Part shown: in pieces, positions 1 through 64,000 of the stretch
How the letters are laid out: each line of letters opens with the position of its first letter
Numbering within the stretch: position 1 is the stretch's first letter
Source: Dehalococcoidia bacterium
GTDB lineage: Bacteria; Chloroflexota; Dehalococcoidia; Lucifugimonadales; UBA3495
Assembly (NCBI GenBank): GCA_963667675.1
Contig: OY763929.1
Span: 814,358-878,357, forward strand
Direction: 5' to 3'
Length of the DNA stretch: 64,000 nucleotides
Position numbers and translations under genes: made by a program
Notes under the pieces: model-generated
Database searches by the model: none
What the model was told of the DNA's origin: nothing
What the model saw: the letters and a program-made list of their open reading frames with translations, nothing else

Positions 1-170
1 AGCCGCTACGGGCAGCCTGGTGCCCTTGAACACCCAAGCCCCGCTCACCCTGCCGGGAACGCTTTCCACCACAGGGCACTTGCTCCAGTCAGTCATGGGT
101 CACCTTCCTTGAGGTTGCCGGGGCCTGTCTCCTCTGGCTCCTCGAAAAGAGTAGAACGCGATAGCCCGCC

Positions 171-731
171 CTACCCCTGCCTCGCCGCCGGCTGGCGGGG
201 CTGGGGCCGGTTCTTGCTGCCGCCGCGACGCCGCTTGCGGCGGTTGCCGCCGGGGGGTTGAGGGGGTGCGCTCCGCTGGTAGTTGCGGCCGAACTTGAGC
301 TTCTTCATCTCCTCCTCGATGAGGAAGAAGTCGCTCTTGGGCAGCAGGTGGAGGTTGCCCTGGAAGGCCATGTACCATTCCTCGGGCGGCCAGCGGCGGA
401 TGTAGTCCAGCCGGGGCGCCAGCAGGTTGGCGTTGATGTATTGGTGTTCTTCCAGGACCACTTCAGGCTTGATATTGATGCGGTAGGGCCAGCGGGCCCG
501 GCCTTCCGGCTGCCACGTGGGGGTGTCGTCTTCGACGTAGGAAGAAGTGGCGGTGGCGGTGGCGGTGAACCTGCGGGAGCCGTAGACGTAGAACAGAATG
601 CGGTCGCCCGACCCGATTCTCTGGATTTTGCGCCGGTGATAGCCCTTCAAGCCCTGGACGGTGAATCCCAGTTCGCGGGTGATTTCGAAATTCTCGGGGC
701 TGGTGACTATCATCCAATAGTTCTGGGCCAT
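171..731 (-). CDS. PUA/EVE-like (UPF0310-type) domain protein with basic Arg/Gly/Pro-rich C-terminal tail
   Basis: ORF 171..743. ATG at 731 gives MAQNYWMIVTSPENFEI. The first ~150 aa resemble UPF0310/EVE-fold proteins from memory. The tail GGNRRKRRRGGSKNRPQPRQ is low complexity. Confidence 0.5.
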   Translation of the reverse strand: MAQNYWMIVTSPENFEITRELGFTVQGLKGYHRRKIQRIGSGDRILFYVYGSRRFTATATATSSYVEDDTPTWQPEGRARWPYRINIKPEVVLEEHQYINANLLAPRLDYIRRWPPEEWYMAFQGNLHLLPKSDFFLIEEEMKKLKFGRNYQRSAPPQPPGGNRRKRRRGGSKNRPQPRQPAARQG

Positions 732-974
732 AACCTTACCCAAACCCTGGCGTAAACGAGGGCATCAACCAGGCCCACTTACGCCGGGGATTTTGTTGGG
801 CATTATATCATTCCGGGCCGGACACCATGGTCTCGGAGTTTGCCCTTTTTGTGCGGCGATTGGCATCGTTGTGCGGGCCAGCCGGTTTGGTGTAACATTG
901 GTCGCGCTCAGAGGCCAGGCCAACAGCGTCTGTGCCGGCAGCACAATCAGGCCCAGTCTCCTGGAGAGTAAAGC

Positions 975-2150
975 ATGAGTTCAACGGCGTTGAATGACCG
1001 TCAAGTCGCCATCGTTGGTGTGGCGGAGTCCGACCAGATGGGCACCGTGCCCGACAAGTCGTCCCTGCAGCACCACGCCGAGGCGGCCCACAACGCCCTG
1101 GAGGACGCGGGCCTCAGCAAAAGCGACGTAAACGGCCTGTTCACCGCCGGCTTCTCCACGCTGACCACCGGCGAGTACCTGGGCATCCATCCGGGGTTCA
1201 CCGACAGCACTTCGGTGGGGGGCGCCTCCTTTGTCATTCATGTGGCCCACGCGGTGGCCGCCATCAAGGCCGGGTATTGCGACGTTGCGCTCATTACCCA
1301 CGGCGAGGCCGGACGCTCAAACCGGGGCAGGGCCGGCGCGGACCCCAACCAGCCTTCGCAGCAATACGAAGTCCCCTACGGGATCATGGGCCCTCCAATC
1401 AGCTATTCCCTGGCTTGCTCCCGGTACATGCACGAGTACGGCGAGGAGCGGACCAGGCAGGGCATGGCCGAAATCGCGGTGGCCACTCGCAAGTGGGCCA
1501 ACCTGAACCCCAAGGCGGTGATGCACGAGACGACCATGTCGTTCGACGAATATCACGCATCGAGATGGGTCTCCTGGCCCTTTCACCTATTCGACTGCTG
1601 CCTGGTGACCGACTCCGGCGCGGCCGTGGTGGTCACCACCGCCGAGCGGGCCAAGAGCTGCCGCAAGGAGCCGGTGTGGATACTTGGAGCAGCGGAAGGC
1701 CACGACCACAGCATGGTCAGCCAGATGCCGTCGCTCACGTCCATGATTGCCAGGGAGACCGGCCCCAAGGCTTTGGCCAGGGCTGGGGTGACCCACCAGG
1801 ACCTGGACTTGGCAATGATTTACGACTCCTTCACCTATACGGTCATGCTCACGCTGGAAGGCCTGGGGTTCTGCGAGCCGGGCGAGGCCGCCGATTTCGT
1901 CGCCGGCCAGCGCACCGCTCCCGGCGGGGACTTCCCGCTGAACACCAGTGGCGGAGGGCTGTCGTACACCCATCCGGGGATGTACGGCATCTTCCTGCTG
2001 GTGGAGGCCGTGCGCCAGTTGCGCGGCGAGTGCGGAGACCGGCAGGTGAAACGCAAGAGCGACGCCAGCCGGAACGCCAAGACCGCCGTGGTCAACGGCA
2101 CCGGCGGCTTCCTATCCTCCACCGGAACAGTCGTCCTGGCGACAGACTAA
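975..2150 (+). CDS. thiolase-like protein (SCP-x / acetyl-CoA acetyltransferase family)
   Basis: 391-aa ORF with thiolase-type N- and C-terminal halves (VAIVGVAES..., NTSGGGLSYTHPGMYG). Coding-like composition. Confidence 0.8.
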   Translation: MSSTALNDRQVAIVGVAESDQMGTVPDKSSLQHHAEAAHNALEDAGLSKSDVNGLFTAGFSTLTTGEYLGIHPGFTDSTSVGGASFVIHVAHAVAAIKAGYCDVALITHGEAGRSNRGRAGADPNQPSQQYEVPYGIMGPPISYSLACSRYMHEYGEERTRQGMAEIAVATRKWANLNPKAVMHETTMSFDEYHASRWVSWPFHLFDCCLVTDSGAAVVVTTAERAKSCRKEPVWILGAAEGHDHSMVSQMPSLTSMIARETGPKALARAGVTHQDLDLAMIYDSFTYTVMLTLEGLGFCEPGEAADFVAGQRTAPGGDFPLNTSGGGLSYTHPGMYGIFLLVEAVRQLRGECGDRQVKRKSDASRNAKTAVVNGTGGFLSSTGTVVLATD

Positions 2151-2355
2151 GCCGCCGTTCCCCTCCTCGATTTCTCCCAAACCTGCGCGACCGAAAATTG
2201 CGCAAACCGGCCATTTTTGGTTCATGCCGCCTATTAAGGGCCCCCGCGGCGATGTGCTAGACTCTGGAAATTAAGAACGCTGGGATGGCCTTTTAGCCGC
2301 CATCTCATCTTGTTACGCCGACGGCTTGTACGTCGATGGCGAAAGGATACGGCCC

Positions 2356-3276
2356 ATGGACCGCGATATTACCGCTTTTTTGCAGCACCTCATTGTCGAA
2401 AAAGGCTTCTCCCAGAACACCGCCGAGGCTTACCGCAACGACCTGAACCAGTTCTGGGAATTCCTCCAGAAGAGACGCAACGGCAACGGCTCATCCAACG
2501 GCGGCTACCCCTGGTCTTCAGTAGACCTGGACTCGTTCAACGAATACATAGTCGACCTCCGCGGGCGCAAGGGCTATCGCGACACGACTACGGCCAGGAA
2601 AGTAGCGTCCATAAGGTCCTTTTTTGGCTTCCTGTTTGAAAACGGCGCCATCCACCAGGACCCCACCGAATCCCTGGGATCTCCCAGGGTGGGCAGGTCT
2701 CTGCCCAAGTTCCTTTCTAAAGAGGACGTGACCCGGCTGTTGGACGCCGCCTGCAAGGACTCCGGCAACGAAGCCCGGAGAGACGCGGCGATATTGGAGT
2801 TGCTCTACGCCACCGGTCTGCGGGTAGGAGAGTTGGTCTCTCTCAACGTGGCGGACATCGATCTCCAGGAGTCCTATATCCGGTGCTGGGGCAAGGGCTC
2901 CAAGGAACGCATAGTCCATCTATACCCCAAGGCCGTCAAGGAATTGAAACAGTACCTGACCCTTATCAGGCCGAACCTGTTGAAGAATCGCAATGGCGAA
3001 ACGGCCCTCTTCGTCAACCACCGAGGTGAGCGCTTGACCCGGCAATGGGTCTGGAACATTCTCAAGAACTACGGGGCCAAGGCGGGCATCCAGCAGCAAA
3101 TCACGCCGCACACCCTGCGTCACAGCTTTGCAACACATCTCCTGGAGAACGGCGCTTCTCTGCGCCACGTGCAGGAGCTCCTGGGCCACTCCAGCATTTC
3201 CACCACCCAGGTCTACACTCACCTTACCGACCACCAACTGCATAAGGAATACGAGGTGAGCCACCCCAGGGCCTAG
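2356..3276 (+). CDS. xerD: site-specific tyrosine recombinase XerC/XerD family
   Basis: N-terminal SAM-like domain (FLQHLIVEKGFSQNTAEAYRNDL). Catalytic residues in ATGLRVGELVSL, HTLRHSFATHLL and LGHSSISTTQVYTH. ATG at 2356 follows AAAGGA; the ORF opens at 2326. Confidence 0.85.
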   Translation: MDRDITAFLQHLIVEKGFSQNTAEAYRNDLNQFWEFLQKRRNGNGSSNGGYPWSSVDLDSFNEYIVDLRGRKGYRDTTTARKVASIRSFFGFLFENGAIHQDPTESLGSPRVGRSLPKFLSKEDVTRLLDAACKDSGNEARRDAAILELLYATGLRVGELVSLNVADIDLQESYIRCWGKGSKERIVHLYPKAVKELKQYLTLIRPNLLKNRNGETALFVNHRGERLTRQWVWNILKNYGAKAGIQQQITPHTLRHSFATHLLENGASLRHVQELLGHSSISTTQVYTHLTDHQLHKEYEVSHPRA

Positions 3277-3321
3277 GCAACGGCGCACGCGATCCCAGCG
3301 AATCCGAGATGTACCGGAAAG

Positions 3322-3356
3322 AATGGGCAGCCACTATGGGCGGCTGCCCATTTTCG
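3322..3356 (+). terminator. candidate rho-independent terminator after xerD
   Basis: Inverted repeat aatgggcagcc / ggctgcccatt followed by a T run (ttttcg). Confidence 0.4.
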
Positions 3357-3451
3357 CGATTTGCTGCTATAGTATTCGGTGTCGGGCCGGCGACGCGTGA
3401 ACATTAGGCCCCTTGCTTTTTGACCGCCGACCCAACAGGAGGTAGGTCCCT

Positions 3452-3823
3452 ATGCCTGGTAAAGCGCGGCGGGTAGCGTCACGTCAAGCGCAACTCAGCC
3501 GCAGAAGAAGAAAGCAGCAAAGAGGCGGCCCCGTTCCACAGCCGGCCGTCCAAGTGCCTGTAGACGCGGACGGCAACCAGACTGAAGCGGCCGCTGTGCC
3601 AACGGCGGCGCCGACGCCTGCCGCGGCCGCTCCTGCCCCAGCGGCCAGACCTGCCGCGGCCGCTGCTGCGGCAACCCAGCCGGCTGCTCCAGCCAGAAGG
3701 CCGGTTACGTACAGGGGAGAGCGGTTGGCCGTTTCCAACTACGTCGGGCGCGAACTGCGGCGCATACTCATGTTGGCTTCGGTGGTGCTGGCCGCAATCA
3801 TCGTTCTCGGTATATTAGTCTAG
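3452..3823 (+). CDS. hypothetical Ala/Pro-rich protein with basic N-terminus and one C-terminal TM helix
   Basis: 123-aa ORF ending in LMLASVVLAAIIVLGILV. AGGAGG lies upstream of the ATG. No recognisable domain. Confidence 0.45.
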   Translation: MPGKARRVASRQAQLSRRRRKQQRGGPVPQPAVQVPVDADGNQTEAAAVPTAAPTPAAAAPAPAARPAAAAAAATQPAAPARRPVTYRGERLAVSNYVGRELRRILMLASVVLAAIIVLGILV

Positions 3824-3829
3824 AGAACA

Positions 3830-5704
3830 ATGCCCCTCCCCCTCATCGAGCAGCGGTTGCGGGTCACCCCGGAACGGCCCGGGGTGTACCTGATGAAAGA
3901 CGCCAACGGCAGCGTCCTGTACGTGGGCAAAGCCAGCGTCCTGAGCAACCGCCTGCGCACCTACTTCGGAGCTCCATCCGCCCAATCTTCCAAGACCCGC
4001 CGCATGATGGGGCATGTCCACGACTTCGAGTACATCGTCACCGACAGCGAGGCGGAAGCCCTGATCCTGGAAAACACCCTGATCAAGCGTTACCGGCCCC
4101 GCTACAACGCCCGGCTCAAAGACGACAAGACTTACCCGTACCTGAAGATAGACCTGGCCGAGGAGTTTCCCAGGGTGTACATCACCCGGAGAGTGAGCCG
4201 GGACGGGGCGCGGTACTTCGGGCCCTTCGCCACCGCCGGGACGGTCCGCAAGACGATGGACCTGGTGAAGCGGCTGTTCCCGTACCGGTCATGCACCAAG
4301 ACCATCACCGGGACCGACCCCCGGCCGTGCCTGGAGTACTACATCAACCGCTGCGTGGCTCCATGCACCGGATACGCCAACCGGGACGAGTACGCCAAGG
4401 TAATCGAGCAGGTAGTCCAGTTCATGGAGGGAGATGCCGAGGCCGTCACCGAGGACTTGAGGATGAACATGGAAGCGGCGGCGGAACGGCTGGAGTTCGA
4501 GCGGGCCGCGGTGCTGCGAGACCGGATACGCAGCGTCGAAAAAGTAGCCGAAGAGCAACGAATCAAGGTTGATTCCAATCCAATAAGCGACATGGACCTG
4601 TTGGCCGTGGCCCAGGGGACCAATGAGTCTTGGGTCGAGGTGTTCTTCATCCGGCACAACAAGCTCATCGGCCGGGACCACTTCATCATGGAGGGCACCC
4701 AGGACGAATCGCCAGGCCTGGTGCTGGGCCAGTTCATCAAGCAGTTCTACCAGTCGGCGGCCAACATACCGCCGCGAGTGCTGGTGCAACACACCCTGGA
4801 AGACGCGGAAGTCATCCAGGAATGGCTGCGGGGACTGCGACAGAAGCCGGTGCGGTTGCTGCGGCCGCAGCGGGGCGTACACAAGCAACTGATCGACACC
4901 GTCGCCGAGAACGCGGCGCAAGGCCTGGCCCAGCACAGGGTAAAGTGGCTGGACAACGCCGACCTGACGCAGCAGGCAATGGAGGAATTGCAGGAGGAAC
5001 TGAGCCTGCCCGCCCTGCCCCACCGGATGGAATGCTACGACATTTCGCACATCCAGGGGAGCAACTCCGTCGGGAGCATGGTGGTATTCGAGAACGGCAG
5101 GCCCAAGCCGGCCCATTACCGCCGTTTCAAGGTCAAGTCGGTGGAGGGCGTTGACGACTACGAAAGCATGCGGGAGGTGTTGCGCCGCCGCTTCAAGCGT
5201 CTCGGCCAGGCCAAGGCGTCCCAGCGGGGGGCGGACGATACTCCCTTGACCGGAGCCAGCGAAGGAGAAGCGTGGGGAATACTGCCGGACTTGGTGCTGA
5301 TCGACGGCGGAAAAGGACAGCTTTCCGCGGCGTTGGGCGTCTTGTTGGAGTTGGGACTGGACGACATTCCATTGGCCTCTCTGGCCAAGGAAAACGAATG
5401 GATCTTCGTTCCCCACAGCCAGGAGCCCATCGAGTTGCCGCGGAACTCGCAAGGCCTGTACCTGGCGCAGCGGATCCGCGACGAGGCGCACCGCTTCGCC
5501 ATCACCTACCACCGGAACCGCCGCAGCAAGAGCAGCCTCCGCTCCCCCATCGACATGGTCAGCGGCATAGGTCCCAAGCGCAAACGCATGTTGATGCGCC
5601 GTTTCGGGAACCTGCAGGGAATCAAAGAGGCCTCGGTTGAGGACATCGCTTCGGTGCCGGGCCTGACCCGCTCGCTGGCCCTTCTCCTGAAGCAGAGCAT
5701 CTAG
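3830..5704 (+). CDS. uvrC: excinuclease ABC subunit C
   Basis: GIY-YIG N-terminus (PGVYLMKDANGSVLYVGKA), UvrBC-interaction region, RNase-H-like endonuclease domain and C-terminal HhH (GIGPKRKRMLMRRFG). Confidence 0.95.
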   Translation: MPLPLIEQRLRVTPERPGVYLMKDANGSVLYVGKASVLSNRLRTYFGAPSAQSSKTRRMMGHVHDFEYIVTDSEAEALILENTLIKRYRPRYNARLKDDKTYPYLKIDLAEEFPRVYITRRVSRDGARYFGPFATAGTVRKTMDLVKRLFPYRSCTKTITGTDPRPCLEYYINRCVAPCTGYANRDEYAKVIEQVVQFMEGDAEAVTEDLRMNMEAAAERLEFERAAVLRDRIRSVEKVAEEQRIKVDSNPISDMDLLAVAQGTNESWVEVFFIRHNKLIGRDHFIMEGTQDESPGLVLGQFIKQFYQSAANIPPRVLVQHTLEDAEVIQEWLRGLRQKPVRLLRPQRGVHKQLIDTVAENAAQGLAQHRVKWLDNADLTQQAMEELQEELSLPALPHRMECYDISHIQGSNSVGSMVVFENGRPKPAHYRRFKVKSVEGVDDYESMREVLRRRFKRLGQAKASQRGADDTPLTGASEGEAWGILPDLVLIDGGKGQLSAALGVLLELGLDDIPLASLAKENEWIFVPHSQEPIELPRNSQGLYLAQRIRDEAHRFAITYHRNRRSKSSLRSPIDMVSGIGPKRKRMLMRRFGNLQGIKEASVEDIASVPGLTRSLALLLKQSI

Positions 5705-5857
5705 GACCGGCAGGTTGCCGGCAGACTTTGCGATGCCGCCTTGGCCTGTGATCCAGCAGGTACGGTCCTGGGTTGAACTGCTTCTAAAGGCGGGGGTTGC
5801 CTAAGGAGTACCCATCCAGTACCATTCTGGCATCGCAGGCCGGGACAGCCGTAGCAC

Positions 5858-6532
5858 ATGGTCAAAGTTTCCATCAACCTTCCCAATTCGACGCAAATCA
5901 GCTTCGAGGCCGACGCCGATGAGATCGCCCAAGGCGTGGTGGGCGCCGTGCTGCGGGACTTGCCCCCAGACCTGATGAACCACGTTCAGGTCACGGATGG
6001 CCAGTCTCCCAACGGTCCGCCGCCGGCTCCGGCAGAGGCGACGGACGACGGGGCCGACAGTGACGAGGCGGTCTCAGACGCGGGTTCGCCAGAGCCGGAG
6101 ACGGGCGTTGGAGAGGCCACTGCCGAGGAGGACGAAGACCCGACGCCTCCGGCCGTCAACACTAACGACATGCCAAGAACGGCGGAGATGGCCCCACAAT
6201 CGCCTGCACCAAGGACCGCGGTGGGAGACCTCCGGTCACGCGGAGAAGAAAGCTCCTTTGCTGAGTTCTGCCGCTCGGCCAGTCCCATGGGGGACATGCG
6301 GCGGGTGGTGGTGGCCGCCGAGGGCGCCAGCCGGATATTGGGGATGGTCAGTGTCGACGCCGAAGACCTGGCCAGGCTGTTCGACCTGGCCGGCTGGCGG
6401 AGGGCCCACAACTTTACCCAGACCCTGCGCAACGCCGCCCGGGACAGGTTCCGCTGGCTGGAACGAGTCCCAGGGCGCGCCGGGCGGTACTCAGTTACCG
6501 ACCTCGGCAGGTCGGCCATTCTGGGCCAATAG
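5858..6532 (+). CDS. hypothetical protein with acidic disordered linker
   Basis: 224-aa ORF: short N-terminal domain, D/E/P-rich linker and a structured-looking C-terminal ~90 aa. No family recognised. Confidence 0.45.
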   Translation: MVKVSINLPNSTQISFEADADEIAQGVVGAVLRDLPPDLMNHVQVTDGQSPNGPPPAPAEATDDGADSDEAVSDAGSPEPETGVGEATAEEDEDPTPPAVNTNDMPRTAEMAPQSPAPRTAVGDLRSRGEESSFAEFCRSASPMGDMRRVVVAAEGASRILGMVSVDAEDLARLFDLAGWRRAHNFTQTLRNAARDRFRWLERVPGRAGRYSVTDLGRSAILGQ

Positions 6533-6578
6533 CCGTCTGTTCAACACGATTAGATAAGTCACCTTAGGAGAGCACGCC

Positions 6579-7991
6579 ATGAAAATGTACGTAAACGGGA
6601 AGTGGACGGAGGGGGAGCAATCTACTCCGGTGTTCAATCCATACGATCAAACGGTGGTGGACACTGTACCCAGGGCCACGGCAGCCGAGGTCGACCTAGC
6701 CATCACTAGCGCGGCGCGCGGCGCCGAGGTGATGGCCGCAACGACCGCCTATGAGCGCTACGCCATCTTGCGCCGGGCGGCGGACTTGATGGAGGAGCGA
6801 CTCGAAGACCTGGCTCGGACCATCACCCTGGAAGAGGGCAAGATAATCTTCGAGGCTCGGGTCGAGGTGCAGCGGGCCATTCAGACGATGACCCTGTCGG
6901 CTGAGGAGGCCAAGCGTCTTTACGGCGAGACGCTGCCGTTGGACTCCGCTCCCAGCGCCCAGGGCCAGTTCGGGTTCACCATCAGGGTGCCCGTGGGCGT
7001 GGTGGCGGCCATCGCTCCCTTCAACTTCCCCCTCAACCTGGTCTGTCACAAGATCGGCCCGGCCTTGGCCGCCGGCAACTCGGTGGTGCTCAAGCCGGCC
7101 GGGGACACCCCCCTCTCGGCCTTGAAGATGACCGAGGTGCTGCTAGACGCCGGCCTGCCAGAAGAGGGCATCCAGTGCGTCACCGGCTCCGGGGCAGAGA
7201 TCGGCGACATCCTGACGGGAGATCCCAGGGTCAGGAAGATAACCTTCACCGGCAGCATGGAGGTCGGCGACCGAATCTGCCGGAACGCCGGCATCAAGAA
7301 GGTGACGATGGAGCTGGGATCCAACAGCCCCTTGATCGTCATGTCCGACGCCGACCTGGACAAGGTAGCGGCGGCCACGGTGGCCGGCGGTTTTGCCAAC
7401 GCCGGCCAGGTATGCATTTCGACCCAGCGGGTACTGGCCGACCAACGGATTTACGCAGACTTCCTGGATGCCCTTGTGGCCCCCACGGAGGCCTTCGCCA
7501 CCGGGGACCCGCTGGCGGAAGGCACCAAGATGGGGCCCATGATCCGGGCCGGAGATGCCGAGCGAGTGGGCCAGTGGATCGGCGAGGCGGTGGAACAGGG
7601 CGCCCGCGTCGTCACCGGCGGCGACCACGAGGGGACGCTGCACGCGCCCACGGTGGTGGCCGACGCCACGCCCGACATGCTGATCTCGCGAGAGGAGTTG
7701 TTCGGCCCGGCGGTGGCGGTCAGCGCGTTCAACGACATCGACGAGGCCATTTCCATGGCCAACGACACCAGGTTCGGCCTGTCCGCGGGCATCTTCACCC
7801 AGAACATTGACTGGGCCATGCGCTTCGCCAGAGAGGTGCATTCGGGCAATCTCCACATCAACTCGTCGCCCCTGTGGCGGGTGGACATGATGCCCTACGG
7901 CGGCCTGAAGGACAGCGGCATGGGCAAGGAAGGCCCCAGCTACGCCGTGTCGGAGATGACCGAACTCAAGATGGTGGTGATGCACCTTTAG
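6579..7991 (+). CDS. NAD(P)-dependent aldehyde dehydrogenase family protein
   Basis: ELGSNSP glutamate motif and catalytic Cys context FANAGQVCIST. 470 aa, typical ALDH length. Confidence 0.9.
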   Translation: MKMYVNGKWTEGEQSTPVFNPYDQTVVDTVPRATAAEVDLAITSAARGAEVMAATTAYERYAILRRAADLMEERLEDLARTITLEEGKIIFEARVEVQRAIQTMTLSAEEAKRLYGETLPLDSAPSAQGQFGFTIRVPVGVVAAIAPFNFPLNLVCHKIGPALAAGNSVVLKPAGDTPLSALKMTEVLLDAGLPEEGIQCVTGSGAEIGDILTGDPRVRKITFTGSMEVGDRICRNAGIKKVTMELGSNSPLIVMSDADLDKVAAATVAGGFANAGQVCISTQRVLADQRIYADFLDALVAPTEAFATGDPLAEGTKMGPMIRAGDAERVGQWIGEAVEQGARVVTGGDHEGTLHAPTVVADATPDMLISREELFGPAVAVSAFNDIDEAISMANDTRFGLSAGIFTQNIDWAMRFAREVHSGNLHINSSPLWRVDMMPYGGLKDSGMGKEGPSYAVSEMTELKMVVMHL

Positions 7992-8050
7992 AGATTATCG
8001 GAGCCGACAGCGGCCTCACTAAGTGAACCAGCGGAGACACAATTAAAGAT

Positions 8051-8794
8051 ATGGAGATAGTTGCCGACCCGCCTCGCCGGGTGCTGGCGGTTACGCCCCA
8101 CCCCGACGATTGCGAGGGCGGTTGCGGCGGGGCCCTGGCCAGGTGGATTAAGGAAGCGGGCACCGAAGCCGTGGTGGTGCTGTGCACCAACGGCGACAAG
8201 GGCACCTCCGACCGGGACATGCGGCCGGAGCGGCTGGCCGCCATCCGCGAGCGCGAACAGCAGGAAGCCTCGGACGTTCTTGGCGTCAAGGAAGTGGTCT
8301 TTCTGTCTCATCCCGACGGCGGCCTGGAAGACACCATGTTGTTCCGCGGCCAGATCGTAAGGGAAATCCGCCGCCACAAGCCTGACGCGGTGGTCTGCAT
8401 CGACCCCTATCGGAGCCGCAGCCACACCCACCGGGACCACCGGATAAGCGGGCAGGTAACGGTGGACGCGGCGTTCACCTACGCCTGGAGCTACCTGCAC
8501 TTCCCGGAACAGATAACCGACGAGGGGCTGGAGCCTCACCAAGTAAGGGAAGCCTACCTATGGGGAGGCGAGGCCCCAAACGCCTACGTGGACATCGAAG
8601 ATTACGTGGACATGAAGGCGGAGTCCCTGGGCAAACACGCCAGCCAGATGAATTCCGACCCTATCAGGAGAAGGGAAATCATACGGGAATGGGCCGCCCG
8701 CCACGGCAAGGCGGTGGGACTGCACTACGCCGAGCAGTTCCGGCGGGTGCCGTTCGACCTGGGATCGCTGGCCTGCCGGCTGATGAACCTGTAG
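8051..8794 (+). CDS. PIG-L / LmbE family N-acetylglucosaminyl deacetylase
   Basis: VTPHPDDCEGGCGG zinc-binding motif and HTHRDH motif typical of the LmbE family. Confidence 0.85.
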   Translation: MEIVADPPRRVLAVTPHPDDCEGGCGGALARWIKEAGTEAVVVLCTNGDKGTSDRDMRPERLAAIREREQQEASDVLGVKEVVFLSHPDGGLEDTMLFRGQIVREIRRHKPDAVVCIDPYRSRSHTHRDHRISGQVTVDAAFTYAWSYLHFPEQITDEGLEPHQVREAYLWGGEAPNAYVDIEDYVDMKAESLGKHASQMNSDPIRRREIIREWAARHGKAVGLHYAEQFRRVPFDLGSLACRLMNL

Positions 8795-8807
8795 CCGCAG
8801 GCCGCGC

Positions 8808-9161
8808 CTACTCTGTCGCGGCCTCCCGGTAGCACTCGTCCGACTTGGCCGCCATGATGAAATCGTTGCGGTGCAGGTTGCGAATCTTGTGCGTCCACCA
8901 CGTGACCCTGACCCGGCCCCATTCGGTGGTCAGCCTGGGATGGTGGCCTTCCTCTTCGGCCAATTCGCCCACGGCCGCGGTAAAGCCCAGGGCTTGGCGG
9001 AAGTCGCTGAACTTGAATAGCTTGTCCAGCTTCTTTATGCCGTCCTCGGTAAGCAGGTCCCAATCGGGCACCTGCTGATGCAACTCTGATGCTTCCTGGT
9101 CGGTGACTGGGGGAGAGTCGCGGCGGCAGGCCACGCACTTTTCCCGGTTTAGCTGTTGCAT
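8808..9161 (-). CDS. phhB: 4a-hydroxytetrahydrobiopterin (pterin-4-alpha-carbinolamine) dehydratase
   Basis: 117 aa with EEEGHHPRL ... WWTH core characteristic of PCD/DCoH. Confidence 0.85.
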   Translation of the reverse strand: MQQLNREKCVACRRDSPPVTDQEASELHQQVPDWDLLTEDGIKKLDKLFKFSDFRQALGFTAAVGELAEEEGHHPRLTTEWGRVRVTWWTHKIRNLHRNDFIMAAKSDECYREAATE

Positions 9162-9272
9162 TTCGGCACTCCTAACCGTTACGGCCCCGCTCCGGTGGGT
9201 AAACCGACGCCCGGAACTTCTCTTGCAGGTTTCAATAAGGAAATTTTAGCATACGGGCGGACCTCTCCGGTC

Positions 9273-9302
9273 CTTGAGCAAGCCTGGACCTCTGGAGTAT
9301 AG
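9273..9302 (+). promoter_or_regulatory. candidate sigma-70-type promoter upstream of argH
   Basis: TTGAGC, 18-nt spacer, TATAGT, about 80 nt upstream of the argH ATG. Confidence 0.25.
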
Positions 9303-9380
9303 TTTGTGGGGGCAAATCGCCCAGTGCGGAATAGACGACGCCAGGGGCCCGGCCCTATTTGAAATCCGGCGAACAGCGCA

Positions 9381-10730
9381 ATGTCCGACCACAGTCAATA
9401 CACAGTGTCCATAGACTACGACCGCCGGTTGGCCCGCCAGGACATTGCCGGGTCCATAGCCCACGCCCGTATGCTGGCCAGGCAGGGGATCATCACCCAG
9501 GAGGACGCCGACCTGATCACCGAGGGACTGGCCGAGGTGGGCCGGGAGATAGAGGCAGGCGAATTCCCCTGGGACCCCGCCTTGGAAGACCTGCACATGA
9601 ACATCGAGAGCAGGCTGCAGACGCTGATAGGCGCCCCGGCGGGACGCCTGCACACCGCCCGCTCGCGCAACGACCAGATAGCCGTAGATATGCGGCTCTA
9701 CACCAAGGAGGTCATCGACGACACCGCGGCCAAGCTGCGCCGGGTGCAATCGGCCCTGGTCGAACTGGCGGAAAGGCACCGGGAAGCAATCATGCCCGGC
9801 TACACTCACTTGCAAAGGGCCCAACCGGTGCTGTTCGCCCACCACATGCTGGCCTACTTCCAGATGTTCCAGCGGGACATCCAGCGGTTTTCCGATTGCC
9901 GGCGTCGCGCCGACGTGCTCCCATTGGGCAGCGGCGCCCTGGCGGGAGTCTCCTACCCCACAGACAGGGAGTTCCTGGCCCGCGAACTGGGGTTCCAGGA
10001 AATCAGCGCCAACAGCATGGACGCGGTGTCGGACCGGGACTTCGTGTTGGAGTACCTGGCGGCGGCGGCCATCTGCGCTATGCACCTGTCGCGGCTGGCC
10101 GAGGAGATCGTCCTGTGGTCCAGCCGGGAATTCGGCTTCGTCGCGTTGAGCGAGGAGTTCACCACCGGCAGCAGCATCATGCCGCAGAAGCGAAACCCGG
10201 ACTTCGCCGAACTGGCCCGGGGCAAGACCGGGCGGGTGTACGGCAACCTGCTGGGACTGCTCACGGTGCTCAAGGGCCTGCCGCTAACGTATAACCGGGA
10301 CCTGCAGGAAGACAAAGAAGGGTTCTTCGACACCGTGGATACCCTCACGTCAACCCTCGAAGTCTTCCAGGGGATGCTGTCGGGGTTGACGTTGAACGAA
10401 GACCGGGTGACGGCATTGGCCGGCGAGAGCCAGGCGCTGGCCACCGACCTGGCGGACTACCTGGTGGGCAAGGGCGTCCCCTTCCGCGTGGCCCATGGCA
10501 TCGTCCGGGAGCTGTGCCGCTACTGCGATGACCAGAAAAAGGACCTAGCGGCGCTGGAACTCGACGAGTACCAGCGGTTTTCGCCGATGTTCGACCGGGA
10601 CGTGTACCAGATAACCGCCCAGTCGGCGACGGAGGCCCGGGACAACCCCGGCGGCACCGCGCCGGGACGGGTGGCGTCCGAACTCGCCCATGCCAGGGAA
10701 ATCTTGAATGCGGAGGCTGACGGTGGCTGA
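9381..10730 (+). CDS. argH: argininosuccinate lyase
   Basis: Fumarate-lyase signature GSSIMPQKRNPD. Full-length 449 aa. Confidence 0.95.
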   Translation: MSDHSQYTVSIDYDRRLARQDIAGSIAHARMLARQGIITQEDADLITEGLAEVGREIEAGEFPWDPALEDLHMNIESRLQTLIGAPAGRLHTARSRNDQIAVDMRLYTKEVIDDTAAKLRRVQSALVELAERHREAIMPGYTHLQRAQPVLFAHHMLAYFQMFQRDIQRFSDCRRRADVLPLGSGALAGVSYPTDREFLARELGFQEISANSMDAVSDRDFVLEYLAAAAICAMHLSRLAEEIVLWSSREFGFVALSEEFTTGSSIMPQKRNPDFAELARGKTGRVYGNLLGLLTVLKGLPLTYNRDLQEDKEGFFDTVDTLTSTLEVFQGMLSGLTLNEDRVTALAGESQALATDLADYLVGKGVPFRVAHGIVRELCRYCDDQKKDLAALELDEYQRFSPMFDRDVYQITAQSATEARDNPGGTAPGRVASELAHAREILNAEADGG

Positions 10731-11415
10731 GGCGCGCGTGCTGATCGCACCTTCGATTATGTCGGCAGACCTGGGCGACCTGACCAACCAGGTGCAGGCG
10801 GTCACCGCCGCCGGGGCCGACCTGATTCACGTAGACGTAATGGACGGCCATTTTGTGCCCAACATAACCATGGGCGAGGTCGTGGTGGACGCCATCAGGA
10901 AGGCGACCCACCTTCCACTGAACATTCACCTGATGATCTCGGAGCCGGATAACCTGCTGCCGACGTTCATGAAAGCGCCCACAGACCAGATACTGGTGCA
11001 CGCCGAGGCCTGCACCCACCTGCACCGGACGGTGGCTAGGGTGAAAGACGAGGGCAATCAGATCGGCGTGGCGGTCAACCCGGCGACGCCGTTGTCGGCG
11101 GTGGAGGAAGTGCTGCCCCTGCTGGACATCGTGCTGGTGATGTCGGTCAACCCAGGGTACGGAGGCCAGGCCTATATTCCGGCGTCGGTGGACAAAATTA
11201 AGCGGCTGAAGGGCATCCTGGACGACGGTGGACACGGGGCGGAGATCGAGGTCGACGGAGGGGTCAAGGCCGATTGGACCGCCGAGGAGTCGGTCAAGGC
11301 CGGAGCGACCATCCTGGTTTCGGGAACGGGTATCTTCAGCAAAGACCAGACGATAGTGCAGGCCATGGGCAACATGCGCTGCTGCATCGCCGGGGCGTTG
11401 AACAAGCCGAGCTAA
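10708..11415 (+). CDS. rpe: ribulose-phosphate 3-epimerase
   Basis: IAPSIMSAD and HVDVMDGHFVPN motifs. The ATG at 10708 overlaps the argH end; an alternative GTG at 10738 gives the more typical N-terminus. Confidence 0.9.
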   Translation: MRRLTVAEARVLIAPSIMSADLGDLTNQVQAVTAAGADLIHVDVMDGHFVPNITMGEVVVDAIRKATHLPLNIHLMISEPDNLLPTFMKAPTDQILVHAEACTHLHRTVARVKDEGNQIGVAVNPATPLSAVEEVLPLLDIVLVMSVNPGYGGQAYIPASVDKIKRLKGILDDGGHGAEIEVDGGVKADWTAEESVKAGATILVSGTGIFSKDQTIVQAMGNMRCCIAGALNKPS

Positions 11416-11474
11416 TAGACGGCCGGAGGACGGGGTAGTTCCAAGAGTGAGCGAGACCCGCGGTTAGGGACTGC

Positions 11475-11681
11475 TCACAGAGCGGCGAGGGCCTTCCGCA
11501 CCTTGGTGGACTTCTGCGCCGACCGCAGGCAGCGGCTGCAAATCTTGACCTTCACTGCCTTGCCTTCGTGGAACAGCGTCTGCTTGTGGACGTTGGCCTG
11601 AAAGCGGGTCTTGGTATGCCGGTTGGAGTGGCTGACGTTGCTGCCGCTCATGCCGGACTTCAAGCAAATTTCACATCTCAT
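11475..11681 (-). CDS. rpmB: 50S ribosomal protein L28
   Basis: MRCEICLKSGMSGSNVSHSNRHTKTRFQANV matches the L28 N-terminal pattern. The ORF track extends to 11717, but ATG 11681 fits the family. Confidence 0.85.
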   Translation of the reverse strand: MRCEICLKSGMSGSNVSHSNRHTKTRFQANVHKQTLFHEGKAVKVKICSRCLRSAQKSTKVRKALAAL

Positions 11682-11777
11682 AGTCGTTTGCACATCCTGT
11701 GAAGTCGCCAACACCATACCACAGCGGAGACTGTCGATACAAGGACACCCTGAGAACGCTACTGGCTCAGTTTGAAA

Positions 11778-12092
11778 TCAGGGCCGCTTATTCCATTCTC
11801 TCACGGGAGACCCTTTTAATAAACTTCTCACCCGGGCCCACAAAGCAAGAACTCGAGTCCACTGGCGAGGCCCACCCCGAGTACGCGCGGGCTTACCGGT
11901 CTGAGCCGCCTCCCACTTGGCCCAAAAAGCCGCTGTTCGTTCCTTCAACCATTTCTGATAGGCCGGAGACCTATCGCGGGCTTGCTGCTGAATTCTCCGC
12001 CAGCGCTTCCGGTTAGCGGCCCTTTGCGCCTCGTCTGCCGCCGCCCCAGCCCCCTTGTTCGCCTCGTACCATAGCCGGCTCTTTCCATTCAT
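11778..12092 (-). CDS. hypothetical basic protein (uncertain)
   Basis: 104-aa ORF starting 9 nt after the stop of the upstream gene on the same strand. A competing + strand ORF (11699..12016) exists. No homology recognised. Confidence 0.3.
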   Translation of the reverse strand: MNGKSRLWYEANKGAGAAADEAQRAANRKRWRRIQQQARDRSPAYQKWLKERTAAFWAKWEAAQTGKPARTRGGPRQWTRVLALWARVRSLLKGSPVREWNKRP

Positions 12093-12101
12093 GTTGAACC
12101 G

Positions 12102-12668
12102 CTACTCCTTTTCCTTTTCGAGTTCGCGCATGTCGTGCTCATGCGCTGCAATCTGTTCCTCTCTGAATGAGTTGAAGGCGTAGCCAAGATTCGCGAGGAT
12201 CGCGAACCCAGCGCCAAAACCAATCCATCCCCATCCGGTCGCGACGTACAGTCCTATCCCGCCTGCAATGATGAGGACAGATACCACTATCGCACCGATA
12301 GCTTGGGCCTTCCTGTCGTGCATCACGCCAAATTGCTTATGAAGCTCTTTGTTTCTCTCGGCAAATCTCGGGGTGTGCCACTCATCAGGCAGTTCGAGGT
12401 GGGCGTACTCATGCAGGAATAATGACGTAATCGCAAGGCCATCTTTGCGGTCTTCCATCAAGTTTTTCAGCGGACCCTTCACACAAATGATGCCGTAATG
12501 TGAGTGAGCGTGAGCGAGCACGTTATCCCAATTAGCGTGTCGGCAACCTCCAAACTGTTCAGCATACTCATTCATTGCGATCAGGCATGGGAACAGTTCT
12601 AAGAGTCCTTCACTTGGGAGATATTGTTGATACTGGTCGCGGTCGAGGTCAAGGTCTTGGTCTTGCAT
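12102..12668 (-). CDS. membrane protein with zincin-like HExxH motif (SprT/DUF45-like pattern)
   Basis: LFLHEYAHLELPDEWHTPRF (HExxH then H..F) followed by two hydrophobic helices (AIGAIVVSVLIIAGGIGLYV, IGFGAGFAILANLGYAF). AT-richer than neighbours. ATG at 12668. Confidence 0.55.
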   Translation of the reverse strand: MQDQDLDLDRDQYQQYLPSEGLLELFPCLIAMNEYAEQFGGCRHANWDNVLAHAHSHYGIICVKGPLKNLMEDRKDGLAITSLFLHEYAHLELPDEWHTPRFAERNKELHKQFGVMHDRKAQAIGAIVVSVLIIAGGIGLYVATGWGWIGFGAGFAILANLGYAFNSFREEQIAAHEHDMRELEKEKE

Positions 12669-12865
12669 TTGCCTATCCAATTTTAAAATAGCTAATGGAT
12701 TCGGATTTGGCGGAGAAGTAAACGGAACCCCGGGGAATATTCACCCGTGGTGGCTGCTTCATTATGTTGTTGGTTGTGGCCGGGATAACTGCCTGGATTG
12801 ACCTGGTCTGCCATCGCGTCTAATTCAAGCTAAGCCAGTTCCCGGAGAACGGTTGTTACTAACCC

Positions 12866-13258
12866 TTAGGCGTCATGTCCCCGGGTCCGATAAATCTCCA
12901 CCGACGCATTGTCCAATACCGAGCCGCGGATTGGCGGCCGCGGCTTTTTCAGGCGCACCCGGACCGCGTCCACCGGAAACTGGTCCAGCACTTTATCGGC
13001 GATGGTCTGGGCCACGGCTTCCAGCAGGTTCTTGGACTCTCCCTCAACTACTTCCTGGACTGCCCTGAATAACTGGGTGTAGCTTACCGTGTCTTCCAGG
13101 CGGTCGGATGAGCCCGCCGCGCCCAGGTCCAACTCCACTTCCAAGTCCACGACGTAGGCTTGTCCCAGGGCTTTTTCCTCGGGGTTGGCCCCGTGGTAGC
13201 CGTATAGCTGGACGCCTTCCAGGATGATGCGGTCGGGGGGATGCAGCTGGTCAGTCAT
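12866..13258 (-). CDS. folB: dihydroneopterin aldolase
   Basis: YGYHGANPEEKALGQAYVVDLE core and FolB-typical length (130 aa). Confidence 0.85.
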   Translation of the reverse strand: MTDQLHPPDRIILEGVQLYGYHGANPEEKALGQAYVVDLEVELDLGAAGSSDRLEDTVSYTQLFRAVQEVVEGESKNLLEAVAQTIADKVLDQFPVDAVRVRLKKPRPPIRGSVLDNASVEIYRTRGHDA

Positions 13259-13275
13259 AAGTGGCCGGAGTCAGG

Positions 13276-14166
13276 TCAGCCAGCGGAGGCTTGTTGACGG
13301 GCTTGAATGGCATCGGCCTGGGATAGCAGGTTCCGGGCCCTTTTGAGGACGGGCACGTCGATCATGCGCTCGCCGAGAGCCACCGATCCCCGGCCCTCGG
13401 CTTCGGCCTGGTTCCAGGCCTCCACCACCTGCCGGGCGTAGTCGACGTCGTCCGGCGACGGGCTGAAGGTCTCGTTGATGATTTCCAGTTGGGCGGGATG
13501 GATGGCGAACCTGCCGGTGTAGCCCATCTGCCGCGACGCCCGGCAGTCCTCACCAAGCCCTTCCGGGTCTCGGAAGCGCACGAACGGGGAGTCGAGGGAG
13601 GCCACCCCGGCAGCCCGGGCCGCCACCGGGACCAGGGAGCGGGGGAAGTGTACCTCTTGGCCCGTGTCGGTGCGTTGAAGTCCCATGTCGTTGGTGTAGT
13701 CTTCAGCGCCGAAGGCAATGGCGACGATGCGGGGCGACACCAAGGCTATTTTTTCGCAGGCCAGGACGGCCTTGGAGTTCTCTATCCAGGGAATGAGCTT
13801 GATACCGCCCGGCTCCAGGCCGGCCGAGGACTCGGCGACGGTTACGATGCGGTCGGATTCCCGCATGTCCCAAACGGACTCGGTCTTGCCGATGCTGAAT
13901 CCGTACAGGTCAGGCCCGGCCAGTGCGGTCACCTCGCTTGCGGTCAGGCCCGTATCCAGGGAGTTTACCCGGACCATTACCGTTTTGCCGCTGCAGCGGA
14001 GCTTGGGAGCCCACTCCGCGGCCATGTCCCGTGCGGCGACTTTCTCCGCCGGGGGCACCGAGTCCTCCAGGTCAACCATGATGACGTCGGCGTCGAAGGA
14101 TAGGGCCTTCTCCAGCATGCTGGGCCGGTTGCCGGGCACGAATATCAGGCTGCGCAGCAAGTTCAA
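13276..14166 (-). CDS. HpcH/HpaI aldolase - citrate lyase beta subunit (CitE)-like / (S)-citramalyl- or malyl-CoA lyase family
   Basis: LRSLIFVPGNRPSMLEKA and VDLEDSV motifs. 296 aa. TTG start. Confidence 0.85.
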   Translation of the reverse strand: MNLLRSLIFVPGNRPSMLEKALSFDADVIMVDLEDSVPPAEKVAARDMAAEWAPKLRCSGKTVMVRVNSLDTGLTASEVTALAGPDLYGFSIGKTESVWDMRESDRIVTVAESSAGLEPGGIKLIPWIENSKAVLACEKIALVSPRIVAIAFGAEDYTNDMGLQRTDTGQEVHFPRSLVPVAARAAGVASLDSPFVRFRDPEGLGEDCRASRQMGYTGRFAIHPAQLEIINETFSPSPDDVDYARQVVEAWNQAEAEGRGSVALGERMIDVPVLKRARNLLSQADAIQARQQASAG

Positions 14167-14275
14167 GCGTCGTCTACTCCATTGGAACGGTAAGATTCTG
14201 GAGGGCAGGATCTGCTACCACTTATTGTTGGGGTGTCAATAGGATTCCACTAAAATGCAAGCTGCCCATAGCTAG

Positions 14276-14980
14276 TTACCTGCCTTTCGCTAACACGGTG
14301 TCGGCTATGGAGACAGCATCGACTCGAAATTTCTGAAACTGGTCAATATTTTTGTCAGTTATGCCGATCTGATATTCAACACCTCCACGGTGCTGCCTGC
14401 TTCGAGTTGGATATTCGTCAACCTCCGTGTTCGACAATACCCAATAGAGCAACCGGTCAACCCATACTCCAATGAACACAAAAACATCACAGGTGTCGAG
14501 CTTCAGTTGCTGAAAATTCATCCAAAACGGTGCACCTGAGTTGTAGTGTAGAGCCTTAGAGACCAACTCTCCTCGCACTTTCGTGTCTATGGCACGTGCC
14601 GCTTTGACTTCAACCTTCACAGTTTCCAACAGGAGATCATATTGCCCATCGTAGTTGGGATCTACTGTACGATCCGGCTTGCGAAAACGAGAGTCCAAAT
14701 CTCTCAAATGTTGTTCTCCCCATATTTGGCCGAAAATTCTGGGAGCTAAACCAAAGAGTCCCAGGTAACGGTTGTCTGATATGTATGTACTGCGAAGATG
14801 TTCGTACTCTGTGAAAGAAATAATCTTACGATCCATGAGAAAGGACAAGATGTATTCATATTCGTTAAACGGGAATACAGGAATCAGGCCTTCCAGCCTG
14901 GCCGACAATATATTACGGTCTTGGCAGGGCAGAGATGGAATCAACGTTTCTAGGTAGGCCCGAAGCTCCCGCTGGTCCAT
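14276..14980 (-). CDS. putative Type II restriction endonuclease (PD-(D/E)xK-like)
   Basis: 234-aa AT-rich ORF whose ATG overlaps the upstream methyltransferase stop (TAATG). Candidate catalytic motif YDLLLETVKVEVKAARA. No family recognised by eye. Confidence 0.5.
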   Translation of the reverse strand: MDQRELRAYLETLIPSLPCQDRNILSARLEGLIPVFPFNEYEYILSFLMDRKIISFTEYEHLRSTYISDNRYLGLFGLAPRIFGQIWGEQHLRDLDSRFRKPDRTVDPNYDGQYDLLLETVKVEVKAARAIDTKVRGELVSKALHYNSGAPFWMNFQQLKLDTCDVFVFIGVWVDRLLYWVLSNTEVDEYPTRSRQHRGGVEYQIGITDKNIDQFQKFRVDAVSIADTVLAKGR

Positions 14981-16011
14981 TAGTGCCGTATTAATTCAGG
15001 GAATGGGTTTCGCCATTGCCAGCCAGTCTTCCGGGTAGCTCTGAAGTGTTCAAGCCTCCTGATTGTCAACTCGGCTAATACGGGATCGTTGTCGCAAGTG
15101 TATATTTTTCTATCTAGGCGTTCCCCAGCCAACAAAGTAGTGCCAGAGTGCGCAAACATATCAAGGACTAAATGGCCGGAGTCGCTGCTAGATTCGATGA
15201 TTCTCTCGATCGCCTTGAGCGGTTTTTGCGCGTAACAGCCAGGAACGTTCTCCTCCATACGGTAGAAAACCTGCTGAATGTCAACCCATACATTCCCAGG
15301 CCTAATCGTATTTGACTTACTCCGTTCAAGGTTTTCAGTCAGCTTTCCATTGACTTCCTTATAGTAGCCTTTGAGTATCTTGGGAATGCCAGTGTAGACA
15401 ACATTGAAACCTGGTCTGCCACGAACGTAGTGCAATAATTCTTGCCGTACCCACATCCAGTTCTTTTGGGTTCCATAACCTCGTTGATTCCTCAACGTGA
15501 TTAGGTTTCTTGGCTGAATTTCAGGGAACTCCCTCATCAAAATCATGATATCGGGTAAAGGTTGGAATTGATCTCGATAGTCAGCACCAATCCAACAATA
15601 CAGGTGAGAATCTTCCTTCATGGCACTAATCGCGTTGGCAACCCAGGCGCGCGAAAAACTTAGATAATTCCCCAAGTTGGTTTTCGACAAGCTTGCAGAG
15701 TTCGCGTTGCCAACGACAACGTTATAAGGAGGATCGTTAACCACTAGGTCAGCCTTCTCGTTGCCGAGTAGGCGTTCCATATCACCAGCTTGTGTAGCAT
15801 CTAAAACGCCCACTCTATGCCCACGAACAGGGTCTTCCCAGACTTCCCCCTCATTTAAACGGCAATATTGCAAGAGGCGGCTACTTAATTCGAGGTCAAC
15901 GTCGAGCCTGCCCAACCTTTCAGAAGTAGAATGCTTCCCAGACGGTTTTGTTTCTGCCTCACTCACCGCTTGATGATCCGTGAATAATGTGCCCTGTCGG
16001 TTAAGCTTCAT
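14980..16011 (-). CDS. DNA methyltransferase, beta-class (N6-adenine or N4-cytosine)
   Basis: Motif IV VVNDPPYN precedes motif I DMFAHSGTTLLAG, which is the beta permutation. AT-rich relative to flanks. Confidence 0.85.
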   Translation of the reverse strand: MKLNRQGTLFTDHQAVSEAETKPSGKHSTSERLGRLDVDLELSSRLLQYCRLNEGEVWEDPVRGHRVGVLDATQAGDMERLLGNEKADLVVNDPPYNVVVGNANSASLSKTNLGNYLSFSRAWVANAISAMKEDSHLYCWIGADYRDQFQPLPDIMILMREFPEIQPRNLITLRNQRGYGTQKNWMWVRQELLHYVRGRPGFNVVYTGIPKILKGYYKEVNGKLTENLERSKSNTIRPGNVWVDIQQVFYRMEENVPGCYAQKPLKAIERIIESSSDSGHLVLDMFAHSGTTLLAGERLDRKIYTCDNDPVLAELTIRRLEHFRATRKTGWQWRNPFPELIRH

Positions 16012-16047
16012 AAATCCTGTACTGCTATGAGCGGAGTCCCCCCGGCC

Positions 16048-18837
16048 CTATTCCATGTCGCCCCAGGTGGGGCCCCACTTGGCGTCGACTTTCAGGGACA
16101 CGTCCAGGGCATGGGCGGCGGGCATCTCTTCCAGGGCCAACTCGTGCAGCATGTCCAATTCGTCCTGGGGGACCTCGAACACCAACTCGTCATGCACCTG
16201 CAGCAGCATCTTGGTGCGCATTTTCTCCCGCTCCAGGCGGTCCTGGACTTTAATCATGGCCAGCTTCATTATGTCCGCGGCGGTGCCTTGAATGGGCATG
16301 TTGATTGCCATCCGCTCCGCCGCCCCGCGCACGTTGAAGCTGGATGCGTTGATGTCAGGCACGTAGCGGCGGCGTCCCATCACCGTCTCCACGAACTGGC
16401 ATTCCCGGGTCTTGGCTTTGACGCCCTCCAGGTATTCGCTTATGCCGGGGTACTTGGCGAAATAGGTCTCGATGAAATGGATTCCCTCTTCACGGCTGAA
16501 CCCCGTCTGCTGGGATATGCCGTGGGCGGACAGGCCGTAAATCACGCCAAAGTTGAGCACCTTGGCGATGCGCCGCATGTCCGAGTTCACCTGGTCGATG
16601 GGTGTCTCGAACATCAGCGACGCCGTCGACGAGTGAATGTCCTCCCCCCGTTTGAACGCTTCCAGCAGTCCCTCGTCCCGTGACAAATGGGCCAGCACGC
16701 GCAACTCGATCTGGGAGTAGTCGGCGGAGAAGAGCAGCCAGTCAGACCCGTCGGCGACGAAAGCCTTGCGCACCTGGCGGCCCAGTTCGGTGCGGATTGG
16801 GATGTTCTGCAGGTTGGGGTCGCTGCTGGAGATGCGGCCGGTGGCGGATCCCGTTTGGTTGTAGCTGGTGTGTATGCGCCCGGTGACGGGGTTCACCATC
16901 TCGGGCAGGGCGTCGACGTAGGTGGACTTGAGCTTGGATATCTGCCGGTATTCCAGGATCTGGTCCACAACCGGGTGCAGCCCCCGGAGCATCTCCAAGG
17001 AGTTGGCGTCGGTGGAATAGCCGGTCTTGGTGCGCTTGGTCTTGGGCAGGCCCAACTCCTGGAAGAGCACCTGGCTCAGTTGCTGCGGCGAGTTTATGTT
17101 GACGGCGTGGCCGATGCTGCGGTACAGGTCCGTCTCCACCTGCTGCAACTGCTGGTTTAGGTCCCGCGACATCTCGTGCAAAGCGCCGGCGTCAAGCTTG
17201 ATGCCGTGACGCTGCATGGTCACCAGCACCGGCGTCAGGGGCATCTCCATCTCATTCAGCAGCGAGGTCAAACCCTCGTTGGCCAGTTGGCCCTCCAACT
17301 CCCGGCGCAGGCGGCCGGTCATGTCGGCATCGGCGGCGGCGTAGGGCAGGGCCGATTCGATGGATACCTGGTCGAAGGTAAGCTGCTTGCGCCCCGTTCC
17401 GATGAGTTGGGAGATGGGAGTCATCTCTAGGCCCAAGACGTCCAGTGACAGGTTCTTGAGTCCAAGGGCGTTCCTGCCCAGCAAGTGGGCGGCAATCATG
17501 GTGTCGAAGTCGACGTTGCGGCATTCAATGCCGTATCCGGCCAGCACCGCCATATCATAGTTCGCGTTGTGAGCGCACTTAGCCAAGTCCGGCGACTCCA
17601 GCAATGGCCTTAATTGAGCCAGTACTTCCTCCGCGGGAAGTTGAGCGCCCTCGTTGTGGCCCACGGGAACGTACCAGGCCCTGCCGGGAGCGGTGGCGAA
17701 GCTTAACCCGACGAGGTTGGCCTGCATGGGGTCCAGCGAAGTGGTCTCGGTGTCGAAAGCGAAAGAACCCGATTCGTGCAGCGCGGCCAGCATGGACTCT
17801 AACTGCTGTTGTGTCTGCACCACCTGGTAGTCCGCGTCGGTGGAGGGGCCTGCAAGTCCGGGTTGGGCGCCGCCGTCGCCGGCGGGAGCAGAACCGGGCG
17901 CGGCTGCCGGGAGCCGCTGTATCACGCTGAAGAATTCCAACTCCGTCAGGAAGTCCACCACCGAGCGCCGGTCGTACTGGCCGAAGCGGCAGGCTTCCAG
18001 GTCCAACTCCACGGGGCTATGTTGGTCGATGGTGGTAAGTATCCGGTTCTCGAATGCCCGGTCACGGTGCTCGGCCAGGGACTCCTTGACGCTGGGCGGT
18101 TTGACCTCGTCCAGGTGCTCGTAGATGCCCTCCAGGTTGTGGAAGTCGGTCAGCAGGGAGACGGCCCGCTTCTCTCCGACCTTGGGTACGCCGGGTATGT
18201 TGTCGGAAGAGTCCCCCAGCAGCGCCTTGAAGTCCGGCTGCTGGGCGGAGGTGAGCCCGGAGTAGCGTTCGGCCAGCGCGGCCTCGTCGTAGACCTTGCG
18301 GTCCTGGATGCTGTAAGAAAGGTCCACGCGCACCCTGGGCGTGATCAACTGAAAGGTGTCCCGGTCGCCGGTCAGGATTACGGTGTCGACGCCTCGCTCC
18401 TCGGCCAGCCGGCTGATGGTGCCTATGACGTCGTCGGCCTCGTAGCCGTCCAACTCGAAAATGGGCACGTTGAAGGCCTGCATCAACTGCTTGACGCGGC
18501 CGAACTGTGGCCTCAACTCCGGAGGCGTTTCGGCCCGCTGGGCCTTGTACTCCTCGAACCGCTCGTGCCTGAACGTAGGAGCGGACGTATCGAAGGCAAT
18601 GCCGCAGTAGGTGGGATTCCAGTCCTGCAACGCCCGCAGGAATACGTTGGTGAACCCGTAGACGCCGGTTACGTCTTCGCCGGTGGAGCGGACGGTGAGG
18701 TGCCTCTGGACGGAAATGGCGTGAAACGAACGGTGCACCATGGCGTGCCCGTCCATCAGCATCAGCAAGGGCGGCCTGTCTTGCTGGTTTTCCTGGTCGA
18801 ACGAAAGCTGGGATTGGAAGGTGTTTTCCGGGGCCAT
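16048..18837 (-). CDS. polA: DNA polymerase I
   Basis: 5-prime nuclease N-terminus, 3-5 exo-like domain, and polymerase motifs A (LFSADYSQIELRVLAH), B (RRIAKVLNFGVIYG) and C (LQVHDELVFE). ATG 18837 (MAPENTF) chosen; the ORF opens at 18903. Confidence 0.95.
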   Translation of the reverse strand: MAPENTFQSQLSFDQENQQDRPPLLMLMDGHAMVHRSFHAISVQRHLTVRSTGEDVTGVYGFTNVFLRALQDWNPTYCGIAFDTSAPTFRHERFEEYKAQRAETPPELRPQFGRVKQLMQAFNVPIFELDGYEADDVIGTISRLAEERGVDTVILTGDRDTFQLITPRVRVDLSYSIQDRKVYDEAALAERYSGLTSAQQPDFKALLGDSSDNIPGVPKVGEKRAVSLLTDFHNLEGIYEHLDEVKPPSVKESLAEHRDRAFENRILTTIDQHSPVELDLEACRFGQYDRRSVVDFLTELEFFSVIQRLPAAAPGSAPAGDGGAQPGLAGPSTDADYQVVQTQQQLESMLAALHESGSFAFDTETTSLDPMQANLVGLSFATAPGRAWYVPVGHNEGAQLPAEEVLAQLRPLLESPDLAKCAHNANYDMAVLAGYGIECRNVDFDTMIAAHLLGRNALGLKNLSLDVLGLEMTPISQLIGTGRKQLTFDQVSIESALPYAAADADMTGRLRRELEGQLANEGLTSLLNEMEMPLTPVLVTMQRHGIKLDAGALHEMSRDLNQQLQQVETDLYRSIGHAVNINSPQQLSQVLFQELGLPKTKRTKTGYSTDANSLEMLRGLHPVVDQILEYRQISKLKSTYVDALPEMVNPVTGRIHTSYNQTGSATGRISSSDPNLQNIPIRTELGRQVRKAFVADGSDWLLFSADYSQIELRVLAHLSRDEGLLEAFKRGEDIHSSTASLMFETPIDQVNSDMRRIAKVLNFGVIYGLSAHGISQQTGFSREEGIHFIETYFAKYPGISEYLEGVKAKTRECQFVETVMGRRRYVPDINASSFNVRGAAERMAINMPIQGTAADIMKLAMIKVQDRLEREKMRTKMLLQVHDELVFEVPQDELDMLHELALEEMPAAHALDVSLKVDAKWGPTWGDME

Positions 18838-19082
18838 AGCGGCACCTCGACGGCTGCGGGCGGGTCTCCACTTGCCTGTGGAGATGGTGGCCGCATTATA
18901 CACCAGGCCCCCCTCTGCGGGTTGGGACTCCAGCTACTGACATTTCTCCGTTGACGGCCCAGGTAGTCGGTGCATAAACTGGTGCCGTAGGTAGCTCAAT
19001 GCGCAGGTTCCTCGCCATACACGGCTGTTGCCCTAGCGCCATATTGGGAGAGTTTGAGAGGCTTTGATAGGGGATCCGAAAT

Positions 19083-20087
19083 ATGGCGGTCGGGTATAGA
19101 CCCGCAATGGCGCACGATGTCTACGAGGACTGTCGTTCCTCGCTGGTAGGGTTATTGGATGCCGCTGCGCGGGGTTACTCGGACTGTTGGGGATCCTCTC
19201 CCGCTCTGCGCCAACTGCTGGACCTGGCGAGGGAAGTCCAGGACGGCCAACCTGCCGCAACTACGCCGCCATCCCGACCACTTACTTCGGGCCAAACGCT
19301 CGACCTCTTGGCGTCTTCCCGCCAGACCCTGTCGGTGTTGACGGCTGCGGATTCCGGGGCAGGGGGCTGCGCGGAGACCTACGGAAACCTGGCCCGGGCC
19401 ATAGACGCCGTGCTTGGGGACGCCGCGAGTGCGGTGCGCCGCGAGAAAGCCGGCAGGGTGCGGGGACTGTACGTAATTATCGACCCCGAGGTTACGGATG
19501 GGCGAGATCCCCTGGAGTTGGCGGTCGCGGCTGTCAGGGGCGGCGCCCGGATGCTGCAACTGCGGGACAAGCTGAGGGACAAGGGAGAAGTGTTGCCCTT
19601 GGCCGCGGCCATTCAGCGGCTTTGCCGGGACAACGACGTGGACCTGATCATCAACGACCACGCAGACCTGGCCGTCGCAACGGGCTGCGCCGGGCTTCAC
19701 GTGGGCCAGACCGACCTTCCGGTAGCTGAAGCGCGGCTCGTGCTGGCGCCGGAACAGGTGTTGGGCCGGTCTAACCATGAAATAGACGAACTGGTCGAGT
19801 CCCAGGAGATGGGCGCAGACCACCTGGCCTTTGGGCCTATATACGCCACCGGCACCAAGGACGTGGGCCGGCCGGAGCAGGGAATCACACGGCTGCGCGA
19901 GGCCAGGGACGCCACGCAACTGCCGCTGGTCGCCATCGGCGGAATTACCGCCGCCCACGCGGCACCCGTGGTGGAGGCCGGGGCGGATGCCGTGTGCGTC
20001 ACCGCGGCGGTCGGCCTGGCGCCGGAACCGGAGGCGGCTGCCTTGCGCCTGGTGCAAGCAATAGAGAACGCTGGAGGGCGGACCTGA
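19083..20087 (+). CDS. thiE: thiamine-phosphate synthase with ~125-aa N-terminal extension
   Basis: The C-terminal ~205 aa (GLYVIIDPE...LQLRDK...HVGQTDLP...AIGGI) is ThiE-like. The N-terminal extension has no recognised family. Confidence 0.8.
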   Translation: MAVGYRPAMAHDVYEDCRSSLVGLLDAAARGYSDCWGSSPALRQLLDLAREVQDGQPAATTPPSRPLTSGQTLDLLASSRQTLSVLTAADSGAGGCAETYGNLARAIDAVLGDAASAVRREKAGRVRGLYVIIDPEVTDGRDPLELAVAAVRGGARMLQLRDKLRDKGEVLPLAAAIQRLCRDNDVDLIINDHADLAVATGCAGLHVGQTDLPVAEARLVLAPEQVLGRSNHEIDELVESQEMGADHLAFGPIYATGTKDVGRPEQGITRLREARDATQLPLVAIGGITAAHAAPVVEAGADAVCVTAAVGLAPEPEAAALRLVQAIENAGGRT

Positions 20088-20764
20088 TGCCTGAAACCTA
20101 CGGAGACGACCTGGCCGAGATTGGCTCCCAGGCAATAGAGCAACTGACGCTGCGCAACCAGGCCAGGGAGAAGGCCCTTGCCGCCTCGCGCCAGGTAATT
20201 CGCTATTCGGCCAACGCCATAAGGGCGGTGCACCGGGGAGAGTACGAAGAAGCCCGCAGAGGGATCGAGCAAGCGGGCCTGCGCCTGTCCGAAACGGCGC
20301 CCATACGCCAGGAGAATCCGGAGATATATTTCGCCGGTTTCATGGCCGACGCTCGCAAGGAGTTCAGCGAGGCCAATATCACCCTTGCGTTGATCGAGGG
20401 TGGCCCGATACCGCGGCCGGACGATTTGGGCGTCGACCCCGCCGCTTTTCTCAACGGCATGGCCGACGTGATAGGCGAACTCCGCCGCTACATTCTCGAT
20501 GAACTGCGACGGGACTCCTTCGACCGCTGCCAGGAGTTCATGGGCCTGATGGATGAAATCTACAGCATCCTGATGAGCGTGGACTTCCCCGAGGCGGTCA
20601 CCAGCGGGCTGCGCCACAGCACGGACCAGCAGCGCGGGGTTATAGAGCGGACGCGCGGCGACCTGACCATGGCGTTGCGGCAACGAAACCTGGAGGTCCG
20701 ACTGGCCTTGCGGGAAGATCAACAAACAGGGTCTTCGCAATCGCCGTCGTCGCCCGGCGAGTGA
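20087..20764 (+). CDS. translin-family protein
   Basis: The ATG overlaps the thiE stop (TGATG). FLNGMADVIGELRRYILDEL resembles the translin/TRAX YLxGxxDxxGEL motif. Helical ~225-aa protein. Confidence 0.6.
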   Translation: MPETYGDDLAEIGSQAIEQLTLRNQAREKALAASRQVIRYSANAIRAVHRGEYEEARRGIEQAGLRLSETAPIRQENPEIYFAGFMADARKEFSEANITLALIEGGPIPRPDDLGVDPAAFLNGMADVIGELRRYILDELRRDSFDRCQEFMGLMDEIYSILMSVDFPEAVTSGLRHSTDQQRGVIERTRGDLTMALRQRNLEVRLALREDQQTGSSQSPSSPGE

Positions 20765-20878
20765 TTTCCCTGTCGTTGACTAACAAGGGCGAAGCACCGC
20801 CCTGGCGACCGCCCCAGCGCAATCTAAATTTAAAGAGCGTCCTCCTGAAGAGTGGAGCGTGGGAGAGGAGTAATCAAG

Positions 20879-22402
20879 TTGCATGCTTCAGCACAGACAT
20901 GCGCCGTAATCGGCCTGGACGGCCTGATAGTACGGGTGGAAGTAGACATTTCGCCGGGCCTGCCGGCGTTCAACATCGTCGGCCTTCCGGACACGGCGGT
21001 GCAGGAAGCCAGAGAACGGGTCCGGCCTGCCCTGCGCAACAGCGGGTGCGAGTTTCCGATGCGGCGTATAACAGCCAACCTGGCGCCGGCCGACCTGAAG
21101 AAGGCGGGGCCGGCCTACGACCTCCCGATTGCCGTAGCCATCCTGCTCAGTACGGGTCAACTGGAGACCGTTCCCGATAATGCGATATTCCTGGGTGAGT
21201 TGTCCCTGGACGGCAGCCTCCGCCACACCAACGGAATCCTGGCCATGGTGTCGGTGGCGCGGGAACAGGGTTACACCGAAGCCTACGTTCCGCTGCCCGA
21301 TGCTGCGGAAGCGTCGCTGGTGGAGGGAATCCAGGTATTCCCGGTCCAGAGCCTGGCCTCCCTCATCAGCCACCTGCGACTGGAATCGGCGATAGAGCCC
21401 ATTGCCGGGACTGCGGCCTTGCCGGACGTTTGCCAGCTGCCGCCCGACGGCATGAACCTGCTCAACGTAAGGGGACAAGAGCATGCTAAAAGGGCGCTGG
21501 AAGTGGCCGCTGCCGGGTTCCACAATCTGCTGTTCAACGGACCCCCGGGGAGCGGCAAGACGCTGTTGGCCAGGTGCCTGCCCTCGATTCTGCCCAAGAT
21601 GTCGCCTCAAGAGGCGTTGGAAGTTACCAAAATCTATAGCGTGAGCGGCGCATTGCCCTCAGAAAGCCCGCTGATTTCCCGCCGGCCCTTTCGGTCTCCC
21701 CATTACACAATCTCAAATGCCGGGTTGGTCGGTGGCGGAAAGACCGTGCGGCCGGGGGAAATCACTCTCAGCCACCGGGGTGTGCTGTTCTTGGACGAAC
21801 TCCCGGAGTTCAATCACACCGCCTTGGAATCTTTGAGGCAGCCCCTGGAAGACAAGCTGGTGACCATCAGCCGGGTAAGCGGCTCGGTCACGTACCCCGC
21901 AAGCTTCATGCTGGTGGCGGCCATGAACCCCTGTCCCTGCGGGTTTTATACACACCCGAGCACCGATTGCACCTGTAGCCCTTCCGCCGTCAACCGATAC
22001 CAAAGGCGGGTAAGCGGGCCTCTAATGGACCGCGTCGACGTTTTCGTGGAGGTGCCGCCAGTGGAGTATGAAAAGCTGGTGGAAGAGGAACCGGCGGAGG
22101 ACTCCGAACAGTCGCGGCAACGAGTAGAGCGGGCGCGGCACACCCAACAGCAGCGGTTTAGCGACTGCGATTTTCTCTGCAATTCTGAAATGGGGCCAGC
22201 CGAGGTCTGGAGGTTCTGTACCTTGGACGATACCGCCAAGGGCTTATTGCAGACGGCTACGCACCGGTTGAACCTGTCGGCCAGGGCGTTTCACCGTATT
22301 CTCAAGGTTTCCAGGACCATCGCTGACCTGGAGGACGCTCCGGAGATAACGGTCGCCCACCTAGCTGAGGCCCTGCAGTACCGTTCCAGGGGAGTGGGCT
22401 AA
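20879..22402 (+). CDS. comM: Mg-chelatase-like AAA+ protein ComM/YifB
   Basis: Lon-like N-domain, Walker A LFNGPPGSGKTLLA, and C-terminal ChlI-associated domain. TTG 20879 follows GGAGAGGAG; the ORF opens at 20852. Confidence 0.9.
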   Translation: MHASAQTCAVIGLDGLIVRVEVDISPGLPAFNIVGLPDTAVQEARERVRPALRNSGCEFPMRRITANLAPADLKKAGPAYDLPIAVAILLSTGQLETVPDNAIFLGELSLDGSLRHTNGILAMVSVAREQGYTEAYVPLPDAAEASLVEGIQVFPVQSLASLISHLRLESAIEPIAGTAALPDVCQLPPDGMNLLNVRGQEHAKRALEVAAAGFHNLLFNGPPGSGKTLLARCLPSILPKMSPQEALEVTKIYSVSGALPSESPLISRRPFRSPHYTISNAGLVGGGKTVRPGEITLSHRGVLFLDELPEFNHTALESLRQPLEDKLVTISRVSGSVTYPASFMLVAAMNPCPCGFYTHPSTDCTCSPSAVNRYQRRVSGPLMDRVDVFVEVPPVEYEKLVEEEPAEDSEQSRQRVERARHTQQQRFSDCDFLCNSEMGPAEVWRFCTLDDTAKGLLQTATHRLNLSARAFHRILKVSRTIADLEDAPEITVAHLAEALQYRSRGVG

Positions 22403-22536
22403 CCTGCTCCTACCCTGATACCGGAGCCGGGGGCCTGTTGTGACGGGTCCGTGATGCCTGTCGCGGTTGGCGCCCGGCGGCGCTGTATCGCCCCTGCGAC
22501 ACCCGTTCGTATGCCTCGCGCCCCGGCCCGCTAACC

Positions 22537-22565
22537 TTGACACGGATAGTGCTTCTGGTTAGGAT
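22537..22565 (+). promoter_or_regulatory. candidate sigma-70-type promoter upstream of rny
   Basis: TTGACA, 17-nt spacer, TAGGAT, about 60 nt upstream of the rny start. Confidence 0.3.
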
Positions 22566-22627
22566 AGGTGAATCTAAATAGGGCCCAAAAATGAGGGTCC
22601 AAATAGGCGGAAGGAACGGGTGATACC

Positions 22628-24136
22628 TTGAAGATTAACTTCCTGACCGCCATCGCGGCAATATGGAACGGGGTATTCGGCAGAGGCCCATCGGGCCAAC
22701 AGCAGGTACAAAACGCCAGCGAAGTAGCCAAGAGCATAGTCGAGGAGGCCGAGGAGGAAAAGCGCAAACTTCTCCTGACTGCACAAGAAGAGGCGTTGAA
22801 GCAGCGCACAGCTGCCGAAGCGGAGTTGAAGGAACGGCGCCAGGAACTCAACCAGATGGAGCGCCGGCACCTCCAACGCGAGGAGCAGCTCGAGAAGAAA
22901 ATCAACGCTCAGGAAGAGCAGCAGCGCGCTCTAGCCGTCAAAGAAGCCGAGGCTGATCAGGCCATCCAGCAGGCGGAAAGCCTGAAGGACGAGCAGCGGC
23001 AAAGGCTGGAAGAAATAGCTCAACTCTCGGTATCCGACGCTCGCCAAATGGTCGTCAAGCAGGGCGAAGAAGAAGCCCGGCTGGACCTGGCCAAGCGGTA
23101 CTACGAGCTGGAGTCTGAGTTCAAGACCAAGGCCGAGGACAACGCCCGGCAAATCATTACCACGGCGATCAATCGTCTGGCTACTGACGTGGTCTCCGAG
23201 GCAACCACTTCTGCTGTACCCCTGCCCAACGATGAGATGAAAGGCCGTCTCATTGGCCGTGAAGGGCGGAACATAAGAACCCTGGAATCCCTTACCGGCG
23301 TGGACGTCATCATTGACGACACCCCGGAGGTCGTTACCGTATCTTGCTTTGACCCCATCAGGCGGGAGGTCGCGAAGCTTGCCCTGGAAAAGCTCATCGC
23401 CGACGGCCGTATTCAGCCCGCCCGTATCGAGGACATGGTCAATCGAGCCCGGGAAGAGATCGAACAGGCCGTATGGCAGGCCGGAGAACAGGCGACCTTC
23501 GAGGTCGGCGTCAGCGGCTTGGACGCGGACCTGATCAGGCTCCTGGGGCAGCTAAAGTACCGTTACAGCTACGGCGAGAACGTTCTCAAGCATTCCATAG
23601 AGGTAGCATTGCTTTCCGGGATGCTGGCCGCCGAGGCAGGCGCGGACGTACAAATCGCCAAGACCGCTGGTCTGCTCCACGACATCGGGAAGGCCCTAAC
23701 CCACGAGGTGCCCGGCCCCCACGCGGAGATTGGAGCCGACATCGCCACCAAACATGGCATCAACTACAACTCCGTGCGCGGCATCCTGGAACATCACAGC
23801 GACGAGCACGAGACTATCGAGTCGTTCTTGGTCGCATCGGCCGACGCCCTCAGCGCCGCCCGCCCGGGAGCGCGCAAAGAGTCGGCTGAATTGTACGTGA
23901 AGCGGCTGCAAGACCTGGAGAACGTAGCCACCGGCTTTGGCGGCGTGGAAAGGGCTTTCGCCATCGAGGCCGGTCGAGAGGTCCGGGTCATGGTGAAGCC
24001 GGAAGACCTGAACGACGTGGAAGCGGCCTCTTTGGCCAGGAATATCGCCAAGAAAGTCGAGGAAGACTTGGTGTTTCCCGGCCAAATCAAGGTCACTGTC
24101 ATCCGGGAGCTCCGTAACATAGAATACGCCCGGTAG
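22628..24136 (+). CDS. rny: ribonuclease Y
   Basis: N-terminal TM/coiled-coil, KH domain (GRLIGREGRNIRTLESLTGVDVIIDD), HD domain (LLHDIGKA). Confidence 0.9.
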   Translation: MKINFLTAIAAIWNGVFGRGPSGQQQVQNASEVAKSIVEEAEEEKRKLLLTAQEEALKQRTAAEAELKERRQELNQMERRHLQREEQLEKKINAQEEQQRALAVKEAEADQAIQQAESLKDEQRQRLEEIAQLSVSDARQMVVKQGEEEARLDLAKRYYELESEFKTKAEDNARQIITTAINRLATDVVSEATTSAVPLPNDEMKGRLIGREGRNIRTLESLTGVDVIIDDTPEVVTVSCFDPIRREVAKLALEKLIADGRIQPARIEDMVNRAREEIEQAVWQAGEQATFEVGVSGLDADLIRLLGQLKYRYSYGENVLKHSIEVALLSGMLAAEAGADVQIAKTAGLLHDIGKALTHEVPGPHAEIGADIATKHGINYNSVRGILEHHSDEHETIESFLVASADALSAARPGARKESAELYVKRLQDLENVATGFGGVERAFAIEAGREVRVMVKPEDLNDVEAASLARNIAKKVEEDLVFPGQIKVTVIRELRNIEYAR

Positions 24137-24310
24137 CATAGCCGCCGGCTTCCCAATTCCGGCTATTGGCCGACTGACGCAGGCGCGCGCCTTCAGGGCC
24201 GGCTACCGAGAACGGAAGAGGGCCACAAATATCTGGGACTCAAATGGACGGGGGGATCCAGAGCCGGTGTAACCGGAAGATCGGGTCCCCTCCGTGTTAA
24301 GGGGCATCCG

Positions 24311-25081
24311 TTGCGTATATTGATGATCGGCGACGTCATCGGCAAGCCGGGGCGCCGCGCCGTCAAACACCTGCTCCCGGAGATGCGCTCCGAGCACGGG
24401 ATAGACATGGTAATCGCCAACGGCGAGAACACCGCCGGCGGCTTCGGCCTCACCCTGGACACGGCCAGCGAATTGCTGGACAGCGGGGTGGACATCCTGA
24501 CGTCGGGCAACCACATCTGGGACCAGAAAGAGATTATTCCCTACATGGATGAGGGCCTTCCGTTGATCAGGCCCGCCAACTATCCCGACGCTCCCGGCCG
24601 CGGCAGCCTGGTGCAAGACAACGTTCTGGTAGTCAACCTGATGGGCCGGACGTTTATGCCGGCCTTGGACTGTCCCTTTCGTACTGCCGACCAGATTTTG
24701 GAACAGGCCGCGGGCCCTGAACGGCCGCCGGTGGTTATCGTGGACTTTCATGCCGAGGCAACGTCGGAGAAGCAGGCCATGGGCTGGTACCTGGACGGCA
24801 GGGCCAGCGGCGTGGTCGGCACCCACACCCACGTGGGTACGGTGGACTGCCGGGTGCTGCCCAACGGCACCGCCTACGTCAGCGACGTTGGAATGACCGG
24901 GCCCACTAACTCGGTCATTGGCAGCGAGACAGAGGCTGTGCTGCAGCGATTCCTGACCGGCCTGCCCCAAAGGCTGCCCGTGGCCGACGGGCCGGTGGCG
25001 TTGAACTCTGTGCTGCTGGAAATCGAGGAAGACACGGGGAAGGCGTTGTCCATAGAACGCCTGGACGTGACGCTCAACTAG
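24311..25081 (+). CDS. ymdB: YmdB-family metallophosphoesterase (2',3'-cyclic-nucleotide phosphodiesterase)
   Basis: MRILMIGDVIGKPGRRAV and NGENTAGGFG motifs. Conserved rny-ymdB synteny. Confidence 0.85.
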   Translation: MRILMIGDVIGKPGRRAVKHLLPEMRSEHGIDMVIANGENTAGGFGLTLDTASELLDSGVDILTSGNHIWDQKEIIPYMDEGLPLIRPANYPDAPGRGSLVQDNVLVVNLMGRTFMPALDCPFRTADQILEQAAGPERPPVVIVDFHAEATSEKQAMGWYLDGRASGVVGTHTHVGTVDCRVLPNGTAYVSDVGMTGPTNSVIGSETEAVLQRFLTGLPQRLPVADGPVALNSVLLEIEEDTGKALSIERLDVTLN

Positions 25082-25082
25082 C

Positions 25083-25934
25083 ATGTCAGCGACAGTGGAC
25101 CTGCACCTGCACACCACGGCCTCCGACGGCCGTCTGTCCCCCACGGAACTGGTTAGACTGGCTGCAGACTTGGGACTGAGGCAGATTGCCATCTCGGACC
25201 ACGATACGACCGAGGGCCTGGATGAGGTGTTTCAGGAAGCCCACTCGCATTCCGGGCTCAGCATCATTCCGGCAATAGAGTTGAGCACCGACATACCGGG
25301 CGATGAAATCCACATGCTGGGTTACTTCATCCAATACCAGGATGAGGCATTCCAGGAAGTCCTGCGCGGGTTTCGAGAGGGGAGGATAGACCGGGCCCGG
25401 CTGATGGTAGAGAAGCTGGCCGGGCTGGGGATGCAGTTGGAGTGGGATCGGGTCCAGGAAATAGCCGGCGACGGCGCAGTCGGCCGTCCCCACATTGCTC
25501 TTGCCATGGTGGAGAAGGGTTACTGCAAGGAGCCCAACGACGCTTTCCCTGAGTACCTGGGACGGGACGGACTGGCCTACGTCGAACGGGCGAAGTTGAC
25601 TCCCTCAGAGGCGATCGAACTGTTGAGGGGCGCCGGCGGGGCACCGGTGCTAGCCCACCCGGCCTACCTGTCCAACCTGGAGTCTCACCTTCCCGGGTTG
25701 AAAGCCGCCGGTCTGGCTGGCATGGAGGTCCATTACGCCAAGTTCACCCCGGAGCAGGTGGAATACCTGGGGCGCCTGGCTGCCGAGTATGACCTGATTC
25801 CCTGCGGCGGCAGCGATTACCACGGGTTGGGCAACTCGGACGACGCTCTGCCCGGCGCCAACGGCCCTCCTCCAGGCACGGTGGAGCGGCTGGAGGAAGC
25901 TGCCAAGGCAACCGCGTCGAGCAACCGGAGCTAA
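25083..25934 (+). CDS. PHP-domain phosphoesterase (TrpH/YciV-like)
   Basis: VDLHLHTTASDGRLSP N-terminal PHP motif; GGSDYHG near the C-terminus. Confidence 0.8.
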   Translation: MSATVDLHLHTTASDGRLSPTELVRLAADLGLRQIAISDHDTTEGLDEVFQEAHSHSGLSIIPAIELSTDIPGDEIHMLGYFIQYQDEAFQEVLRGFREGRIDRARLMVEKLAGLGMQLEWDRVQEIAGDGAVGRPHIALAMVEKGYCKEPNDAFPEYLGRDGLAYVERAKLTPSEAIELLRGAGGAPVLAHPAYLSNLESHLPGLKAAGLAGMEVHYAKFTPEQVEYLGRLAAEYDLIPCGGSDYHGLGNSDDALPGANGPPPGTVERLEEAAKATASSNRS

Positions 25935-25958
25935 CCAGATCCAGGGCGGGCTGCACTG

Positions 25959-26645
25959 ATGGAAATCGCGGGGTTGTACGTCCTGGCGTATCTCCTGGGC
26001 GGAGTACCCACCGCCTTTGTCCTGGGGAAGCTGGTCAAGGGCGTGGACATCCGCGGCTACGGCAGTGGGAACGTGGGCGGCTCCAACGTGTTCTACCACG
26101 TAGGCAAGCGCTGGGGGGTGCTTGTTGCAGTACTAGAGATCGTGGTCAAAGGCGCGCTGCCGGTGTACATCGGGCAATACGCGCTGGGGCTGGACCGCTC
26201 TTCGCCTCTCCTCGTTGGAGTCCCATTGTTGGCAGTTGCCGGCCACAATTGGTCTCCATACCTGAAGTTTCAAGGCGGTCGGGGTGTCGGCGTGGTCGTT
26301 GGCACCCTGTTTGCCATGTCGCCATGGTTGTTTCTGGCATTTATGGCGGTGGGATTACCAGGGTGGGCGGTGACTCGCAGCATGGGCGTATGGGTGCTGA
26401 TCACGCTGACGTTGCTGCCGCTCTGGGCGGTGCTGCTTGCCGTTCTGCGCGACGAGCCGACTGTGTTAAGCTTTTATTGCGTGGGATTGCTGGGGTTGGT
26501 CGTGGCCAAGCGGCTGCTTTCCAACTGGACGCCCTTGCCGGAGGGGTCGCGCAAGCGCAGGGTCTTGTTCAACCGGCTGTTCAGGGACAGGGATGTGGAC
26601 GACCGCGCAGAATGGGTGCACCGGATTCCCAGGAGTAGCGAGTAG
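25959..26645 (+). CDS. plsY: glycerol-3-phosphate acyltransferase PlsY family (paralogue 1)
   Basis: GSGNVGGSNV motif and multi-TM profile. Has a C-terminal basic extension. Confidence 0.75.
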   Translation: MEIAGLYVLAYLLGGVPTAFVLGKLVKGVDIRGYGSGNVGGSNVFYHVGKRWGVLVAVLEIVVKGALPVYIGQYALGLDRSSPLLVGVPLLAVAGHNWSPYLKFQGGRGVGVVVGTLFAMSPWLFLAFMAVGLPGWAVTRSMGVWVLITLTLLPLWAVLLAVLRDEPTVLSFYCVGLLGLVVAKRLLSNWTPLPEGSRKRRVLFNRLFRDRDVDDRAEWVHRIPRSSE

Positions 26646-26668
26646 AGTAGCGGTCTAGGCCAAGGGAT

Positions 26669-27184
26669 ATGGACCAATCAGGGCAGAGAGAGCAAGAACG
26701 AACCGGGACCGGCTACTGCCACTGGCACCCGGCGGCTGAGACCGGCCTGTATTGCAGCCAGTGCGGCAAGCATATCTGCACCCAGTGCATGGTGCAGGCG
26801 GCGGTGGGCATCCGTTGCCGGGAGTGCGGCAAGGCGGTGCCGTTGCCGACGTTCGACGTTACGCCCTCCTACTATGCCAGGGCGATAGGCGTTGCGGTTG
26901 CGGGAGGCATAGCCGGCGGGCTGCTGTGGGCCCTGTTCAACGCTGTATTTGGCGGGATTCCCTTTCTTCCTTCCCTGGCTACGATTGCCGTCGGCTACGG
27001 GCTTGGAGAGCTAATCAGCCTGGCCGTCAACCGCAAGCGAGGGTCAGGACTGGCCTGGATTGCAGGCGGATCCGTGGCCCTGGCCTTCATCATTAGTTGG
27101 AGCATTAACCCGTTCCCGCTGAGCGTCTTCTCGTTCTTGTTCCTGGGGATCGGGGTCTACAGCGCGGTGATGCGGGTTCGCTAA
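26669..27184 (+). CDS. membrane protein with N-terminal B-box/zinc-ribbon-like Cys cluster
   Basis: CHWH...CSQCGKHICTQC...CRECG followed by ~4 hydrophobic helices. Confidence 0.5.
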   Translation: MDQSGQREQERTGTGYCHWHPAAETGLYCSQCGKHICTQCMVQAAVGIRCRECGKAVPLPTFDVTPSYYARAIGVAVAGGIAGGLLWALFNAVFGGIPFLPSLATIAVGYGLGELISLAVNRKRGSGLAWIAGGSVALAFIISWSINPFPLSVFSFLFLGIGVYSAVMRVR

Positions 27185-27769
27185 CTCCCGCCACAGCAGG
27201 CTGACCACATTGGATATTGTGGACCCATCGAAGCCGCGGCGCTGCAGATGACGCCAGACTTTGGTCCGGAACGCGGGATAGTCGCAGTCGTTCAAACGCT
27301 GGGCCAGGCGTAGGGCGGCGCGGTAGGCGTTGCCGGCGGCGTCATAGCCGGCCAAGGCTTCCTGGACAATCTCCCTCTCCACGCCCTTGCGTAGAAGCTC
27401 GCGTTCCAAGGCCCTTCGGCTGCGGGGACGATGCTCCTCCCGGCTGCGACGCCACTCCAGGGCGAAGGCGGCGTCGTCCAGGTAGCCCTGGTCTACAAGC
27501 CGTACAAGCGCCTGCTCTACGACCGGCGAGGGGTAGCTTTTCTCCAACCGGCGTTGAAGTTCGGCCCTGCTCCGGGCGCGGTAAGAAAGCAGGCGTAGAG
27601 CGTCTTGCCTGGCCTTGTTCAGGGAAGGTCCGATGGCGGGTCTTGGGGCATCTGTCAGCGATGGCCGGATTGGACTGGGGGAATCGGCAACCTCGTCCCA
27701 TTCACCACTCTGCACTTGCCAACACCCCGCCAATCCGGCCAAACCGCTCAAGATGGTATGCGCTCCCAT
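27044..27769 (-). CDS. recX: recombination regulator RecX
   Basis: Three-helix repeat pattern (ALRLLSYRARSRAELQRRL, GYLDDAAFA, ALERELLRKGV) directly downstream of recA. The 3-prime 141 nt overlap the convergent gene 26669..27184. Confidence 0.8.
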   Translation of the reverse strand: MGAHTILSGLAGLAGCWQVQSGEWDEVADSPSPIRPSLTDAPRPAIGPSLNKARQDALRLLSYRARSRAELQRRLEKSYPSPVVEQALVRLVDQGYLDDAAFALEWRRSREEHRPRSRRALERELLRKGVEREIVQEALAGYDAAGNAYRAALRLAQRLNDCDYPAFRTKVWRHLQRRGFDGSTISNVVSLLWRELANPHHRAVDPDPQEQEREDAQRERVNAPTNDEGQGHGSACNPGQS

Positions 27770-27816
27770 AGGCCATTACCGGGCCCGTGGAGACGCTAAC
27801 CCAATGGTGGAATTAT

Positions 27817-28887
27817 TCAGTCGAGTTCGGAAGCCCCGGCTACCATGCTGCCGGCGCCATCCTGCTCGGGCTCGGCAGGGCCTTGGTCCGGCTCTTCCGC
27901 GCCGGACAACGTCCCCCGCACTCGCCCTTCGATGGAATCGGCAATCTCCGGGTGATGAGTCAGGAAGTCCTTGGAGTTCTCCCGTCCCTGGCCCAGCTTG
28001 GTCTCGCCGTAGGAGTAGAAGGCGCCGGACTTCTTGACGATCCCCTGGGCCACACCCAGGTCCAGAAGGCCGCCCATCTTGCTGATTCCCCGGCTGAACA
28101 TGATGTCAAACTCGGCCACGCGGAAGGGAGCGGCGACCTTGTTTTTGACGATGCGGGCCCTTACCCGGTTGCCGACAATCTCTGCGCCCTGCTTTATGGC
28201 TTCGACGCGGCGCAGGTCTATGCGCACCGAACTGTAGAACTTGAGGGCCCGGCCTCCGGGGGTCACCTCCGGGCTTCCGTAGGAAATGCCGATTTTTTCC
28301 CGCAACTGGTTGATGAATATGACCGCGGTGCGGGAGCGGTGAATGGTGGAGGTGAGCTTCCGCAGGGCCTGGGACATCAGCCTCGCTTGCAGTCCCACGT
28401 GGGTGTCGCCCATATCCCCTTCGATCTCGGCCTGGGGCACCAGGGCGGCGACGCTGTCGATGACTATCGCGTCCACCGCGCCGCTGCGGACCAACTGCTC
28501 TGTGATATCCATGGCCTGCTCGGCGCTGTCGGGCTGGGCGATAAGAAGCTGCTCGGCGTCGAGGCCGCAATTGGCGGCGTAACCGGGGTCGAGGGCATGC
28601 TCCACGTCGACGTAGGCGGCGGTCCCGCCCGCTTTCTGGGTTTCCGCCATTACGTGGATTGCCAAAGTGGACTTGCCGGCGGACTCTGCGCCGAAGATTT
28701 CGGTGACCCTCCCCCTGGGGATGCCGCCAATGCCCAGGGCCATGTCCAGGGCCAGGGAACCGGTGGGAATGGCGTCGCCGGCCATTTGGTCGCTCATTTC
28801 CCCCAACCGCATCACGGCCCCCCTGCCGTAGTCCTTTTCAATGCGGCCCAAGGCGATTTCCAACGCTGTCTGCTTGTCTTGTTCCAT
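27817..28887 (-). CDS. recA: recombinase RecA
   Basis: Walker [12 protein letters not shown] and canonical RecA core. ATG 28887 follows GAGGAGG; the ORF opens at GTG 28902. Confidence 0.97.
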
Positions 28888-29057
28888 AACTATCCTCCTC
28901 ACATCATCAGTCTCGTTGGCTCATGACAGCATCCTAGCACAGCCGCGTGGGAGCGGCCAATGGGGGTTCTGTCATCAAAATTCGACCGGATGGGTCGAGG
29001 GACAGGGAAAGGGGGCGCGGGGGAATGGGCGGGTCTAACTGACCCGGGCTAGAAGTC

Positions 29058-29288
29058 TCAATAGCCGCCTTTGAAGCCCACGGTCACCTGGCCGTTTTCG
29101 ACGATGACCGGCGTGAGCCGCTGCCCGCCGGTGAGTTGCTCCAATTCAGGGACTTTGTCCGTCTGCTTGGAGACATCTATCTCGACGTATTCGATTTTCC
29201 GCTGGCGGTAGTCCATCTTGGCGGCGGCCGAGAAGGCGCAGTCTGGATGGGTGTAGATTAAGACCGGGACTTGGTTCTCTTCCGTCAC
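29058..29288 (-). CDS. glutaredoxin-like small thioredoxin-fold protein (CxxS)
   Basis: 76 aa; VLIYTHPDCAFSAAAK active-site region; GGAGGA SD before the GTG start. Confidence 0.7.
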   Translation of the reverse strand: MTEENQVPVLIYTHPDCAFSAAAKMDYRQRKIEYVEIDVSKQTDKVPELEQLTGGQRLTPVIVENGQVTVGFKGGY

Positions 29289-29333
29289 AACGCATTCCTC
29301 CGGCGGTCCTGCTGTATGGTCTGATTGTACTGG

Positions 29334-30005
29334 TTAACTGTTTTCCGTGGTAGCCGTTCCCAAGTCCGGTTCTTCGGCAAAGTCCAGGTCTGCGGCCAGC
29401 GAGTCCTGTTCTTGCAGGTCGTCGCCTTTACGCCTGGGAAAAACAAGGCTATGAAAGAGCACCAAGAGACCCAGGGCCGTTAGTCCCATGACAACGCCCA
29501 GGTCTGCTTGGTAAAACCGGCCCGCGGCCAGGATGACCATGAAGCAGACGGCCAGCGCGGCGGGCCCGCGCAGGGATGACCGCCACAGCAGCAGCAGAAC
29601 GCAAGCGCCGGCTATAGCGCCCAAGACCGTCAAGACCGGCTCCAGGGTCACGGCGACTCCCATCAGCGCAGCCATGCCGTCGCCGCCCCTGAAACGGGAA
29701 AAGACCGAGTTCCAGTGGCCCAGCACGCAGGCTCCCCCTACGGCCAGGACCAGCGGCCACGGCAGGCCCAGGTACTGGGCGAATAGCACGGCGGCCGAGG
29801 CTTTGGCCACGTCGCCCACCAGTACGGCTATGCCCACGCGGCGGCCGACATTCCAGAACACGTTGGCGGTGCCGGCGCTGCGGGAGCCGGTGCGGAAGAC
29901 GTCCACACCCCGGAACTTGCCGGCGAGGAGGGCGAAGGGGATGGACCCCAGCAGATAGCCGGCCAGCGCGGCGGCTATGAACGACGGCAGCAGGGGGAAC
30001 TCCAA
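29334..30005 (-). CDS. glycerol-3-phosphate acyltransferase PlsY family (paralogue 2)
   Basis: GSRSAGTANV motif, multi-TM, acidic C-terminal tail. TTG start. Confidence 0.7.
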   Translation of the reverse strand: MEFPLLPSFIAAALAGYLLGSIPFALLAGKFRGVDVFRTGSRSAGTANVFWNVGRRVGIAVLVGDVAKASAAVLFAQYLGLPWPLVLAVGGACVLGHWNSVFSRFRGGDGMAALMGVAVTLEPVLTVLGAIAGACVLLLLWRSSLRGPAALAVCFMVILAAGRFYQADLGVVMGLTALGLLVLFHSLVFPRRKGDDLQEQDSLAADLDFAEEPDLGTATTENS

Positions 30006-30020
30006 CTTATCCGACCCTCT

Positions 30021-30965
30021 CTAGTCTATGATTTCCAGGCGGGCGTTGCCTGCGGGAAAGTCGGCCCTGAGCTGGACGCCGGCCCGTTCCTCCTGTACCA
30101 GGCGCATCTTGCCGGTGGGGTCGTCGCCCCAGCCCCGGGTCAGGCCCTCGACCAGGGTCTGCTCGGCCAGGTTGGCCAGGGGCATGGGGACGTTGTACTC
30201 CCGGCCCAGCTCCGTGGCCAGGCCCACGTCTTTGCGGACGAGCCTGATGGAGAAGAAGCCCCGTTCCCAATCGGGCTCGAAGTTGCCGCTGAACCAGGTA
30301 TTGGGCAACTGGTGAATCCCGGCGGCTCCTCGGCCGAATGCGCCCCGGCGCACGGTCTCCCACAGGGGCTTGACGTCGACTCCGGCCTTGGCGCCAAGGG
30401 TGAAGCATTCGGAGATGGCCTGGCTGGTCACCGCCACGATGCAGTTGTGCATCAGCTTGCACACCGAGCCGGAGCCGATGCCGCCGCAATAGACGACGTT
30501 GTCGCCGAAGTCGTCCAGCGCCGGCTTGACCCTGTCGTAAACGGCCTCGTCGCCGCCGACCATGATGGCCAGCCTGCCGCTGCGGGCGCCGGCGACCCCG
30601 CCGCTGACCGGTGCGTCCAGCATGTCCACCCCGTGGGCTTTGAACACATCGTGGATCCGGCGCACCAGGCTTACCGAGTTGCTGCTGAGGTCTATGTAGA
30701 CCGCGCCGGGGCGGGAGCCTTCCAGCACGCCCCCCTCACCCAGGGCGACGGCTTCCACTTCCAACGGCCCGGGCAGGGAGGTGAATGTGACTTCACTGGC
30801 CTCGGCGACCTCGCGAGGGGAATCGGCCCACTTGGCGCCCTGCTCCAGGAGGGGAGTGGCCCTCTCGCGGACCAGTTCGTGGATGGTGAGGGTGTGTCCG
30901 GCCCTGAGCAGGTTGTTGGCCATTCCGGCGCCCATGTTGCCTACTCCGATGAATCCGATGTCCAT
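30021..30965 (-). CDS. NAD(P)-dependent 3-hydroxyisobutyrate / 6-phosphogluconate dehydrogenase-family oxidoreductase
   Basis: Rossmann N-terminus MDIGFIGVGNMGAGMA. AAGGAGA SD. Confidence 0.85.
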   Translation of the reverse strand: MDIGFIGVGNMGAGMANNLLRAGHTLTIHELVRERATPLLEQGAKWADSPREVAEASEVTFTSLPGPLEVEAVALGEGGVLEGSRPGAVYIDLSSNSVSLVRRIHDVFKAHGVDMLDAPVSGGVAGARSGRLAIMVGGDEAVYDRVKPALDDFGDNVVYCGGIGSGSVCKLMHNCIVAVTSQAISECFTLGAKAGVDVKPLWETVRRGAFGRGAAGIHQLPNTWFSGNFEPDWERGFFSIRLVRKDVGLATELGREYNVPMPLANLAEQTLVEGLTRGWGDDPTGKMRLVQEERAGVQLRADFPAGNARLEIID

Positions 30966-30994
30966 GTTGGATCTCCTTTGCGTTGCTCTAAGTG

Positions 30995-31819
30995 TTAGTT
31001 GCGCCAGGGCAGGCCCTCGGTGGCTTTGAGGAATTGGTTGACCAGGCCGGGGCTGGCGGCGATGACGCTGGGGGAGTGGAGGCCGGCGGGCTGCCCTTGC
31101 CTGTCTACCACGGCCCCGCCGGCTTCCCGGGTCAACACCAAGCCGGCGGCGATGTCCCAGGGCGCCAGCGAGTGGTGGAAGTACAGATCAAGACGTCCGG
31201 CGGCGGCATAGGCCAGGCCCAAGGCGGCCGACCCCATCAGCCGCATGGTCAGTATTCCCGGCCAGAGGGAGCGAATAAGGTCGATGGCCTGGCCGGCCCT
31301 CTCGTCGACGTAGCCCAGGTCGCAGCCCAGCAGGGACTGGGGCAGTTCTGAAGTCTTGGAAACGGAGATGGGTTGCCCGTTGAGGAAAGCGCCGCAGCCC
31401 AGTTGGGCGGAGAATAGTTCTTCGCGGACGGGGTCGTAGGTGACGCCGAGCGCCGGCGTTTCCCCGTGCATCAAGGCCACTACGGTGGAGAAATGGGGAA
31501 TGCCCTGGGCGTAGTTGCGGGTGCCGTCCAGGGGGTCCACTACCCAGGTGTAGGGAGACGAAGCCTGGACAGACCCGGACTCTTCGGCGAGGATGCCAAA
31601 TCCGGGATAGGCCTCGGTGAGGACCTTGAGCACCGCCTTCTCAGCGGCGAAGTCGACGTCGGTGACGATGTCGTTGCGGCCCTTGAAGGAAATCTCGCGT
31701 TGGGAGTCCCACCCGGCGCGGATGACTTCGCCGGCGGCCTGGGCCGCTTCCAAGGCAACGTCCATGGCGCTGCGGCCGGCTTCAGAGCAAGGGAGTGTGT
31801 CTTTAGGCGTTCTGGTCAC
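30995..31819 (-). CDS. suhB: inositol monophosphatase family protein
   Basis: ILAEESG and WVVDPLDGTRNY metal-binding motifs. 274 aa. Confidence 0.85.
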   Translation of the reverse strand: MTRTPKDTLPCSEAGRSAMDVALEAAQAAGEVIRAGWDSQREISFKGRNDIVTDVDFAAEKAVLKVLTEAYPGFGILAEESGSVQASSPYTWVVDPLDGTRNYAQGIPHFSTVVALMHGETPALGVTYDPVREELFSAQLGCGAFLNGQPISVSKTSELPQSLLGCDLGYVDERAGQAIDLIRSLWPGILTMRLMGSAALGLAYAAAGRLDLYFHHSLAPWDIAAGLVLTREAGGAVVDRQGQPAGLHSPSVIAASPGLVNQFLKATEGLPWRN

Positions 31820-32113
31820 GTTCTTCCGCGGGTCAACCCGCCTTATTATACGCCTTAGGTGCGTTGGGGGTGGGTACCGCAGGGAGATCTGCGGGAAGGA
31901 TCACAAGGCCGAATACTGTGGCCCAAGTGAGCAGAGCACCCGGGAGATGCTGGAAATTTTAGATCCCCTCTTATTCTCTCCCACATCCTCCCGCTCAAGG
32001 AGTCACTGTCGGTTCCTCACTCTGCACTTCTCCCGGGGCCCTCGGCAGCCGACGCGGGGCTCGGTGAAGATGCAGGTGGGGTTCCTTGCGTCCTATCCCA
32101 GGTAGCGCCGGAG

Positions 32114-32800
32114 CTACTCATCCAGCAGGCCGTTTCGCACAGCCCAAACCACCAATTCCTGCTTCGTCGCGACTCCCAGCTTGTCCTGGATGCCGTAGAT
32201 GGCGTTTCGGATCGTCACCGGCTGGTTGCCTCTGACTTCCGCGATCCTCGCATACGACAGCCCTTGGGCAAAGAGGGCAAGGATCTCCCGCTCCCTCTGC
32301 GTAAGCCCGCCTAGGTCGGATTTCTTCTTTCGCTGAGTTGATGCACGTATCTCGGCAAATACACGCCTGATCGCGTCGGTAGGTATGCGGTACTCGCCAC
32401 CCGCAACGCCGCGTACGGTGCGCAGCAATTCCTCTTTTCCCGAATACTTCTGAAGGTATCCCGCTGCGCCCGCTGCTATAGCCTCGATTACAGCATCCTC
32501 TTCCGTTGCGGCCGTGAGGATCAACACCCTCGTGTCGGGCAGCGCCTCAGTGATCTCACGGCACGCGTCGATGCCGTTCTTGAGGGGCATCATCACGTCC
32601 ATGACTATTACGTCGGGTTTGAGCTCCTGGGCTACATTGACCGCCGCCTCGCCGTCTGCGGCCTCACCCACCACCTTGAAGTCGCCGGACCGGTGCAGCA
32701 CTTCGCGCAGACCGTCACGCATGATCTCGTGGTCGTCCACGAGTATCACCCTGGTCTGTGCGGCCGGCTCCAAGCTAGGCGCCTCCCCGGTAAGCGTCAT
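32114..32800 (-). CDS. NarL/LuxR-family response regulator
   Basis: Receiver domain (VILVDDHEIMRDGL...DVIVMDVMMP) plus LuxR HTH (LTQREREILALFAQGLSYARIA). Confidence 0.9.
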   Translation of the reverse strand: MTLTGEAPSLEPAAQTRVILVDDHEIMRDGLREVLHRSGDFKVVGEAADGEAAVNVAQELKPDVIVMDVMMPLKNGIDACREITEALPDTRVLILTAATEEDAVIEAIAAGAAGYLQKYSGKEELLRTVRGVAGGEYRIPTDAIRRVFAEIRASTQRKKKSDLGGLTQREREILALFAQGLSYARIAEVRGNQPVTIRNAIYGIQDKLGVATKQELVVWAVRNGLLDE

Positions 32801-34058
32801 GCGGAATGGCGCAGGTCACTGTCGTCCCGCGTCCGGTCTCACCCTGGGCCACTTCGAGACGGCCCCCAATGCGCGCGGCGTCCTCTCCCATGTTCCTGAA
32901 TCCGTGGCCGCGGGTCGCGTAGCCTTCCGGGAGGCCTATGCCATCGTCCGACACGGACATTCGGAGGCCATCATCCTCGAATCTCAGTGAGACCGTGACC
33001 TTTTCTGCGTGTGCGTGCCGGAACGCGTTCGTCATGGCGTTGTGAGCTATCGAGAAGAGCAGCCTCCGGGTCACAGTGGGAAGCGGAGGCTCTCTGCCTG
33101 ACTGGACCAACTCCGCGGGAATCGACGTGATCTTTGAGAACGTCGAGGCATGGGACCGAAGCACCCGGCTCAACTGCCGTCCCTCGAAGATGGGGCCTAC
33201 GTCGATGGGGTGCCGTAGCTCCCACATAGTCGACTTCGAGAGCGCATGTGTGGCAGACAGCTTGGCTAGGAGATCATAGCGGTCCTCGCCATCCCGGGCG
33301 CCTGCAAGCTCAATGGCGGTCTCAATGCCCAAGCCGATCATGTAGGCGGACTGGGCGATGGTGTCATGTATGGTCTGCGAGAGTTCTATCCTCTCCCGCT
33401 GAAGCTCCCTTTCCCGTTCCACAGCCTCTCTCCTTCTGGCGCGCTCGAACCTGGAAACCAAGCTGACTGCGACGACGACCGCGTACATGGTTACGATCCT
33501 GGTGAACAGGACCTTCTCTTCCTTGATATCGAAGTCGACCCCCGGCTCCAGCATCAGGCTCAGTAGTGCATAGGCAACGGCGACCGTGGTGGCCCAGGCG
33601 AAGCTGAACCTGAAGGACGTGAACACTACTGCGAACACGGCGAGGGTGGGGTAGTACAGCACGAAGAAGGTGTTCTGAAACCCGTTGCCCGAGACTATGA
33701 TGCCTGCCGTAATCATCGCTGCGTCCAGCACGCCAAGAGCCAGCGCCCAGCGCCACGTGATCGGTCGGTTCGACTCGATGCGGTAGTGGACGTAGGCGTT
33801 GAAGACCAAGACCAACACAGCCAGCACCGTGGTTGGTATGTAGGCCGGGTGCGCGAAGTTGGGCCGGTAGTTGAACTGCAAAAACCAGGCTATCAGGAGA
33901 AACCATCGCACCCATACCGAAATCCTAACCCTGTACAGCAGGCCAATCGGGTCAGCCCGTTCCGACGCCCGATGAGACTCCGCAACATCGTCCTGCCATG
34001 TGGCCTGAGACTTCAAGCCTTTACTCCTATAGCGTAGCCCGCTCAGCGGCATCGGCAA
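32775..34058 (-). CDS. membrane sensor histidine kinase (HisKA_3 / NarX-DesK type)
   Basis: ~5 N-terminal TM helices, H-box SQTIHDTIAQS, N-box NAMTNAFRHA, G-boxes DDGIGLP and GHGFRNM. Overlaps the regulator gene by 26 nt. Confidence 0.85.
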   Translation of the reverse strand: MPMPLSGLRYRSKGLKSQATWQDDVAESHRASERADPIGLLYRVRISVWVRWFLLIAWFLQFNYRPNFAHPAYIPTTVLAVLVLVFNAYVHYRIESNRPITWRWALALGVLDAAMITAGIIVSGNGFQNTFFVLYYPTLAVFAVVFTSFRFSFAWATTVAVAYALLSLMLEPGVDFDIKEEKVLFTRIVTMYAVVVAVSLVSRFERARRREAVERERELQRERIELSQTIHDTIAQSAYMIGLGIETAIELAGARDGEDRYDLLAKLSATHALSKSTMWELRHPIDVGPIFEGRQLSRVLRSHASTFSKITSIPAELVQSGREPPLPTVTRRLLFSIAHNAMTNAFRHAHAEKVTVSLRFEDDGLRMSVSDDGIGLPEGYATRGHGFRNMGEDAARIGGRLEVAQGETGRGTTVTCAIPHDAYRGGA

Positions 34059-34138
34059 GGTTCAATTGTACCGCAAGGAGATAGGTGCAAAGGTATCGCC
34101 TTAGGTTCGGTTCAGCCGAACCTTGCGGCGTTAACGGG

Positions 34139-34204
34139 AGGGAAGTTAATGTCTATATGATAATCTCTTATAGGGAAGTTAATGTCGAGATGGTCATCTC
34201 TTAT
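34139..34204. promoter_or_regulatory. 33-bp tandem direct repeat in the divergent kinase / repeat-lipoprotein intergenic region
   Basis: agggaagttaatgtc occurs at 34139-34153 and 34172-34186. The following 18 nt match at 14 of 18 positions. The repeat ends 12 nt before the ATG at 34216. Confidence 0.5.
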
Positions 34205-34215
34205 GGGAGACGAAA

Positions 34216-36249
34216 ATGTCAAAGTCAATGGCGATAGTGGCTGTACTGGGCGCGATGCTCCTAGTCATGGCGCTGACCGGGTGTTCCGATGAGCCAGATC
34301 CCACGCCGACCCCGACACCCACAAGCACGTCAACGCCCGCGCCGGCGAGCACACCTGCACCAGAGGTAAAGTCTACGCCAACAGCCACACCTACACCAGA
34401 GGTAACGTCTACGCCAACAGTCACACCTGCACCGGAGGCATCGCCCACGCCGGCGTCTACACCTGCACCGGAGGCGTCGCCTACTCCTGTCGTGGTAGTA
34501 CCTACAGAGACACCTGAGCCTATAGAACACGGCAACGCTAGAGCCATCGCCACCGAGTTAGAGGTAGGGGCATCTGTAGCCGGCGCCGTGGACTACGAGG
34601 ACGACGTTGACTACTTCCGCTTTACCGCCCAGGCGGGCCAGCTCTATCAGATAGACGTCGCCCTGGACACCCTGGATGACTCGTACCTGGAACTCCGGGA
34701 CGCCGACGACTGGTATCTGGCGGACAACGACGACTTCGGAGACTCCCTGGCCTCCCGCATCGTCTGGGCGGCCCCGGAATCAGGAGACGTCTACGTCGTG
34801 GTGAGCGCCGGCTGGGAGTCTGGGACCGGCACCGGCAGCTACACCCTGACCGTCGCCCTTTCCGACATCGCCGACGATCATGGCAACAGCTTTGGAGACG
34901 CCACCGGCATACAAGTGGGTCAAGCCTCAGCCGGCGCCGTGGACTACGAGGGCGACGTAGACTACTTCCGCTTCACCGCCCAGGCAGGCCAGCTCTATCA
35001 GATAGACGTCGCCCTGGACACCCTGGATGACTCGTACCTGGAACTCCGGGACGCCGACGACTGGTATCTGGCGGACAACGACGACTTCGGGGACTCCCTG
35101 GCCTCGCGCATCGTCTGGGCGGCCCCGGAATCAGGAGACGTCTACGTCGTGGTGAGCGCCGGCTGGGGGTCTGGGACCGGCACCGGCAGCTACACCCTGA
35201 CCGTCGCCCTTTCCGACATCGCCGACGATCATGGCAACAGCTTTGGAGACGCCACCGGCATACAAGTGGGTCAAGCCTCAGCCGGCGCCGTGGACTACGA
35301 GGGCGACGTAGACTACTTCCGCTTCACGGCCCAGGCAGGCCAGCTCTATCAGATAGACGTCGCCCTGGACACCCTGGATGACTCGTACCTGGGACTCCTC
35401 CGGGACGCCGACGACTGGTATCTGGCGGGCAACGACGACTTCGGGGACTCCCTGGCCTCCCGCATCGTCTGGGCGGCCCCGGAATCAGGAGACGTCTACG
35501 TCGTGGTGAGCGCCGGCTGGGAGTCTGGGACCGGCAGCTACACCCTGACCGTCGCCCTTTCCGACATCGTCGACGATCATGGCAACAGCTTTGGAGACGC
35601 CACCGGCATACAAGTGGGTCAAGCCTCAGCCGGCGCCGTGGACTACGAGGGCGACGTAGACTACTTCCGCTTCACGGTCCAGGCAGGCCAGCTCTATCAG
35701 ATAGACGTCGCCCTGGACACCCTGGATGACTCGTACCTGGAACTCCGACGGGACGCCGACGACTGGGAACTGGCGTACAACGACGACTTCGGAGACTCCT
35801 TGGCCTCGCGCATCGTCTGGGCGGCCCCGGAATCAGGAGACGTCTACGTCGTGGTCAGCGGCTTCGACGGCGAGGGCAGCTACACGCTGACGGTGACTCT
35901 TTCCGACATCGTCGATGACCACGGCAACTACACGGGGAGCGCCACCGGCATACAGGTGGGTCAAGCCACAGCTGGCGCCGTGGACTACGAGGGCGACGTG
36001 GACTACTTCCGCTTCACCGCCCAGGCAGACCAGATCTATCAGATAGACGTCGCCCTGGACACCCTGGATGACTCGTACCTGGAACTCCGACGGGACGCCG
36101 ACGACTGGTATCTGGCGGACAACGACGACTTCGGGGACTCCCTGGCTTCCCGCATCGTCTGGACGGCCCCGGAATCAGGAGACGTCTACGTCGTGGTCAG
36201 CGGCTTCGACGGCGAGGGCAGCTACACCCTGACCATTACAGTTCAGTAG
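34216..36249 (+). CDS. secreted lipoprotein with Thr/Pro-rich linker and five tandem PPC-like (pre-peptidase C-terminal type) domains
   Basis: Signal peptide plus lipobox (LVMALTGC), TP-rich linker, then five ~115-aa units. Each unit contains GAVDYEGDVDYFRF...YQIDV...DSYLEL...NDD...GDVYVVVS...GSYTLTV. Confidence 0.8.
   Translation: MSKSMAIVAVLGAMLLVMALTGCSDEPDPTPTPTPTSTSTPAPASTPAPEVKSTPTATPTPEVTSTPTVTPAPEASPTPASTPAPEASPTPVVVVPTETPEPIEHGNARAIATELEVGASVAGAVDYEDDVDYFRFTAQAGQLYQIDVALDTLDDSYLELRDADDWYLADNDDFGDSLASRIVWAAPESGDVYVVVSAGWESGTGTGSYTLTVALSDIADDHGNSFGDATGIQVGQASAGAVDYEGDVDYFRFTAQAGQLYQIDVALDTLDDSYLELRDADDWYLADNDDFGDSLASRIVWAAPESGDVYVVVSAGWGSGTGTGSYTLTVALSDIADDHGNSFGDATGIQVGQASAGAVDYEGDVDYFRFTAQAGQLYQIDVALDTLDDSYLGLLRDADDWYLAGNDDFGDSLASRIVWAAPESGDVYVVVSAGWESGTGSYTLTVALSDIVDDHGNSFGDATGIQVGQASAGAVDYEGDVDYFRFTVQAGQLYQIDVALDTLDDSYLELRRDADDWELAYNDDFGDSLASRIVWAAPESGDVYVVVSGFDGEGSYTLTVTLSDIVDDHGNYTGSATGIQVGQATAGAVDYEGDVDYFRFTAQADQIYQIDVALDTLDDSYLELRRDADDWYLADNDDFGDSLASRIVWTAPESGDVYVVVSGFDGEGSYTLTITVQ
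34531..36246 (+). repeat. five tandem coding repeats with unit-to-unit periods of 351, 348 and 342 bp
   Basis: The unit landmark tccgacatc recurs at 34861, 35212, 35560 and 35902. Units 2 and 3 differ by only a handful of substitutions and two in-frame indels. Confidence 0.9.
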
Positions 36250-36539
36250 GGTGAAGCGCCTTCGGCAGACGGGGCGACCGGCTGGGACTCTTCGGCCAGG
36301 ACGCCGAAGGCGGGAAAGGCGGCGGAGAGAAGCTCCAGCACGGCCTTCTCGGCGGCGAGGTCGACGTCGGTGACGATGTCTTTACGTCCTTTGAAAGCGA
36401 TTTGCCGTTGGGAGTCCCACCCGGCGCGGATGATGTCGCCGGCGGCTTGGGCCGCTTCCAGGGCAACGTCCATGGCGCTGCGGCCGGATGTGGTGACGGG
36501 AAGAACGTCTTGGGAGGTGTCAGTCATGTCAGTCGCCAA
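36243..36539 (-). pseudogene. truncated duplicate of the inositol monophosphatase 5-prime end
   Basis: GRSAMDVALEAAQAAGDIIRAGWDSQRQIAFKGRKDIVTDVDLAAEKAV parallels residues ~15-90 of the 30995..31819 product. It stops after ...SPY, where the intact gene continues TWVVDPLDG. Similarity extends into the upstream non-coding DNA. Confidence 0.75.
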
Positions 36540-36632
36540 GTCTGGGTCAACCTCCCGTATTATACTGCCTTATGCGCTTTGGAGGACGGCGCGGCGCAGG
36601 TGGGCGGACGCTAGGCGCGGGCCCGCCGCCAT

Positions 36633-36923
36633 TCACGACGAGGCGGCGGCCTGGAGCCGGAGGCCCAAGGCGCGCACCACCTTCAACACGGTGGCAAACT
36701 CAGGGTTGCCTTCCGCTGACAGCGACTTGTAGAGGCTCTCCCTACCCAAGCCGGTCTCCCTTGCCACCTCCGCCATCCTGTGGGCGCGGGCGATGTCCCT
36801 CAGGGCCGCCATTATCAGGCCCAGGTCGCCCTCCTCCAAGGCGACGTTCAGATATGCCGCCATGTCCTCCTCTGTTTCCAGATGTTCCGCCGGGTCCCAT
36901 GGCCTTGTACGCGTCTTTGCCAT
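36633..36923 (-). CDS. addiction-module antidote protein (HigA-like, TIGR02684-type)
   Basis: EDMAAYLNVALEEGDLGLIMAALRDIARAHRMAEVARETGLGRESLYKSLSAEGNPEFATVLKVVRALGLRL matches the family pattern from memory. Confidence 0.8.
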   Translation of the reverse strand: MAKTRTRPWDPAEHLETEEDMAAYLNVALEEGDLGLIMAALRDIARAHRMAEVARETGLGRESLYKSLSAEGNPEFATVLKVVRALGLRLQAAASS

Positions 36924-36932
36924 AGCCGCCTC

Positions 36933-37223
36933 CTAGAGTCCTCTTGCCAGTTCAAGCGCTCTTTGTATGTCCCGCTCCTGGCTGTCCTTGTCGCCCCCAG
37001 CCGGTAGGACAACCAGGGCCTCCCCTCGCCGCGCGTAGTACACCCGGTAGCCGGGGCCGTGGTCAATGCGAATCTCAGACACCCCTTCGCCCACCGGCCT
37101 GACGTCTCCCGGATTCCCCAGGGACAGCCGCCGGATGCGGCTGTCTATTCGCGCCCTGGCCTCCCTGTCACGAAGCCGCCTGAACCAACGGGCGTAGACC
37201 TCGGTTTGGCGAACCTCCACCAT
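36933..37223 (-). CDS. addiction-module killer protein (RelE/ParE superfamily, TIGR02683-type)
   Basis: FRRLRDREARARIDSRIRRLSLGNPGDVRPVGEGVSEIRIDHGPGYRVYY...GGDKDSQERDI matches the family pattern. ATG 37223. The upstream part of the tracked ORF is repeat DNA. Confidence 0.8.
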   Translation of the reverse strand: MVEVRQTEVYARWFRRLRDREARARIDSRIRRLSLGNPGDVRPVGEGVSEIRIDHGPGYRVYYARRGEALVVLPAGGDKDSQERDIQRALELARGL

Positions 37224-37325
37224 TAGCTTATTGTAGCCTACAGGATACCTGGAGCGCAAGGGGATGGGCGCTCTTCGCGCGCAGGGGCGCCCCTGGTGGG
37301 CGCCCTGGACGATGCACCCCATAAC

Positions 37326-37578
37326 CGTCATACCGGCGAAAGCCGGTATCCAGTCCCCGCGCATTTCTGGATTGCGGCTCGGGGACTTCCGTAACATACA
37401 AATGGCGGGTTGGGGGCGGCCCTTCGACGGCGCTCAGGGTGAGCGGAAGGGGGCACGGGTGGGGGCCGGCCCTTCGACGGCGCTCAGGGCGAACGGGTTG
37501 GGGTGGACCCGTTCGTGGTGAGCTTGTCGAACCAGACGAACGGGCGGGGCAGTAGCTAGGCCAGGCCCTTCGAGAGCC
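37326..37578. repeat. cluster of intergenic hairpin repeats (families B and C)
   Basis: cgtcataccggcgaaagccggtatccag; two tandem copies of ggcccttcgacggcgctcaggg(t/c)ga(g/a)cgg; acccgttcgtggtgagcttgtcgaacc; ggcccttcgagagcctcagg. Confidence 0.6.
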
Positions 37579-38604
37579 TCAGGCCAGGCCCATTTTTTGG
37601 TAGACCTCTTCCAGGGTTGCGCGGGCGATGGCTTGGGCCTTTTTGGCGCCGTCGTCCAGCACGTCCCGGACGAAGTCGGGCTGGGCTTCGTATTCTCTCC
37701 GCCGCTCCCTGAATGGGGCCATGTAGTCGTTGATGCTGGCGGCCAGGTGGCGTTTGCAGTCGACGCACCCTCGCTGGGCGGTGGTGCACTCCTCATGCAC
37801 TACGGCTACCTCGGCGGCAGGGCTGAAGGTGTTGTGCAGGGAGTAAACGTTGCAGACCTCGGGGCGGCCAGGCATGTCGCGGCGGACTCTTTGGGGGTCG
37901 GTAAAAGCGGTGGCGACCTGGCGCTGCGTCTCTTCCGGGGTTGCGGCCAGCTCGAGATGGTTGTCCAGGGACTTGCTCATCTTCTGCTGCCCGTCCAAGC
38001 CCAGGATTAGTGCATCTTCGGTGAGCTTTGCCTGGGGCTCGGGGAAGGTGTCCCCGAAACGGCCGTTGAAGCGGCGGACGATCTCCCGGGCCAGCTCCAG
38101 GTGAGGCACCTGGTCCCGGCCCACGGGTACGGTGTCGGCCTTGTAGAGGATGATGTCGGCGGTCTGGAGCACGGGATACCCCACCAAGCCGTAGTTGACG
38201 GTCTCCTCGTTCTCGTCCATCTGCCGGACCTTCTCCTTGAAGGTGGGGACCCGCAGGAGCCACCCCAGGGGAGTGACCATGCTGAGCAGGGTGTGGAGAG
38301 TCATTACCTCCGGCACCCGCGACTGGACGAAGACGATGGACTGGTCGGGGTCGATTCCGGCGGCCAGCCAGTCCAGCAGCATGTCGTGGATGTTGGGCTG
38401 GATTTCGGCCGTCTCCCCGGGGTTGTCGACGGTGGTAAGGGCGTGGATGTCCACGGCGCAGTAGATACACCGGTAGTCCTGCTGGAGCGCGACCCAGTTC
38501 TGCAGGGCGCCCAGGTAGTTGCCCAGGTGCAGCCGACCGGAGGGCCGCATGCCGGAGAAGATGACGCCCTTGGAGTTGTTGGGGGGTTCGCGGGTAGAAG
38601 GCAT
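37579..38604 (-). CDS. trpS: tryptophan--tRNA ligase
   Basis: HIGH-type LHLGNYLGAL and KMSKS motifs. 341 aa. Confidence 0.95.
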   Translation of the reverse strand: MPSTREPPNNSKGVIFSGMRPSGRLHLGNYLGALQNWVALQQDYRCIYCAVDIHALTTVDNPGETAEIQPNIHDMLLDWLAAGIDPDQSIVFVQSRVPEVMTLHTLLSMVTPLGWLLRVPTFKEKVRQMDENEETVNYGLVGYPVLQTADIILYKADTVPVGRDQVPHLELAREIVRRFNGRFGDTFPEPQAKLTEDALILGLDGQQKMSKSLDNHLELAATPEETQRQVATAFTDPQRVRRDMPGRPEVCNVYSLHNTFSPAAEVAVVHEECTTAQRGCVDCKRHLAASINDYMAPFRERRREYEAQPDFVRDVLDDGAKKAQAIARATLEEVYQKMGLA

Positions 38605-38638
38605 GGTCAGTCTCTTGCCTCCGGAGACCTTTGCGTAA

Positions 38639-38790
38639 CCGTCATTCCGGCACCCGAGCCGAAATCCAGGGGTGGGGGGATGACGATGGGCGGGAAAGAG
38701 CGGCCAGGCTGGAGCCGAGGGGTTTTAGATTCCTCGCTGCGCTCGGAATGACAGGAGGGGGCGATGGAATGACGGGTTGTTTGGAGGAGT
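38639..38790. repeat. family C hairpin repeats in both orientations
   Basis: cgtcattccggcacccgagccgaaatccagg and the inverted gattcctcgctgcgctcggaatgacagg, plus a partial ggaatgacgg. Confidence 0.5.
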
Positions 38791-38810
38791 GGCAGCAACG
38801 CGCGCTGTGA

Positions 38811-39719
38811 CTATTGCCCGGGGTCGGAGTCCAGGCGTTGGCCTAACTCGGAAAGGAACTGCTCAATTTCAGGGGACAGGGTAGCCGTGGGGGCGGACCT
38901 CTCGGAGGCGGACCTGGAGGAGTCCACTCGAGAGTCGTAGTAGGCTTCCATCTGCTGGATGACGTCCTTGAGCTCGGAGTTGCGCTCCAGGCTGGCGTTC
39001 AGCTCCCGGTATTGACGCTGGCCCCGCCGCATTGGAGCCAGGTCTGCGGGAATATTGTCGTAGACGGCGGAAAGGGCCTCGATCATCTTTGAGGCGCCGG
39101 CGTAGTCTTCCTCCAGCCGGACGTAGTGGGGAAGGTGCACCATGAAGCCGATGGCCTCGATACCGAGGGCGTCGATGCCCTCGGACAGCAAGTTCATTAT
39201 GGTTGTGGGACCCTGGTATGTACTGGACCCCAACTTTAGGTTGGGAACATCCCTGCTGGGCTGCACCTGCCCCAGGGTGCCGGAGACCATCAAGGGCCTG
39301 GTATGCGGCACGGCGTCGTACATGGCGCCGATGCGGCAGTAGCGCTTCACGTCGAAGTGCTTGATAACTTCCAGCAGGGAATCGACGTAGTCTTCCCCGT
39401 TGGAGTGGGGCTCGAGCAGGTGGAAGAACAGGAAGTCGGGCCCTTCTTCCGTCTTGGCGTAGCGGATGATGGTGTTTGGAATAGTGAATTCCCTCTTTCC
39501 ATCCGCCAAGCGCACGGTAGGCCGGTACCTTGTGAAGTCGAAGAACTCCCCCGGACGGGAGAGGCGACCCAACTCATTGGATACCAGGAACCGCTCCAGA
39601 CGGTTAAGGGTCAGAGTGCCCACGCTGCCGACGTCCACCCATGGCCGGACCATGGCGAACACATGGGGCTCCCGGAACTCGGGCGCGGGGTCATGGATAT
39701 CGAAGGCCCCCACTCTCAT
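38811..39719 (-). CDS. PAC2-family (proteasome-assembly-chaperone-like) protein
   Basis: 302 aa from ATG 39719 (MRVGAFDIHDP...). VRPWVDVGSVGTLTLNRLERFL resembles the PAC2 N-terminal region from memory. The tracked ORF extends to 39929 with implausible composition. Confidence 0.55.
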   Translation of the reverse strand: MRVGAFDIHDPAPEFREPHVFAMVRPWVDVGSVGTLTLNRLERFLVSNELGRLSRPGEFFDFTRYRPTVRLADGKREFTIPNTIIRYAKTEEGPDFLFFHLLEPHSNGEDYVDSLLEVIKHFDVKRYCRIGAMYDAVPHTRPLMVSGTLGQVQPSRDVPNLKLGSSTYQGPTTIMNLLSEGIDALGIEAIGFMVHLPHYVRLEEDYAGASKMIEALSAVYDNIPADLAPMRRGQRQYRELNASLERNSELKDVIQQMEAYYDSRVDSSRSASERSAPTATLSPEIEQFLSELGQRLDSDPGQ

Positions 39720-39832
39720 GGCCCTATGTTGCCAGAAACGGCAGGACAATTCAACTTTGGCAACCGCCGGGCCGCGCCTGGAGGGGGTTGCCGGTGGATC
39801 CCCTGCTAACGGCGGCGAACAGACCGCCGGGA

Positions 39833-40420
39833 CTACTTTCTCCTGGCGGCCCGAGGCGACCTGGCCTTTTCCACCTGCTCCATCACAAAGTGGGCGACGT
39901 CGCGGTACAACGGCTCGTCCAGGTTGCAACCCTGCAGCAAGTTGACCTCCGGATGCAAGTCGTCCATTAGCTGCTTGACCCGGGACTCTCCATGACGGCC
40001 GGCCAGGACGAAAGCTATGCCCCGATGGTCGCGGGCGTTGGCATCGTCTTGCTCTTCGGCCGTTTCCAATTCCTGCTCATACTCCACCCTGTCCGCAACC
40101 GACAGCGCCTGGGCAGCTTCTTTGTGGAGATTCTCGATTTGGCGCAGGGTGGTGTACAGTTCGTTGATGGCCCTGGCCGCGGATCCCAACAGTTCGGGCA
40201 CTCGGGCCTGCTTGTCATTGGCCGTCCCAACGCACTGCCTGGCCTGGTCCATGTGGGACATCCTGACCCGTTCCTGCTCGGCGGACTTGTCCTTCTTGGC
40301 CTTTTCGGTGCGCAGGCTAGGGGCTTCGGAAGCCAGGGGTTGCAGCCGGGACACCTCGGTCTCGGCCTGTTCAGCGACCCGCAACCTTTCTTCCAGGGTT
40401 TCAGCGTATACACTCGGCAT
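39833..40420 (-). CDS. hypothetical coiled-coil protein
   Basis: ATG 40420 preceded by GGAGGAG. 195 aa, charged and helical. No family recognised. Confidence 0.45.
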   Translation of the reverse strand: MPSVYAETLEERLRVAEQAETEVSRLQPLASEAPSLRTEKAKKDKSAEQERVRMSHMDQARQCVGTANDKQARVPELLGSAARAINELYTTLRQIENLHKEAAQALSVADRVEYEQELETAEEQDDANARDHRGIAFVLAGRHGESRVKQLMDDLHPEVNLLQGCNLDEPLYRDVAHFVMEQVEKARSPRAARRK

Positions 40421-40661
40421 AGTCATCTCCTCCACCGATCTCTGGGTACACCCCCCTCCGGCGGTCAGCCGGGTCCTCTACGGAGTGCACGCGATATGGG
40501 ATTATCGGCGGGCGGGCAGGTTACGCGCCTGTCCGCCTGTCGATCCACTGGGAATATACCGCAACGTCCGGCAGGCTGCATACGTGTTGCCGCTACCAGT
40601 TTTGGTCAATTTTTGCACAAGGCGGGAGTTTTGGCCTATTCTGGAAGCAAGGAATTGACCG

Positions 40662-41789
40662 ATGCGGCAAGCCGCCTTTGTTTACGACGACGCCCTCTCG
40701 CGTCACCATCTGCGCAGCGACCACCCCATGCGGCCGGTGCGCTTGCATTACACCTGCGAACTGCTGCGGGCCTACGGCGCTTTCGACCTGGCGGCCTCGG
40801 CCATGACGCCGCCCCGGGCTGCAACCGAGGAAGAACTAAAGTGGCTGCACGGCGCCGAATACATTTCGGCGGTGCGGAGCTTCAGCCTGGGCCTGGCCGG
40901 GTACGACCCGCGGCGGTTTAATTTCTCGGCCGGCGGCGACAATCCGACGTATCCTGGAATGTACGATGCGGCGGCGCTGAGCACTGGGGCCTCGCTGGCG
41001 GCGGCGGAGTTGGTGGCCGACGGCAAGGTCGACGCGGCCTTCAGCATTTCCGGCGGCTTGCACCACGCCGCGCCGGACCACGCTTCGGGGTTCTGCGTGT
41101 TCAACGACCCGGCGTTGGCGATACATTACCTGCTGCGCCGGGGGCTGCGGGTGGCCTACGTGGACATCGACGCCCATCACGGCGACGGGGTGCAGGAGGC
41201 CTTCTACGACGACGACCGGGTGCTGACCATATCCGTCCACGAGTCGGGGCAATACCTGTTTCCGGGGACGGGATTCGTGCAGGAACTGGGCACGGGCAGG
41301 GGCGCCGGGTATTCGGTGAACCTGCCCCTGTACCCGTACACCGGGGACGAGGTCTACCTGGAAAGTTTCCACGCGGTGGTCCCGCCGCTGCTGCGGGCCT
41401 TCGCCCCCGACGTGCTGGTGACCCAACTGGGTATCGACAGCTATCACACCGACCCGCTTACCCATCTGCAACTCACCACGCGTGGGTTCGTGGAGGCGGT
41501 GGCGACGTTCTCGCAGATGGGCATCCCCTGGCTGGCCCTGGGAGGCGGAGGGTACGACGTGATGGCGGTGGCGAGGGCGTGGACGCTGGCCTACGGGGTC
41601 ATGCTGGGAGTGGAGTGGCCCGACGCCATCCCGGATTCTTTTGCCCGGCAATATGGAGTTGCCAAGCTGCGGGACTCGACCGCGCCGGAAGCGCCGCAGC
41701 ACATTGCGCGGGACGCGCGGAGTTACGTGGAGGAGCGGGTAGCCGAGGTGAAGGAGAAGGTGTTTCCCGCGCACGGGCTGGAGGGTTAG
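40662..41789 (+). CDS. acuC: histone deacetylase-family protein (AcuC / acetoin utilisation-type)
   Basis: GGLHHA, DIDAHHGDGVQEAF and GGGGY motifs. Confidence 0.9.
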   Translation: MRQAAFVYDDALSRHHLRSDHPMRPVRLHYTCELLRAYGAFDLAASAMTPPRAATEEELKWLHGAEYISAVRSFSLGLAGYDPRRFNFSAGGDNPTYPGMYDAAALSTGASLAAAELVADGKVDAAFSISGGLHHAAPDHASGFCVFNDPALAIHYLLRRGLRVAYVDIDAHHGDGVQEAFYDDDRVLTISVHESGQYLFPGTGFVQELGTGRGAGYSVNLPLYPYTGDEVYLESFHAVVPPLLRAFAPDVLVTQLGIDSYHTDPLTHLQLTTRGFVEAVATFSQMGIPWLALGGGGYDVMAVARAWTLAYGVMLGVEWPDAIPDSFARQYGVAKLRDSTAPEAPQHIARDARSYVEERVAEVKEKVFPAHGLEG

Positions 41790-41884
41790 GCCCTTCGAGA
41801 GCCTCATGGTGAACGGGTGGGGGGCGCTGATGATCCTTGACGCCGGCTGTCCGTTCGCCCTGAGGGAAATTGAAGGGCGAACGG
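41788..41884. repeat. hairpin repeats (families B and A)
   Basis: ggcccttcgagagcctcatggtgaacgggtgggg, then ccgttcgccctgagggaaattgaagggcgaacgg (11-bp perfect stem). Confidence 0.55.
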
Positions 41885-41929
41885 ATAGCCGGCGTTGCAG
41901 CCAGCGCGGTGTGTGACGCCGGAGTCGGT

Positions 41930-42241
41930 CTACCGCTGAAAAATAGTCCGGCGCAGCAATTCGTTTAGCCGGGTCTGCCAGCCGGGGCCGGTGGACCGGA
42001 GATGGGCTGTTATGTCCGCGTCCAGCCTCAGTGTTATTCGCTCTTTGACCGGAGCCTTCTGTTTGCCGCGCCTCCGTAGTGAATACTCGACCAACTCAGG
42101 ATGTACCTCCGCGGCGGGCCGGGCGCGGGCGAACCAATCGTCGTCCAACTCCGGCGCGTCGGGGTCCAGGGCGATGCCCCTGTTGATCTCCAACTCTTCC
42201 TCAGGAGTTGGGCTGATGTGAGTGGGCTTAAGCTTGGGCAT
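41930..42241 (-). CDS. brnA: BrnA-family antitoxin
   Basis: KERITLRLDADITAHLRSTGPGWQTRLNELLRR is the BrnA C-terminal pattern. ATG 42241 overlaps the toxin end by 14 nt. Confidence 0.75.
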   Translation of the reverse strand: MPKLKPTHISPTPEEELEINRGIALDPDAPELDDDWFARARPAAEVHPELVEYSLRRRGKQKAPVKERITLRLDADITAHLRSTGPGWQTRLNELLRRTIFQR

Positions 42242-42491
42242 ATTGCCTAATCTCCCTGGAATTGGCCTTGCGCAGGCTGATAATGCGGCACTTGCCGCCC
42301 CGCATGGTATAGACCACGTAGTGCAGCCGGTCGCCGATGTATCCCAAGGCAACATAGCGGGCTTCTCCGCGCCGGGGACTTGGCGAGATGGCGGCGGTCT
42401 GCCACTCGAATATCTCCATGTCCAAGAAGTCGACGCCGTTATGCTTCGCTAGGTTGTCTTGGCGCTTGGCCTCATCCCATTCGTACTCGAT
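42228..42491 (-). CDS. brnT: BrnT-family toxin homologue with no canonical start codon in front of its conserved N-terminus
   Basis: The open frame back to the stop at 42513-42515 encodes YCLYNKGIEYEWDEAKRQDNLAKHNGVDF...RIISLRKANSREIRQY. The YEWDEAK..N..KHGV motif lies upstream of the first ATG/GTG/TTG (TTG 42425). The 5-prime end is set at the ATC codon (42491) and is uncertain. Confidence 0.55.
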   Translation of the reverse strand: MEYEWDEAKRQDNLAKHNGVDFLDMEIFEWQTAAISPSPRRGEARYVALGYIGDRLHYVVYTMRGGKCRIISLRKANSREIRQYAQA

Positions 42492-42563
42492 GCCCTTATT
42501 GTACAGACAATATCATGCTTTGTCAGGTCTGTCTGTCAGCCCAACCAAGAGGCAATGACTGAA

Positions 42564-43961
42564 TTATGCCGAGGCGGCCCTCTCCTCGTCGTCGTACTCT
42601 TCAGGCATAACTACGAACTCGGGGTACGCCTCGATGTGCAGTTCGACGACATCCTGGCCCAGGCGTTCCGCTTCGGGCGACACCCTCAGACCCAGCGTCC
42701 GGTCCAATGCCAGCCAGATGAGGCCCGAGGCAGCGAACACGAAGGCCCCGATAGCGGCTATGCCCATTAGCTGTATGTCCCACTCGCCGCCCGCGGCGAT
42801 GCACACCGCCAGCGTGCCCCAGATGCCGGCGAACAGGTGGGCGGGAATGGCCCCTACTACGTCGTCGAGCTTGACCATTTCCAGCAACTTCAGGCCCCCG
42901 GTGCACAGCAAGCCGCCGATGGCCCCGATGATGACCGCCCAGTAGTGGTCCACGATGTCGGGCCCGGCGGTGATGGAGACCAGCCCGGCGATGGCGCCGT
43001 TGAGGCCGGCGAAAAGGTCTATGCGGCCCAGGAGGGGACGGGATATGGCGAGAGCGGCCATCACTCCGGCCGCCGCCGCCAGGTTGGTGTTGACCAGCAC
43101 GTGGCTCATGGACACCGCGTCCAGCGCGCTGCCCAGGGCCAGTTGGGACCCGCCGTTGAAGCCGAACCAGCCAAGCCAGAGGATGAACACCCCCAGGGTC
43201 ACCAGCAGCACGTTGGACGGCGGAGTGGGTCGTACTGACCCGTCGCGCCGGAACTTGCCCAGCCGCGGCCCGATAATCAACACGCCGGCCAGCGCCGCCC
43301 AGCCGCCGGTGCTATGGACGATGGTGGAGCCGGCAAAGTCCTGGAATCCCTGCTCGGCCAGCCAGCCGCCGCCCCAGGTCCAGGCTCCGACTATGGGATA
43401 AATGACTGCGGTAAGGGCCAGGGTGAACACGAAAAACATCCACATTTTGACCCTTTCGGCGATGGCGCCGGACACTATCGACGCCGCGGTGGCCACGAAG
43501 ACCATCTGGAAGAACCAGTCGGACATGGAGGAATAGCCGCCCTTTACGACGTCGGCCACCTTCTCCGCCTGGCCGCCCACCAAGGCGGCCTCGGCGGCGC
43601 TAGCTCCGGGCAAGCCGTCGATGGAGCCGATGAAGCCGCCCAGCAAGTCGCCGTACATCAGCTTGTAGCCCAGGAAGAAGTAGGCCAGCCCGGCGATGGA
43701 ATAGATGCCGATGTTCTTCAGGCAGATCATCGAGGCGTTCTTGGTGCGGACCGCGCCGGACTCCAGCATGGTGAACCCGGCGCACATCCACATCACCAGC
43801 GCGCCCCAAATCAGGAAGGCGAAGGTGTTTAAGACGAACTGGGTCTCGTCGTCGACGCCCGCGGCCTGGGCAATGGCCGGGCGGGCGAGGATAGCCCCAA
43901 TAGTAATGATACCGGCTATCAGCGTAATGGCGATTCGGTTGCGGTTGGCGAGTATGTTCAT
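42564..43961 (-). CDS. amt: ammonium transporter
   Basis: AGFTMLESGAVRTKN signature and ~11 TM helices. ATG 43961 (MNILANRN). Acidic C-terminal extension. Confidence 0.9.
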   Translation of the reverse strand: MNILANRNRIAITLIAGIITIGAILARPAIAQAAGVDDETQFVLNTFAFLIWGALVMWMCAGFTMLESGAVRTKNASMICLKNIGIYSIAGLAYFFLGYKLMYGDLLGGFIGSIDGLPGASAAEAALVGGQAEKVADVVKGGYSSMSDWFFQMVFVATAASIVSGAIAERVKMWMFFVFTLALTAVIYPIVGAWTWGGGWLAEQGFQDFAGSTIVHSTGGWAALAGVLIIGPRLGKFRRDGSVRPTPPSNVLLVTLGVFILWLGWFGFNGGSQLALGSALDAVSMSHVLVNTNLAAAAGVMAALAISRPLLGRIDLFAGLNGAIAGLVSITAGPDIVDHYWAVIIGAIGGLLCTGGLKLLEMVKLDDVVGAIPAHLFAGIWGTLAVCIAAGGEWDIQLMGIAAIGAFVFAASGLIWLALDRTLGLRVSPEAERLGQDVVELHIEAYPEFVVMPEEYDDEERAASA

Positions 43962-44118
43962 AGGCCCTCGCAGGATATGAATTAACCCGTTTGCGGGAAA
44001 TCCGCGGTTGAAGTCCACGGTTGTGGTTCGGCTCTATTTTTCACCAACCCGCCGGGATTTGCAAGGGGTGGGGGCGGGGTTGAAGAGCCAGGAGTTGCGA
44101 GACTCCCGCCCCCATCCA

Positions 44119-44383
44119 GTCATTCCCGCGGAGGCGGGAATCTCGCGCCCTGCCCCCATCCGTTCGCCCTGAGGGAAATCGAAGGGCCTCCAACAGTCCA
44201 CTGTAGGGGTAGGCCTTGTGCCTACCCTAGCCCCGGCTGTAGAGGGTGCCTACCAGGGACGCCCCACCCGTCATCCTCGCGCAGGCGAGAATCTAAGACC
44301 CTTGGCGGCAGCCCGTCTTGAGCAAGCAATCCCCAACCGTTCTCAGTCCCTCATCCGCTCATGGTGAGCTTGTCGAACCATGG
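44119..44383. repeat. cluster of hairpin repeats (families C, A, D, C, B)
   Basis: agtcattcccgcggaggcgggaatctcg; ccgttcgccctgagggaaatcgaagggc; ctgtaggggtaggccttgtgcctaccctag; ccgtcatcctcgcgcaggcgagaatctaag; cgctcatggtgagcttgtcgaaccatgg. Confidence 0.6.
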
Positions 44384-44575
44384 AAAGGGTATTTTCAAAC
44401 GCGCACCCTCGTGGAAGACCCGCCGCATCCCGCCCGTCATACGTCAGAATGCCCTCGAACCCAAGCGCAGTCCTATAAATCGCCATGACATATATGCGAT
44501 ACTCTACCCGGTGCTCAAGTCCCACACCCCTGCGCCCTCCACCATCTACGCCAGTCATGTATCGAACCGAGGAAA

Positions 44576-45880
44576 ATGAAGCCAAAGGCTAAGCAGGACT
44601 ACTTGGTCGTGCAGAAGGGGGCCAAGCCGGCGAAGCGAGACGGCTGGCGCGAGGTGCCATTCAGTGAAGCAGTGCAAATCAACCCTGCGGTACAACTTGA
44701 ACGTGGCGCGGTTTACCCCTTCGTAGATATGGCAGCGGTGACTCCCGATTCAAGAAGCACTAGCTCTACTGGGGAGCGAGGCTTCAAGGGCAGCGGCTCC
44801 AGGTTCCAAAGCGGCGACACGCTCATGGCTCGCATTACTCCATGCTTGGAGAACGGGAAAATCGCCCGCTATCAGGCCATGGGAGACAAACAGAAGGCTC
44901 ACGGCTCAACTGAGTTCATAGTCATTCGTGGCCGTTCAGGCGTTACGGATAACGACTTCGCCTACTATCTAACTCAGTGGGAAGAAGTCCGCAACTACGC
45001 TATCGGCCAAATGACAGGCACTTCGGGGCGCCAAAGGGTCCCTGTGGATTGCCTAGACCATTTGGAAATCCCCCTCCCACCCCTCCCCGAACAGCAGGCC
45101 ATCGCCCACATCCTCGGCACGCTGGACGACAAAATAGAGCTAAACCGCCGCATGAACCAGACCCTTGAGGAAATGGCCCGCGCCATCTTCAAGTCCTGGT
45201 TCGTAGACTTTGACCCCGTCCGCGCCAAAATGGAAGGCCGCGACGCCGGCCTGCCGCCCGACCTCGCCGCCCTCTTCCCCGACCGCCTAGTGGACTCGGA
45301 GCTTGGGCAAATCCCGGAGGGGTGGGCAGTGAAACCGTTGGGGGAAGTGATAGAGATTCACGATAATAAGCGCATTCCCTTGAACAATCGTCAGCGCGCA
45401 GAGCGGCAGGGTGCTTATCCTTACTATGGCGCCGCTGGCATCATGGATTACGTTGATGACTATCTCTTTGATGGTGTCTACGTGCTGGTCGGAGAAGATG
45501 GCTCAGTTGTTAATGACGAGGGTTATCCAGTAGTGCAATATGTCTGGGGGCAGTTTTGGGTCAACAACCATGCTCATGTACTTCGCGCTAAGCATGGTGT
45601 TGGCCTAGAGCAACTCTATTTGTTCCTCAAACAAACCAACATCGTGCCTTATGTGACAGGAGCAGTTCAACCAAAGCTCAGTCAGACGAATCTTTGCTCC
45701 GTTCCCTTTTCGCTTCCAAGTCAAGCTGTTAGTTTAGCCTTTGCAGATATAGCGGGCTCACTATTTCAACAAATACGCCGCATAGCCGATGAATCGCACA
45801 CTTTGGCCGCGCAGCGGGATACGCTACTGCCGAGGTTGGTGAGCGGGGAAATATTCTTACCGTGCCTAAGAGGGGATTAA
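44576..45880 (+). CDS. hsdS: Type I restriction-modification specificity subunit
   Basis: Two target-recognition domains separated by the conserved LPPLPEQQAIAHILGTLDDKIELNRRMNQTLEEMARAIFKSWFVDF region, with a C-terminal conserved region (LAAQRDTLLPRLVSGE). Confidence 0.85.
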   Translation: MKPKAKQDYLVVQKGAKPAKRDGWREVPFSEAVQINPAVQLERGAVYPFVDMAAVTPDSRSTSSTGERGFKGSGSRFQSGDTLMARITPCLENGKIARYQAMGDKQKAHGSTEFIVIRGRSGVTDNDFAYYLTQWEEVRNYAIGQMTGTSGRQRVPVDCLDHLEIPLPPLPEQQAIAHILGTLDDKIELNRRMNQTLEEMARAIFKSWFVDFDPVRAKMEGRDAGLPPDLAALFPDRLVDSELGQIPEGWAVKPLGEVIEIHDNKRIPLNNRQRAERQGAYPYYGAAGIMDYVDDYLFDGVYVLVGEDGSVVNDEGYPVVQYVWGQFWVNNHAHVLRAKHGVGLEQLYLFLKQTNIVPYVTGAVQPKLSQTNLCSVPFSLPSQAVSLAFADIAGSLFQQIRRIADESHTLAAQRDTLLPRLVSGEIFLPCLRGD

Positions 45881-47838
45881 TGCTTACCGACACGCTTACA
45901 AGTCTTGCAATCCTGAAGGTGAACATTGATCAAGGTAAAGATTATCTTGACTACCTCCGGCCTTTCATTCTTCAGGTCCTTGTAGAAGAGAAACCAGACG
46001 AAATCTCAGATACCGTCATTAGCAACCTGATAAGAGCGCGATTTGGATTGGAAATCCCGGACGGCACTGTTCATATAGTCTTGAGACGCTTATCTAGGGC
46101 ATATCCAATCAAGAGAGAACGCGGTGTATATCGTATAACAGGCCACATACCTGACCCTGGTATATCAGCCAAGCAAGTGGAAGCAAAGCGCCATGTTGAC
46201 GCAGTTGTAAATGGGCTGATGGAATTCTCATCTGGCTCGTTGAAGCCCTTCTCTGACAGAGACCGTACTGAAGCATCGATACGCACGTTTCTGGCTAATT
46301 TCAATGTATCGTGTTTGCGTGCCTACCGGAGGGGAACAGCAATTCCAGACCTCACCGACCAACAAGATACCGATATCGTACTGGTCAGTAAGTACGCCAT
46401 ACATCTCCAGAAAACCAATCCAGAGAGGTTTGACAGTTTTATGATCATGGTGCAAGGGCACATGCTCGCTAATGCCCTGCTTTGCCCTGACCTAAGTCAT
46501 GTGTCCGACCACTATAAGCAAGTAGCATTTTATTTAGATACGCCATTGCTTGTGCAACTCCTCGGTCTTGAAGGTAATGCCAAGCAAGATGCTGTTACAC
46601 AGCTACTTCGCTTGTTAAAGAACCTGGATGGTAAGGTACAAGCATTTTCTCATTCTCGCGATGAGTTGAGAGGGGTAATCCAAGCCGCCGCGATGAACTT
46701 GGAAATCCCTGATGGGAAAAGCCCCGTAGTCATAGAAGCGCGAAGGTCAGGGACTACAAAGTCCGACCTGCTTCTAGTTACAGAGCAAGTAGATAACCAC
46801 CTTAACAAGGCTGGCATAGAGATAACTACCACTCCTAGATATACTGAGTCTTACCAGATAGACGAACAAACATTCGAAGATATCCTCGCTGACGAGGTTT
46901 CCTACTCCAATCCTCGCGCTATGCTGAATGACATTAACTCTGTCCGAAGCATCTACGTTCTACGGAAGAACCTATCACCACCTTCACTAGAGAAATCCCG
47001 AGCTGTTCTGGTTACGAGCAACACCGGGTTCGCTGATGCGGCATGGAGGTATGAGCAGCAATTCCAGAACAATAGAGGCCCTAGAGAGGTATCAACCGTT
47101 ATAGGCGATCTCACCTTAGCTAACTTAGCGTGGCTAAAGGCGCCATTGGGAGCTACAACTCTCCCCAGCAGCGAAATAATTGCCTTGGCATACGCTGCTC
47201 TTGAACCTTCAAGGACGTTGCTAGACAAATATTTGGCAGAAATTGACCGACTGGAGCAACAAGGTGATATCTCCCCAAGAGACCATCAATTGCTCCGAAG
47301 TAGTCCAATGGCGTATGACGAGTTGGTTGCCCTAACTCTAGGCGACGAGACAACTTTGACCGAGGAAACGGTTAAAGAGACTCTGGACCGGATTTCTAGA
47401 GAGATCAAGGAAGAGGAAAGTGGAATGCTGGTCGCAGAGCAGAGTGCGCATCGGATAACCCAAGAGAAACTGAAAGAATCGCTTCAATTCAACAGAGACG
47501 TCCGGGAGCGGATTTACTGGCAATGCCACAGGAGGGCCGCGTTGTGGGCTAATGTAGCCGCTGTTCTAATTGGGGTCCTATTGATTGGCGATTTAGTAGC
47601 TGGCTTCATGGTATGGATATTTAATGGAACGTATATTGCGCTAGCTGTTGCTTCTCCCATTGCAATCGTCGCTGGGATATTGACACTGGTAAGCCGATGG
47701 TTTGGGATTTCGGTTATGGAGTTCCGTAGACGTGTACGAGAGTGGCTCTTTGATAGATTTCGTAAGCAGCAATCAAACACCACTGGCATTGAACTGAGGG
47801 GCGATACAGCGATACAGAATGAACAAATCAGAGAATGA
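45880..47838 (+). CDS. uncharacterised 652-aa protein with C-terminal transmembrane hairpin, coupled to hsdS
   Basis: ATG 45880 overlaps the hsdS stop (TAATG). AT-rich. Long uninterrupted ORF with protein-like composition. Two hydrophobic helices near the C-terminus. No family recognised by eye. Confidence 0.7.
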   Translation: MLTDTLTSLAILKVNIDQGKDYLDYLRPFILQVLVEEKPDEISDTVISNLIRARFGLEIPDGTVHIVLRRLSRAYPIKRERGVYRITGHIPDPGISAKQVEAKRHVDAVVNGLMEFSSGSLKPFSDRDRTEASIRTFLANFNVSCLRAYRRGTAIPDLTDQQDTDIVLVSKYAIHLQKTNPERFDSFMIMVQGHMLANALLCPDLSHVSDHYKQVAFYLDTPLLVQLLGLEGNAKQDAVTQLLRLLKNLDGKVQAFSHSRDELRGVIQAAAMNLEIPDGKSPVVIEARRSGTTKSDLLLVTEQVDNHLNKAGIEITTTPRYTESYQIDEQTFEDILADEVSYSNPRAMLNDINSVRSIYVLRKNLSPPSLEKSRAVLVTSNTGFADAAWRYEQQFQNNRGPREVSTVIGDLTLANLAWLKAPLGATTLPSSEIIALAYAALEPSRTLLDKYLAEIDRLEQQGDISPRDHQLLRSSPMAYDELVALTLGDETTLTEETVKETLDRISREIKEEESGMLVAEQSAHRITQEKLKESLQFNRDVRERIYWQCHRRAALWANVAAVLIGVLLIGDLVAGFMVWIFNGTYIALAVASPIAIVAGILTLVSRWFGISVMEFRRRVREWLFDRFRKQQSNTTGIELRGDTAIQNEQIRE

Positions 47839-47841
47839 CGC

Positions 47842-47920
47842 ATGACTGCCCTCACTGAAGCGGACGTTGAGCATGCAACCCTAGGTTGGCAGGTGGCGCG
47901 GCTGGTATATCGCGCCGGGC
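47842..47920 (+). pseudogene. possible 5-prime remnant of Type I restriction subunit hsdR
   Basis: An ATG 3 nt after the preceding stop encodes MTALTEADVEHATLGW, resembling the common HsdR N-terminal pattern (TE..VE.AAL.WL..LGY). From 47921 the frame runs into hairpin repeats and stops at 48016-48018. The evidence is only ~15 residues. Confidence 0.3.
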
Positions 47921-48200
47921 GTAGGGGCGGTTCGCGAACCGCCCCTGCACCGGAATCATGCAGGATCCTTGATGTGTCACCAATTGGACCGCCGCCACAA
48001 CCCGGCCATCCATCATAATTGCCCAACCCGTAGGGGCAACCCTTGTGGTTGCCCTCGCCTCGGTCAGGGCGCCCACAAGGGGCGCCCCTACGTTGGGCGC
48101 TGCCCCATGGCCTGATACCAGGAAGCGGCCAACCCTGCCACACCCCCGTTCGCCCTGAGGGAAATCGAAGGGCTTGTCGAATCACTCGAACGGACGAACC
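47921..48200. repeat. cluster of hairpin repeats (families D, D, D, A, B-like)
   Basis: gtaggggcggttcgcgaaccgcccctgcac; cgtaggggcaacccttgtggttgccctcgcc; cagggcgcccacaaggggcgcccctacg; ccgttcgccctgagggaaatcgaagggc; cttgtcgaatcactcgaacgg. Confidence 0.6.
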
Positions 48201-48463
48201 GACTGCCGGGGAAACCGCCCCCATCCTGTCTATCCCATGAATCCCGTGAATCACAGTTCAGACCACCCACCCCCCAACCTACTGACATTTCGCGCTTGCG
48301 CACCCCCATGCCCCACCCCTATCCTGTAATCAGGCAGGTTTCACCCCTGCCGAATCTAAAAACCGGCCACTGAGGCCCCATGGCTCTAAATGTCTCAAAA
48401 TGGCACAGAAAAAAATAGTCCCGGCGCCTCCAACGCTCGCTGGCAGGCACAGGAGGAAATCCG

Positions 48464-48778
48464 ATGAACCTCAGCTCTCTACAGTCACGTGTCCGCGCCC
48501 TGCGCCGCAAAATGGCCAAACCCTATGCCCAGCTTATGATTCAGCGCATGACCGACGAAGTCTGCGACCAGTGGGCTGTCGCCAATGCCTTCAAGCGCAC
48601 CCTCCCCTCTCCCTGGGAATTCGTGCGCAAGGTCGCCAAGGCAGGCTTCCGGCTCCCCACCTTCACCGGTGCGGTGCTCTACCTCGAAGGCTGCAACGGG
48701 AATCGAAAACAGCCCTATCCGGACTACCTCCTGCGCCTCCTCCTCCCCTGGGCCGCCTACAGCTACGCCGTGGACTGA
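48464..48778 (+). CDS. hypothetical protein
   Basis: 104-aa ORF. ATG preceded by AGGAGGA at good spacing. No family recognised. Confidence 0.5.
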   Translation: MNLSSLQSRVRALRRKMAKPYAQLMIQRMTDEVCDQWAVANAFKRTLPSPWEFVRKVAKAGFRLPTFTGAVLYLEGCNGNRKQPYPDYLLRLLLPWAAYSYAVD

Positions 48779-48824
48779 AGACCGCCTTTCCCAGACCATC
48801 TCCTGATTTCCCATTGGCATAAAG

Positions 48825-48853
48825 TTGAGGGGTGTGGGTCGTTAGCCTATAAT
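48825..48853 (+). promoter_or_regulatory. candidate sigma-70-type promoter upstream of dnaJ
   Basis: TTGAGG, 17-nt spacer, TATAAT. Confidence 0.35.
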
Positions 48854-48926
48854 AGTTTGGTTATAGCCGCGCCGGTCCGTGGTTAGGACCACTGGCGGCG
48901 GCGCTAGTCGCTTAAGGCGGTATTTG

Positions 48927-50147
48927 ATGGCGAACCGGGACTACTACGAGGTGTTGGGGGTATCCCGCAACAACACGGACGAGGATATCCGTAAGGCCTT
49001 TCGCAAGAAGGCCCTGGAGTACCATCCCGACCGCAACAAGAGTCCCGACGCCGAAACCAAGTTCAAGGAAATCAACGAGGCTTACCAGGTGCTGTCGGAC
49101 CCGCAGAAGCGGGCCCAGTACAACCAGTTTGGACACGCCGGGGTAAGGTCCAACGGCGGGTTCGACCGTCCCTTCGACGGCTTCGACGTTTTCGGCGGCT
49201 TCGGCGACATCTTCGACTCGTTCTTCGGGGACGTTTCCGGGCGGCGGGCCCGTGAGGCCCAGCGGGGCGCCGACCTCCAGCACCGGGTGGTGCTCAGCTT
49301 CGAGGAGTCGGTTTTCGGCGCGGAGCGTCAGGTGGAGGTCAGCCGGCTGGACGTCTGCCGCCACTGCTCCGGAGAAGGCAACGAGCCGGGAACGCCGGTG
49401 AACACCTGCGGGACCTGCCGGGGCAGGGGGCAGGTGCGGCGGTCCCAGCGCAGCATCTTCGGCCAGTTCACCCAGGTGGTGGGATGTGCAACCTGCCAGG
49501 GCCGGGGGAAAGTGGTGGAAACCGCCTGCTCGACGTGCCGGGGCCACGGCGCGGAGCGTCGGAAGCGCCGGATTGAGGTGAAGATACCCGCCGGGGTGGA
49601 ACGGGGCATGCAAGTGCGGCTGTCGGGAGAAGGAGACGTGGGCCGGGAAGGCGGCCCTGCCGGCAACCTGTACGTGCACGTGGACATCCGGGACCACAAG
49701 CAATTTGTGCGACAAGGCAACGACCTGCTGTACCGCTTGCCCATCAACGTGGCCGAGGCAGCCCTGGGCGCCAGCAAAGAGGTGCCCATCCTGGAGAAGG
49801 ACGGGGACGGCAAGAGCAGGACGGAGACAATCAAGGTGCCCCAGGGAACCCAACCCGGAGCGGAGTTCCGGGTCCGGGGCAAGGGAGTGCCCCACCTGAA
49901 CTCGGGCCATCGGGGCGACCTGCGGGTGATGGTGGATATTCAAGTCCCCAAGAACCTGAACTCCAAGCAGCGCCAGTTGCTGGAGGAGTTCGCCCGTTCG
50001 ATGGCCCCCGGCTCCAAGATCAACGGGGCGGCCAGCTCCAAGTCCAACGGACAGGGCGCGGCCAACGGCCGCGCCGAAGGCACCGGAGAGGACGAGGCGG
50101 ACAAGGACAAAGGGCTGTTCGACCGCATCAAGGACACCTTTGGCTGA
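48927..50147 (+). CDS. dnaJ: molecular chaperone DnaJ
   Basis: J domain (DYYEVLGV...HPDRN), G/F region, and four CxxCxGxG zinc motifs (CRHCSGEG, CGTCRGRG, CATCQGRG, CSTCRGHG). Confidence 0.95.
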   Translation: MANRDYYEVLGVSRNNTDEDIRKAFRKKALEYHPDRNKSPDAETKFKEINEAYQVLSDPQKRAQYNQFGHAGVRSNGGFDRPFDGFDVFGGFGDIFDSFFGDVSGRRAREAQRGADLQHRVVLSFEESVFGAERQVEVSRLDVCRHCSGEGNEPGTPVNTCGTCRGRGQVRRSQRSIFGQFTQVVGCATCQGRGKVVETACSTCRGHGAERRKRRIEVKIPAGVERGMQVRLSGEGDVGREGGPAGNLYVHVDIRDHKQFVRQGNDLLYRLPINVAEAALGASKEVPILEKDGDGKSRTETIKVPQGTQPGAEFRVRGKGVPHLNSGHRGDLRVMVDIQVPKNLNSKQRQLLEEFARSMAPGSKINGAASSKSNGQGAANGRAEGTGEDEADKDKGLFDRIKDTFG

Positions 50148-50204
50148 GACCGGAGCGTCGAACGCGGCCGACACTGCGACGTCCGCGTAGGGGTCTCGAA
50201 GGTC

Positions 50205-51086
50205 ATGGCGGCGTCCTGGCAAGAACTCAGCATCGCAGTGCCCCACGAATACGTTGAGCCCGTTTCGTACCTGTTCAGCCGCTACGGCCGCGCCCTGACC
50301 GTTGAATCCCAAAGAGGAGCGGACGGCCCGGAGCGGGTCATCCTCCGCACTTACCTGCCCGCCGGTTCCCGCGAAAGGTTTGCCCGCATCGAGGTCGGGA
50401 TAAAGCTGGTCTCGCTGCTGGAGCCCCTGGGAGACTTGATGGTCAACGAGGTCAGGGAAGAGGACTGGCAGAACAGCTGGAAGTCCCACTTCCACCTGCT
50501 GAAGATCGGCAGCCGGCTGGTGATAAAGCCCTCGTGGATAGAGTACGAAGCACAGTCCGGCGAAGTGGTGATAGAAATCGACCCCGGCATGGCCTTCGGC
50601 ACCGGGTACCACCCGACGACCTACACGTGCCTGCAGGCCCTGGAAGAATGGGTGAAGCCGGGGGCCGCGGTGCTGGACCTGGGGGTTGGCTCGGGGATTC
50701 TGTCCATAGCGGCCCTGGGGCTGGGCGCGGGGTCGGTGACCGCGCTGGACATAGATTCGCAGGCGGTGCGGGCGGCGCGGCAGAACTTCCGCCGGGTCGG
50801 GGTAACGCGACAGGTAACGCTGGCCCAGGGGAGCGTTCCCCACGCGGCGGCGAAGGCCGGGCAGTTCGACCTGGCAGCGGCCAACATTTCAGCGAGAGCG
50901 GTGTGCGAGCGGGCCCAGTCCTTATGCCCGACGCTGCGGCCCGGGGGCGCGCTGATAGCGTCGGGAATGGTGCGAGGCCAGGAGACGCAGGTGGTTGAAA
51001 CCCTGGAGGGGTTGGGTTGGTCGGTGGTGCAGGAGTGGGCGCGGGAGGACTGGGTGACCCTGGCGTTCCAGGCGGCCAAGGACTAG
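50205..51086 (+). CDS. prmA: ribosomal protein L11 methyltransferase
   Basis: PrmA N-domain plus SAM motif VLDLGVGSGILSIAA. dnaJ-prmA synteny. Confidence 0.9.
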   Translation: MAASWQELSIAVPHEYVEPVSYLFSRYGRALTVESQRGADGPERVILRTYLPAGSRERFARIEVGIKLVSLLEPLGDLMVNEVREEDWQNSWKSHFHLLKIGSRLVIKPSWIEYEAQSGEVVIEIDPGMAFGTGYHPTTYTCLQALEEWVKPGAAVLDLGVGSGILSIAALGLGAGSVTALDIDSQAVRAARQNFRRVGVTRQVTLAQGSVPHAAAKAGQFDLAAANISARAVCERAQSLCPTLRPGGALIASGMVRGQETQVVETLEGLGWSVVQEWAREDWVTLAFQAAKD

Positions 51087-51204
51087 AGTGCTATACTGGA
51101 CGCTTGGATACAGTAACGCCAGCTACGCAGACGGGAGTATCGGACCGTATTGCCGGCTCCGGTAATCTTCCCGCCGGCGAACCTGCCGACAGCGAACAGC
51201 AGCC

Positions 51205-52230
51205 GTGGCGATTGAACAGGTAGAGCTAAGCCGCTACAAGCCATTGGGGTCCCTGGGGTCGGGGGCCGACTACCAGGTACGGTCGGCCTTGGACGAAGAG
51301 ACGGGCCGGGAAGTGGCGCTGAAACGGCCCCAGCCCCAGATGGTCAGCAAGCGTCTGCACGGACGCATCGAGGCCAGGACGGACCGCACGCTGCAAATTC
51401 TCCAAAGCCTCGACTTCGATGTTCCCACCGTCGTCCCGGTTTTGGGATACACCCGGCGGGCCAACCACGACGACTACTTCGGGGACTCGCTGGGGCAAGA
51501 GTACACCGTGGTAGTGGAGGAGCGGGCAAGGGGGATTCCGCTGGTAGGCGACCCGATGGCCCGCATCACCAAGGTCCCGATAGGGGTGGGCCAAAACCTG
51601 TTCACGCTGTTCCCCATGGTCCAGCCTGCGGGCCAAGAGCCATTTCCCATCCACCGGCAACTGCTGGACCTGGAAGAAAGGCTGTACGACGCCGGGTACG
51701 TGCTGCTGGACATGCGGCCGCAGAATATCTTCTACCAGCCGGCAGAGGGACGCATCACCGTCATCGACTGTGGAGACCTGAGGTCTTTGGACGACCAATC
51801 GTACGACGGACTACGGCCGCCGCCGGAAATCCACCAGTTCTACATGGAGATGCTGAAGTTTTACGCGACTCCCCAGGAGCCGCCGGCGGAAGCCGCCGGC
51901 TACCGGGAGCCCTACGGAATGCGACGGGTGCTGCGGTTCGAGATGGAAATGGACGAGATGGCCGACAGGTTCGCCGATGCGCCGCCGTCTCTGCGAGACG
52001 CCGCGCTGCCGATGATCGGCAAGGTGCGGGACCGGAGCTATGCGTCCTTCGACGACTTTCGCTCGGACTTGAACGAGTACCTGGGGGCGGTGTCGGAGTA
52101 CGATATGGGGCTGGCCAACCTGCAAGAACTGAGGCGGGTATGGATGGTGGCCCTGGGCTGGCTTGGAGGAGAATACTGGCGGCGGTTCCTGTTCGACTAC
52201 GATGCGGAGCAGGCGGCGTTTCAGATTTAG
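51205..52230 (+). CDS. divergent protein-kinase-like fold protein
   Basis: Gly-loop-like LGSGADYQV, VALKRP (VAIK-like), LLDMRPQNIFY (catalytic-loop-like, D and N retained), VIDCGDL (DFG-like). GTG start. Confidence 0.5.
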   Translation: MAIEQVELSRYKPLGSLGSGADYQVRSALDEETGREVALKRPQPQMVSKRLHGRIEARTDRTLQILQSLDFDVPTVVPVLGYTRRANHDDYFGDSLGQEYTVVVEERARGIPLVGDPMARITKVPIGVGQNLFTLFPMVQPAGQEPFPIHRQLLDLEERLYDAGYVLLDMRPQNIFYQPAEGRITVIDCGDLRSLDDQSYDGLRPPPEIHQFYMEMLKFYATPQEPPAEAAGYREPYGMRRVLRFEMEMDEMADRFADAPPSLRDAALPMIGKVRDRSYASFDDFRSDLNEYLGAVSEYDMGLANLQELRRVWMVALGWLGGEYWRRFLFDYDAEQAAFQI

Positions 52231-52304
52231 CGAAGAGTAGATATTCCAGCATCCAGAGTATATTTGCGGGGCGGATTGAGTATTGTTATCGAGGTCCGGC
52301 TAAT

Positions 52305-52978
52305 ATGATTCCCAGCACAGTGGCGACATCGCAAGACAACTCGGCGCACGGCGACGATGCCTTCCTGACCAGAGACCTGGGAGGCAACGGGTTCCTGGAC
52401 GCGGTTATGGACGGGGTGACGGGCCACGGAGGAGAGGAGGCCAGCCGCTCGGTGAAAGAGGCCCTGGAATCGGCCGCGGTGAATTCGCCCGAGGACGTGG
52501 TAGCGGTGTTGGAAGACTTGAACGACGAGTTCTACCAGGTCGGCGGCGGGCGGTTCCTGCTCACCACGGTGTCGGCGGCGCTGTATTTGGATGACCGGCT
52601 GCACGTCGTCGGGGCGGGAGACAGTCCCATATTCCTGGTAAAGCCCGACTCATACGAGGAAATCTGCGGCAGAAGCGGCCGGTTCTTCCACGTGGGGGTG
52701 AGATACACCGTGGGAGCCGGCCTTCGCTGTCGAACCTGAACAGGCTGGAAACGAGCATAGAGCCGGGATTTCGCCTGCTTTTGGCCACCGACGGGCTAAG
52801 CGACAATATCTTGCTGGACGACCTGGCGGAAATCGTGAGGCGGGCGGAATCGGCTGAAGACGCTTCCCAGAAGGTCGAAAGCGCCCTGCAGTCGTTGCTG
52901 CAGCCGGGAAGGATGCCCGAGGAACTGGGGCGCCGGTTCAGACGGGATGACCGCACGGGCATCTTCCGGTTTTTCTAG
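52305..52978 (+). pseudogene. PP2C/SpoIIE-family phosphatase interrupted by a frameshift
   Basis: Frame 1 gives DAVMDGVTGHGGEEAS...VGAGDSPIFLV and stops at 52737-52739. The family continuation (EPGFRLLLATDGLSDN...DDRTGIFRFF) is in another frame to 52978. A G5 run at 52694-52698 is the likeliest shift site. Confidence 0.65.
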
Positions 52979-53062
52979 CCAACGTCCTAGACAGGCCGCA
53001 GGAAACCATGACCGGATGTTGTGCGGTACGAATTGGACTTGCGACGAATCCGACTGGAGACT

Positions 53063-53091
53063 TTGTAGCAAGTGAGACTACTTGCTAAAAT
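53063..53091 (+). promoter_or_regulatory. candidate sigma-70-type promoter upstream of the GT4 gene
   Basis: TTGTAG, 17-nt spacer, TAAAAT. The spacer forms an 8-bp hairpin tagcaagt/acttgcta. Confidence 0.3.
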
Positions 53092-53142
53092 GCCAGTGAT
53101 GAACAGCGGGCGCTTACAGGCGGCGAGGACCGGAGAGACGAC

Positions 53143-54285
53143 TTGAAAATCGCGATGGTCTCGCCATACGACTTTACCTGGCCGGGAGGGGTAACGACCC
53201 ACGTGGCGCAGTTGGCCCGGGAGTTGGGCAGGTCGGGCCACGAGGTGCAGGTGTTGGCTCCCCATTCCCCTTCCAGGACCAACGCCGACGCGGAGCAATT
53301 CATTCCCCTGGGCAGGTCGGTGCCGCTGCCCAGCGGCGGGTCAACGGCGCGGGTGAGCCTGTCATGGTGGCTCTATCCCAAGGTTAGGGCCATTCTAAGG
53401 CGAGAAAAATTCGACATAGTGCATTTGCACGAGCCGCTGGCCCCGATACTGCCCTTGTGCGTGCTGGAGTTTTCCAACTCGGTGAACATCGGGACGTTTC
53501 ACGCTTCGTACAGCCACCAACGGCTGTACACGCTGACCCACCCCATTATCAAGCGGTGGCAGAGACGTCTCCACGGGGCCATAGCGGTTTCTCCCGCCGC
53601 CCGCCGGTACGTGCACGAGGCGTTTCCCGGAGACTATGAAATCATTCCCAACGGTATCGACGTGGACCATTTCGTCGACAATGCCGTTCCCTGGCCCCAG
53701 TACCAGGACGGCAAGACCAATATCCTGTTCGTGGGGCGCCTGGAGAAGCGCAAGGGACTGAGGTACTTACTGGAGGCCTACAGCAAGCTGAAGTGGGACT
53801 TTCCCAACACCAGGCTGCTGGTGGTGGGCCCGGGCAAGCCGGACGAAGGATCGTTTGAGGTCATAGGGGCCCGGAGCCTCCGAGACGTGGAGCTAATCGG
53901 CGGCGTTTCGCATGGTGACCTGCCCAGGTACTATGCATCGGCGGATATCTTCTGCTCCCCGGCCACCGGGGCCGAGAGCTTTGGCATTGTGCTGCTGGAA
54001 GCGATGGCGGCCGGGAAACCGTTGATAGCCTCGGACATTGAAGGATATCGAGGCATCGTCTCGGATGGTGAGCAGGGGATGTTGGTCCCCCGCAAGAACT
54101 CGGACGAACTGGCCAAGGCTCTGGCTCGGCTCATCGAAGACCCGGAGCTTGCCCGACAGATGGGCAGCAGGGGCCGTGAGATGGTGGAGAGATACCGTTG
54201 GGCGGAGGTGGCCTCCCAGGTGGAGGACTATTACGAAGTCTGCCTAAGAGCGGTCAATGGCAATACCAGGACGAGAGCAGCTTAG
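53143..54285 (+). CDS. GT4-family glycosyltransferase (PimA-like)
   Basis: MKIAMVSPYDFTWPGGVTTHV N-terminus and EAMAAGKPLIASDIEGY region, as in phosphatidylinositol mannosyltransferase-type GT4 enzymes. TTG start after GGAGAG. Confidence 0.85.
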   Translation: MKIAMVSPYDFTWPGGVTTHVAQLARELGRSGHEVQVLAPHSPSRTNADAEQFIPLGRSVPLPSGGSTARVSLSWWLYPKVRAILRREKFDIVHLHEPLAPILPLCVLEFSNSVNIGTFHASYSHQRLYTLTHPIIKRWQRRLHGAIAVSPAARRYVHEAFPGDYEIIPNGIDVDHFVDNAVPWPQYQDGKTNILFVGRLEKRKGLRYLLEAYSKLKWDFPNTRLLVVGPGKPDEGSFEVIGARSLRDVELIGGVSHGDLPRYYASADIFCSPATGAESFGIVLLEAMAAGKPLIASDIEGYRGIVSDGEQGMLVPRKNSDELAKALARLIEDPELARQMGSRGREMVERYRWAEVASQVEDYYEVCLRAVNGNTRTRAA

Positions 54286-54868
54286 GTCGGCACTACAGCA
54301 CTACGTCGAGCTCCCCGGCGCCCGTTTCCTCAGGGCGCTGAAACTCACCCCCAACGCCGTGACCCTTATTGGCTTCGGGTTGACCGTGGCCGCCGCCTGC
54401 CTGGTGGGCTTTGGATGGCTGCTGCCGGGAGGCATCGTGTTCTTGGCGGGCGGCATCCTGGACCTGATGGACGGCGCGCTGGCCCGCCTGACGGGGACCG
54501 CCAGCCCGTTTGGCGCCCTGCTGGACTCATTGTTCGACCGGCTTGGGGAGGCGGCCCTGTTCCTGGGGCTGGCGATTTACGCCCTGGAAGCCGAATTCAG
54601 CGACGAGCGCCGGCTTTTCTTCATGGTGGTCCTGCTCCTGGCGCTGATCTTCTCCCAGGCGGTCAGCTATCTGAGAGCCAGGGGAGAGGGCCTGGGGGTG
54701 TTCACACGAGCCGGAGTGATGACCCGCCCGGAGCGGGTGGTGCTGCTGGCAGCCGGCCTCATCAGCGGCCAGATTATGTGGATACTCCTGGCCATAGCGG
54801 CGGTGTCGGGCCTGACCTTGGTGCAACGGCTGTTCACCATAGGCCGCGAGCTAGGCAAGAGTGGATAA
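54257..54868 (+). CDS. CDP-alcohol phosphatidyltransferase family protein
   Basis: Complete D-x2-D-G-x2-A-R-x8-G-x3-D-x3-D motif in DLMDGALARLTGTASPFGALLDSLFD. Multi-TM. Overlaps the GT4 gene by 29 nt. Confidence 0.8.
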   Translation: MAIPGREQLRSALQHYVELPGARFLRALKLTPNAVTLIGFGLTVAAACLVGFGWLLPGGIVFLAGGILDLMDGALARLTGTASPFGALLDSLFDRLGEAALFLGLAIYALEAEFSDERRLFFMVVLLLALIFSQAVSYLRARGEGLGVFTRAGVMTRPERVVLLAAGLISGQIMWILLAIAAVSGLTLVQRLFTIGRELGKSG

Positions 54869-54942
54869 CCGGCAGGTTAGAGTGTAAACTGGATGGTCGA
54901 ACAAGCGGCCAGGCGTTCACATAACCCGGAGCTTCAGGCACT

Positions 54943-55651
54943 ATGCGGCAACCAATGATCGCTGACAGAGACAAGGCCCAACTGAAGCGGATATTCCGCA
55001 AGGACCTGACCAAGGAGGTCACGATACGGCTGTTCACCCAGAAGCCGTCTCCGGTGACGGTGCCAGGCAGGGAATGCCGGTATTGTCCCGAGACCCAGCA
55101 GATAATGGAGGAACTGTCGGCCCTGTCGCCCAAGGTGCACTTGGACGTGGTCGACTTCTACCAGGAGCCGCAGAGGGCGCGAGAGGCAGGGGCGACGCGG
55201 ATACCGGCGATCATCCTGGGCGCCAAGGGAGACTCGAGGGCGAAGTTCTACGGGATTCCCACTGGCTACGGCCTTGGGGACGATAGTGGAGGGCATCAGG
55301 CTCACGTCCAGGGGCGTGAGCCCCCTGAGCATGAATACCAGGAAGAAGCTGCGGCAGGTGAACCGGCCGGTGCACATCCAGGTGTTCATGACTCCTACAG
55401 ACCCAGATTGTCCCAGAATGTCCCAACTGGCCCACGCATTCGCCTTGGAATGTCCATACGTCACGTCGGACGTAGTGGAAGTGCAGGAGTTCCCGGCCCT
55501 TGGCCGGGTTTACGGGGTGAGGTCGGTGCCGGCGACGGTAATCAACGAACACATCAGGTTTGCCGGAGTAGTCACCGAGTCCCAGTTGCTGGAGAAAACG
55601 CTCCAAGCCGGGATAGGCGCGATGCAGACAGCAAAGGCCGGTCCAGGCTAG
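54943..55651 (+). pseudogene. two-unit thioredoxin-fold protein (archaeal PDO / glutaredoxin-like TIGR02187 type) interrupted by a frameshift
   Basis: Frame A gives ...GRECRYCPETQQIMEEL...KFYGIPTGYGLG. The family continuation TIVEGIRLTSRGVSPLS...DPDCPRMSQLAH...VRSVPATVIN is in frame B. The junction is at the G4 run 55276-55279. Confidence 0.65.
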
Positions 55652-55682
55652 CCGGACCAAGACTGAACCAGGAGAAGGTAGC

Positions 55683-56156
55683 TTGCCTAAAGAGCTAAAG
55701 GTAAACATGAACGGCGAGGGGCTGCGGATAGGAGTGGTCGCGGCGAGGTTCAACGACGCGATAACGCGACAGTTACTGGCCGGCGCACTGGATACTTTGG
55801 CAAGGCACGGCGTGCGGGACGACGACGTGCTGGTAGTGTGGGCGCCGGGGTCATACGAGTTGCCGCTGCTGGCGCGGACACTGGCCAAGAGCGGCAGACA
55901 CGATGCGGTTATCTGCCTGGGAGCAGTCATCCGCGGCGAGACCGGGCACTACGACATGGTGGCGGGACATGCTTCGAGCGGCATAGGTTCGGTGTCCCTG
56001 GAGACCGGGGTGCCCGTTGTTTTCGGCGTGTTGACCACGGAAAACATGGAGCAGGCGATAAACCGTGCTGGGGGCAAGTCGGGCAATCTGGGCTGCTCTG
56101 CCGCCGCTACCGCCATAGAGACCGCCCGGCTGGTGCAGGCGATCGAAAAGGGCTAG
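55683..56156 (+). CDS. ribH: 6,7-dimethyl-8-ribityllumazine synthase
   Basis: RIGVVAARFND and typical RibH core. TTG start after AGGAGAAGG (alternative ATG at 55707). Confidence 0.9.
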   Translation: MPKELKVNMNGEGLRIGVVAARFNDAITRQLLAGALDTLARHGVRDDDVLVVWAPGSYELPLLARTLAKSGRHDAVICLGAVIRGETGHYDMVAGHASSGIGSVSLETGVPVVFGVLTTENMEQAINRAGGKSGNLGCSAAATAIETARLVQAIEKG

Positions 56157-56299
56157 AGCGACTGTCAGCTTGGGCCCGGAGATTCTCGCCCCCACCCTAA
56201 CTTCACTGATTGAACAGGGAAGGGGACAGGCAACCGCCCCCTACTTGCGGCTGAAGTTGGAAGCTGAAGCCATACTATCCGGCTTGACTTGAGGTGTGC

Positions 56300-57199
56300 A
56301 TGAAGTTCGGCGTTAGCATTCCCAACCACTGGGGGGTCGAGGACCCACAACAGATGCTGGCATTTGGGCCGCTGGCCGAGGAGTTGGGTTACGCTTCGGT
56401 GTGGGTGCAGGACCACCTGTTCAACGTCGGCACGCTGAAAGAGCGGCTGGACGACAAGCCCTACTACCACCCTTTGCCCATACTATCCTATCTGGCGGCC
56501 ACCACCGAGAGGGTCACGCTGGGCACGTCGGTGCTGGTGCTGCCCACGCACCATCCGGTCAACCTGGCTAAGTACCTGGCGACGCTGGACCAGATTTCCG
56601 GCGGCAGGGTAACGCTGGGGGCCGGTGTGGGCGGCGAGGGGGACGAGTTCAACCTCCTTGGCATCCCGATTAGGAAGAGGGGAGCGTTGACCGACGAAAG
56701 CATAGCGATAATGAAGGAGCTATGGAGCAAACCCTACTCCAGCTATCAGGGCGGCAGCTTGAATTTTTCGGAAGTGAGGTTCTCGCCCAAGCCGGTGCAG
56801 AAGCCGCACATTCCGGTATGGGTCGGGGGCTCCAGCGCGGCGGCCCGCATGCGAGCGGCCAAAGTGGGGGACGGATGGCACCCCAACGGGTTGACCCCTG
56901 AGAAGTTCAGCGAAGGCAGGCGGGAAGTGGAAGAACTGGCCGCGCAGGCGGGGCGGGACGCCAAGTCGATAGTCATGTCGGTGCGCGTCACAGTGCGGTT
57001 CCAGGCCCCAGCCGCCGGCGGGTCCGGGATTGGCCGCGCCGTGCCGGGCTACGACCCTGACGGCATGACGGCCGCGATGGCGGCGTACAAGGAAGCCGGC
57101 GTAGATCACATGGTGCTTGGGCTGAACACCAGGGACGTGGCGGCGATTACCCGTGTGATGGAAAGTGTCGCCAGTGACGTGATTCCCCGCCTGACGTAG
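56300..57199 (+). CDS. LLM-class (luciferase-like) F420-dependent oxidoreductase family protein
   Basis: MKFGVSIPN...LGYASVWVQDHL...GRVTLGAGVGG pattern of the bacterial luciferase-like family. Confidence 0.85.
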   Translation: MKFGVSIPNHWGVEDPQQMLAFGPLAEELGYASVWVQDHLFNVGTLKERLDDKPYYHPLPILSYLAATTERVTLGTSVLVLPTHHPVNLAKYLATLDQISGGRVTLGAGVGGEGDEFNLLGIPIRKRGALTDESIAIMKELWSKPYSSYQGGSLNFSEVRFSPKPVQKPHIPVWVGGSSAAARMRAAKVGDGWHPNGLTPEKFSEGRREVEELAAQAGRDAKSIVMSVRVTVRFQAPAAGGSGIGRAVPGYDPDGMTAAMAAYKEAGVDHMVLGLNTRDVAAITRVMESVASDVIPRLT

Positions 57200-57235
57200 A
57201 GATGCAGTCGACCGGCTGACGGGCAGAGACCCAGT

Positions 57236-57940
57236 TCAGCCCGACGGACCCAAGAACTCTTCGGCTTCCCTGAGGTCTTTGAAAGAGTCGACGCTGCGCC
57301 AGAACTCCCTGGTCTTGAAGGCTGAAACCCGGCCCGCAACGGCCAACCGGGGGAAGGCGTCGTTTTCGTGGTCGCCGATCTCAGGAAGTTCGGGGAGAAT
57401 AGCGCGCTCCAGCACGTAGACGCCGGCGTTTATCCAATGGGGCATCTGGACTTTCTCCCGGAAGCCGACTACCCGGTCCGAATCGTCCGTATCCACCAGC
57501 CCGTATGGGCTGACCATGGGTGTCACCATGATAGTGGCCAGGTGCTCAGGGTTGGCGTCCTTGCAAGCCTGGTGCCGGACGAGGAGAGTCTCCAGGCTTT
57601 CCTGGGTAATCACGTCCCCGTTCAGCGCCACCGTGGTCTGGTGCGTTTCCGGGACTAAAGACATTCCCCGGCGGATGGCGCCGCCGCGGCCCAAGGGCGA
57701 GTCCTCCAGGCTATAGCGGACGCGGATGCCGAAGGCTTGACCGTCGCCGAAATAGTCTTCGATGGCCTGCCAGCGGTAACCCGCCAGGAAGACGACGTCG
57801 GTCACCCCGCCCTTCTTCAGCCAGTCCACTTGGTGGGCCAGGATGGGCTTGCCGGCAATTGGCACCATGGGCTTGGGTAGATTGTCGGTCAGAGGCCTGA
57901 GTCTTTCGCCCTGGCCACCAGCGAGAATCAGAGCGTACAT
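57236..57940 (-). CDS. sugar-phosphate nucleotidyltransferase (mannose-1-P guanylyl- / glucose-1-P thymidylyltransferase-like)
   Basis: MYALILAGGQGERLRPLTDNLPKPMVPI N-terminal signature. ATG 57940. Confidence 0.85.
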   Translation of the reverse strand: MYALILAGGQGERLRPLTDNLPKPMVPIAGKPILAHQVDWLKKGGVTDVVFLAGYRWQAIEDYFGDGQAFGIRVRYSLEDSPLGRGGAIRRGMSLVPETHQTTVALNGDVITQESLETLLVRHQACKDANPEHLATIMVTPMVSPYGLVDTDDSDRVVGFREKVQMPHWINAGVYVLERAILPELPEIGDHENDAFPRLAVAGRVSAFKTREFWRSVDSFKDLREAEEFLGPSG

Positions 57941-58148
57941 TTTTGGAACATTGCGCAGTTCTTGGCGAGACCTTTGTATGACTTGTTGAATCCCCTTCAC
58001 CCCTGCCCTCTCCCACATTGGAGAGAAGGAGTTGGACGGCGCATTGCTACGCCGACTTGGAGGTTAGGAGAAGGTGTCCGCGTTATCGGAAATCGTAACA
58101 CATGTTGTAGTAGGGACGGTAAGGGCAAATGCCGGAATATGCTGTCGT

Positions 58149-58177
58149 TTGACAGCCTGTTAATGCGTTGTTAACAT
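58149..58177 (+). promoter_or_regulatory. candidate sigma-70-type promoter upstream of the substrate-binding protein gene
   Basis: TTGACA, 17-nt spacer, TAACAT. Would give a ~115-nt structured leader. Confidence 0.3.
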
Positions 58178-58300
58178 TGGCGCTTACACCTAGGAGTAGG
58201 CGATCTAGCGCCGCCCGATTCACGAGGGGTTCGAACGCAACCCGGCGGATTTTCAATGGAGACCTGAGTCCATACGTCCGGGCGAAACGGAGGGCCGATT

Positions 58301-60184
58301 ATGTCTCGATATCCTTGGTTCAGTTTTGGATTCTTGGTTCCTTTGCTGGCCGCGCTGCTGTTAGTGGTTGGAGTAGCCTGCGGCGGGGACGACCCGACCG
58401 CTGCGCCAGAGGCTACGGAACCCGCGGTAGTGGAGCCGACGGCCACACCGGTTCCCGAGGCAGAAACCGCTACGCCGGAGGCTACGGAGCCCGCGGTGGA
58501 GCCGACGGCTACACCGGTTCCCGAGTCAGAGACCGCTACGCCGGAGGCCACGGAGACGCCGGAGCCCACATCTATGGCCCCGGAAGGACCTACGGGTACG
58601 CTGAACATCGCCCGGCCTCTTTTGGGGGCGTATTCGGGGCATACCCGCTACTGGTCAGGGGCAGGCGGAGGGATAGGGACCACCGCCGAACTCCACGAAG
58701 GATTGTTCAGGCTCAACCGGGATGTGGAGTACGACATGATATTGGCGGAGGAATGGTCACTGGAGGGCGACCTGGTGTGGACGTTCAAGCTGCAAGAAGG
58801 GGTCCCGTTCCACCCGGACTCGGATGGGCGGGACTGGGGCGCCGTGACCGCCGAGGACGTAATCTACGCCCTCACGGAGATGGTGGCCGACGACAGTGGG
58901 TGCTCATGCACACACGCTCAATACATCTTCACCAACCCGGATGGCCACTTCAAGGCCTTGGACGACCTCACCATAGAACTTAACACCGGAACGCCCAACT
59001 GGGAGGTCCTAGATTGGATGATGACACCGGGCTCCGGGCATGTGTTCAGCAAAGCACAGTGGGAGTCGCTGGTGGACTCGGGGATGGACCAGGATGCGGC
59101 GGCTGCCCAATTAGTGGGGACCGGGCCATTCACCCTCTCGGATACCGAATTGGGCCTGTGGACCCTCAACGCGGTGGAGGACCACTATCGCAAGACGCCC
59201 GAGTTTGCCGAGGTGAGGTTCATAGAAATGCCCGAAGAAGCCACCGCGTTGGCGGCCTTCCAGGCCGGACGAATAGACGTCTGGTCGGCGGCCTTGGACT
59301 CGTTGCCCGCGCTGGCCCAAGACCCGGACACCAGGTTCATGTCCGTGCCGGCCGCGGGAGAGTTGGTCCTGATAATCTTCCAAAACGGCTATACATACGT
59401 GGGGACGGACCAGCAGTGGCCGGGGTATAACCCGGACCTGCCCTGGACAGCCAGCGACGTCGAGGTGGGCTCGGAGGGCTGGGAACAGGCCAGGAAGGTG
59501 CGTGAGGCTATAAGCATAGCCATAGACCGGGAAAAGCTGGTGGAAGAGTTGCTCTATGGTGAGGGACACCCATCTTCGGTATACGCATGGGCGCGTCACC
59601 AGGACCGAGAGCCCGATGAGTGGGCGTGGGAATACAACCCGGAGCGGGCCAGGGAACTGCTGGCGGAAGCGGGCTATGCGGATGGGTTCGACGTGACTCT
59701 GGTGCCGGTTGCCACCACGGTGGGCGCGGCGACGACCAATGATGCCTGCGTGGCGATGGCCGGCATGCTGCAGGATGTGGGCATCAACGCCACGATAGAG
59801 GTTCTGCCCATCGGCGACCTGTACGGGACCTACATGGATCGCACGGCGGAAGGGATAATGTGCCAATACAATTCCCGATTCGGCCCTGAACCCATCTGGC
59901 TGCACCGCTATGCGTACGTTCCCGACGGGGCCTGGGGCACCGGCTGGGACCACCCCGATTTCACCTCGCCCCTGCTGGAGGCGGCAGCCACCATCAACCC
60001 CGATGAACGCTGGAGGCTGCAGACGGAACTGGGTCAGTGGATGCGGGACAACGCCTTGGCCGTAAGCATCTTCGGAGTCAACACCGTGTTCCCGCTGGGG
60101 CCCAAGGTCGATAGCTGGGAGGAACACCTGTCGCAAGGGATTCCATCCCGGGTCAGCGGCCTGGAGTTCGCCAGACACCGTTAG
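58301..60184 (+). CDS. ABC transporter substrate-binding lipoprotein, family 5 (peptide/nickel type)
   Basis: Signal peptide with lipobox-like VVGVAC, T/P/E-rich repeat linker, then an SBP_bac_5-like body of ~530 aa. No permease or ATPase genes adjacent. Confidence 0.85.
   Translation: MSRYPWFSFGFLVPLLAALLLVVGVACGGDDPTAAPEATEPAVVEPTATPVPEAETATPEATEPAVEPTATPVPESETATPEATETPEPTSMAPEGPTGTLNIARPLLGAYSGHTRYWSGAGGGIGTTAELHEGLFRLNRDVEYDMILAEEWSLEGDLVWTFKLQEGVPFHPDSDGRDWGAVTAEDVIYALTEMVADDSGCSCTHAQYIFTNPDGHFKALDDLTIELNTGTPNWEVLDWMMTPGSGHVFSKAQWESLVDSGMDQDAAAAQLVGTGPFTLSDTELGLWTLNAVEDHYRKTPEFAEVRFIEMPEEATALAAFQAGRIDVWSAALDSLPALAQDPDTRFMSVPAAGELVLIIFQNGYTYVGTDQQWPGYNPDLPWTASDVEVGSEGWEQARKVREAISIAIDREKLVEELLYGEGHPSSVYAWARHQDREPDEWAWEYNPERARELLAEAGYADGFDVTLVPVATTVGAATTNDACVAMAGMLQDVGINATIEVLPIGDLYGTYMDRTAEGIMCQYNSRFGPEPIWLHRYAYVPDGAWGTGWDHPDFTSPLLEAAATINPDERWRLQTELGQWMRDNALAVSIFGVNTVFPLGPKVDSWEEHLSQGIPSRVSGLEFARHR
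58409..58570 (+). repeat. tandem 69/66-bp coding repeat (T/P/E-rich linker)
   Basis: gaggctacgga(a/g)cccgcgg...ccggttcccgag(g/t)caga(a/g)accgctacgccg repeated at 58409 and 58478, with a partial third unit from 58544. Confidence 0.7.
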
Positions 60185-60219
60185 TAGCGGTCAAAGCGGC
60201 CCCCTATCCACGGCATATC

Positions 60220-60260
60220 GATGCCCCGCCAGACATTCTGGCGGGGCATCTTGTTTGCTT
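60220..60260 (+). terminator. rho-independent terminator after the substrate-binding protein gene
   Basis: Perfect 13-bp stem gatgccccgccag / ctggcggggcatc, 5-nt loop, followed by ttgtttgctt. Confidence 0.6.
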
Positions 60261-60323
60261 GTGGGGTTACGCTGTGGATTTCCTCTGTTGCGGCCTATAG
60301 CCTACTTGAAGGGCAGGGGTCTG

Positions 60324-60352
60324 GGATTCCTCGGCTGCGCTCAGAATGACGG
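60324..60352. repeat. family C hairpin repeat (inverted orientation)
   Basis: ggattcctcggctgcgctcagaatgacgg, similar to 38722-38755. Confidence 0.4.
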
Positions 60353-60450
60353 GTTGGGGTCGGCCGAGGGGCGGTCCCGGCGCAACGCTGCCGGGGATGA
60401 ACTTAGTGCGGCAGCGTTGCGCCAATCGTGGAGGATACTATCGGGAAGGG

Positions 60451-60693
60451 CTAGAGGTTGGCCCCGGCTAGGTCGCCGGCGTAGGCTGCCAGGTCCTCCG
60501 GCGTTTCGGTCATGACGAAGAAGTCTTCACCTGGGTCGTCGTCGCCGCGAAAGAGTTGGCGTTCGAATTCCTGCCAGGCGCCGGGCCGCAGGGCGATGAC
60601 AACATTGGGGTCCTGGGAGCTGCGAATCACCATGTTCTCGTAGGCTTGCCATCTGCGGGGGTAGGGTTCCCCGCCAACCAATCTTACGTACAC
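60451..60693 (-). CDS. hypothetical small protein
   Basis: GTG 60693 preceded by GGAGGTG at 6 nt; the tracked ORF opens at TTG 60708. No family recognised. Confidence 0.45.
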   Translation of the reverse strand: MYVRLVGGEPYPRRWQAYENMVIRSSQDPNVVIALRPGAWQEFERQLFRGDDDPGEDFFVMTETPEDLAAYAGDLAGANL

Positions 60694-60736
60694 GTCAGAC
60701 ACCTCCAAGGCAGATTAGGGATGCCTGTCGAAGGTA

Positions 60737-60943
60737 TTAGTCCTGACTAACGTCGGGGGGCGATAGGATGCCTTTCAAAGACCAGGGGTCTAGGTCGTCG
60801 GCAGGGGTTGGGGCCGGCCAGTAGCCGTAGTACCGCACGCCAGCACAGGGGACGCGGTGATGCCACTGCATGGACTGGGACTGGCTGACCGCCTGTGGAG
60901 CTTCTAATTCCTGGACTGGATCCGTCGACACCAGGGTCACCAT
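60737..60943 (-). CDS. hypothetical small protein
   Basis: ATG 60943 preceded by GGGAGGTG. 68 aa. No family recognised. Confidence 0.45.
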   Translation of the reverse strand: MVTLVSTDPVQELEAPQAVSQSQSMQWHHRVPCAGVRYYGYWPAPTPADDLDPWSLKGILSPPDVSQD

Positions 60944-61059
60944 TTCACACCTCCCGGACGCGAGGCCGAAATCGCTTAAAAACGGTCCTCGCTAGGGTGG
61001 GCCGCGCCCCGGTTGGGGATTCCAACGGCGGTAAGCCTCCGGGCGCGGCCGATGCGCCG

Positions 61060-61215
61060 TCAGCCGACGGCAGCCAGATCCTTCTCCCGGCCCAGGCTCA
61101 CCGCCTTCTCGGCCCGGGCAACGCAGTCCTCGCACAGCCATACCCGGGTAGACTTGTCAATCATGTAAAACCGGACGCCCTCTTTGGGGCACGCATATAC
61201 TGCGCATTTCTTCAT
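61060..61215 (-). CDS. hypothetical 51-aa Cys-rich (zinc-ribbon-like) protein, below the ORF-track length cutoff
   Basis: My own translation: MKKCAVYACPKEGVRFYMIDKSTRVWLCEDCVARAEKAVSLGREKDLAAVG. ATG preceded by GAGGTG. C4/C9 and C28/C31 pairs. Confidence 0.45.
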   Translation of the reverse strand: MKKCAVYACPKEGVRFYMIDKSTRVWLCEDCVARAEKAVSLGREKDLAAVG

Positions 61216-61604
61216 GTTTCACCTCACTGGTTGTCCGAGTCTCCATCCCCATTGGGACCGGGAAAGCCAAAGTTGCGGGTAAGAGAATGGAGCCTGCCAA
61301 GGAAACCGTGGTAATTACATAATATAGGCAGTCAAACCGCGCCGTGTCAATAGATTTCGTATTTGTGAAATAAATCCCGTAGTGTTATCGTTCATGGAAC
61401 GGCTTGCACCGGCAACATTCGCTATGTGTTTTGTGAAAAGATTAACAATTACAGTTATGCTATAATTTTGAACAGGCCCAGGAGCAACTGGATTGGACGT
61501 AATCTTTGGGAATTATATACCTAATTACACAATTGAGTCCAGAAACCCTTGACTTTCCCCGCCCTACTGTGTAAACTGTTACTATCAGAGAAAGGATAGT
61601 GACG

Positions 61605-62576
61605 ATGACTAAATCAGCACCGGGCAAGTCTTACCGCAAGGGAATATCGTTAGTAGAGGCCATCAAGCGATTCTCCAATGAGGCCGACGCTGAGGCGTGG
61701 TTCATGGAGACTCGCTGGGCGTCCGGGATAGTATGCCCGTTCTGCGGCGGACTGGACGGCGTGAGGGAGCGCAAAAACCGCAAGCCGCAACCCTTCCGGT
61801 GCAAGGATTGCCGAAAGGACTTCTCTATCAAGACCGGCACATTGATGCAAGGCTCGAAGCTCCCCCTCGGAACCTGGGCCATCGCCTTTTACCTGTTTTC
61901 GACGCACCTGAAAGGCGTATCCAGCATGAAGCTACACCGTGACCTGGCCGTGACGCAAAAGACGGCCTGGCATCTGGCACACCGCATCCGCGAGACCTTG
62001 AAGGACAATCCGGGCCAGTTCTTCGGGCCGGTGGAAATTGACGAAACCTACATCGGCGGGAAGGAAGGGAACAAACACCAGGACAAGAAGCTAAACGCCG
62101 GACGCGGGCCGGTTGGCAAGTCCGCGGTGGTGGGAGCTCGCGACCAGGATACCGGGCAAATCGCCGCCAAGCATATCCCCTTCACCGACAAAGACGCGCT
62201 CCAAGGGTTTGTCCGGGAGACAACGGAGATTGGCGCGGTGGTTTACACCGACGAAGCCAGGGCATACGAAGGGATGCCGCACCGCTCCCACTGGACCGTC
62301 CAGCACAGCGCAGGGGAGTACGTCAAGCGTCAAGCAACTACTAACGGGATTGAGTCCTTTTGGGCCTTGCTCAAAAGGGGCATCAATGGGACGTATCACC
62401 ACGTCTCCAGTAAGCACCTGGGCCGGTACGTGACCGAGTTTTCAGGCCGTCACAACAGCCGCCCAATGGACACTGAGGCCATCATGGGCCGCATGGCCCG
62501 CGGGACTACCGGCAAGCGATTGCCATACGCGGGACTGATAGGCCCGGCATTTACCCGTCAACCGCAAATGCTCTAA
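61605..62576 (+). CDS. IS1595-family (ISXO2-like) transposase
   Basis: N-terminal zinc ribbon (CPFCGG...CKDCRKDF) and DDE domain (EIDETYIGG...VYTDEARAY...TNGIESFWALLKR). Confidence 0.9.
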   Translation: MTKSAPGKSYRKGISLVEAIKRFSNEADAEAWFMETRWASGIVCPFCGGLDGVRERKNRKPQPFRCKDCRKDFSIKTGTLMQGSKLPLGTWAIAFYLFSTHLKGVSSMKLHRDLAVTQKTAWHLAHRIRETLKDNPGQFFGPVEIDETYIGGKEGNKHQDKKLNAGRGPVGKSAVVGARDQDTGQIAAKHIPFTDKDALQGFVRETTEIGAVVYTDEARAYEGMPHRSHWTVQHSAGEYVKRQATTNGIESFWALLKRGINGTYHHVSSKHLGRYVTEFSGRHNSRPMDTEAIMGRMARGTTGKRLPYAGLIGPAFTRQPQML

Positions 62577-62604
62577 CCCGAATCGTGAGGGAAAGGAGAC
62601 ATCA

Positions 62605-62934
62605 ATGGCAGAGGCGCGTCATCTCCTGGTAGAACAAAAAGTTGCCATCGACTGGCATTTACTAGAGGCCATTGAGAATGAGGCATTCGTAAATGGGATT
62701 CATGTAAACCAAATCGTTAACAGTGCAATCGCTAATTGGGTTGCCGATAATGTCTCTGGCTACTACGACGCTGCCCAGGAGGAAATCCGGCGCATGGAAA
62801 ACTCGGCGGTTTGGGAGTCGAGGGAACCTTGCTACCCTGAGTGGATGCATCCTGATGATGTCAAAGATAGAGTCCAGCAATTGGCTGCCTTGGGAGCACG
62901 TTGGAAGAGAGAATCAGAAACCGAGGGGGCATAA
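62605..62934 (+). CDS. hypothetical protein inside the IS (passenger ORF 1)
   Basis: ATG preceded by AAGGAGA. 109 aa. No family recognised. Confidence 0.5.
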   Translation: MAEARHLLVEQKVAIDWHLLEAIENEAFVNGIHVNQIVNSAIANWVADNVSGYYDAAQEEIRRMENSAVWESREPCYPEWMHPDDVKDRVQQLAALGARWKRESETEGA

Positions 62935-63104
62935 TGGCTGCTACTAAAGACAAGCGGATTGGGACGTTGTGGGACCCGGTAGACGCATCACCGGAAGACA
63001 TAGCCCGCGCCTGTATGCAAGGGCCGCCCAAAGAGAAGTGGGACTATCAGAATAAGGAATCTGAGCCGGATTTAGAGGCCGACGAAGATTCCGAGTCTGT
63101 GTAA
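62934..63104 (+). CDS. hypothetical acidic protein inside the IS (passenger ORF 2)
   Basis: The ATG overlaps the ORF 1 stop (TAATG). 56 aa. Its stop codon lies inside the right inverted repeat. Confidence 0.4.
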   Translation: MAATKDKRIGTLWDPVDASPEDIARACMQGPPKEKWDYQNKESEPDLEADEDSESV

Positions 63105-63179
63105 TTAGGTATATAATTCCCTAATCTTGGGTACATTGAGACGCCTTGTGGAACACTGGCCGGGGCCGAGGGAGGAAAC

Positions 63180-63950
63180 ATGGCAGTGGCGACGAAAGCC
63201 AAGCCAAAGAAGCAAGCTGAAGCGCCGAATCTCGTAGGAGAACGGCTATCGCAGACGACCGAGAACTACCTGTTGTGCCTGTACAAGATGCGAGAGGACC
63301 AGGAATTTCCGACGATTACCCAGTTGACCGACTATCTGCGGCAGCTTCCGGCGACGGAGAGCCTGGGCACCTCGGTGCCGTCGGTGGCAGGGATGATCAG
63401 GCGGATGCAAAAGCAAGGGTTGGTGAAGATTGACAGGGACAAGCGGGTGCAGCTAACGGAGTACGGGCTGGAGATCTGGGAGGACATGGCCCGGCGGCAC
63501 CGGTTGGCCGAGTGGCTGGTGGTGCGGCTGATAGGCATGGACCTGTACCGGGCCCACATGGAGGCGCACCGGCTGGAGCATGGGATGTCGCCTGAGTTCC
63601 AAGAACGGCTGATAGAGCGGCTAGGGAGGCCCAAGAGGTCGCCCTTTGGCCGGCCGATTCCCGGCATGGCGGGGGACGACCAGCCTGCGGACCGGATGGC
63701 GTTGGACCTGGCGAAGGAGGGTGACGCCTACGTGGTCGCCCGGGTCCCGGAGGACGATATCGACCTGCTGCGGTTCCTGGTGGAGTCGGAAATCATCCCG
63801 GACCGGGAGATAACGGTGGCGCAGGCGGCGCCGCACCTGGGGGTGTTCAAAATCGCCACGGCGACGGAAGAGGTCTCGATTGGATACAACGTGGCGAGGA
63901 AGATACTGGTACGGCCCTCTGTTCAGGAAGCCGCGGCGATAGTGGGCTAG
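63180..63950 (+). CDS. DtxR/MntR-family metal-dependent transcriptional regulator with C-terminal FeoA/SH3-like domain
   Basis: wHTH (TENYLLCLYKM...), dimerisation/metal region (RRHRLAEWLVVRLIG...AHMEAHRLEH) and SH3-like tail. GGGAGGA SD. Confidence 0.85.
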   Translation: MAVATKAKPKKQAEAPNLVGERLSQTTENYLLCLYKMREDQEFPTITQLTDYLRQLPATESLGTSVPSVAGMIRRMQKQGLVKIDRDKRVQLTEYGLEIWEDMARRHRLAEWLVVRLIGMDLYRAHMEAHRLEHGMSPEFQERLIERLGRPKRSPFGRPIPGMAGDDQPADRMALDLAKEGDAYVVARVPEDDIDLLRFLVESEIIPDREITVAQAAPHLGVFKIATATEEVSIGYNVARKILVRPSVQEAAAIVG

Positions 63951-64000
63951 GCGGCTTCCTCCTCGTCTTCCTCTCCAATCTGGTCGGCCAGGTAGTTGTC

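Follow-up and report, generated by a model that had tools for sequence, protein, structure and literature searches.

Probable remains of a Type I restriction–modification operon with an intact hsdS and a gene for a predicted membrane-anchored, PIN-like protein

The locus lies within a 64-kb window (the whole stretch of DNA that was analysed) and is flanked by housekeeping genes, amt upstream and dnaJ downstream. It consists of hsdS, a 652-aa open reading frame at 45880–47838 that we designate X, and the beginning of an hsdR gene that gives way to repeats. The features are as follows (basis in parentheses):

44160–44187, + strand: dispersed 28-nt intergenic repeat, copy upstream of hsdS (repeat search)
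44576–45880, + strand: hsdS, intact Type I specificity subunit of 434 aa with two target-recognition domains (Pfam, PADLOC)
45878–45882, + strand: TAATG junction, the hsdS stop overlapping the X start codon (sequence; junction type conserved in the family)
45880–47838, + strand: X, intact 652-aa member of an undescribed family (ORF, homologue alignments)
47842–47898, + strand: what is left of the hsdR 5' end, ~19 codons long and missing 6 internal codons that relatives have (tblastn, DNA alignment)
47912–48100, no strand assigned: GC-rich hairpin (REP/MITE-like) repeats in place of the hsdR body (inverted repeats I1, I8, and I9)
48146–48173, + strand: another copy of the 28-nt repeat, identical to the one upstream of hsdS and located past the hsdR remnant (repeat search)

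The hsdS reading frame is full length and free of frameshifts. As originally predicted, its product carries two target-recognition domains: Pfam Methylase_S matched in two stretches (E = 5.8e-30), and PADLOC Specificity_I models spanned the protein almost end to end (E = 1e-108), one of them covering residues 24–428. The 5' half of the gene (to ~45345) shares 71% DNA identity with the hsdS of a related locus (L004), and the 3' half (from ~45347) has a low GC content similar to that of X. The noted overlap of the hsdS stop codon (TAA, 45878–45880) with the X start codon (ATG, 45880–45882) is present in the sequence, with GAGGGG just upstream, and suggests that the two genes are translationally coupled. 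An in-frame GTG at 45862 could also serve as the X start; ATG 45880 is preferred because homologues can be aligned from the very first residue of the protein that begins there.

HsdS is the only Type I subunit found in the window. Searches of the 64 kb by tblastn (three seeds each) detected no hsdM or hsdR, and HMMs built from 26 HsdM and 24 HsdR sequences found nothing (best E > 0.5), in agreement with the earlier statement that hsdM and an intact hsdR are missing. An ATG at 47842, three nt past the X stop codon, opens MTALTEADVEHATLGWQVA, and the HsdR proteins of relatives begin MTTLTEADVEQAALDWLAALGWQVAHGP at exactly the same syntenic position. The DNA of this remnant can be aligned to hsdR of relatives over ~50–60 nt and is divergent beyond, the open reading frame running on to 48018 as non-homologous sequence. 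The proposed HsdR-like stub thus held in its N-terminal resemblance and its position but not in search statistics, since as a whole-window match it gave a tblastn E of 0.04 and no significance with the HsdR HMM; the match carries weight because of its exact syntenic position. The frame dissolves into hairpins as described, with inverted repeats at 47918–47951 and 48029–48092. A third copy of the dispersed 28-nt repeat is located at 41851.

DNA homology with related operons begins only 15 nt upstream of hsdS, and the hsdM-proximal promoter region has been lost from the remnant. A weak test of the + strand upstream of hsdS revealed no sigma-70-like promoter, and expression of the relic is therefore uncertain. 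An unbroken, full-length hsdS could mean that this gene, and perhaps X, works in trans with hsdM and hsdR located elsewhere in the genome, outside the 64 kb; genomes with several Type I systems plus extra hsdS genes are common. However, the tblastn and HMM searches returned nothing in the window to support such an arrangement, and the lost promoter region and the start of operon homology so close to hsdS speak against it. We regard it as improbable.

X is AT-richer than its surroundings, as had been noticed, with a GC content of 0.474; the value is 0.613 over the whole window and 0.656 in dnaJ. Low GC was seen for X in all hosts; therefore, the dip is a property of the family and no sign of recent acquisition. 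The family is large (3,220 clusters at 50% identity), consists of ~640-aa proteins annotated only as "hypothetical," and includes X as a member that retains every residue invariant in a diverse family alignment. X had no match in Pfam, NCBIfam, PHROGs, or PDB sequences. Against PADLOC-DB v2.0.0, including its PDC and HEC models, the only match was LeoBC (E = 0.007), over the coiled-coil/transmembrane region; that the library does hold PDC models is evident from genes neighboring X, which match PDC-S20 and PDC-M69B. The view that the 652-aa protein belongs to no recognized family and to no described system is therefore upheld for these collections.

The genomic context of X was compared across 82 non-redundant related loci from about a dozen phyla. 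Type I genes were located within 10 kb of X in 41 of the 82 loci (HMM re-scan), with hsdM-hsdS-X-hsdR as the canonical order, and the nearest homologues of X sit between hsdS and hsdR in complete Type I operons. The only recurrent neighbors were HsdS (35 loci), HsdR (31), and HsdM (30). HsdS is directly upstream of X in 35 loci at a median distance of −12.5 nt; 21 of 32 hsdS-X junctions overlap or are at most 10 nt apart, the TAATG/TGATG type is conserved, and this junction is the tightest of the operon. These counts and the hsdS-X-hsdR synteny agree with the original prediction that X is an accessory gene embedded in a restriction–modification (R-M) locus, one that stayed with hsdS when hsdM and hsdR disappeared. 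Many family members are embedded in Type I operons beside hsdS, and the window holds only a remnant of one. Because relatives of X normally lie in complete operons with hsdR, the lack of hsdR in the window represents decay rather than design.

Ronin consists of HsdS, HsdM, and the 61-aa transmembrane toxin RonA, lacks HsdR, and provides decoy immunity, HsdMS keeping the transmembrane toxin in check (10.1101/2023.04.06.535777). The window resembles Ronin in being a Type I-derived locus without a restriction subunit and in having a membrane protein, presumably the effector, encoded in close linkage. The locus does not fit the definition of Ronin, which depends on both HsdM and HsdS: no hsdM was detected in the window. 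The proteins also differ, RonA having 61 aa and one transmembrane helix and X having 652 aa and three predicted cytoplasmic domains. A related proposal, made with the original prediction, was that HsdS and X form a two-gene module in which HsdS gives X its DNA-sequence recognition without HsdM or HsdR. The intactness of both genes in the window and their overlap at the tightest junction would suit such a module, as would two further loci with S and X but no R (L008 and L011); yet the L008 hsdS is a 282-aa fragment and the upstream sequence of L011 ends at a contig end. Moreover, 27 loci carry the full M, S, and R set, S is the sole Type I gene in only 2 of 82, and roughly half of the loci have X but no hsdS at all. 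To our knowledge, HsdS acts only within the M2S1 core of Type I enzymes, and Ronin too requires HsdM. We consider the two-gene module very improbable. The few loci of this kind look like other decayed operons, as in L008 and in L094, where X is retained beside a 109-aa HSDR_N fragment.

In 33 of the loci without hsdS, the sequence extends for 5 kb or more to either side of X. Half of the family has no R-M genes nearby, and the neighbors of some members are ordinary housekeeping genes, among them those for ribonucleotide reductase, GlnRS, and MutS, which weighs against a defense role. Other members are embedded in further methylase-based defenses: they are found inside Hma systems (HmaA/B/C in L045 and L046), and in L027 and L043 the neighbors are an AbiP2 reverse transcriptase, a Type III Mod, and a UvrD-like helicase. 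Genes co-embedded with X encode GmrSD_N, a YhcG nuclease, an SLFN/AlbA_2 ATPase, NTase pairs, and DUF6978+DUF1828/1829, which are typical defense cargo. Plasmids carry solo homologues flanked by IS elements, and a rough NJ tree does not separate the embedded forms from the solo ones but intermingles them. Persistence of X where R-M genes have decayed (the window and L094) is what might be expected of an addictive gene, and one could suppose that X is no defense effector: either an accessory or regulator of methylase-based restriction, such as a membrane tether or a winged-helix regulator, or a selfish stability (addiction) gene carried along in the hsdS-hsdR recombination hotspot. Its N-terminal winged helix (predicted, see below), its tight coupling to hsdS, its low GC in every host, and the hsdR 5' stubs, which mark repeated insertion of a cassette at the hsdS-hsdR site, are compatible with one or other of these roles. 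Nevertheless, a Type I regulator or tether should not stay intact in the 33 well-flanked loci that have no Type I genes, nor does such a role sit well with the IS-flanked plasmid segments; no recurrent antitoxin-like partner was found beside X in the 82 loci, and Pfam detected no transposase or integrase domain in X. A non-defensive role is in our judgment quite unlikely.

The predicted structure of X comprises five regions, all on the + strand:

45880–46149, residues 1–90: winged helix-turn-helix (AF2 model, Foldseek, conservation)
46162–46500, residues 95–207: all-helical linker domain (AF2, family alignment)
46501–47154, residues 208–425: α/β domain, PIN-like fold with helical insertions (model, Foldseek, invariant residues)
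47167–47544, residues 430–555: helical bundle followed by a long single helix, a coiled-coil-like stalk toward the membrane (AF2)
47545–47700, residues ~556–607: transmembrane hairpin of two hydrophobic helices joined by a short loop (hydropathy, AF2)

The winged helix-turn-helix is the N-terminal segment most conserved in sequence and had partial Foldseek matches to SSV1 F-93 and MarR. The linker domain holds a conserved GHMLANAL motif, and its N198 is invariant. In the model of the α/β domain (pLDDT 90.9), five parallel strands form the three-layer α/β/α fold of PIN domains. The structural comparison that had been suggested gave a consistent answer: the best 5 Foldseek PDB matches were all PIN proteins, including HARP (7og5), PAE2754 (1v8o), Mycobacterium tuberculosis VapC (7vwo), and PAE0151 (2fe1), with a probability of 1.00, target-normalized TM scores of 0.57–0.60, E of ~1e-2, and RMSDs of ~6 Å. 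The invariant residues of the domain are D220 (at the end of β1), H258, E262, D351, R362, E371, T379, N381, and N415, and D296 and E329 are nearly invariant. PIN nucleases build their metal site from three to four conserved acidic residues, placed after β1, in the helix after β2, after β3, and after β4. In X, the D220-T221 pair comes immediately after β1, matching PIN motif 1, and the conserved E262 lies in the helix after β2, both as in PIN nucleases; T379-S-N381 follows β4.

The X domain differs from PIN nucleases in that (i) it has ~220 residues with long helical insertions, compared with ~130–160; (ii) an invariant Asn (N381) replaces the fourth catalytic acid after β4; (iii) there is no antitoxin gene; and (iv) it shares one polypeptide with a predicted winged helix and membrane anchor. 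No match of X to the PIN family was significant at the sequence or profile level. Pfam PIN, PIN_3, and PIN_12 gave only E = 0.065–0.09, in single family members, and hhalign of the X family against a VapC alignment gave a probability of 0.2%, with nothing in common beyond the "DT" dipeptide. A distant plasmid homologue of X matched Pfam PIN_3 at the equivalent position (E = 5.6e-4), below the gathering score. It is the predicted fold that carries the PIN assignment. PIN-like toxins were noted earlier beside Type I hsdM/hsdS (PMC5499597).

An ~85-residue helix of the AF2 model runs into the hydrophobic hairpin. Hydrophobic 19-mers peak at residues 559–577 and 586–604, and the transmembrane segments were taken as ~556–580 and 585–607. 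Arg/Lys-rich stretches flank both segments; both ends of the hairpin are therefore predicted to be cytoplasmic. The membrane anchor anticipated for X recurs in the family, with at least one C-terminal hydrophobic segment in all 46 of 46 diverse homologues and at least two in 36. The hairpin is conserved in position and not in sequence, its transmembrane segments being the least conserved part of X.

Transmembrane effectors such as RonA and those of CBASS and type III CRISPR systems depolarize or permeabilize the inner membrane. X might kill in the same way, oligomerizing through its long helix and using the hairpin rather than the nuclease-like domain, with the winged helix and the PIN-like domain serving as nucleic-acid or protein sensors. 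The constant position of a hairpin whose sequence varies, the ~85-residue helix leading into it, the Asn in place of Asp at the fourth PIN position, the failed VapC profile comparison, and the precedent of Ronin, in which a transmembrane toxin is linked to HsdMS, all fit such a mechanism. By contrast, D220, H258, E262, D351, and E371 are invariant in homologues down to ~30% identity, the pattern expected of a working active site; the transmembrane segments are poorly conserved, and tblastn matches to plasmid homologues cover residues 1–480 only. Killing through the hairpin therefore seems unlikely to us.

Among known systems, PrrC and RloC come closest in organization. The EcoprrI genes are ordered prrA-prrB-prrC-prrD, and in Type I operons X sits where PrrC does, in the gap that separates hsdS from hsdR. 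PrrC and RloC are soluble proteins with an ABC-ATPase-like N-domain and a C-terminal anticodon-nuclease domain, and nucleases of this group respond to DNA damage or to a block of the partner R-M enzyme. Like them, X is one long polypeptide that includes a predicted nuclease module, and like RloC it occurs both R-M-linked and solo; unlike them, it has a predicted winged helix, PIN-like fold, and transmembrane hairpin. No sequence relationship of X to PrrC or RloC emerged from PADLOC, Pfam, or NCBIfam, and the predicted architecture is different. PrrC is encoded within a Type IC locus and becomes active upon inhibition of the R-M enzyme, and the concept of a latent suicide RNase backing up restriction would fit X (PMC12707154). 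The hsdS-hsdR gap is a recognized site of embedded defenses, and guilt by embedding has been applied to uncharacterized genes nested in Type I, Hma, BREX, and DISARM systems (PMC12255303; 10.1101/2024.01.29.577857). X shares this logic and this insertion site with the HEC/PDC candidates and with DarTG2, which lies between hsdS and hsdR. X resembles the HEC/PDC candidates in being nested in Type I and Hma systems and differs from them in matching none of the PADLOC-DB v2.0.0 models.

On balance, we favor reading the locus as a decayed hsdM-hsdS-X-hsdR operon that has kept a self-contained accessory gene, X being probably a latent membrane-tethered abortive-infection nuclease. In this course of events, hsdM would have been lost and hsdR cut to ~19 codons followed by REP-like hairpins, with hsdS and X left intact; the hsdS-hsdR gap would be the preferred niche of a family that can also survive alone. 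In intact operons, translational coupling to hsdS would ensure that X is made along with the R-M proteins. X would be anchored in the inner membrane, its activity restrained by the N-terminal sensor region, the R-M complex, or a combination of the two. Upon infection, the putative PIN-like nuclease would cleave nucleic acid and arrest the cell; the examples of VapC and HARP make RNA the likelier substrate. The defense role is suggested by embedding and predicted fold, and the nuclease activity and its trigger are likewise put forward as conjectures. The copy in the window is probably a surviving relic, which may still act alone, as many solo members suggest. Since many other bacteria carry X inside complete operons of this kind, the family is a promising candidate for a novel accessory function in antiviral defense.

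A more specific and tentative idea, which we hold to be possible though not probable, is that X is a "restriction guardian," a membrane-tethered, antitoxin-less PIN-like nuclease that monitors Type I, Hma, or Type III complexes and arrests the cell, and that also works solo. Its trigger could be phage inhibition of the restriction complexes, or phage DNA or protein sensed at the membrane entry site. If true, a guardian able to act solo would explain why intact copies of X have outlived hsdM and hsdR in several lineages. Family members come mostly from uncultured lineages, a bias that may account for X having been missed by surveys based on RefSeq isolates.

The locus in the window consists of a Type I restriction-modification (R-M) specificity gene, hsdS, a long ORF of 652 aa that we designate X, and the 5' end of hsdR, with repeats on both sides:

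44576–45880: hsdS, 434 aa (ORF map, Pfam, PADLOC)
45880–47838: X, 652 aa (ORF map)
47918–47951: GC-rich hairpin (inverted repeat)
48029–48092: GC-rich hairpin (inverted repeat)
41851–41878, 44160–44187 and 48146–48173: three copies of the 28-nt dispersed repeat CCGTTCGCCCTGAGGGAAATCGAAGGGC, of which those at 44160 and 48146 are identical

The original prediction had described an intact hsdS, a TAATG overlap and a long, AT-richer ORF of no known family, and these descriptions proved correct: (i) hsdS is full length, with two stretches matched by Pfam Methylase_S and near end-to-end cover by PADLOC Specificity_I models; (ii) the ATG of X at 45880 overlaps the hsdS stop; and (iii) the GC content of X is 0.474, versus 0.613 for the window and 0.656 for dnaJ. 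The predicted absence of hsdM and of an intact hsdR from the 64-kb window was confirmed by tblastn (three seeds each) and by HMMs built from 26 HsdM and 24 HsdR sequences, neither of which found these genes. An HsdR-like stub had also been proposed 3 nt past the X stop, where an ATG at 47842 opens a frame encoding MTALTEADVEHATLGWQVA; it resembles MTTLTEADVEQAALDWLAALGWQVAHGP, with which HsdR starts at the exactly equivalent, syntenic position in related operons. The DNA of this remnant can be aligned to its relatives for ~50–60 nt and then diverges into the GC-rich hairpins, as had been noted for the frame, so that hsdR ends after ~19 codons, within which 6 codons are deleted. The hsdM gene and all else 5' of hsdS are missing, and the window keeps the middle of the canonical operon. 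DNA homology with related operons is limited to 44561–47777, housekeeping genes flank the locus, with that of an ammonium transporter upstream and those of DnaJ and PrmA downstream, and no Rfam family or tRNA was found near the locus. The locus is very probably a decayed Type I operon that retains an R-M-embedded accessory gene, and the window copy of X itself is a relic.

Exact-protein look-ups returned Pfam-annotated neighborhoods for eight X relatives. Five lie in complete hsdM...hsdS-X-hsdR operons, two are solitary among housekeeping genes, and one (L094; L numbers denote homologous loci carrying X relatives) is another decayed operon. In L094 (6207–11496), X is preceded by Fic, a Polbeta NTase and an ORF of 150 aa that overlaps its start, and is followed by DUF6978, DUF1828/1829 and an HSDR_N fragment of 109 aa, with housekeeping genes around the whole. 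This locus decayed independently of the window locus, and its accessory genes outlived the R-M genes. Neighbor clustering across 82 non-redundant loci revealed only HsdS (35 loci), HsdR (31) and HsdM (30) as recurrent neighbors, with HsdS directly upstream of X at a median distance of -12.5 nt and HsdR downstream; the next commonest cluster occurs at 6 loci. Of the 32 loci with a same-strand upstream hsdS, 21 have its stop overlapping the X start or separated from it by no more than 10 nt, and most of these 21 tight junctions read TAATG or TGATG, as in the window. A random gene is estimated to lie directly downstream of hsdS roughly once per few thousand genes, and the hsdS-X association is therefore far beyond chance. 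These operons and neighbors bear out the proposal that X is an R-M-embedded accessory gene. An HMM re-scan within 10 kb of X gave the following Type I gene content:

M, S and R: 27 of 82 loci
M and S: 5 of 82 loci
S and R: 4 of 82 loci
S only: 2 of 82 loci
M only: 1 of 82 loci
M and R: 1 of 82 loci
R only: 1 of 82 loci
no Type I gene: 41 of 82 loci

At least 5 kb of sequence is available on both sides of X in 33 of the 41 loci without Type I genes. The same counts bear on the proposed alternative that hsdS and X together form a DNA-sequence-sensing module. This alternative is not supported: S is the only Type I gene at just 2 of the 82 loci, S is truncated in one locus (L008), and half of the family has no S. 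HsdS is not known to act in the absence of HsdM.

X also occurs in other defense contexts. In two Hma systems, a further type of methylase-based defense, X lies between HmaA or HmaC and HmaB (L045:5962–15844 and L046:4612–14904), and at two loci (L027, 464–8866; L043) it lies between Type III Mod and a UvrD/NERD-like helicase, adjoining an AbiP2-type reverse transcriptase. Other solo copies are located beside a KAP NTPase (PDC-S20) or are followed by an ImmA-like protease and DUF4411, and still others sit amid ribonucleotide reductase, UvrA or molybdoenzyme genes. Embedded and solitary copies are interleaved in a rough neighbor-joining tree, a pattern implying that the R-M context was gained and lost repeatedly. 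X is split or interrupted at four loci (L047, L053, L062 and L079), in L062 by an IS with an rve-type transposase.

A word-indexed search recovered 1,140 X relatives, nearly all of 636–652 aa; every one is either unnamed or called "hypothetical protein". An exhaustive HMMER scan over 50%-identity cluster representatives enlarged the family to 3,220 clusters at E≤1e-3 (1,142 at E≤1e-30). Among GTDB species representatives, X is found in Chloroflexota/Dehalococcoidia, Gamma- and Alphaproteobacteria, Nitrospirota, Planctomycetota, Acidobacteriota, Gemmatimonadota, Bdellovibrionales, Verrucomicrobiota, Spirochaetia, Deinococcota and others, and a few of the hosts are isolates (Pseudomonas, Methylovulum, Microbulbifer). 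Plasmids of Enterococcus faecium, Klebsiella, Pantoea, Arthrobacter and others carry homologues with 24–28% identity over residues 1–480, which are solitary, flanked by IS elements and annotated as hypothetical.

The remark that the 652-aa protein has no recognizable family was upheld: searches of Pfam, NCBIfam, PADLOC-DB v2, PHROGs and PDB sequences gave X no match that rose above noise. The PADLOC library includes the PDC candidates of the "guilt-by-embedding" study, two of which (PDC-S20 and PDC-M69B) were matched by neighboring genes, and we used the scan as a proxy for those candidates; none of the PDC models matched X, and therefore X is not among them. Searches for a phage origin of X covered 50,697 phage records, PHROGs and BFVD structures and yielded no match. 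Several sub-threshold hits were treated as compositional: PADLOC LeoBC (E=0.007), NCBIfam EccE, PDB SecDF and a lipid transporter, and PHROGs tape-measure proteins, all mainly in the coiled-coil/transmembrane region, and Pfam Peptidase_M17_N at residues 444–522. The X family and its architecture are undescribed in the libraries and literature searched; accessory genes of probably defensive function that are nested in restriction operons are, as a kind, already known.

An AlphaFold2 model of whole X (50-sequence alignment, mean pLDDT 80) predicted the following architecture:

residues 1–90: winged helix-turn-helix
residues 95–207: helical domain
residues 208–425: α/β domain with five parallel strands
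residues 430–490: helices
residues 495–580: single helix of ~85 residues
residues ~556–580 and ~585–607: two hydrophobic helices

Stretches rich in Arg and Lys border these last two helices, which are therefore predicted to form an in-in transmembrane hairpin. Among 46 diverse homologues, 36 have at least two C-terminal hydrophobic segments and all 46 have at least one, in agreement with the membrane anchor proposed from the sequence. We found no characterized defense protein that carries a winged helix and a PIN-like domain on a membrane stalk without an antitoxin.

The central domain modeled alone reached a pLDDT of 90.9 and a pTM of 0.89. Its five best PDB matches are all PIN proteins (HARP RNase P, PAE2754, M. 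tuberculosis VapC and PAE0151 among them), with probability 1.00 and target-normalized TM scores of 0.57–0.60, but with E values of ~1e-2 and RMSDs of ~6 Å. N198, D220, H258, E262, D351, R362, E371, T379, N381 and N415 are invariant in homologues down to ~30% identity. D220-T221 follows strand 1, the placement of PIN motif 1, and E262 lies in the helix after strand 2; by contrast, PIN domains usually have T-x-D after strand 4, where X has T379-S-N381. PIN, PIN_3 or PIN_12 was matched in single family members at E ~0.07–0.09, and PIN_3 at 5.6e-4 in the equivalent position of the E. faecium plasmid homologue. Profile-profile comparison of X with a VapC alignment detected no homology, and the central-domain profile gave only chance matches to PDB sequences, such as histone H4. 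The top whole-protein Foldseek matches, SAM-dependent O-methyltransferases, were rejected (TM ~0.1, RMSD 15–19 Å); they reflect the arrangement of a winged helix with a Rossmann-like domain after it, and the high-probability entries within that list are PIN proteins. The modeled central domain is thus probably PIN-like; because sequence-level support is weak, we use this term for the predicted fold.

PrrC, DarTG2, Ronin and the HEC systems are nested in restriction operons and have been proved antiviral. X occupies the operon position that belongs to prrC in the EcoprrI locus. Inhibition of the R-M enzyme unleashes the latent RNase PrrC (PMC12707154), and in Ronin a membrane toxin is held in check by an HsdMS core (10.1101/2023.04.06.535777). 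In X, a winged helix at the N-terminus and a membrane anchor accompany a putative nuclease domain of PIN-like fold, and the gene stays intact without R-M partners. In the best-supported reading, X would be a self-contained latent abortive-infection effector, whose co-expression with Type I, Hma or Type III systems would supply a second line of defense; the PIN-like domain would be the effector, a putative nuclease, and the sensor or brake would be supplied by the N-terminal region, by the R-M complex or by the two together. Nuclease-based abortive defense is a tentative assignment, nearly as likely to hold as to fail. The main rival would place the killing activity in the predicted transmembrane hairpin. 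A non-defense role as regulator, tether or addiction gene agrees less well with the solitary copies. The family is large and its embedding is among the most consistent, yet none of Pfam, NCBIfam, PADLOC and PHROGs includes it; what makes the finding valuable is that it flags a large, well-conserved and experimentally tractable candidate family. Should X be a defense effector, it would be one more widespread single-gene system and a tractable model of the wiring between accessory effectors and restriction enzymes, and of how the effectors outlive the enzymes.

The low GC content of hsdS-TRD2 and X (45347–47838) could be read as the mark of a recently imported unit, a reading weakened by the same dip in relatives. 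X is poorer in GC than hsdM and hsdR, by ~11 points on average, in every one of the 13 complete operons examined, irrespective of host GC (L002, L004, L018, L023, L025, L032, L033, L036, L038, L049, L050, L055 and L069), and thus the dip in the window is a family trait; frequent transfer and selection for AT-richness or silencing are candidate causes. To either side of the remnant, intergenic sequence is filled by GC-rich palindromes of the GTAGGGGC...GCCCCTAC type, which also occur at 44200–44260. Together with the 28-nt repeats they look like REP/MITE-type elements of the host genome, and no Rfam family matched either. The 28-nt copies at 44160 and 48146 were considered as att-like island borders and rejected, given the third copy at 41851 and the different order of neighboring repeat modules; they are dispersed intergenic repeats, not island-specific att sites. 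Such dispersed repeats may have mediated deletions at the locus.

In relatives, X is often trailed directly by a short duplicated hsdR 5' fragment (34–158 codons), then by cassettes and then by full hsdR (L024, L034, L036, L038, L049, L060 and L072). This suggests that cassettes enter Type I operons by using the conserved hsdR 5' end as a recombination handle, a role which these loci further document and which agrees with published remarks on the hsdS-hsdR gap as a hotspot (PMC12255303). A two-gene DUF6978 and DUF1828/DUF1829 cassette recurs between X and hsdR (L036:7458–8725, L049:9958–11168 and L094:9963–11170). Between hsdM and hsdS, an NTase_sub_bind gene and a Polbeta nucleotidyltransferase occur at three loci (L002:8346–10001, L093:6343–8001 and L091:5681–6437), with the Polbeta domain fused to the HsdS N-terminus in L002 and L093 (551–552 aa), and an SLFN_AlbA_2/HATPase_c_4 ATPase is co-embedded at 6 loci. 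GmrSD_N, a YhcG/DUF1016 nuclease, DUF6602 and DUF6650 are further co-embedded genes.

Near the window locus, two ORFs are without a Pfam family, one of 104 aa between the hairpin repeats and dnaJ (48464–48778, + strand) and one of 200 aa (39833–40435, − strand). A type II toxin-antitoxin pair is encoded at 41930–42425 (− strand), on the far side of the ammonium transporter and two genes upstream of the hsdS-X remnant; its ORFs overlap and were called at 65 aa for the BrnT toxin and at 141 aa for the BrnA antitoxin.

Follow-up and report, generated by a model that had tools for sequence, protein, structure and literature searches.

With a probability of about one half, we infer that gene X, at positions 45880..47838 (+ strand) of the window (the whole 64-kb stretch of DNA that was analysed), encodes a self-contained, inner-membrane-anchored PIN-like nuclease whose most likely role is that of a one-gene anti-phage module of the abortive-infection type. 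The frequent placement of its family members between hsdS and hsdR is what makes a putative anti-phage nuclease the most likely reading. The ORF is intact and specifies 652 aa, arranged as winged helix-turn-helix (wHTH), helical domain, PIN-like domain, stalk and two transmembrane (TM) segments.

An intact gene in a decayed restriction island

Gene X follows directly on hsdS (44576..45880, + strand), which encodes a type I specificity subunit of 434 aa with two TRDs (Pfam Methylase_S, 5.8e-30; PADLOC Specificity_I, 1e-108) and has no adjacent hsdM. Throughout the 64-kb window no HsdM or HsdR match was found apart from a 5' remnant of hsdR downstream of gene X (47842..47898, + strand; MTALTEADVEHATLGWQVA...), which is broken off after ~20 codons into GC-rich palindromic repeats. 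The remnant aligns in tblastn to HsdR residues 1-25 with 61-75% identity and is matched by an HMM of HsdR N-termini with an E-value of 8.9e-6. The restriction-modification (R-M) system around gene X is decayed, with hsdM absent and hsdR reduced to this fragment; this leaves gene X together with hsdS as an orphan remnant that was acquired horizontally. The GC content of the island is 0.49-0.56 compared with ~0.62. A 28-nt sequence upstream of the island (44160..44187, + strand) recurs identically downstream of it (48146..48173, + strand); these copies were set aside as possible ends of an element because a third copy at 41851 identifies them as a dispersed repeat. A search with Rfam over 40-52 kb of the window found nothing, and promoter and terminator scans stayed at chance level.

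The ATG of gene X at 45880 shares one nucleotide with the hsdS stop codon (TAATG), is preceded by the Shine-Dalgarno sequence AGAGGGG and is the point from which homologues align; an in-frame GTG lies upstream at 45862. The coupling to hsdS that the first-pass annotation had assumed is borne out by this overlap and by the tight junctions of related loci. The peptides quoted there were all recovered in the translation, namely GTVHIVLRRLSRAYPIKRERGVYRITG (residues 62-88, DNA 46063-46143), AFYLDTPLLVQLLG (residues 216-229, DNA 46525-46566), RAVLVTSNTGF (residues 374-384, DNA 46999-47031) and DKYLAEIDRLEQQGD (residues 449-463). The frame is genuine, since a length of ~640 aa and the same architecture are common to the relatives. 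That gene X is a spurious or decaying frame inside a dead R-M island could be argued from the plainly decayed neighbouring system and from the low GC content, which points to recent acquisition; given these two circumstances, an intact gene X is by itself no proof of selection in this host. Against such a reading stand its full length, which includes every invariant residue and motif of a family of >4,000 clusters, its Shine-Dalgarno sequence and its coupled start. We regard a spurious frame as refuted and give the explanation as a whole a probability next to nil.

Domain architecture of the gene X protein

The wHTH suspected at the N-terminus (45958..46137, + strand; residues 27-86) was found in the full-length AlphaFold (AF2) model as a three-helix bundle with a beta-hairpin wing (H27-37, H44-55, H61-74, E77-80, E83-86; pLDDT 74-85), in which the GTVHIVLRRLSRAYPIKRERGVYRITG peptide forms helix 3 and the wing. 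In Foldseek, this region gave a local match to MarR 3cdh with a probability of 0.96 and to the IclR-type structure 2g7u with 0.77. Support at the sequence level is sporadic and consists of sub-threshold Pfam matches to HTH_12 and Penicillinase_R in a few members (HTH_12 with 9e-5 in one of them). A helical domain (46162..46479, + strand; residues 95-200), delimited by AF2 and the alignment, follows and bears the invariant motifs CLRAYLRGTAIP and GHMLANALLCPDL.

The putative PIN-like nuclease domain (46513..47154, + strand; residues ~212-425) was recognised from AF2, Foldseek and sub-threshold Pfam matches. When the full-length model (pLDDT 69) was searched with Foldseek, the output was dominated by O-methyltransferases aligned over long but spurious stretches; these were discarded, and the central domain was therefore re-modelled with 48 diverse relatives. 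For residues 205-450 this gave a confident model (pLDDT 90.7, pTM 0.88) with five core strands (216-219, 252-256, 314-316, 375-379 and 407-409), of which strands 2 and 3 are each followed by a helical insert. Its top high-probability Foldseek matches were PIN proteins both in the PDB, with HARP 7og5 (probability 1.00, TM 0.60), PAE2754 1v8o (0.99) and Mtb VapC 7vwo (0.98), and in BFVD, where a 366-aa "PIN like domain" protein was best (E 1e-3); the E-values lie between 1e-3 and 4e-2, none being stronger. Among 49 members, eight sub-threshold Pfam matches fell on PIN, PIN_12, PIN_3 and PIN_8, so that PIN-clan families outnumber any other group of near-matches, the best being PIN_12 with 1.4e-3. 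None of the Pfam PIN models reaches its threshold in these members, the protein from the window has no Pfam match at all, and a PDB profile search with gene X gave no PIN match. An hhalign comparison of the domain alignment with two Pfam-confirmed VapC sequences, which came from related loci, was negative, with a probability of 0.06%; as a test it is weak, given a template Neff of 1.6 and large inserts on the side of gene X.

Three putative catalytic acids are D220 at the end of strand 1 (FYLD-T; codon 46537..46539, + strand), E262 in the helix after strand 2 (SHSRDEL; 46663..46665, + strand) and D351 at the N-terminal end of the helix preceding strand 4 (DINSVRS; 46930..46932, + strand). Judged by their placement in the secondary structure, they occupy the canonical PIN positions of the VapC pattern. 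The fourth position is the non-acidic N381 after strand 4 (LVTSN; 47020..47022, + strand). All four residues are invariant in 129/129 diverse representatives, and H258 is also invariant within the close family. The set is retained at 22% identity, including the equivalent of E262 in a Klebsiella plasmid homologue. We take the asparagine of "VTSN" to correspond to the "VTNN" type of VapC motif, as in Shigella VapC, and presumably not to a lost acid. On fold and motif evidence the modelled core is PIN-like and non-degenerate, with a complete D-E-D(+N) set. Of the "possible degenerate PIN-like core" proposed initially, the PIN-like part thus stands with the confident AlphaFold domain, its PIN neighbours and the near-matches, whereas the invariance of D220, E262 and D351 speaks against degeneracy.

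The coiled coil proposed for the following region was replaced by a single long stalk helix of modest heptad character (AF2 helix H495-580; hydrophobic residues at 10/17 a/d positions of the best register), of which residues 495-552 (47362..47535, + strand) lead directly into TM1. The charged stalk shows little conservation and differs in length among members, two of which (P0019 and P0027) carry a tandem duplication of ~40 aa in it. The TM hairpin (47536..47703, + strand; TM1 residues 553-581, TM2 residues 585-608) is supported by two Kyte-Doolittle peaks of 2.44 and 2.50 within residues 551-613. With a 19-residue window only the TM1 and TM2 segments exceed 1.6, and the maximum before ~residue 540 is 1.23. 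A C-terminal hydrophobic block, with a median of 58 aa and a flanking net charge of +3.0 before and +1.9 after it, is present in 128/128 representatives. The positive flanks are consistent with an N-in/C-in hairpin, as predicted from hydropathy and charge. One plasmid copy without the hairpin abuts an IS element and is probably truncated. A basic helix follows TM2 (47704..47799, + strand; RWFGISVMEFRRRVREWLFDRFRKQ...; AF2 helix H612-635, charge analysis). Stalk and TM sequences are the least conserved part of the protein; weak but recurrent Pfam matches on the membrane modules were DUF2207_C in 20/35 members, MCU in 6 and S_4TM in 2.

Distribution and genomic context of the family

A word-indexed search gave >1,140 matches to gene X, and the family comprises 4,136 cluster representatives (50% identity clusters, E<=1e-3) from >15 phyla. 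No model in Pfam, NCBIfam or PADLOC covers this family, and searches of these collections with the whole protein gave nothing meaningful; the PADLOC result was a weak LeoBC match (E 0.007), with no validated defence family matched. PDB sequence and profile searches produced chance matches to histone H4, an ABC transporter and prefoldin (E>0.07). Members occur patchily, in scattered genomes of many phyla, and have been shuffled horizontally. Conservation between phyla is very high, with ~50% identity, a degree seldom seen in sensors that recognise rapidly evolving phage proteins; this counts against an immune role. A phage GenBank collection contained no match and IMG/VR 2 loci only; we regard this near-absence from phages as neutral.

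Among 60 well-flanked loci, 24 show the arrangement hsdM-hsdS-X-hsdR, and in the remaining 36 (60%) gene X is solitary, without an R-M gene within 3-4 kb. In 24/31 loci hsdS and gene X overlap or lie no more than 10 nt apart, in 7/9 gene X and hsdR share an ATGA overlap, and the linked HsdRs form one family with 39-83% identity. The distribution of gene X is cassette-like: it is repeatedly lodged in translational coupling in the hsdS-hsdR slot of one type I family, and just as frequently stands alone or is carried by plasmids and ICEs. The same slot also carries GmrSD, RT, Schlafen-like, RhuM/Fic, DUF6602, DEAD helicase, AAA_21 and AbiEii-like cargo, which often adjoins gene X itself. Co-evolution with the enzyme was considered and rejected, as the identity of gene X is uncorrelated with that of HsdR (rho -0.10) or HsdM (rho -0.19), compared with rho 0.89 between HsdR and HsdM. 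At least 15 context switches (gains or losses) fall on the tree. With no such co-variation and with R-M genes missing in 60% of the loci, gene X does not behave as a core subunit of type I R-M systems. One further locus (L008), like the window, keeps hsdS and gene X without hsdR.

The 36 solitary loci revealed no recurrent partner gene beyond small lineage-specific synteny. Solitary copies, including the distant homologues, occur on plasmids beside IS elements, and others on ICEs. Some copies adjoin a coupling protein of the TraG type or a gene of the mer kind. In three gammaproteobacteria the solitary gene adjoins ribonucleotide reductase genes (nrdAB-X in L073 and L083, RNR-X-polA in L059), and in L002 it lies among housekeeping genes. 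Such ordinary chromosomal neighbourhoods could reflect a non-defence cellular role.

Comparison with known systems

DUF4935/PIN_12 and PIN_8 belong to the VapC-like group of the PIN-like superfamily, and their function is unknown (Matelska et al. 2017, PMC5499597). Gene X shares with them the five-strand alpha/beta core, and with the VapC-like group the placement of the acids, behind strand 1 and in the helices that follow strand 2 and precede strand 4, as well as the T-x-N motif after strand 4. Like DUF4935, gene X has a long helical insertion behind strand 2 and two helices behind strand 3. Proteins of this latter family have ~350 aa, and membrane helices are not described for them (Matelska et al. 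2017, PMC5499597), whereas in gene X an additional wHTH and helical region of ~200 aa precedes the core and a stalk with a TM hairpin follows it. The best-matching PDB structures belong to VapC toxins and to HARP (protein-only RNase P), at a sequence identity of only 11-17%; this structural likeness suggests that gene X cleaves RNA in a metal-dependent manner, as a prediction from structure. In contrast to VapC, gene X has no antitoxin partner, with no recurrent small neighbour in the 36 solitary loci or in the operons that would correspond to the adjacent antitoxin gene of VapBC, and the hhalign comparison was negative. The dodecameric context of HARP is likewise missing.

PrrC, from the EcoprrI type IC locus, resembles gene X as an RNase-type gene inside a type I operon and as a second-line abortive defence (PMC12707154), and exemplifies the concept of "guilt by embedding" (PMC12707154, PMC12255303, bioRxiv 10.1101/2024.01.29.577857). 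PrrC is soluble, combines an ABC-ATPase with an anticodon-nuclease domain and is almost exclusively embedded in R-M loci, in contrast to the PIN-like, membrane-anchored and mostly solitary gene X, which is not homologous to it; PADLOC, Pfam and NCBIfam gave no match in gene X to the ABC-type ATPase and ACNase domains of PrrC/RloC. Ronin, an R-M-linked programmed cell death system, consists of hsdS, hsdM and the 61-aa TM toxin RonA without hsdR (bioRxiv 10.1101/2023.04.06.535777). Like the window, Ronin pairs hsdS closely with a membrane-helix protein and lacks hsdR. RonA, however, is a single-TM peptide always linked to hsdMS, and gene X, with its nuclease-like core, is unrelated to it; hsdM is absent from the window, and most embedded copies of gene X do have hsdR. 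DarTG2 is located between hsdS and hsdR (PMC12255303). It shares the insertion slot with gene X, as do GmrSD, RT, Schlafen-like, RhuM/Fic and the AbiEii-like ATPase; these candidate or proven defence genes encode unrelated proteins, and gene X differs from them as a single gene that carries its own membrane anchor.

Function of gene X

We propose that the wHTH and helical region of gene X would be cytoplasmic and that, in uninfected cells, these regions may hold the protein inactive. An infection cue, either a nucleic acid or a conserved factor, would be sensed by the wHTH/helical part and free the PIN site, which would then cleave RNA (tRNA, rRNA or mRNA) at the membrane, so that translation stops. 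PIN domains of the VapC and HARP type cut RNA. Stalk and TM hairpin would tether the protein, probably oligomerise it and may also perturb the membrane; the membrane-targeting abortive-infection role suggested in the first-pass annotation is plausible by context. That gene X would work autonomously is concluded from its 36/60 solitary loci, the context switches, the missing correlation with HsdR and HsdM, and the solitary plasmid copies.

Gene X might instead be a guardian in the manner of PrrC or Ronin, kept inactive on HsdMS or HsdR until an anti-restriction protein (Ocr, ArdA, Stp-like) frees it to kill via its RNase, its TM hairpin or both. The prrC-like slot inside a type I operon (PMC12707154), the tight coupling to hsdS and hsdR, the single family of linked HsdRs and the retention of hsdS with gene X but without hsdR in the window and in L008, which recalls Ronin (bioRxiv 10.1101/2023.04.06.535777), would all fit. 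We nevertheless consider it unlikely, as the majority of well-flanked loci have no R-M gene nearby, distant plasmid homologues are solitary, gene X does not co-vary with HsdR or HsdM, gains and losses of context are frequent, and neither PrrC nor RonA is homologous. Moreover, the window lacks hsdM, so that this locus cannot supply an HsdMS complex. Gene X could also be an effector through its stalk and hairpin, forming an oligomeric, depolarising pore comparable to CBASS 2TM/4TM, RonA or CorA/MCU-type proteins, with the PIN-like domain only as nucleic-acid sensor. TM toxins have precedent in R-M loci, the layout of stalk, TM1, short loop, TM2 and basic helix is kept in every member, and the weak Pfam matches on the membrane modules agree with it. 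We judge this quite improbable, because the absolutely invariant D-E-D-N set is a signature of catalysis, which suggests that the nuclease, rather than the poorly conserved hairpin, is the active part; the plasmid copy without hairpin points in the same direction, despite its probable truncation.

A non-toxic accessory or housekeeping factor, for example a membrane tether or regulator of type I enzymes or an RNA-processing nuclease, would account for the translational coupling within the operon, the unusual conservation across phyla and the nrdAB and polA neighbourhoods of some solitary copies. EcoKI is reported to associate with the inner membrane. The patchy, shuffled distribution, the low-GC island found here, the plasmid and ICE copies, the lack of co-evolution with R-M subunits and a slot common to bona fide defence cargo disagree with such a factor, to which we give a small probability. 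Among type II toxins PIN domains are the most frequent kind, and gene X might be a selfish addiction module in which an antitoxin-like wHTH head is fused to a VapC-like PIN toxin and stabilises islands and plasmids. Plasmid-borne, IS-flanked copies and the observation of PIN-like genes that are coupled to type I R-M subunits and lack antitoxins (PMC5499597) agree with this idea. It is very improbable in our view, since no locus, solitary or operonic, contains a separate labile antitoxin gene, and a protein of 650 aa with a TM hairpin and a negative hhalign result is unlike VapBC.

Conclusion

An abortive-infection nuclease as preferred here would give a name and a testable function to a family that has thousands of members and is found in most bacterial phyla, and a membrane-anchored PIN nuclease would join the short list of effectors of the hsdS-hsdR slot, whose known or noted occupants include PrrC, DarTG2 and GmrSD. 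We further speculate, as a distinctly unlikely extension, that gene X might be a membrane-stationed immune nuclease uniting the roles of the PrrC-type RNase and the RonA-type membrane toxin; positioned near the type I enzyme, its wHTH/helical head would detect restriction that fails or is blocked, or phage nucleic acid entering the cell, and trigger RNA cleavage, possibly with opening of a CorA/MCU-like pore by stalk and hairpin. The junctions of gene X are precise despite the lack of co-evolution with the enzyme genes, and its family offers a clean system for studying the exchange of such cassettes and their integration into R-M operons. In the source genome, gene X marks an R-M island that was acquired horizontally and has decayed.

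Results

X belongs to a large, unannotated protein family

Gene X (45880..47838, + strand) is an uninterrupted open reading frame of 652 amino acids counted from an ATG whose first base is also the last base of the TAA stop ending the preceding gene (TAATG). AGAGGGG is located 5' of this ATG, and alignments of homologues begin at exactly its methionine. The upstream gene on the same strand, hsdS (44576..45880), encodes a type I specificity subunit with two TRDs (Pfam Methylase_S, 5.8e-30; PADLOC Specificity_I, 1e-108). The two 2-kb bins spanning the hsdS-X region have a GC content of 0.56 and 0.49 compared with ~0.62 in the remaining window, and the region is compositionally foreign. All peptides quoted in the first-pass annotation were recovered in place, and its coupling of X to hsdS is borne out by the TAATG overlap and by precise hsdS-X junctions in embedded homologues, that is, copies inside hsdM-hsdS-X-hsdR operons. 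It had also considered a spurious frame lacking conservation in relatives; this reading is excluded, as X is a member of a very large family.

A word-indexed search returned over 1,140 relatives. The top 120 are nearly all 630-680 amino acids long, share 50-59% identity with X and without exception carry the source name "hypothetical protein". In an exhaustive comparison of the X profile with 1.84 billion cluster representatives, 4,136 clusters matched at E ≤ 1e-3 and 1,851 at E ≤ 1e-30. Scanning a single genome for each species gave 80 loci in groups including Gammaproteobacteria, Chloroflexota, Nitrospirota, Planctomycetota, Acidobacteriota, Gemmatimonadota, Bdellovibrionales, Spirochaetia, Verrucomicrobiota and Bifidobacteriaceae. 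Cultured carriers belong to Pseudomonas, Methylovulum and Microbulbifer and include Pseudomonas sp. MN1F and P. mercuritolerans (L063, L084) as well as Methylovulum miyakonense (L059). Phage collections contain almost no members of the family. No model for it was found in Pfam, NCBIfam or PADLOC, no sequence relative in the PDB and no description in the libraries or papers searched. The family is huge and unannotated and its architecture is unusual; its function is a prediction from context and fold only.

The central domain has a predicted PIN-like core that is intact

Residues 205-450, re-modelled using 48 diverse relatives, form a five-stranded domain (pLDDT 90.7, pTM 0.88). High-probability Foldseek matches in the PDB were all PIN proteins, namely the HARP RNase P 7og5 (probability 1.00, TM 0.60 on the target), PAE2754 1v8o (0.99), the M. 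tuberculosis VapBC complex 7vwo (0.98), HARP 8kd9 and AF1683 1w8i; as with the Pfam values below, none is significant singly. Among viral predicted structures the best match was a 366-aa "PIN like domain" protein (E 1e-3, probability 1.00), followed with much weaker E-values and low probability by FEN-1, XRN and DUF1308, all PIN-like. Scanning 49 aligned members singly against Pfam gave eight weak PIN-clan matches over four families (PIN 3; PIN_12 2, best 1.4e-3; PIN_3 2; PIN_8 1). No match resulted from a profile-profile comparison of the core with two VapC proteins confirmed by Pfam. Because of this result and the lack of a singly significant value, we limit the predicted PIN-like assignment to fold and motif level and do not extend it to a sequence family.

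Across 129 representatives with 33-56% identity to X over the core domain, D220, H258, E262, D351 and N381 never vary, and R362, E371, T379, W418 and K420 are near-invariant. In the model, strand 1 ends with D220, E262 belongs to the helix that follows strand 2, D351 is found where the helix preceding strand 4 begins, and T379-S-N381 comes after strand 4. We take D220/E262/D351 to correspond to the D-E-D catalytic set of VapC, and T379-S-N381 to a last motif of the "VTNN" type. Even a Klebsiella plasmid homologue with 22% identity retains D, E, D and N. Like DUF4935 as described by Matelska et al. (PMC5499597), the core has a helical insert following strand 2 and a pair of helices following strand 3. 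A possible degenerate PIN-like core had been suggested before; the fold and the Foldseek matches agree with the PIN-like part, whereas the invariance of D220, E262, D351 and N381 indicates that the core is intact and not degenerate.

Head, stalk and membrane hairpin

The AlphaFold model of full-length X is moderate overall (pLDDT 69), but residues 27-86 form a clear helix-helix-helix-hairpin winged helix (pLDDT 74-85), in agreement with the wHTH-like N-terminus proposed earlier, the N-terminal peptide then quoted being its third helix and wing. Foldseek local matches were to MarR (probability 0.96) and IclR-type regulators, and a few family members gave sub-threshold Pfam matches to HTH_12 or Penicillinase_R. 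A conserved helical domain with the invariant motifs CLRAYLRGTAIP and GHMLANALLCPDL follows at residues 95-200.

Residues 495-580 are modelled as a single long helix that leaves the cytoplasmic part and continues as the first hydrophobic segment; next in the chain are another hydrophobic helix and a basic one. The hydropathy threshold is exceeded by residues 551-613 only, and a hydrophobic block is present in 128/128 full-length representatives (two segments in 112 and one in 16 by a crude rule), which supports the proposed C-terminal TM hairpin. The block has a median length of 58 residues, and the net charge of the 15 flanking residues is +3.0 before and +1.9 after it. Due to these positively charged flanks, the positive-inside rule would place both ends of the hairpin, and hence all soluble domains, in the cytoplasm. 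Of the coiled coil proposed for the stalk, the long helix was found, while coiled-coil character is possible: the stalk is weakly conserved, its heptad signal is modest, and two homologues (P0019 and P0027) carry a tandem duplication of ~40 aa just before TM1 (columns ~560-600 of alignment A1), which also indicates that stalk length is not tightly constrained.

A decayed type I operon in the window

No HsdM or HsdR homologue was detected anywhere in the 64 kb except for one hsdR remnant. Three bases 3' of the X stop, an ORF starting MTALTEADVEHATLGWQVA aligns at 61-75% identity with the N-terminal 16-25 residues of HsdRs encoded after X at other loci, scores E 8.9e-6 with an HMM of these N-termini and continues into GC-rich palindromic repeats. 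These palindromes (47918-47951 and 48029-48092) occupy the site of hsdR loss and, together with copies of a 28-nt repeat, bracket the hsdS-X island. The repeat has three copies (41851-41878, 44160-44187 and 48146-48173), none being expected by chance; the copies at 44160 and 48146 were rejected as island ends because the third at 41851 marks a dispersed element. As HsdM and HsdR are missing beyond the remnant, the locus is a horizontally acquired type I operon without hsdM and nearly all of hsdR, in which hsdS and X are intact. The same hsdS-X remnant occurs at another homologous locus (L008). Since the island is compositionally young, the intactness of X is no proof of selection in this host.

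Near the island, a 141-aa ORF (41930-42355, - strand; Pfam BrnA_antitoxin, 1.5e-23) suggests a BrnTA-type toxin-antitoxin remnant. A second low-GC island (14276-16011, - strand; GC 0.487) adjoins polA (16048-18903). It contains two abutting ORFs, one of 343 aa that resembles DNA methyltransferases in its DPPY motif and one of 234 aa, and probably represents a small type II R-M system.

X behaves as a cassette

Of four homologues whose loci were looked up, three lie in hsdM ... hsdS-X-hsdR operons and the fourth is solitary. Flanking sequence of at least 3 kb on the 5' side and 4 kb on the 3' side was available for 60 of the 80 loci; X has a type I R-M context in 24 of these and none in 36, and no recurrent neighbour gene was found beside X in the 36 solitary cases. 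The X start overlaps the hsdS stop or lies within 10 nt of it in 24/31 loci, and the X stop and the hsdR start share bases (ATGA) in seven of the nine cases where that start could be placed. Despite these precise junctions in embedded copies, X has the behaviour of a cassette. At least 15 switches between the embedded and the solitary state are needed on a neighbour-joining tree of 72 tips, and pairwise identities across 16 complete operons gave a rho of 0.89 for HsdR vs HsdM but of -0.10 for X vs HsdR and -0.19 for X vs HsdM.

The hsdS-hsdR slot is a cargo site. In other loci GmrSD-like, RhuM/Fic, reverse-transcriptase, Schlafen-AlbA_2/HATPase_c_4, DUF6602, DEAD-helicase and AAA_21 (AbiEii-like) genes lie between X and full-length hsdR, often separated by short hsdR 5' fragments, a pattern that suggests gain or exchange of cassettes by recombination at the conserved hsdR 5' end. 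DarTG2 occupies the same slot, which has been called a likely recombination hotspot (PMC12255303); PrrC is the classical example embedded in a type I R-M locus (PMC12707154), and "guilt by embedding" has been used for finding defence genes (bioRxiv 10.1101/2024.01.29.577857). Short hsdR 5' fragments between successive cargo genes and full-length hsdR were seen downstream of X at loci L024, L034, L036, L038, L060 and L072. The hsdM-hsdS interval carries cargo too: a DUF2442/DUF4160 pair (L001, 6119-6657), a Schlafen-AlbA_2/HATPase_c_4 protein (L004, 6001-7743) and, at L003, an NTase_sub_bind protein (7922-8353) followed by an hsdS gene (8346-10001) with N-terminal Polbeta/NTP_transf_2 matches, a pair that we read as HEPN-MNT-like.

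Solitary copies occur between IS elements on plasmids of Klebsiella and E. faecium, in Pseudomonas beside a TraG-type coupling protein or mercuric reductase, and also in ordinary chromosomal settings. The two plasmid copies, on resistance plasmids, are distant homologues (22-24% identity). The one on Klebsiella pKA1-2 (L091, 4707-6674) keeps two TM helices besides D/E/D/N; the E. faecium copy (L090, 6004-7818) is probably truncated, as it lacks the hairpin and adjoins IS16. Among the chromosomal copies, in three gammaproteobacteria a solitary X lies co-directionally 150-200 nt downstream of ribonucleotide reductase genes, which are nrdA-nrdB at L073 (3420-9950) and L083 (3225-9920) and another class at L059 (5674-9896), where polA follows.

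Discussion

The analysis shows the domain layout of X, its invariant catalytic-type residues, membrane hairpin, cassette behaviour and defence-cargo neighbourhood. The best-supported role for X would be that of a PIN-like nuclease that is anchored in the membrane, works autonomously and serves as a defence or abortive-infection module consisting of one gene. Its substrate would be RNA, by analogy with VapC and HARP as the nearest structures. X may be autoinhibited by its own N-terminal regions until a trigger releases it, and the hairpin may serve as a tether or for oligomerisation, as opposed to a pore. The first-pass observation was confirmed and its interpretation largely right, apart from the supposed degeneracy of the core; the most conserved functional element is the putative nuclease, not the membrane hairpin.

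An attractive alternative is that X guards the type I enzyme in the manner of PrrC or Ronin, consistent with the slot, with the coupling of X and with the precedent of Ronin, an hsdS-linked TM toxin without hsdR. However, 60% of X copies are solitary and X does not co-vary with the R-M enzyme, which weakens this model. The hairpin as a pore effector, an accessory or housekeeping role, and an addiction module are possible at lower probability than the autonomous nuclease.

The coupling of PIN-like genes to type I R-M subunits has been noted in general terms only (PMC5499597). Within R-M operons X would count as nuclease cargo of the defence type, and its architecture would be new to the PIN-like superfamily.
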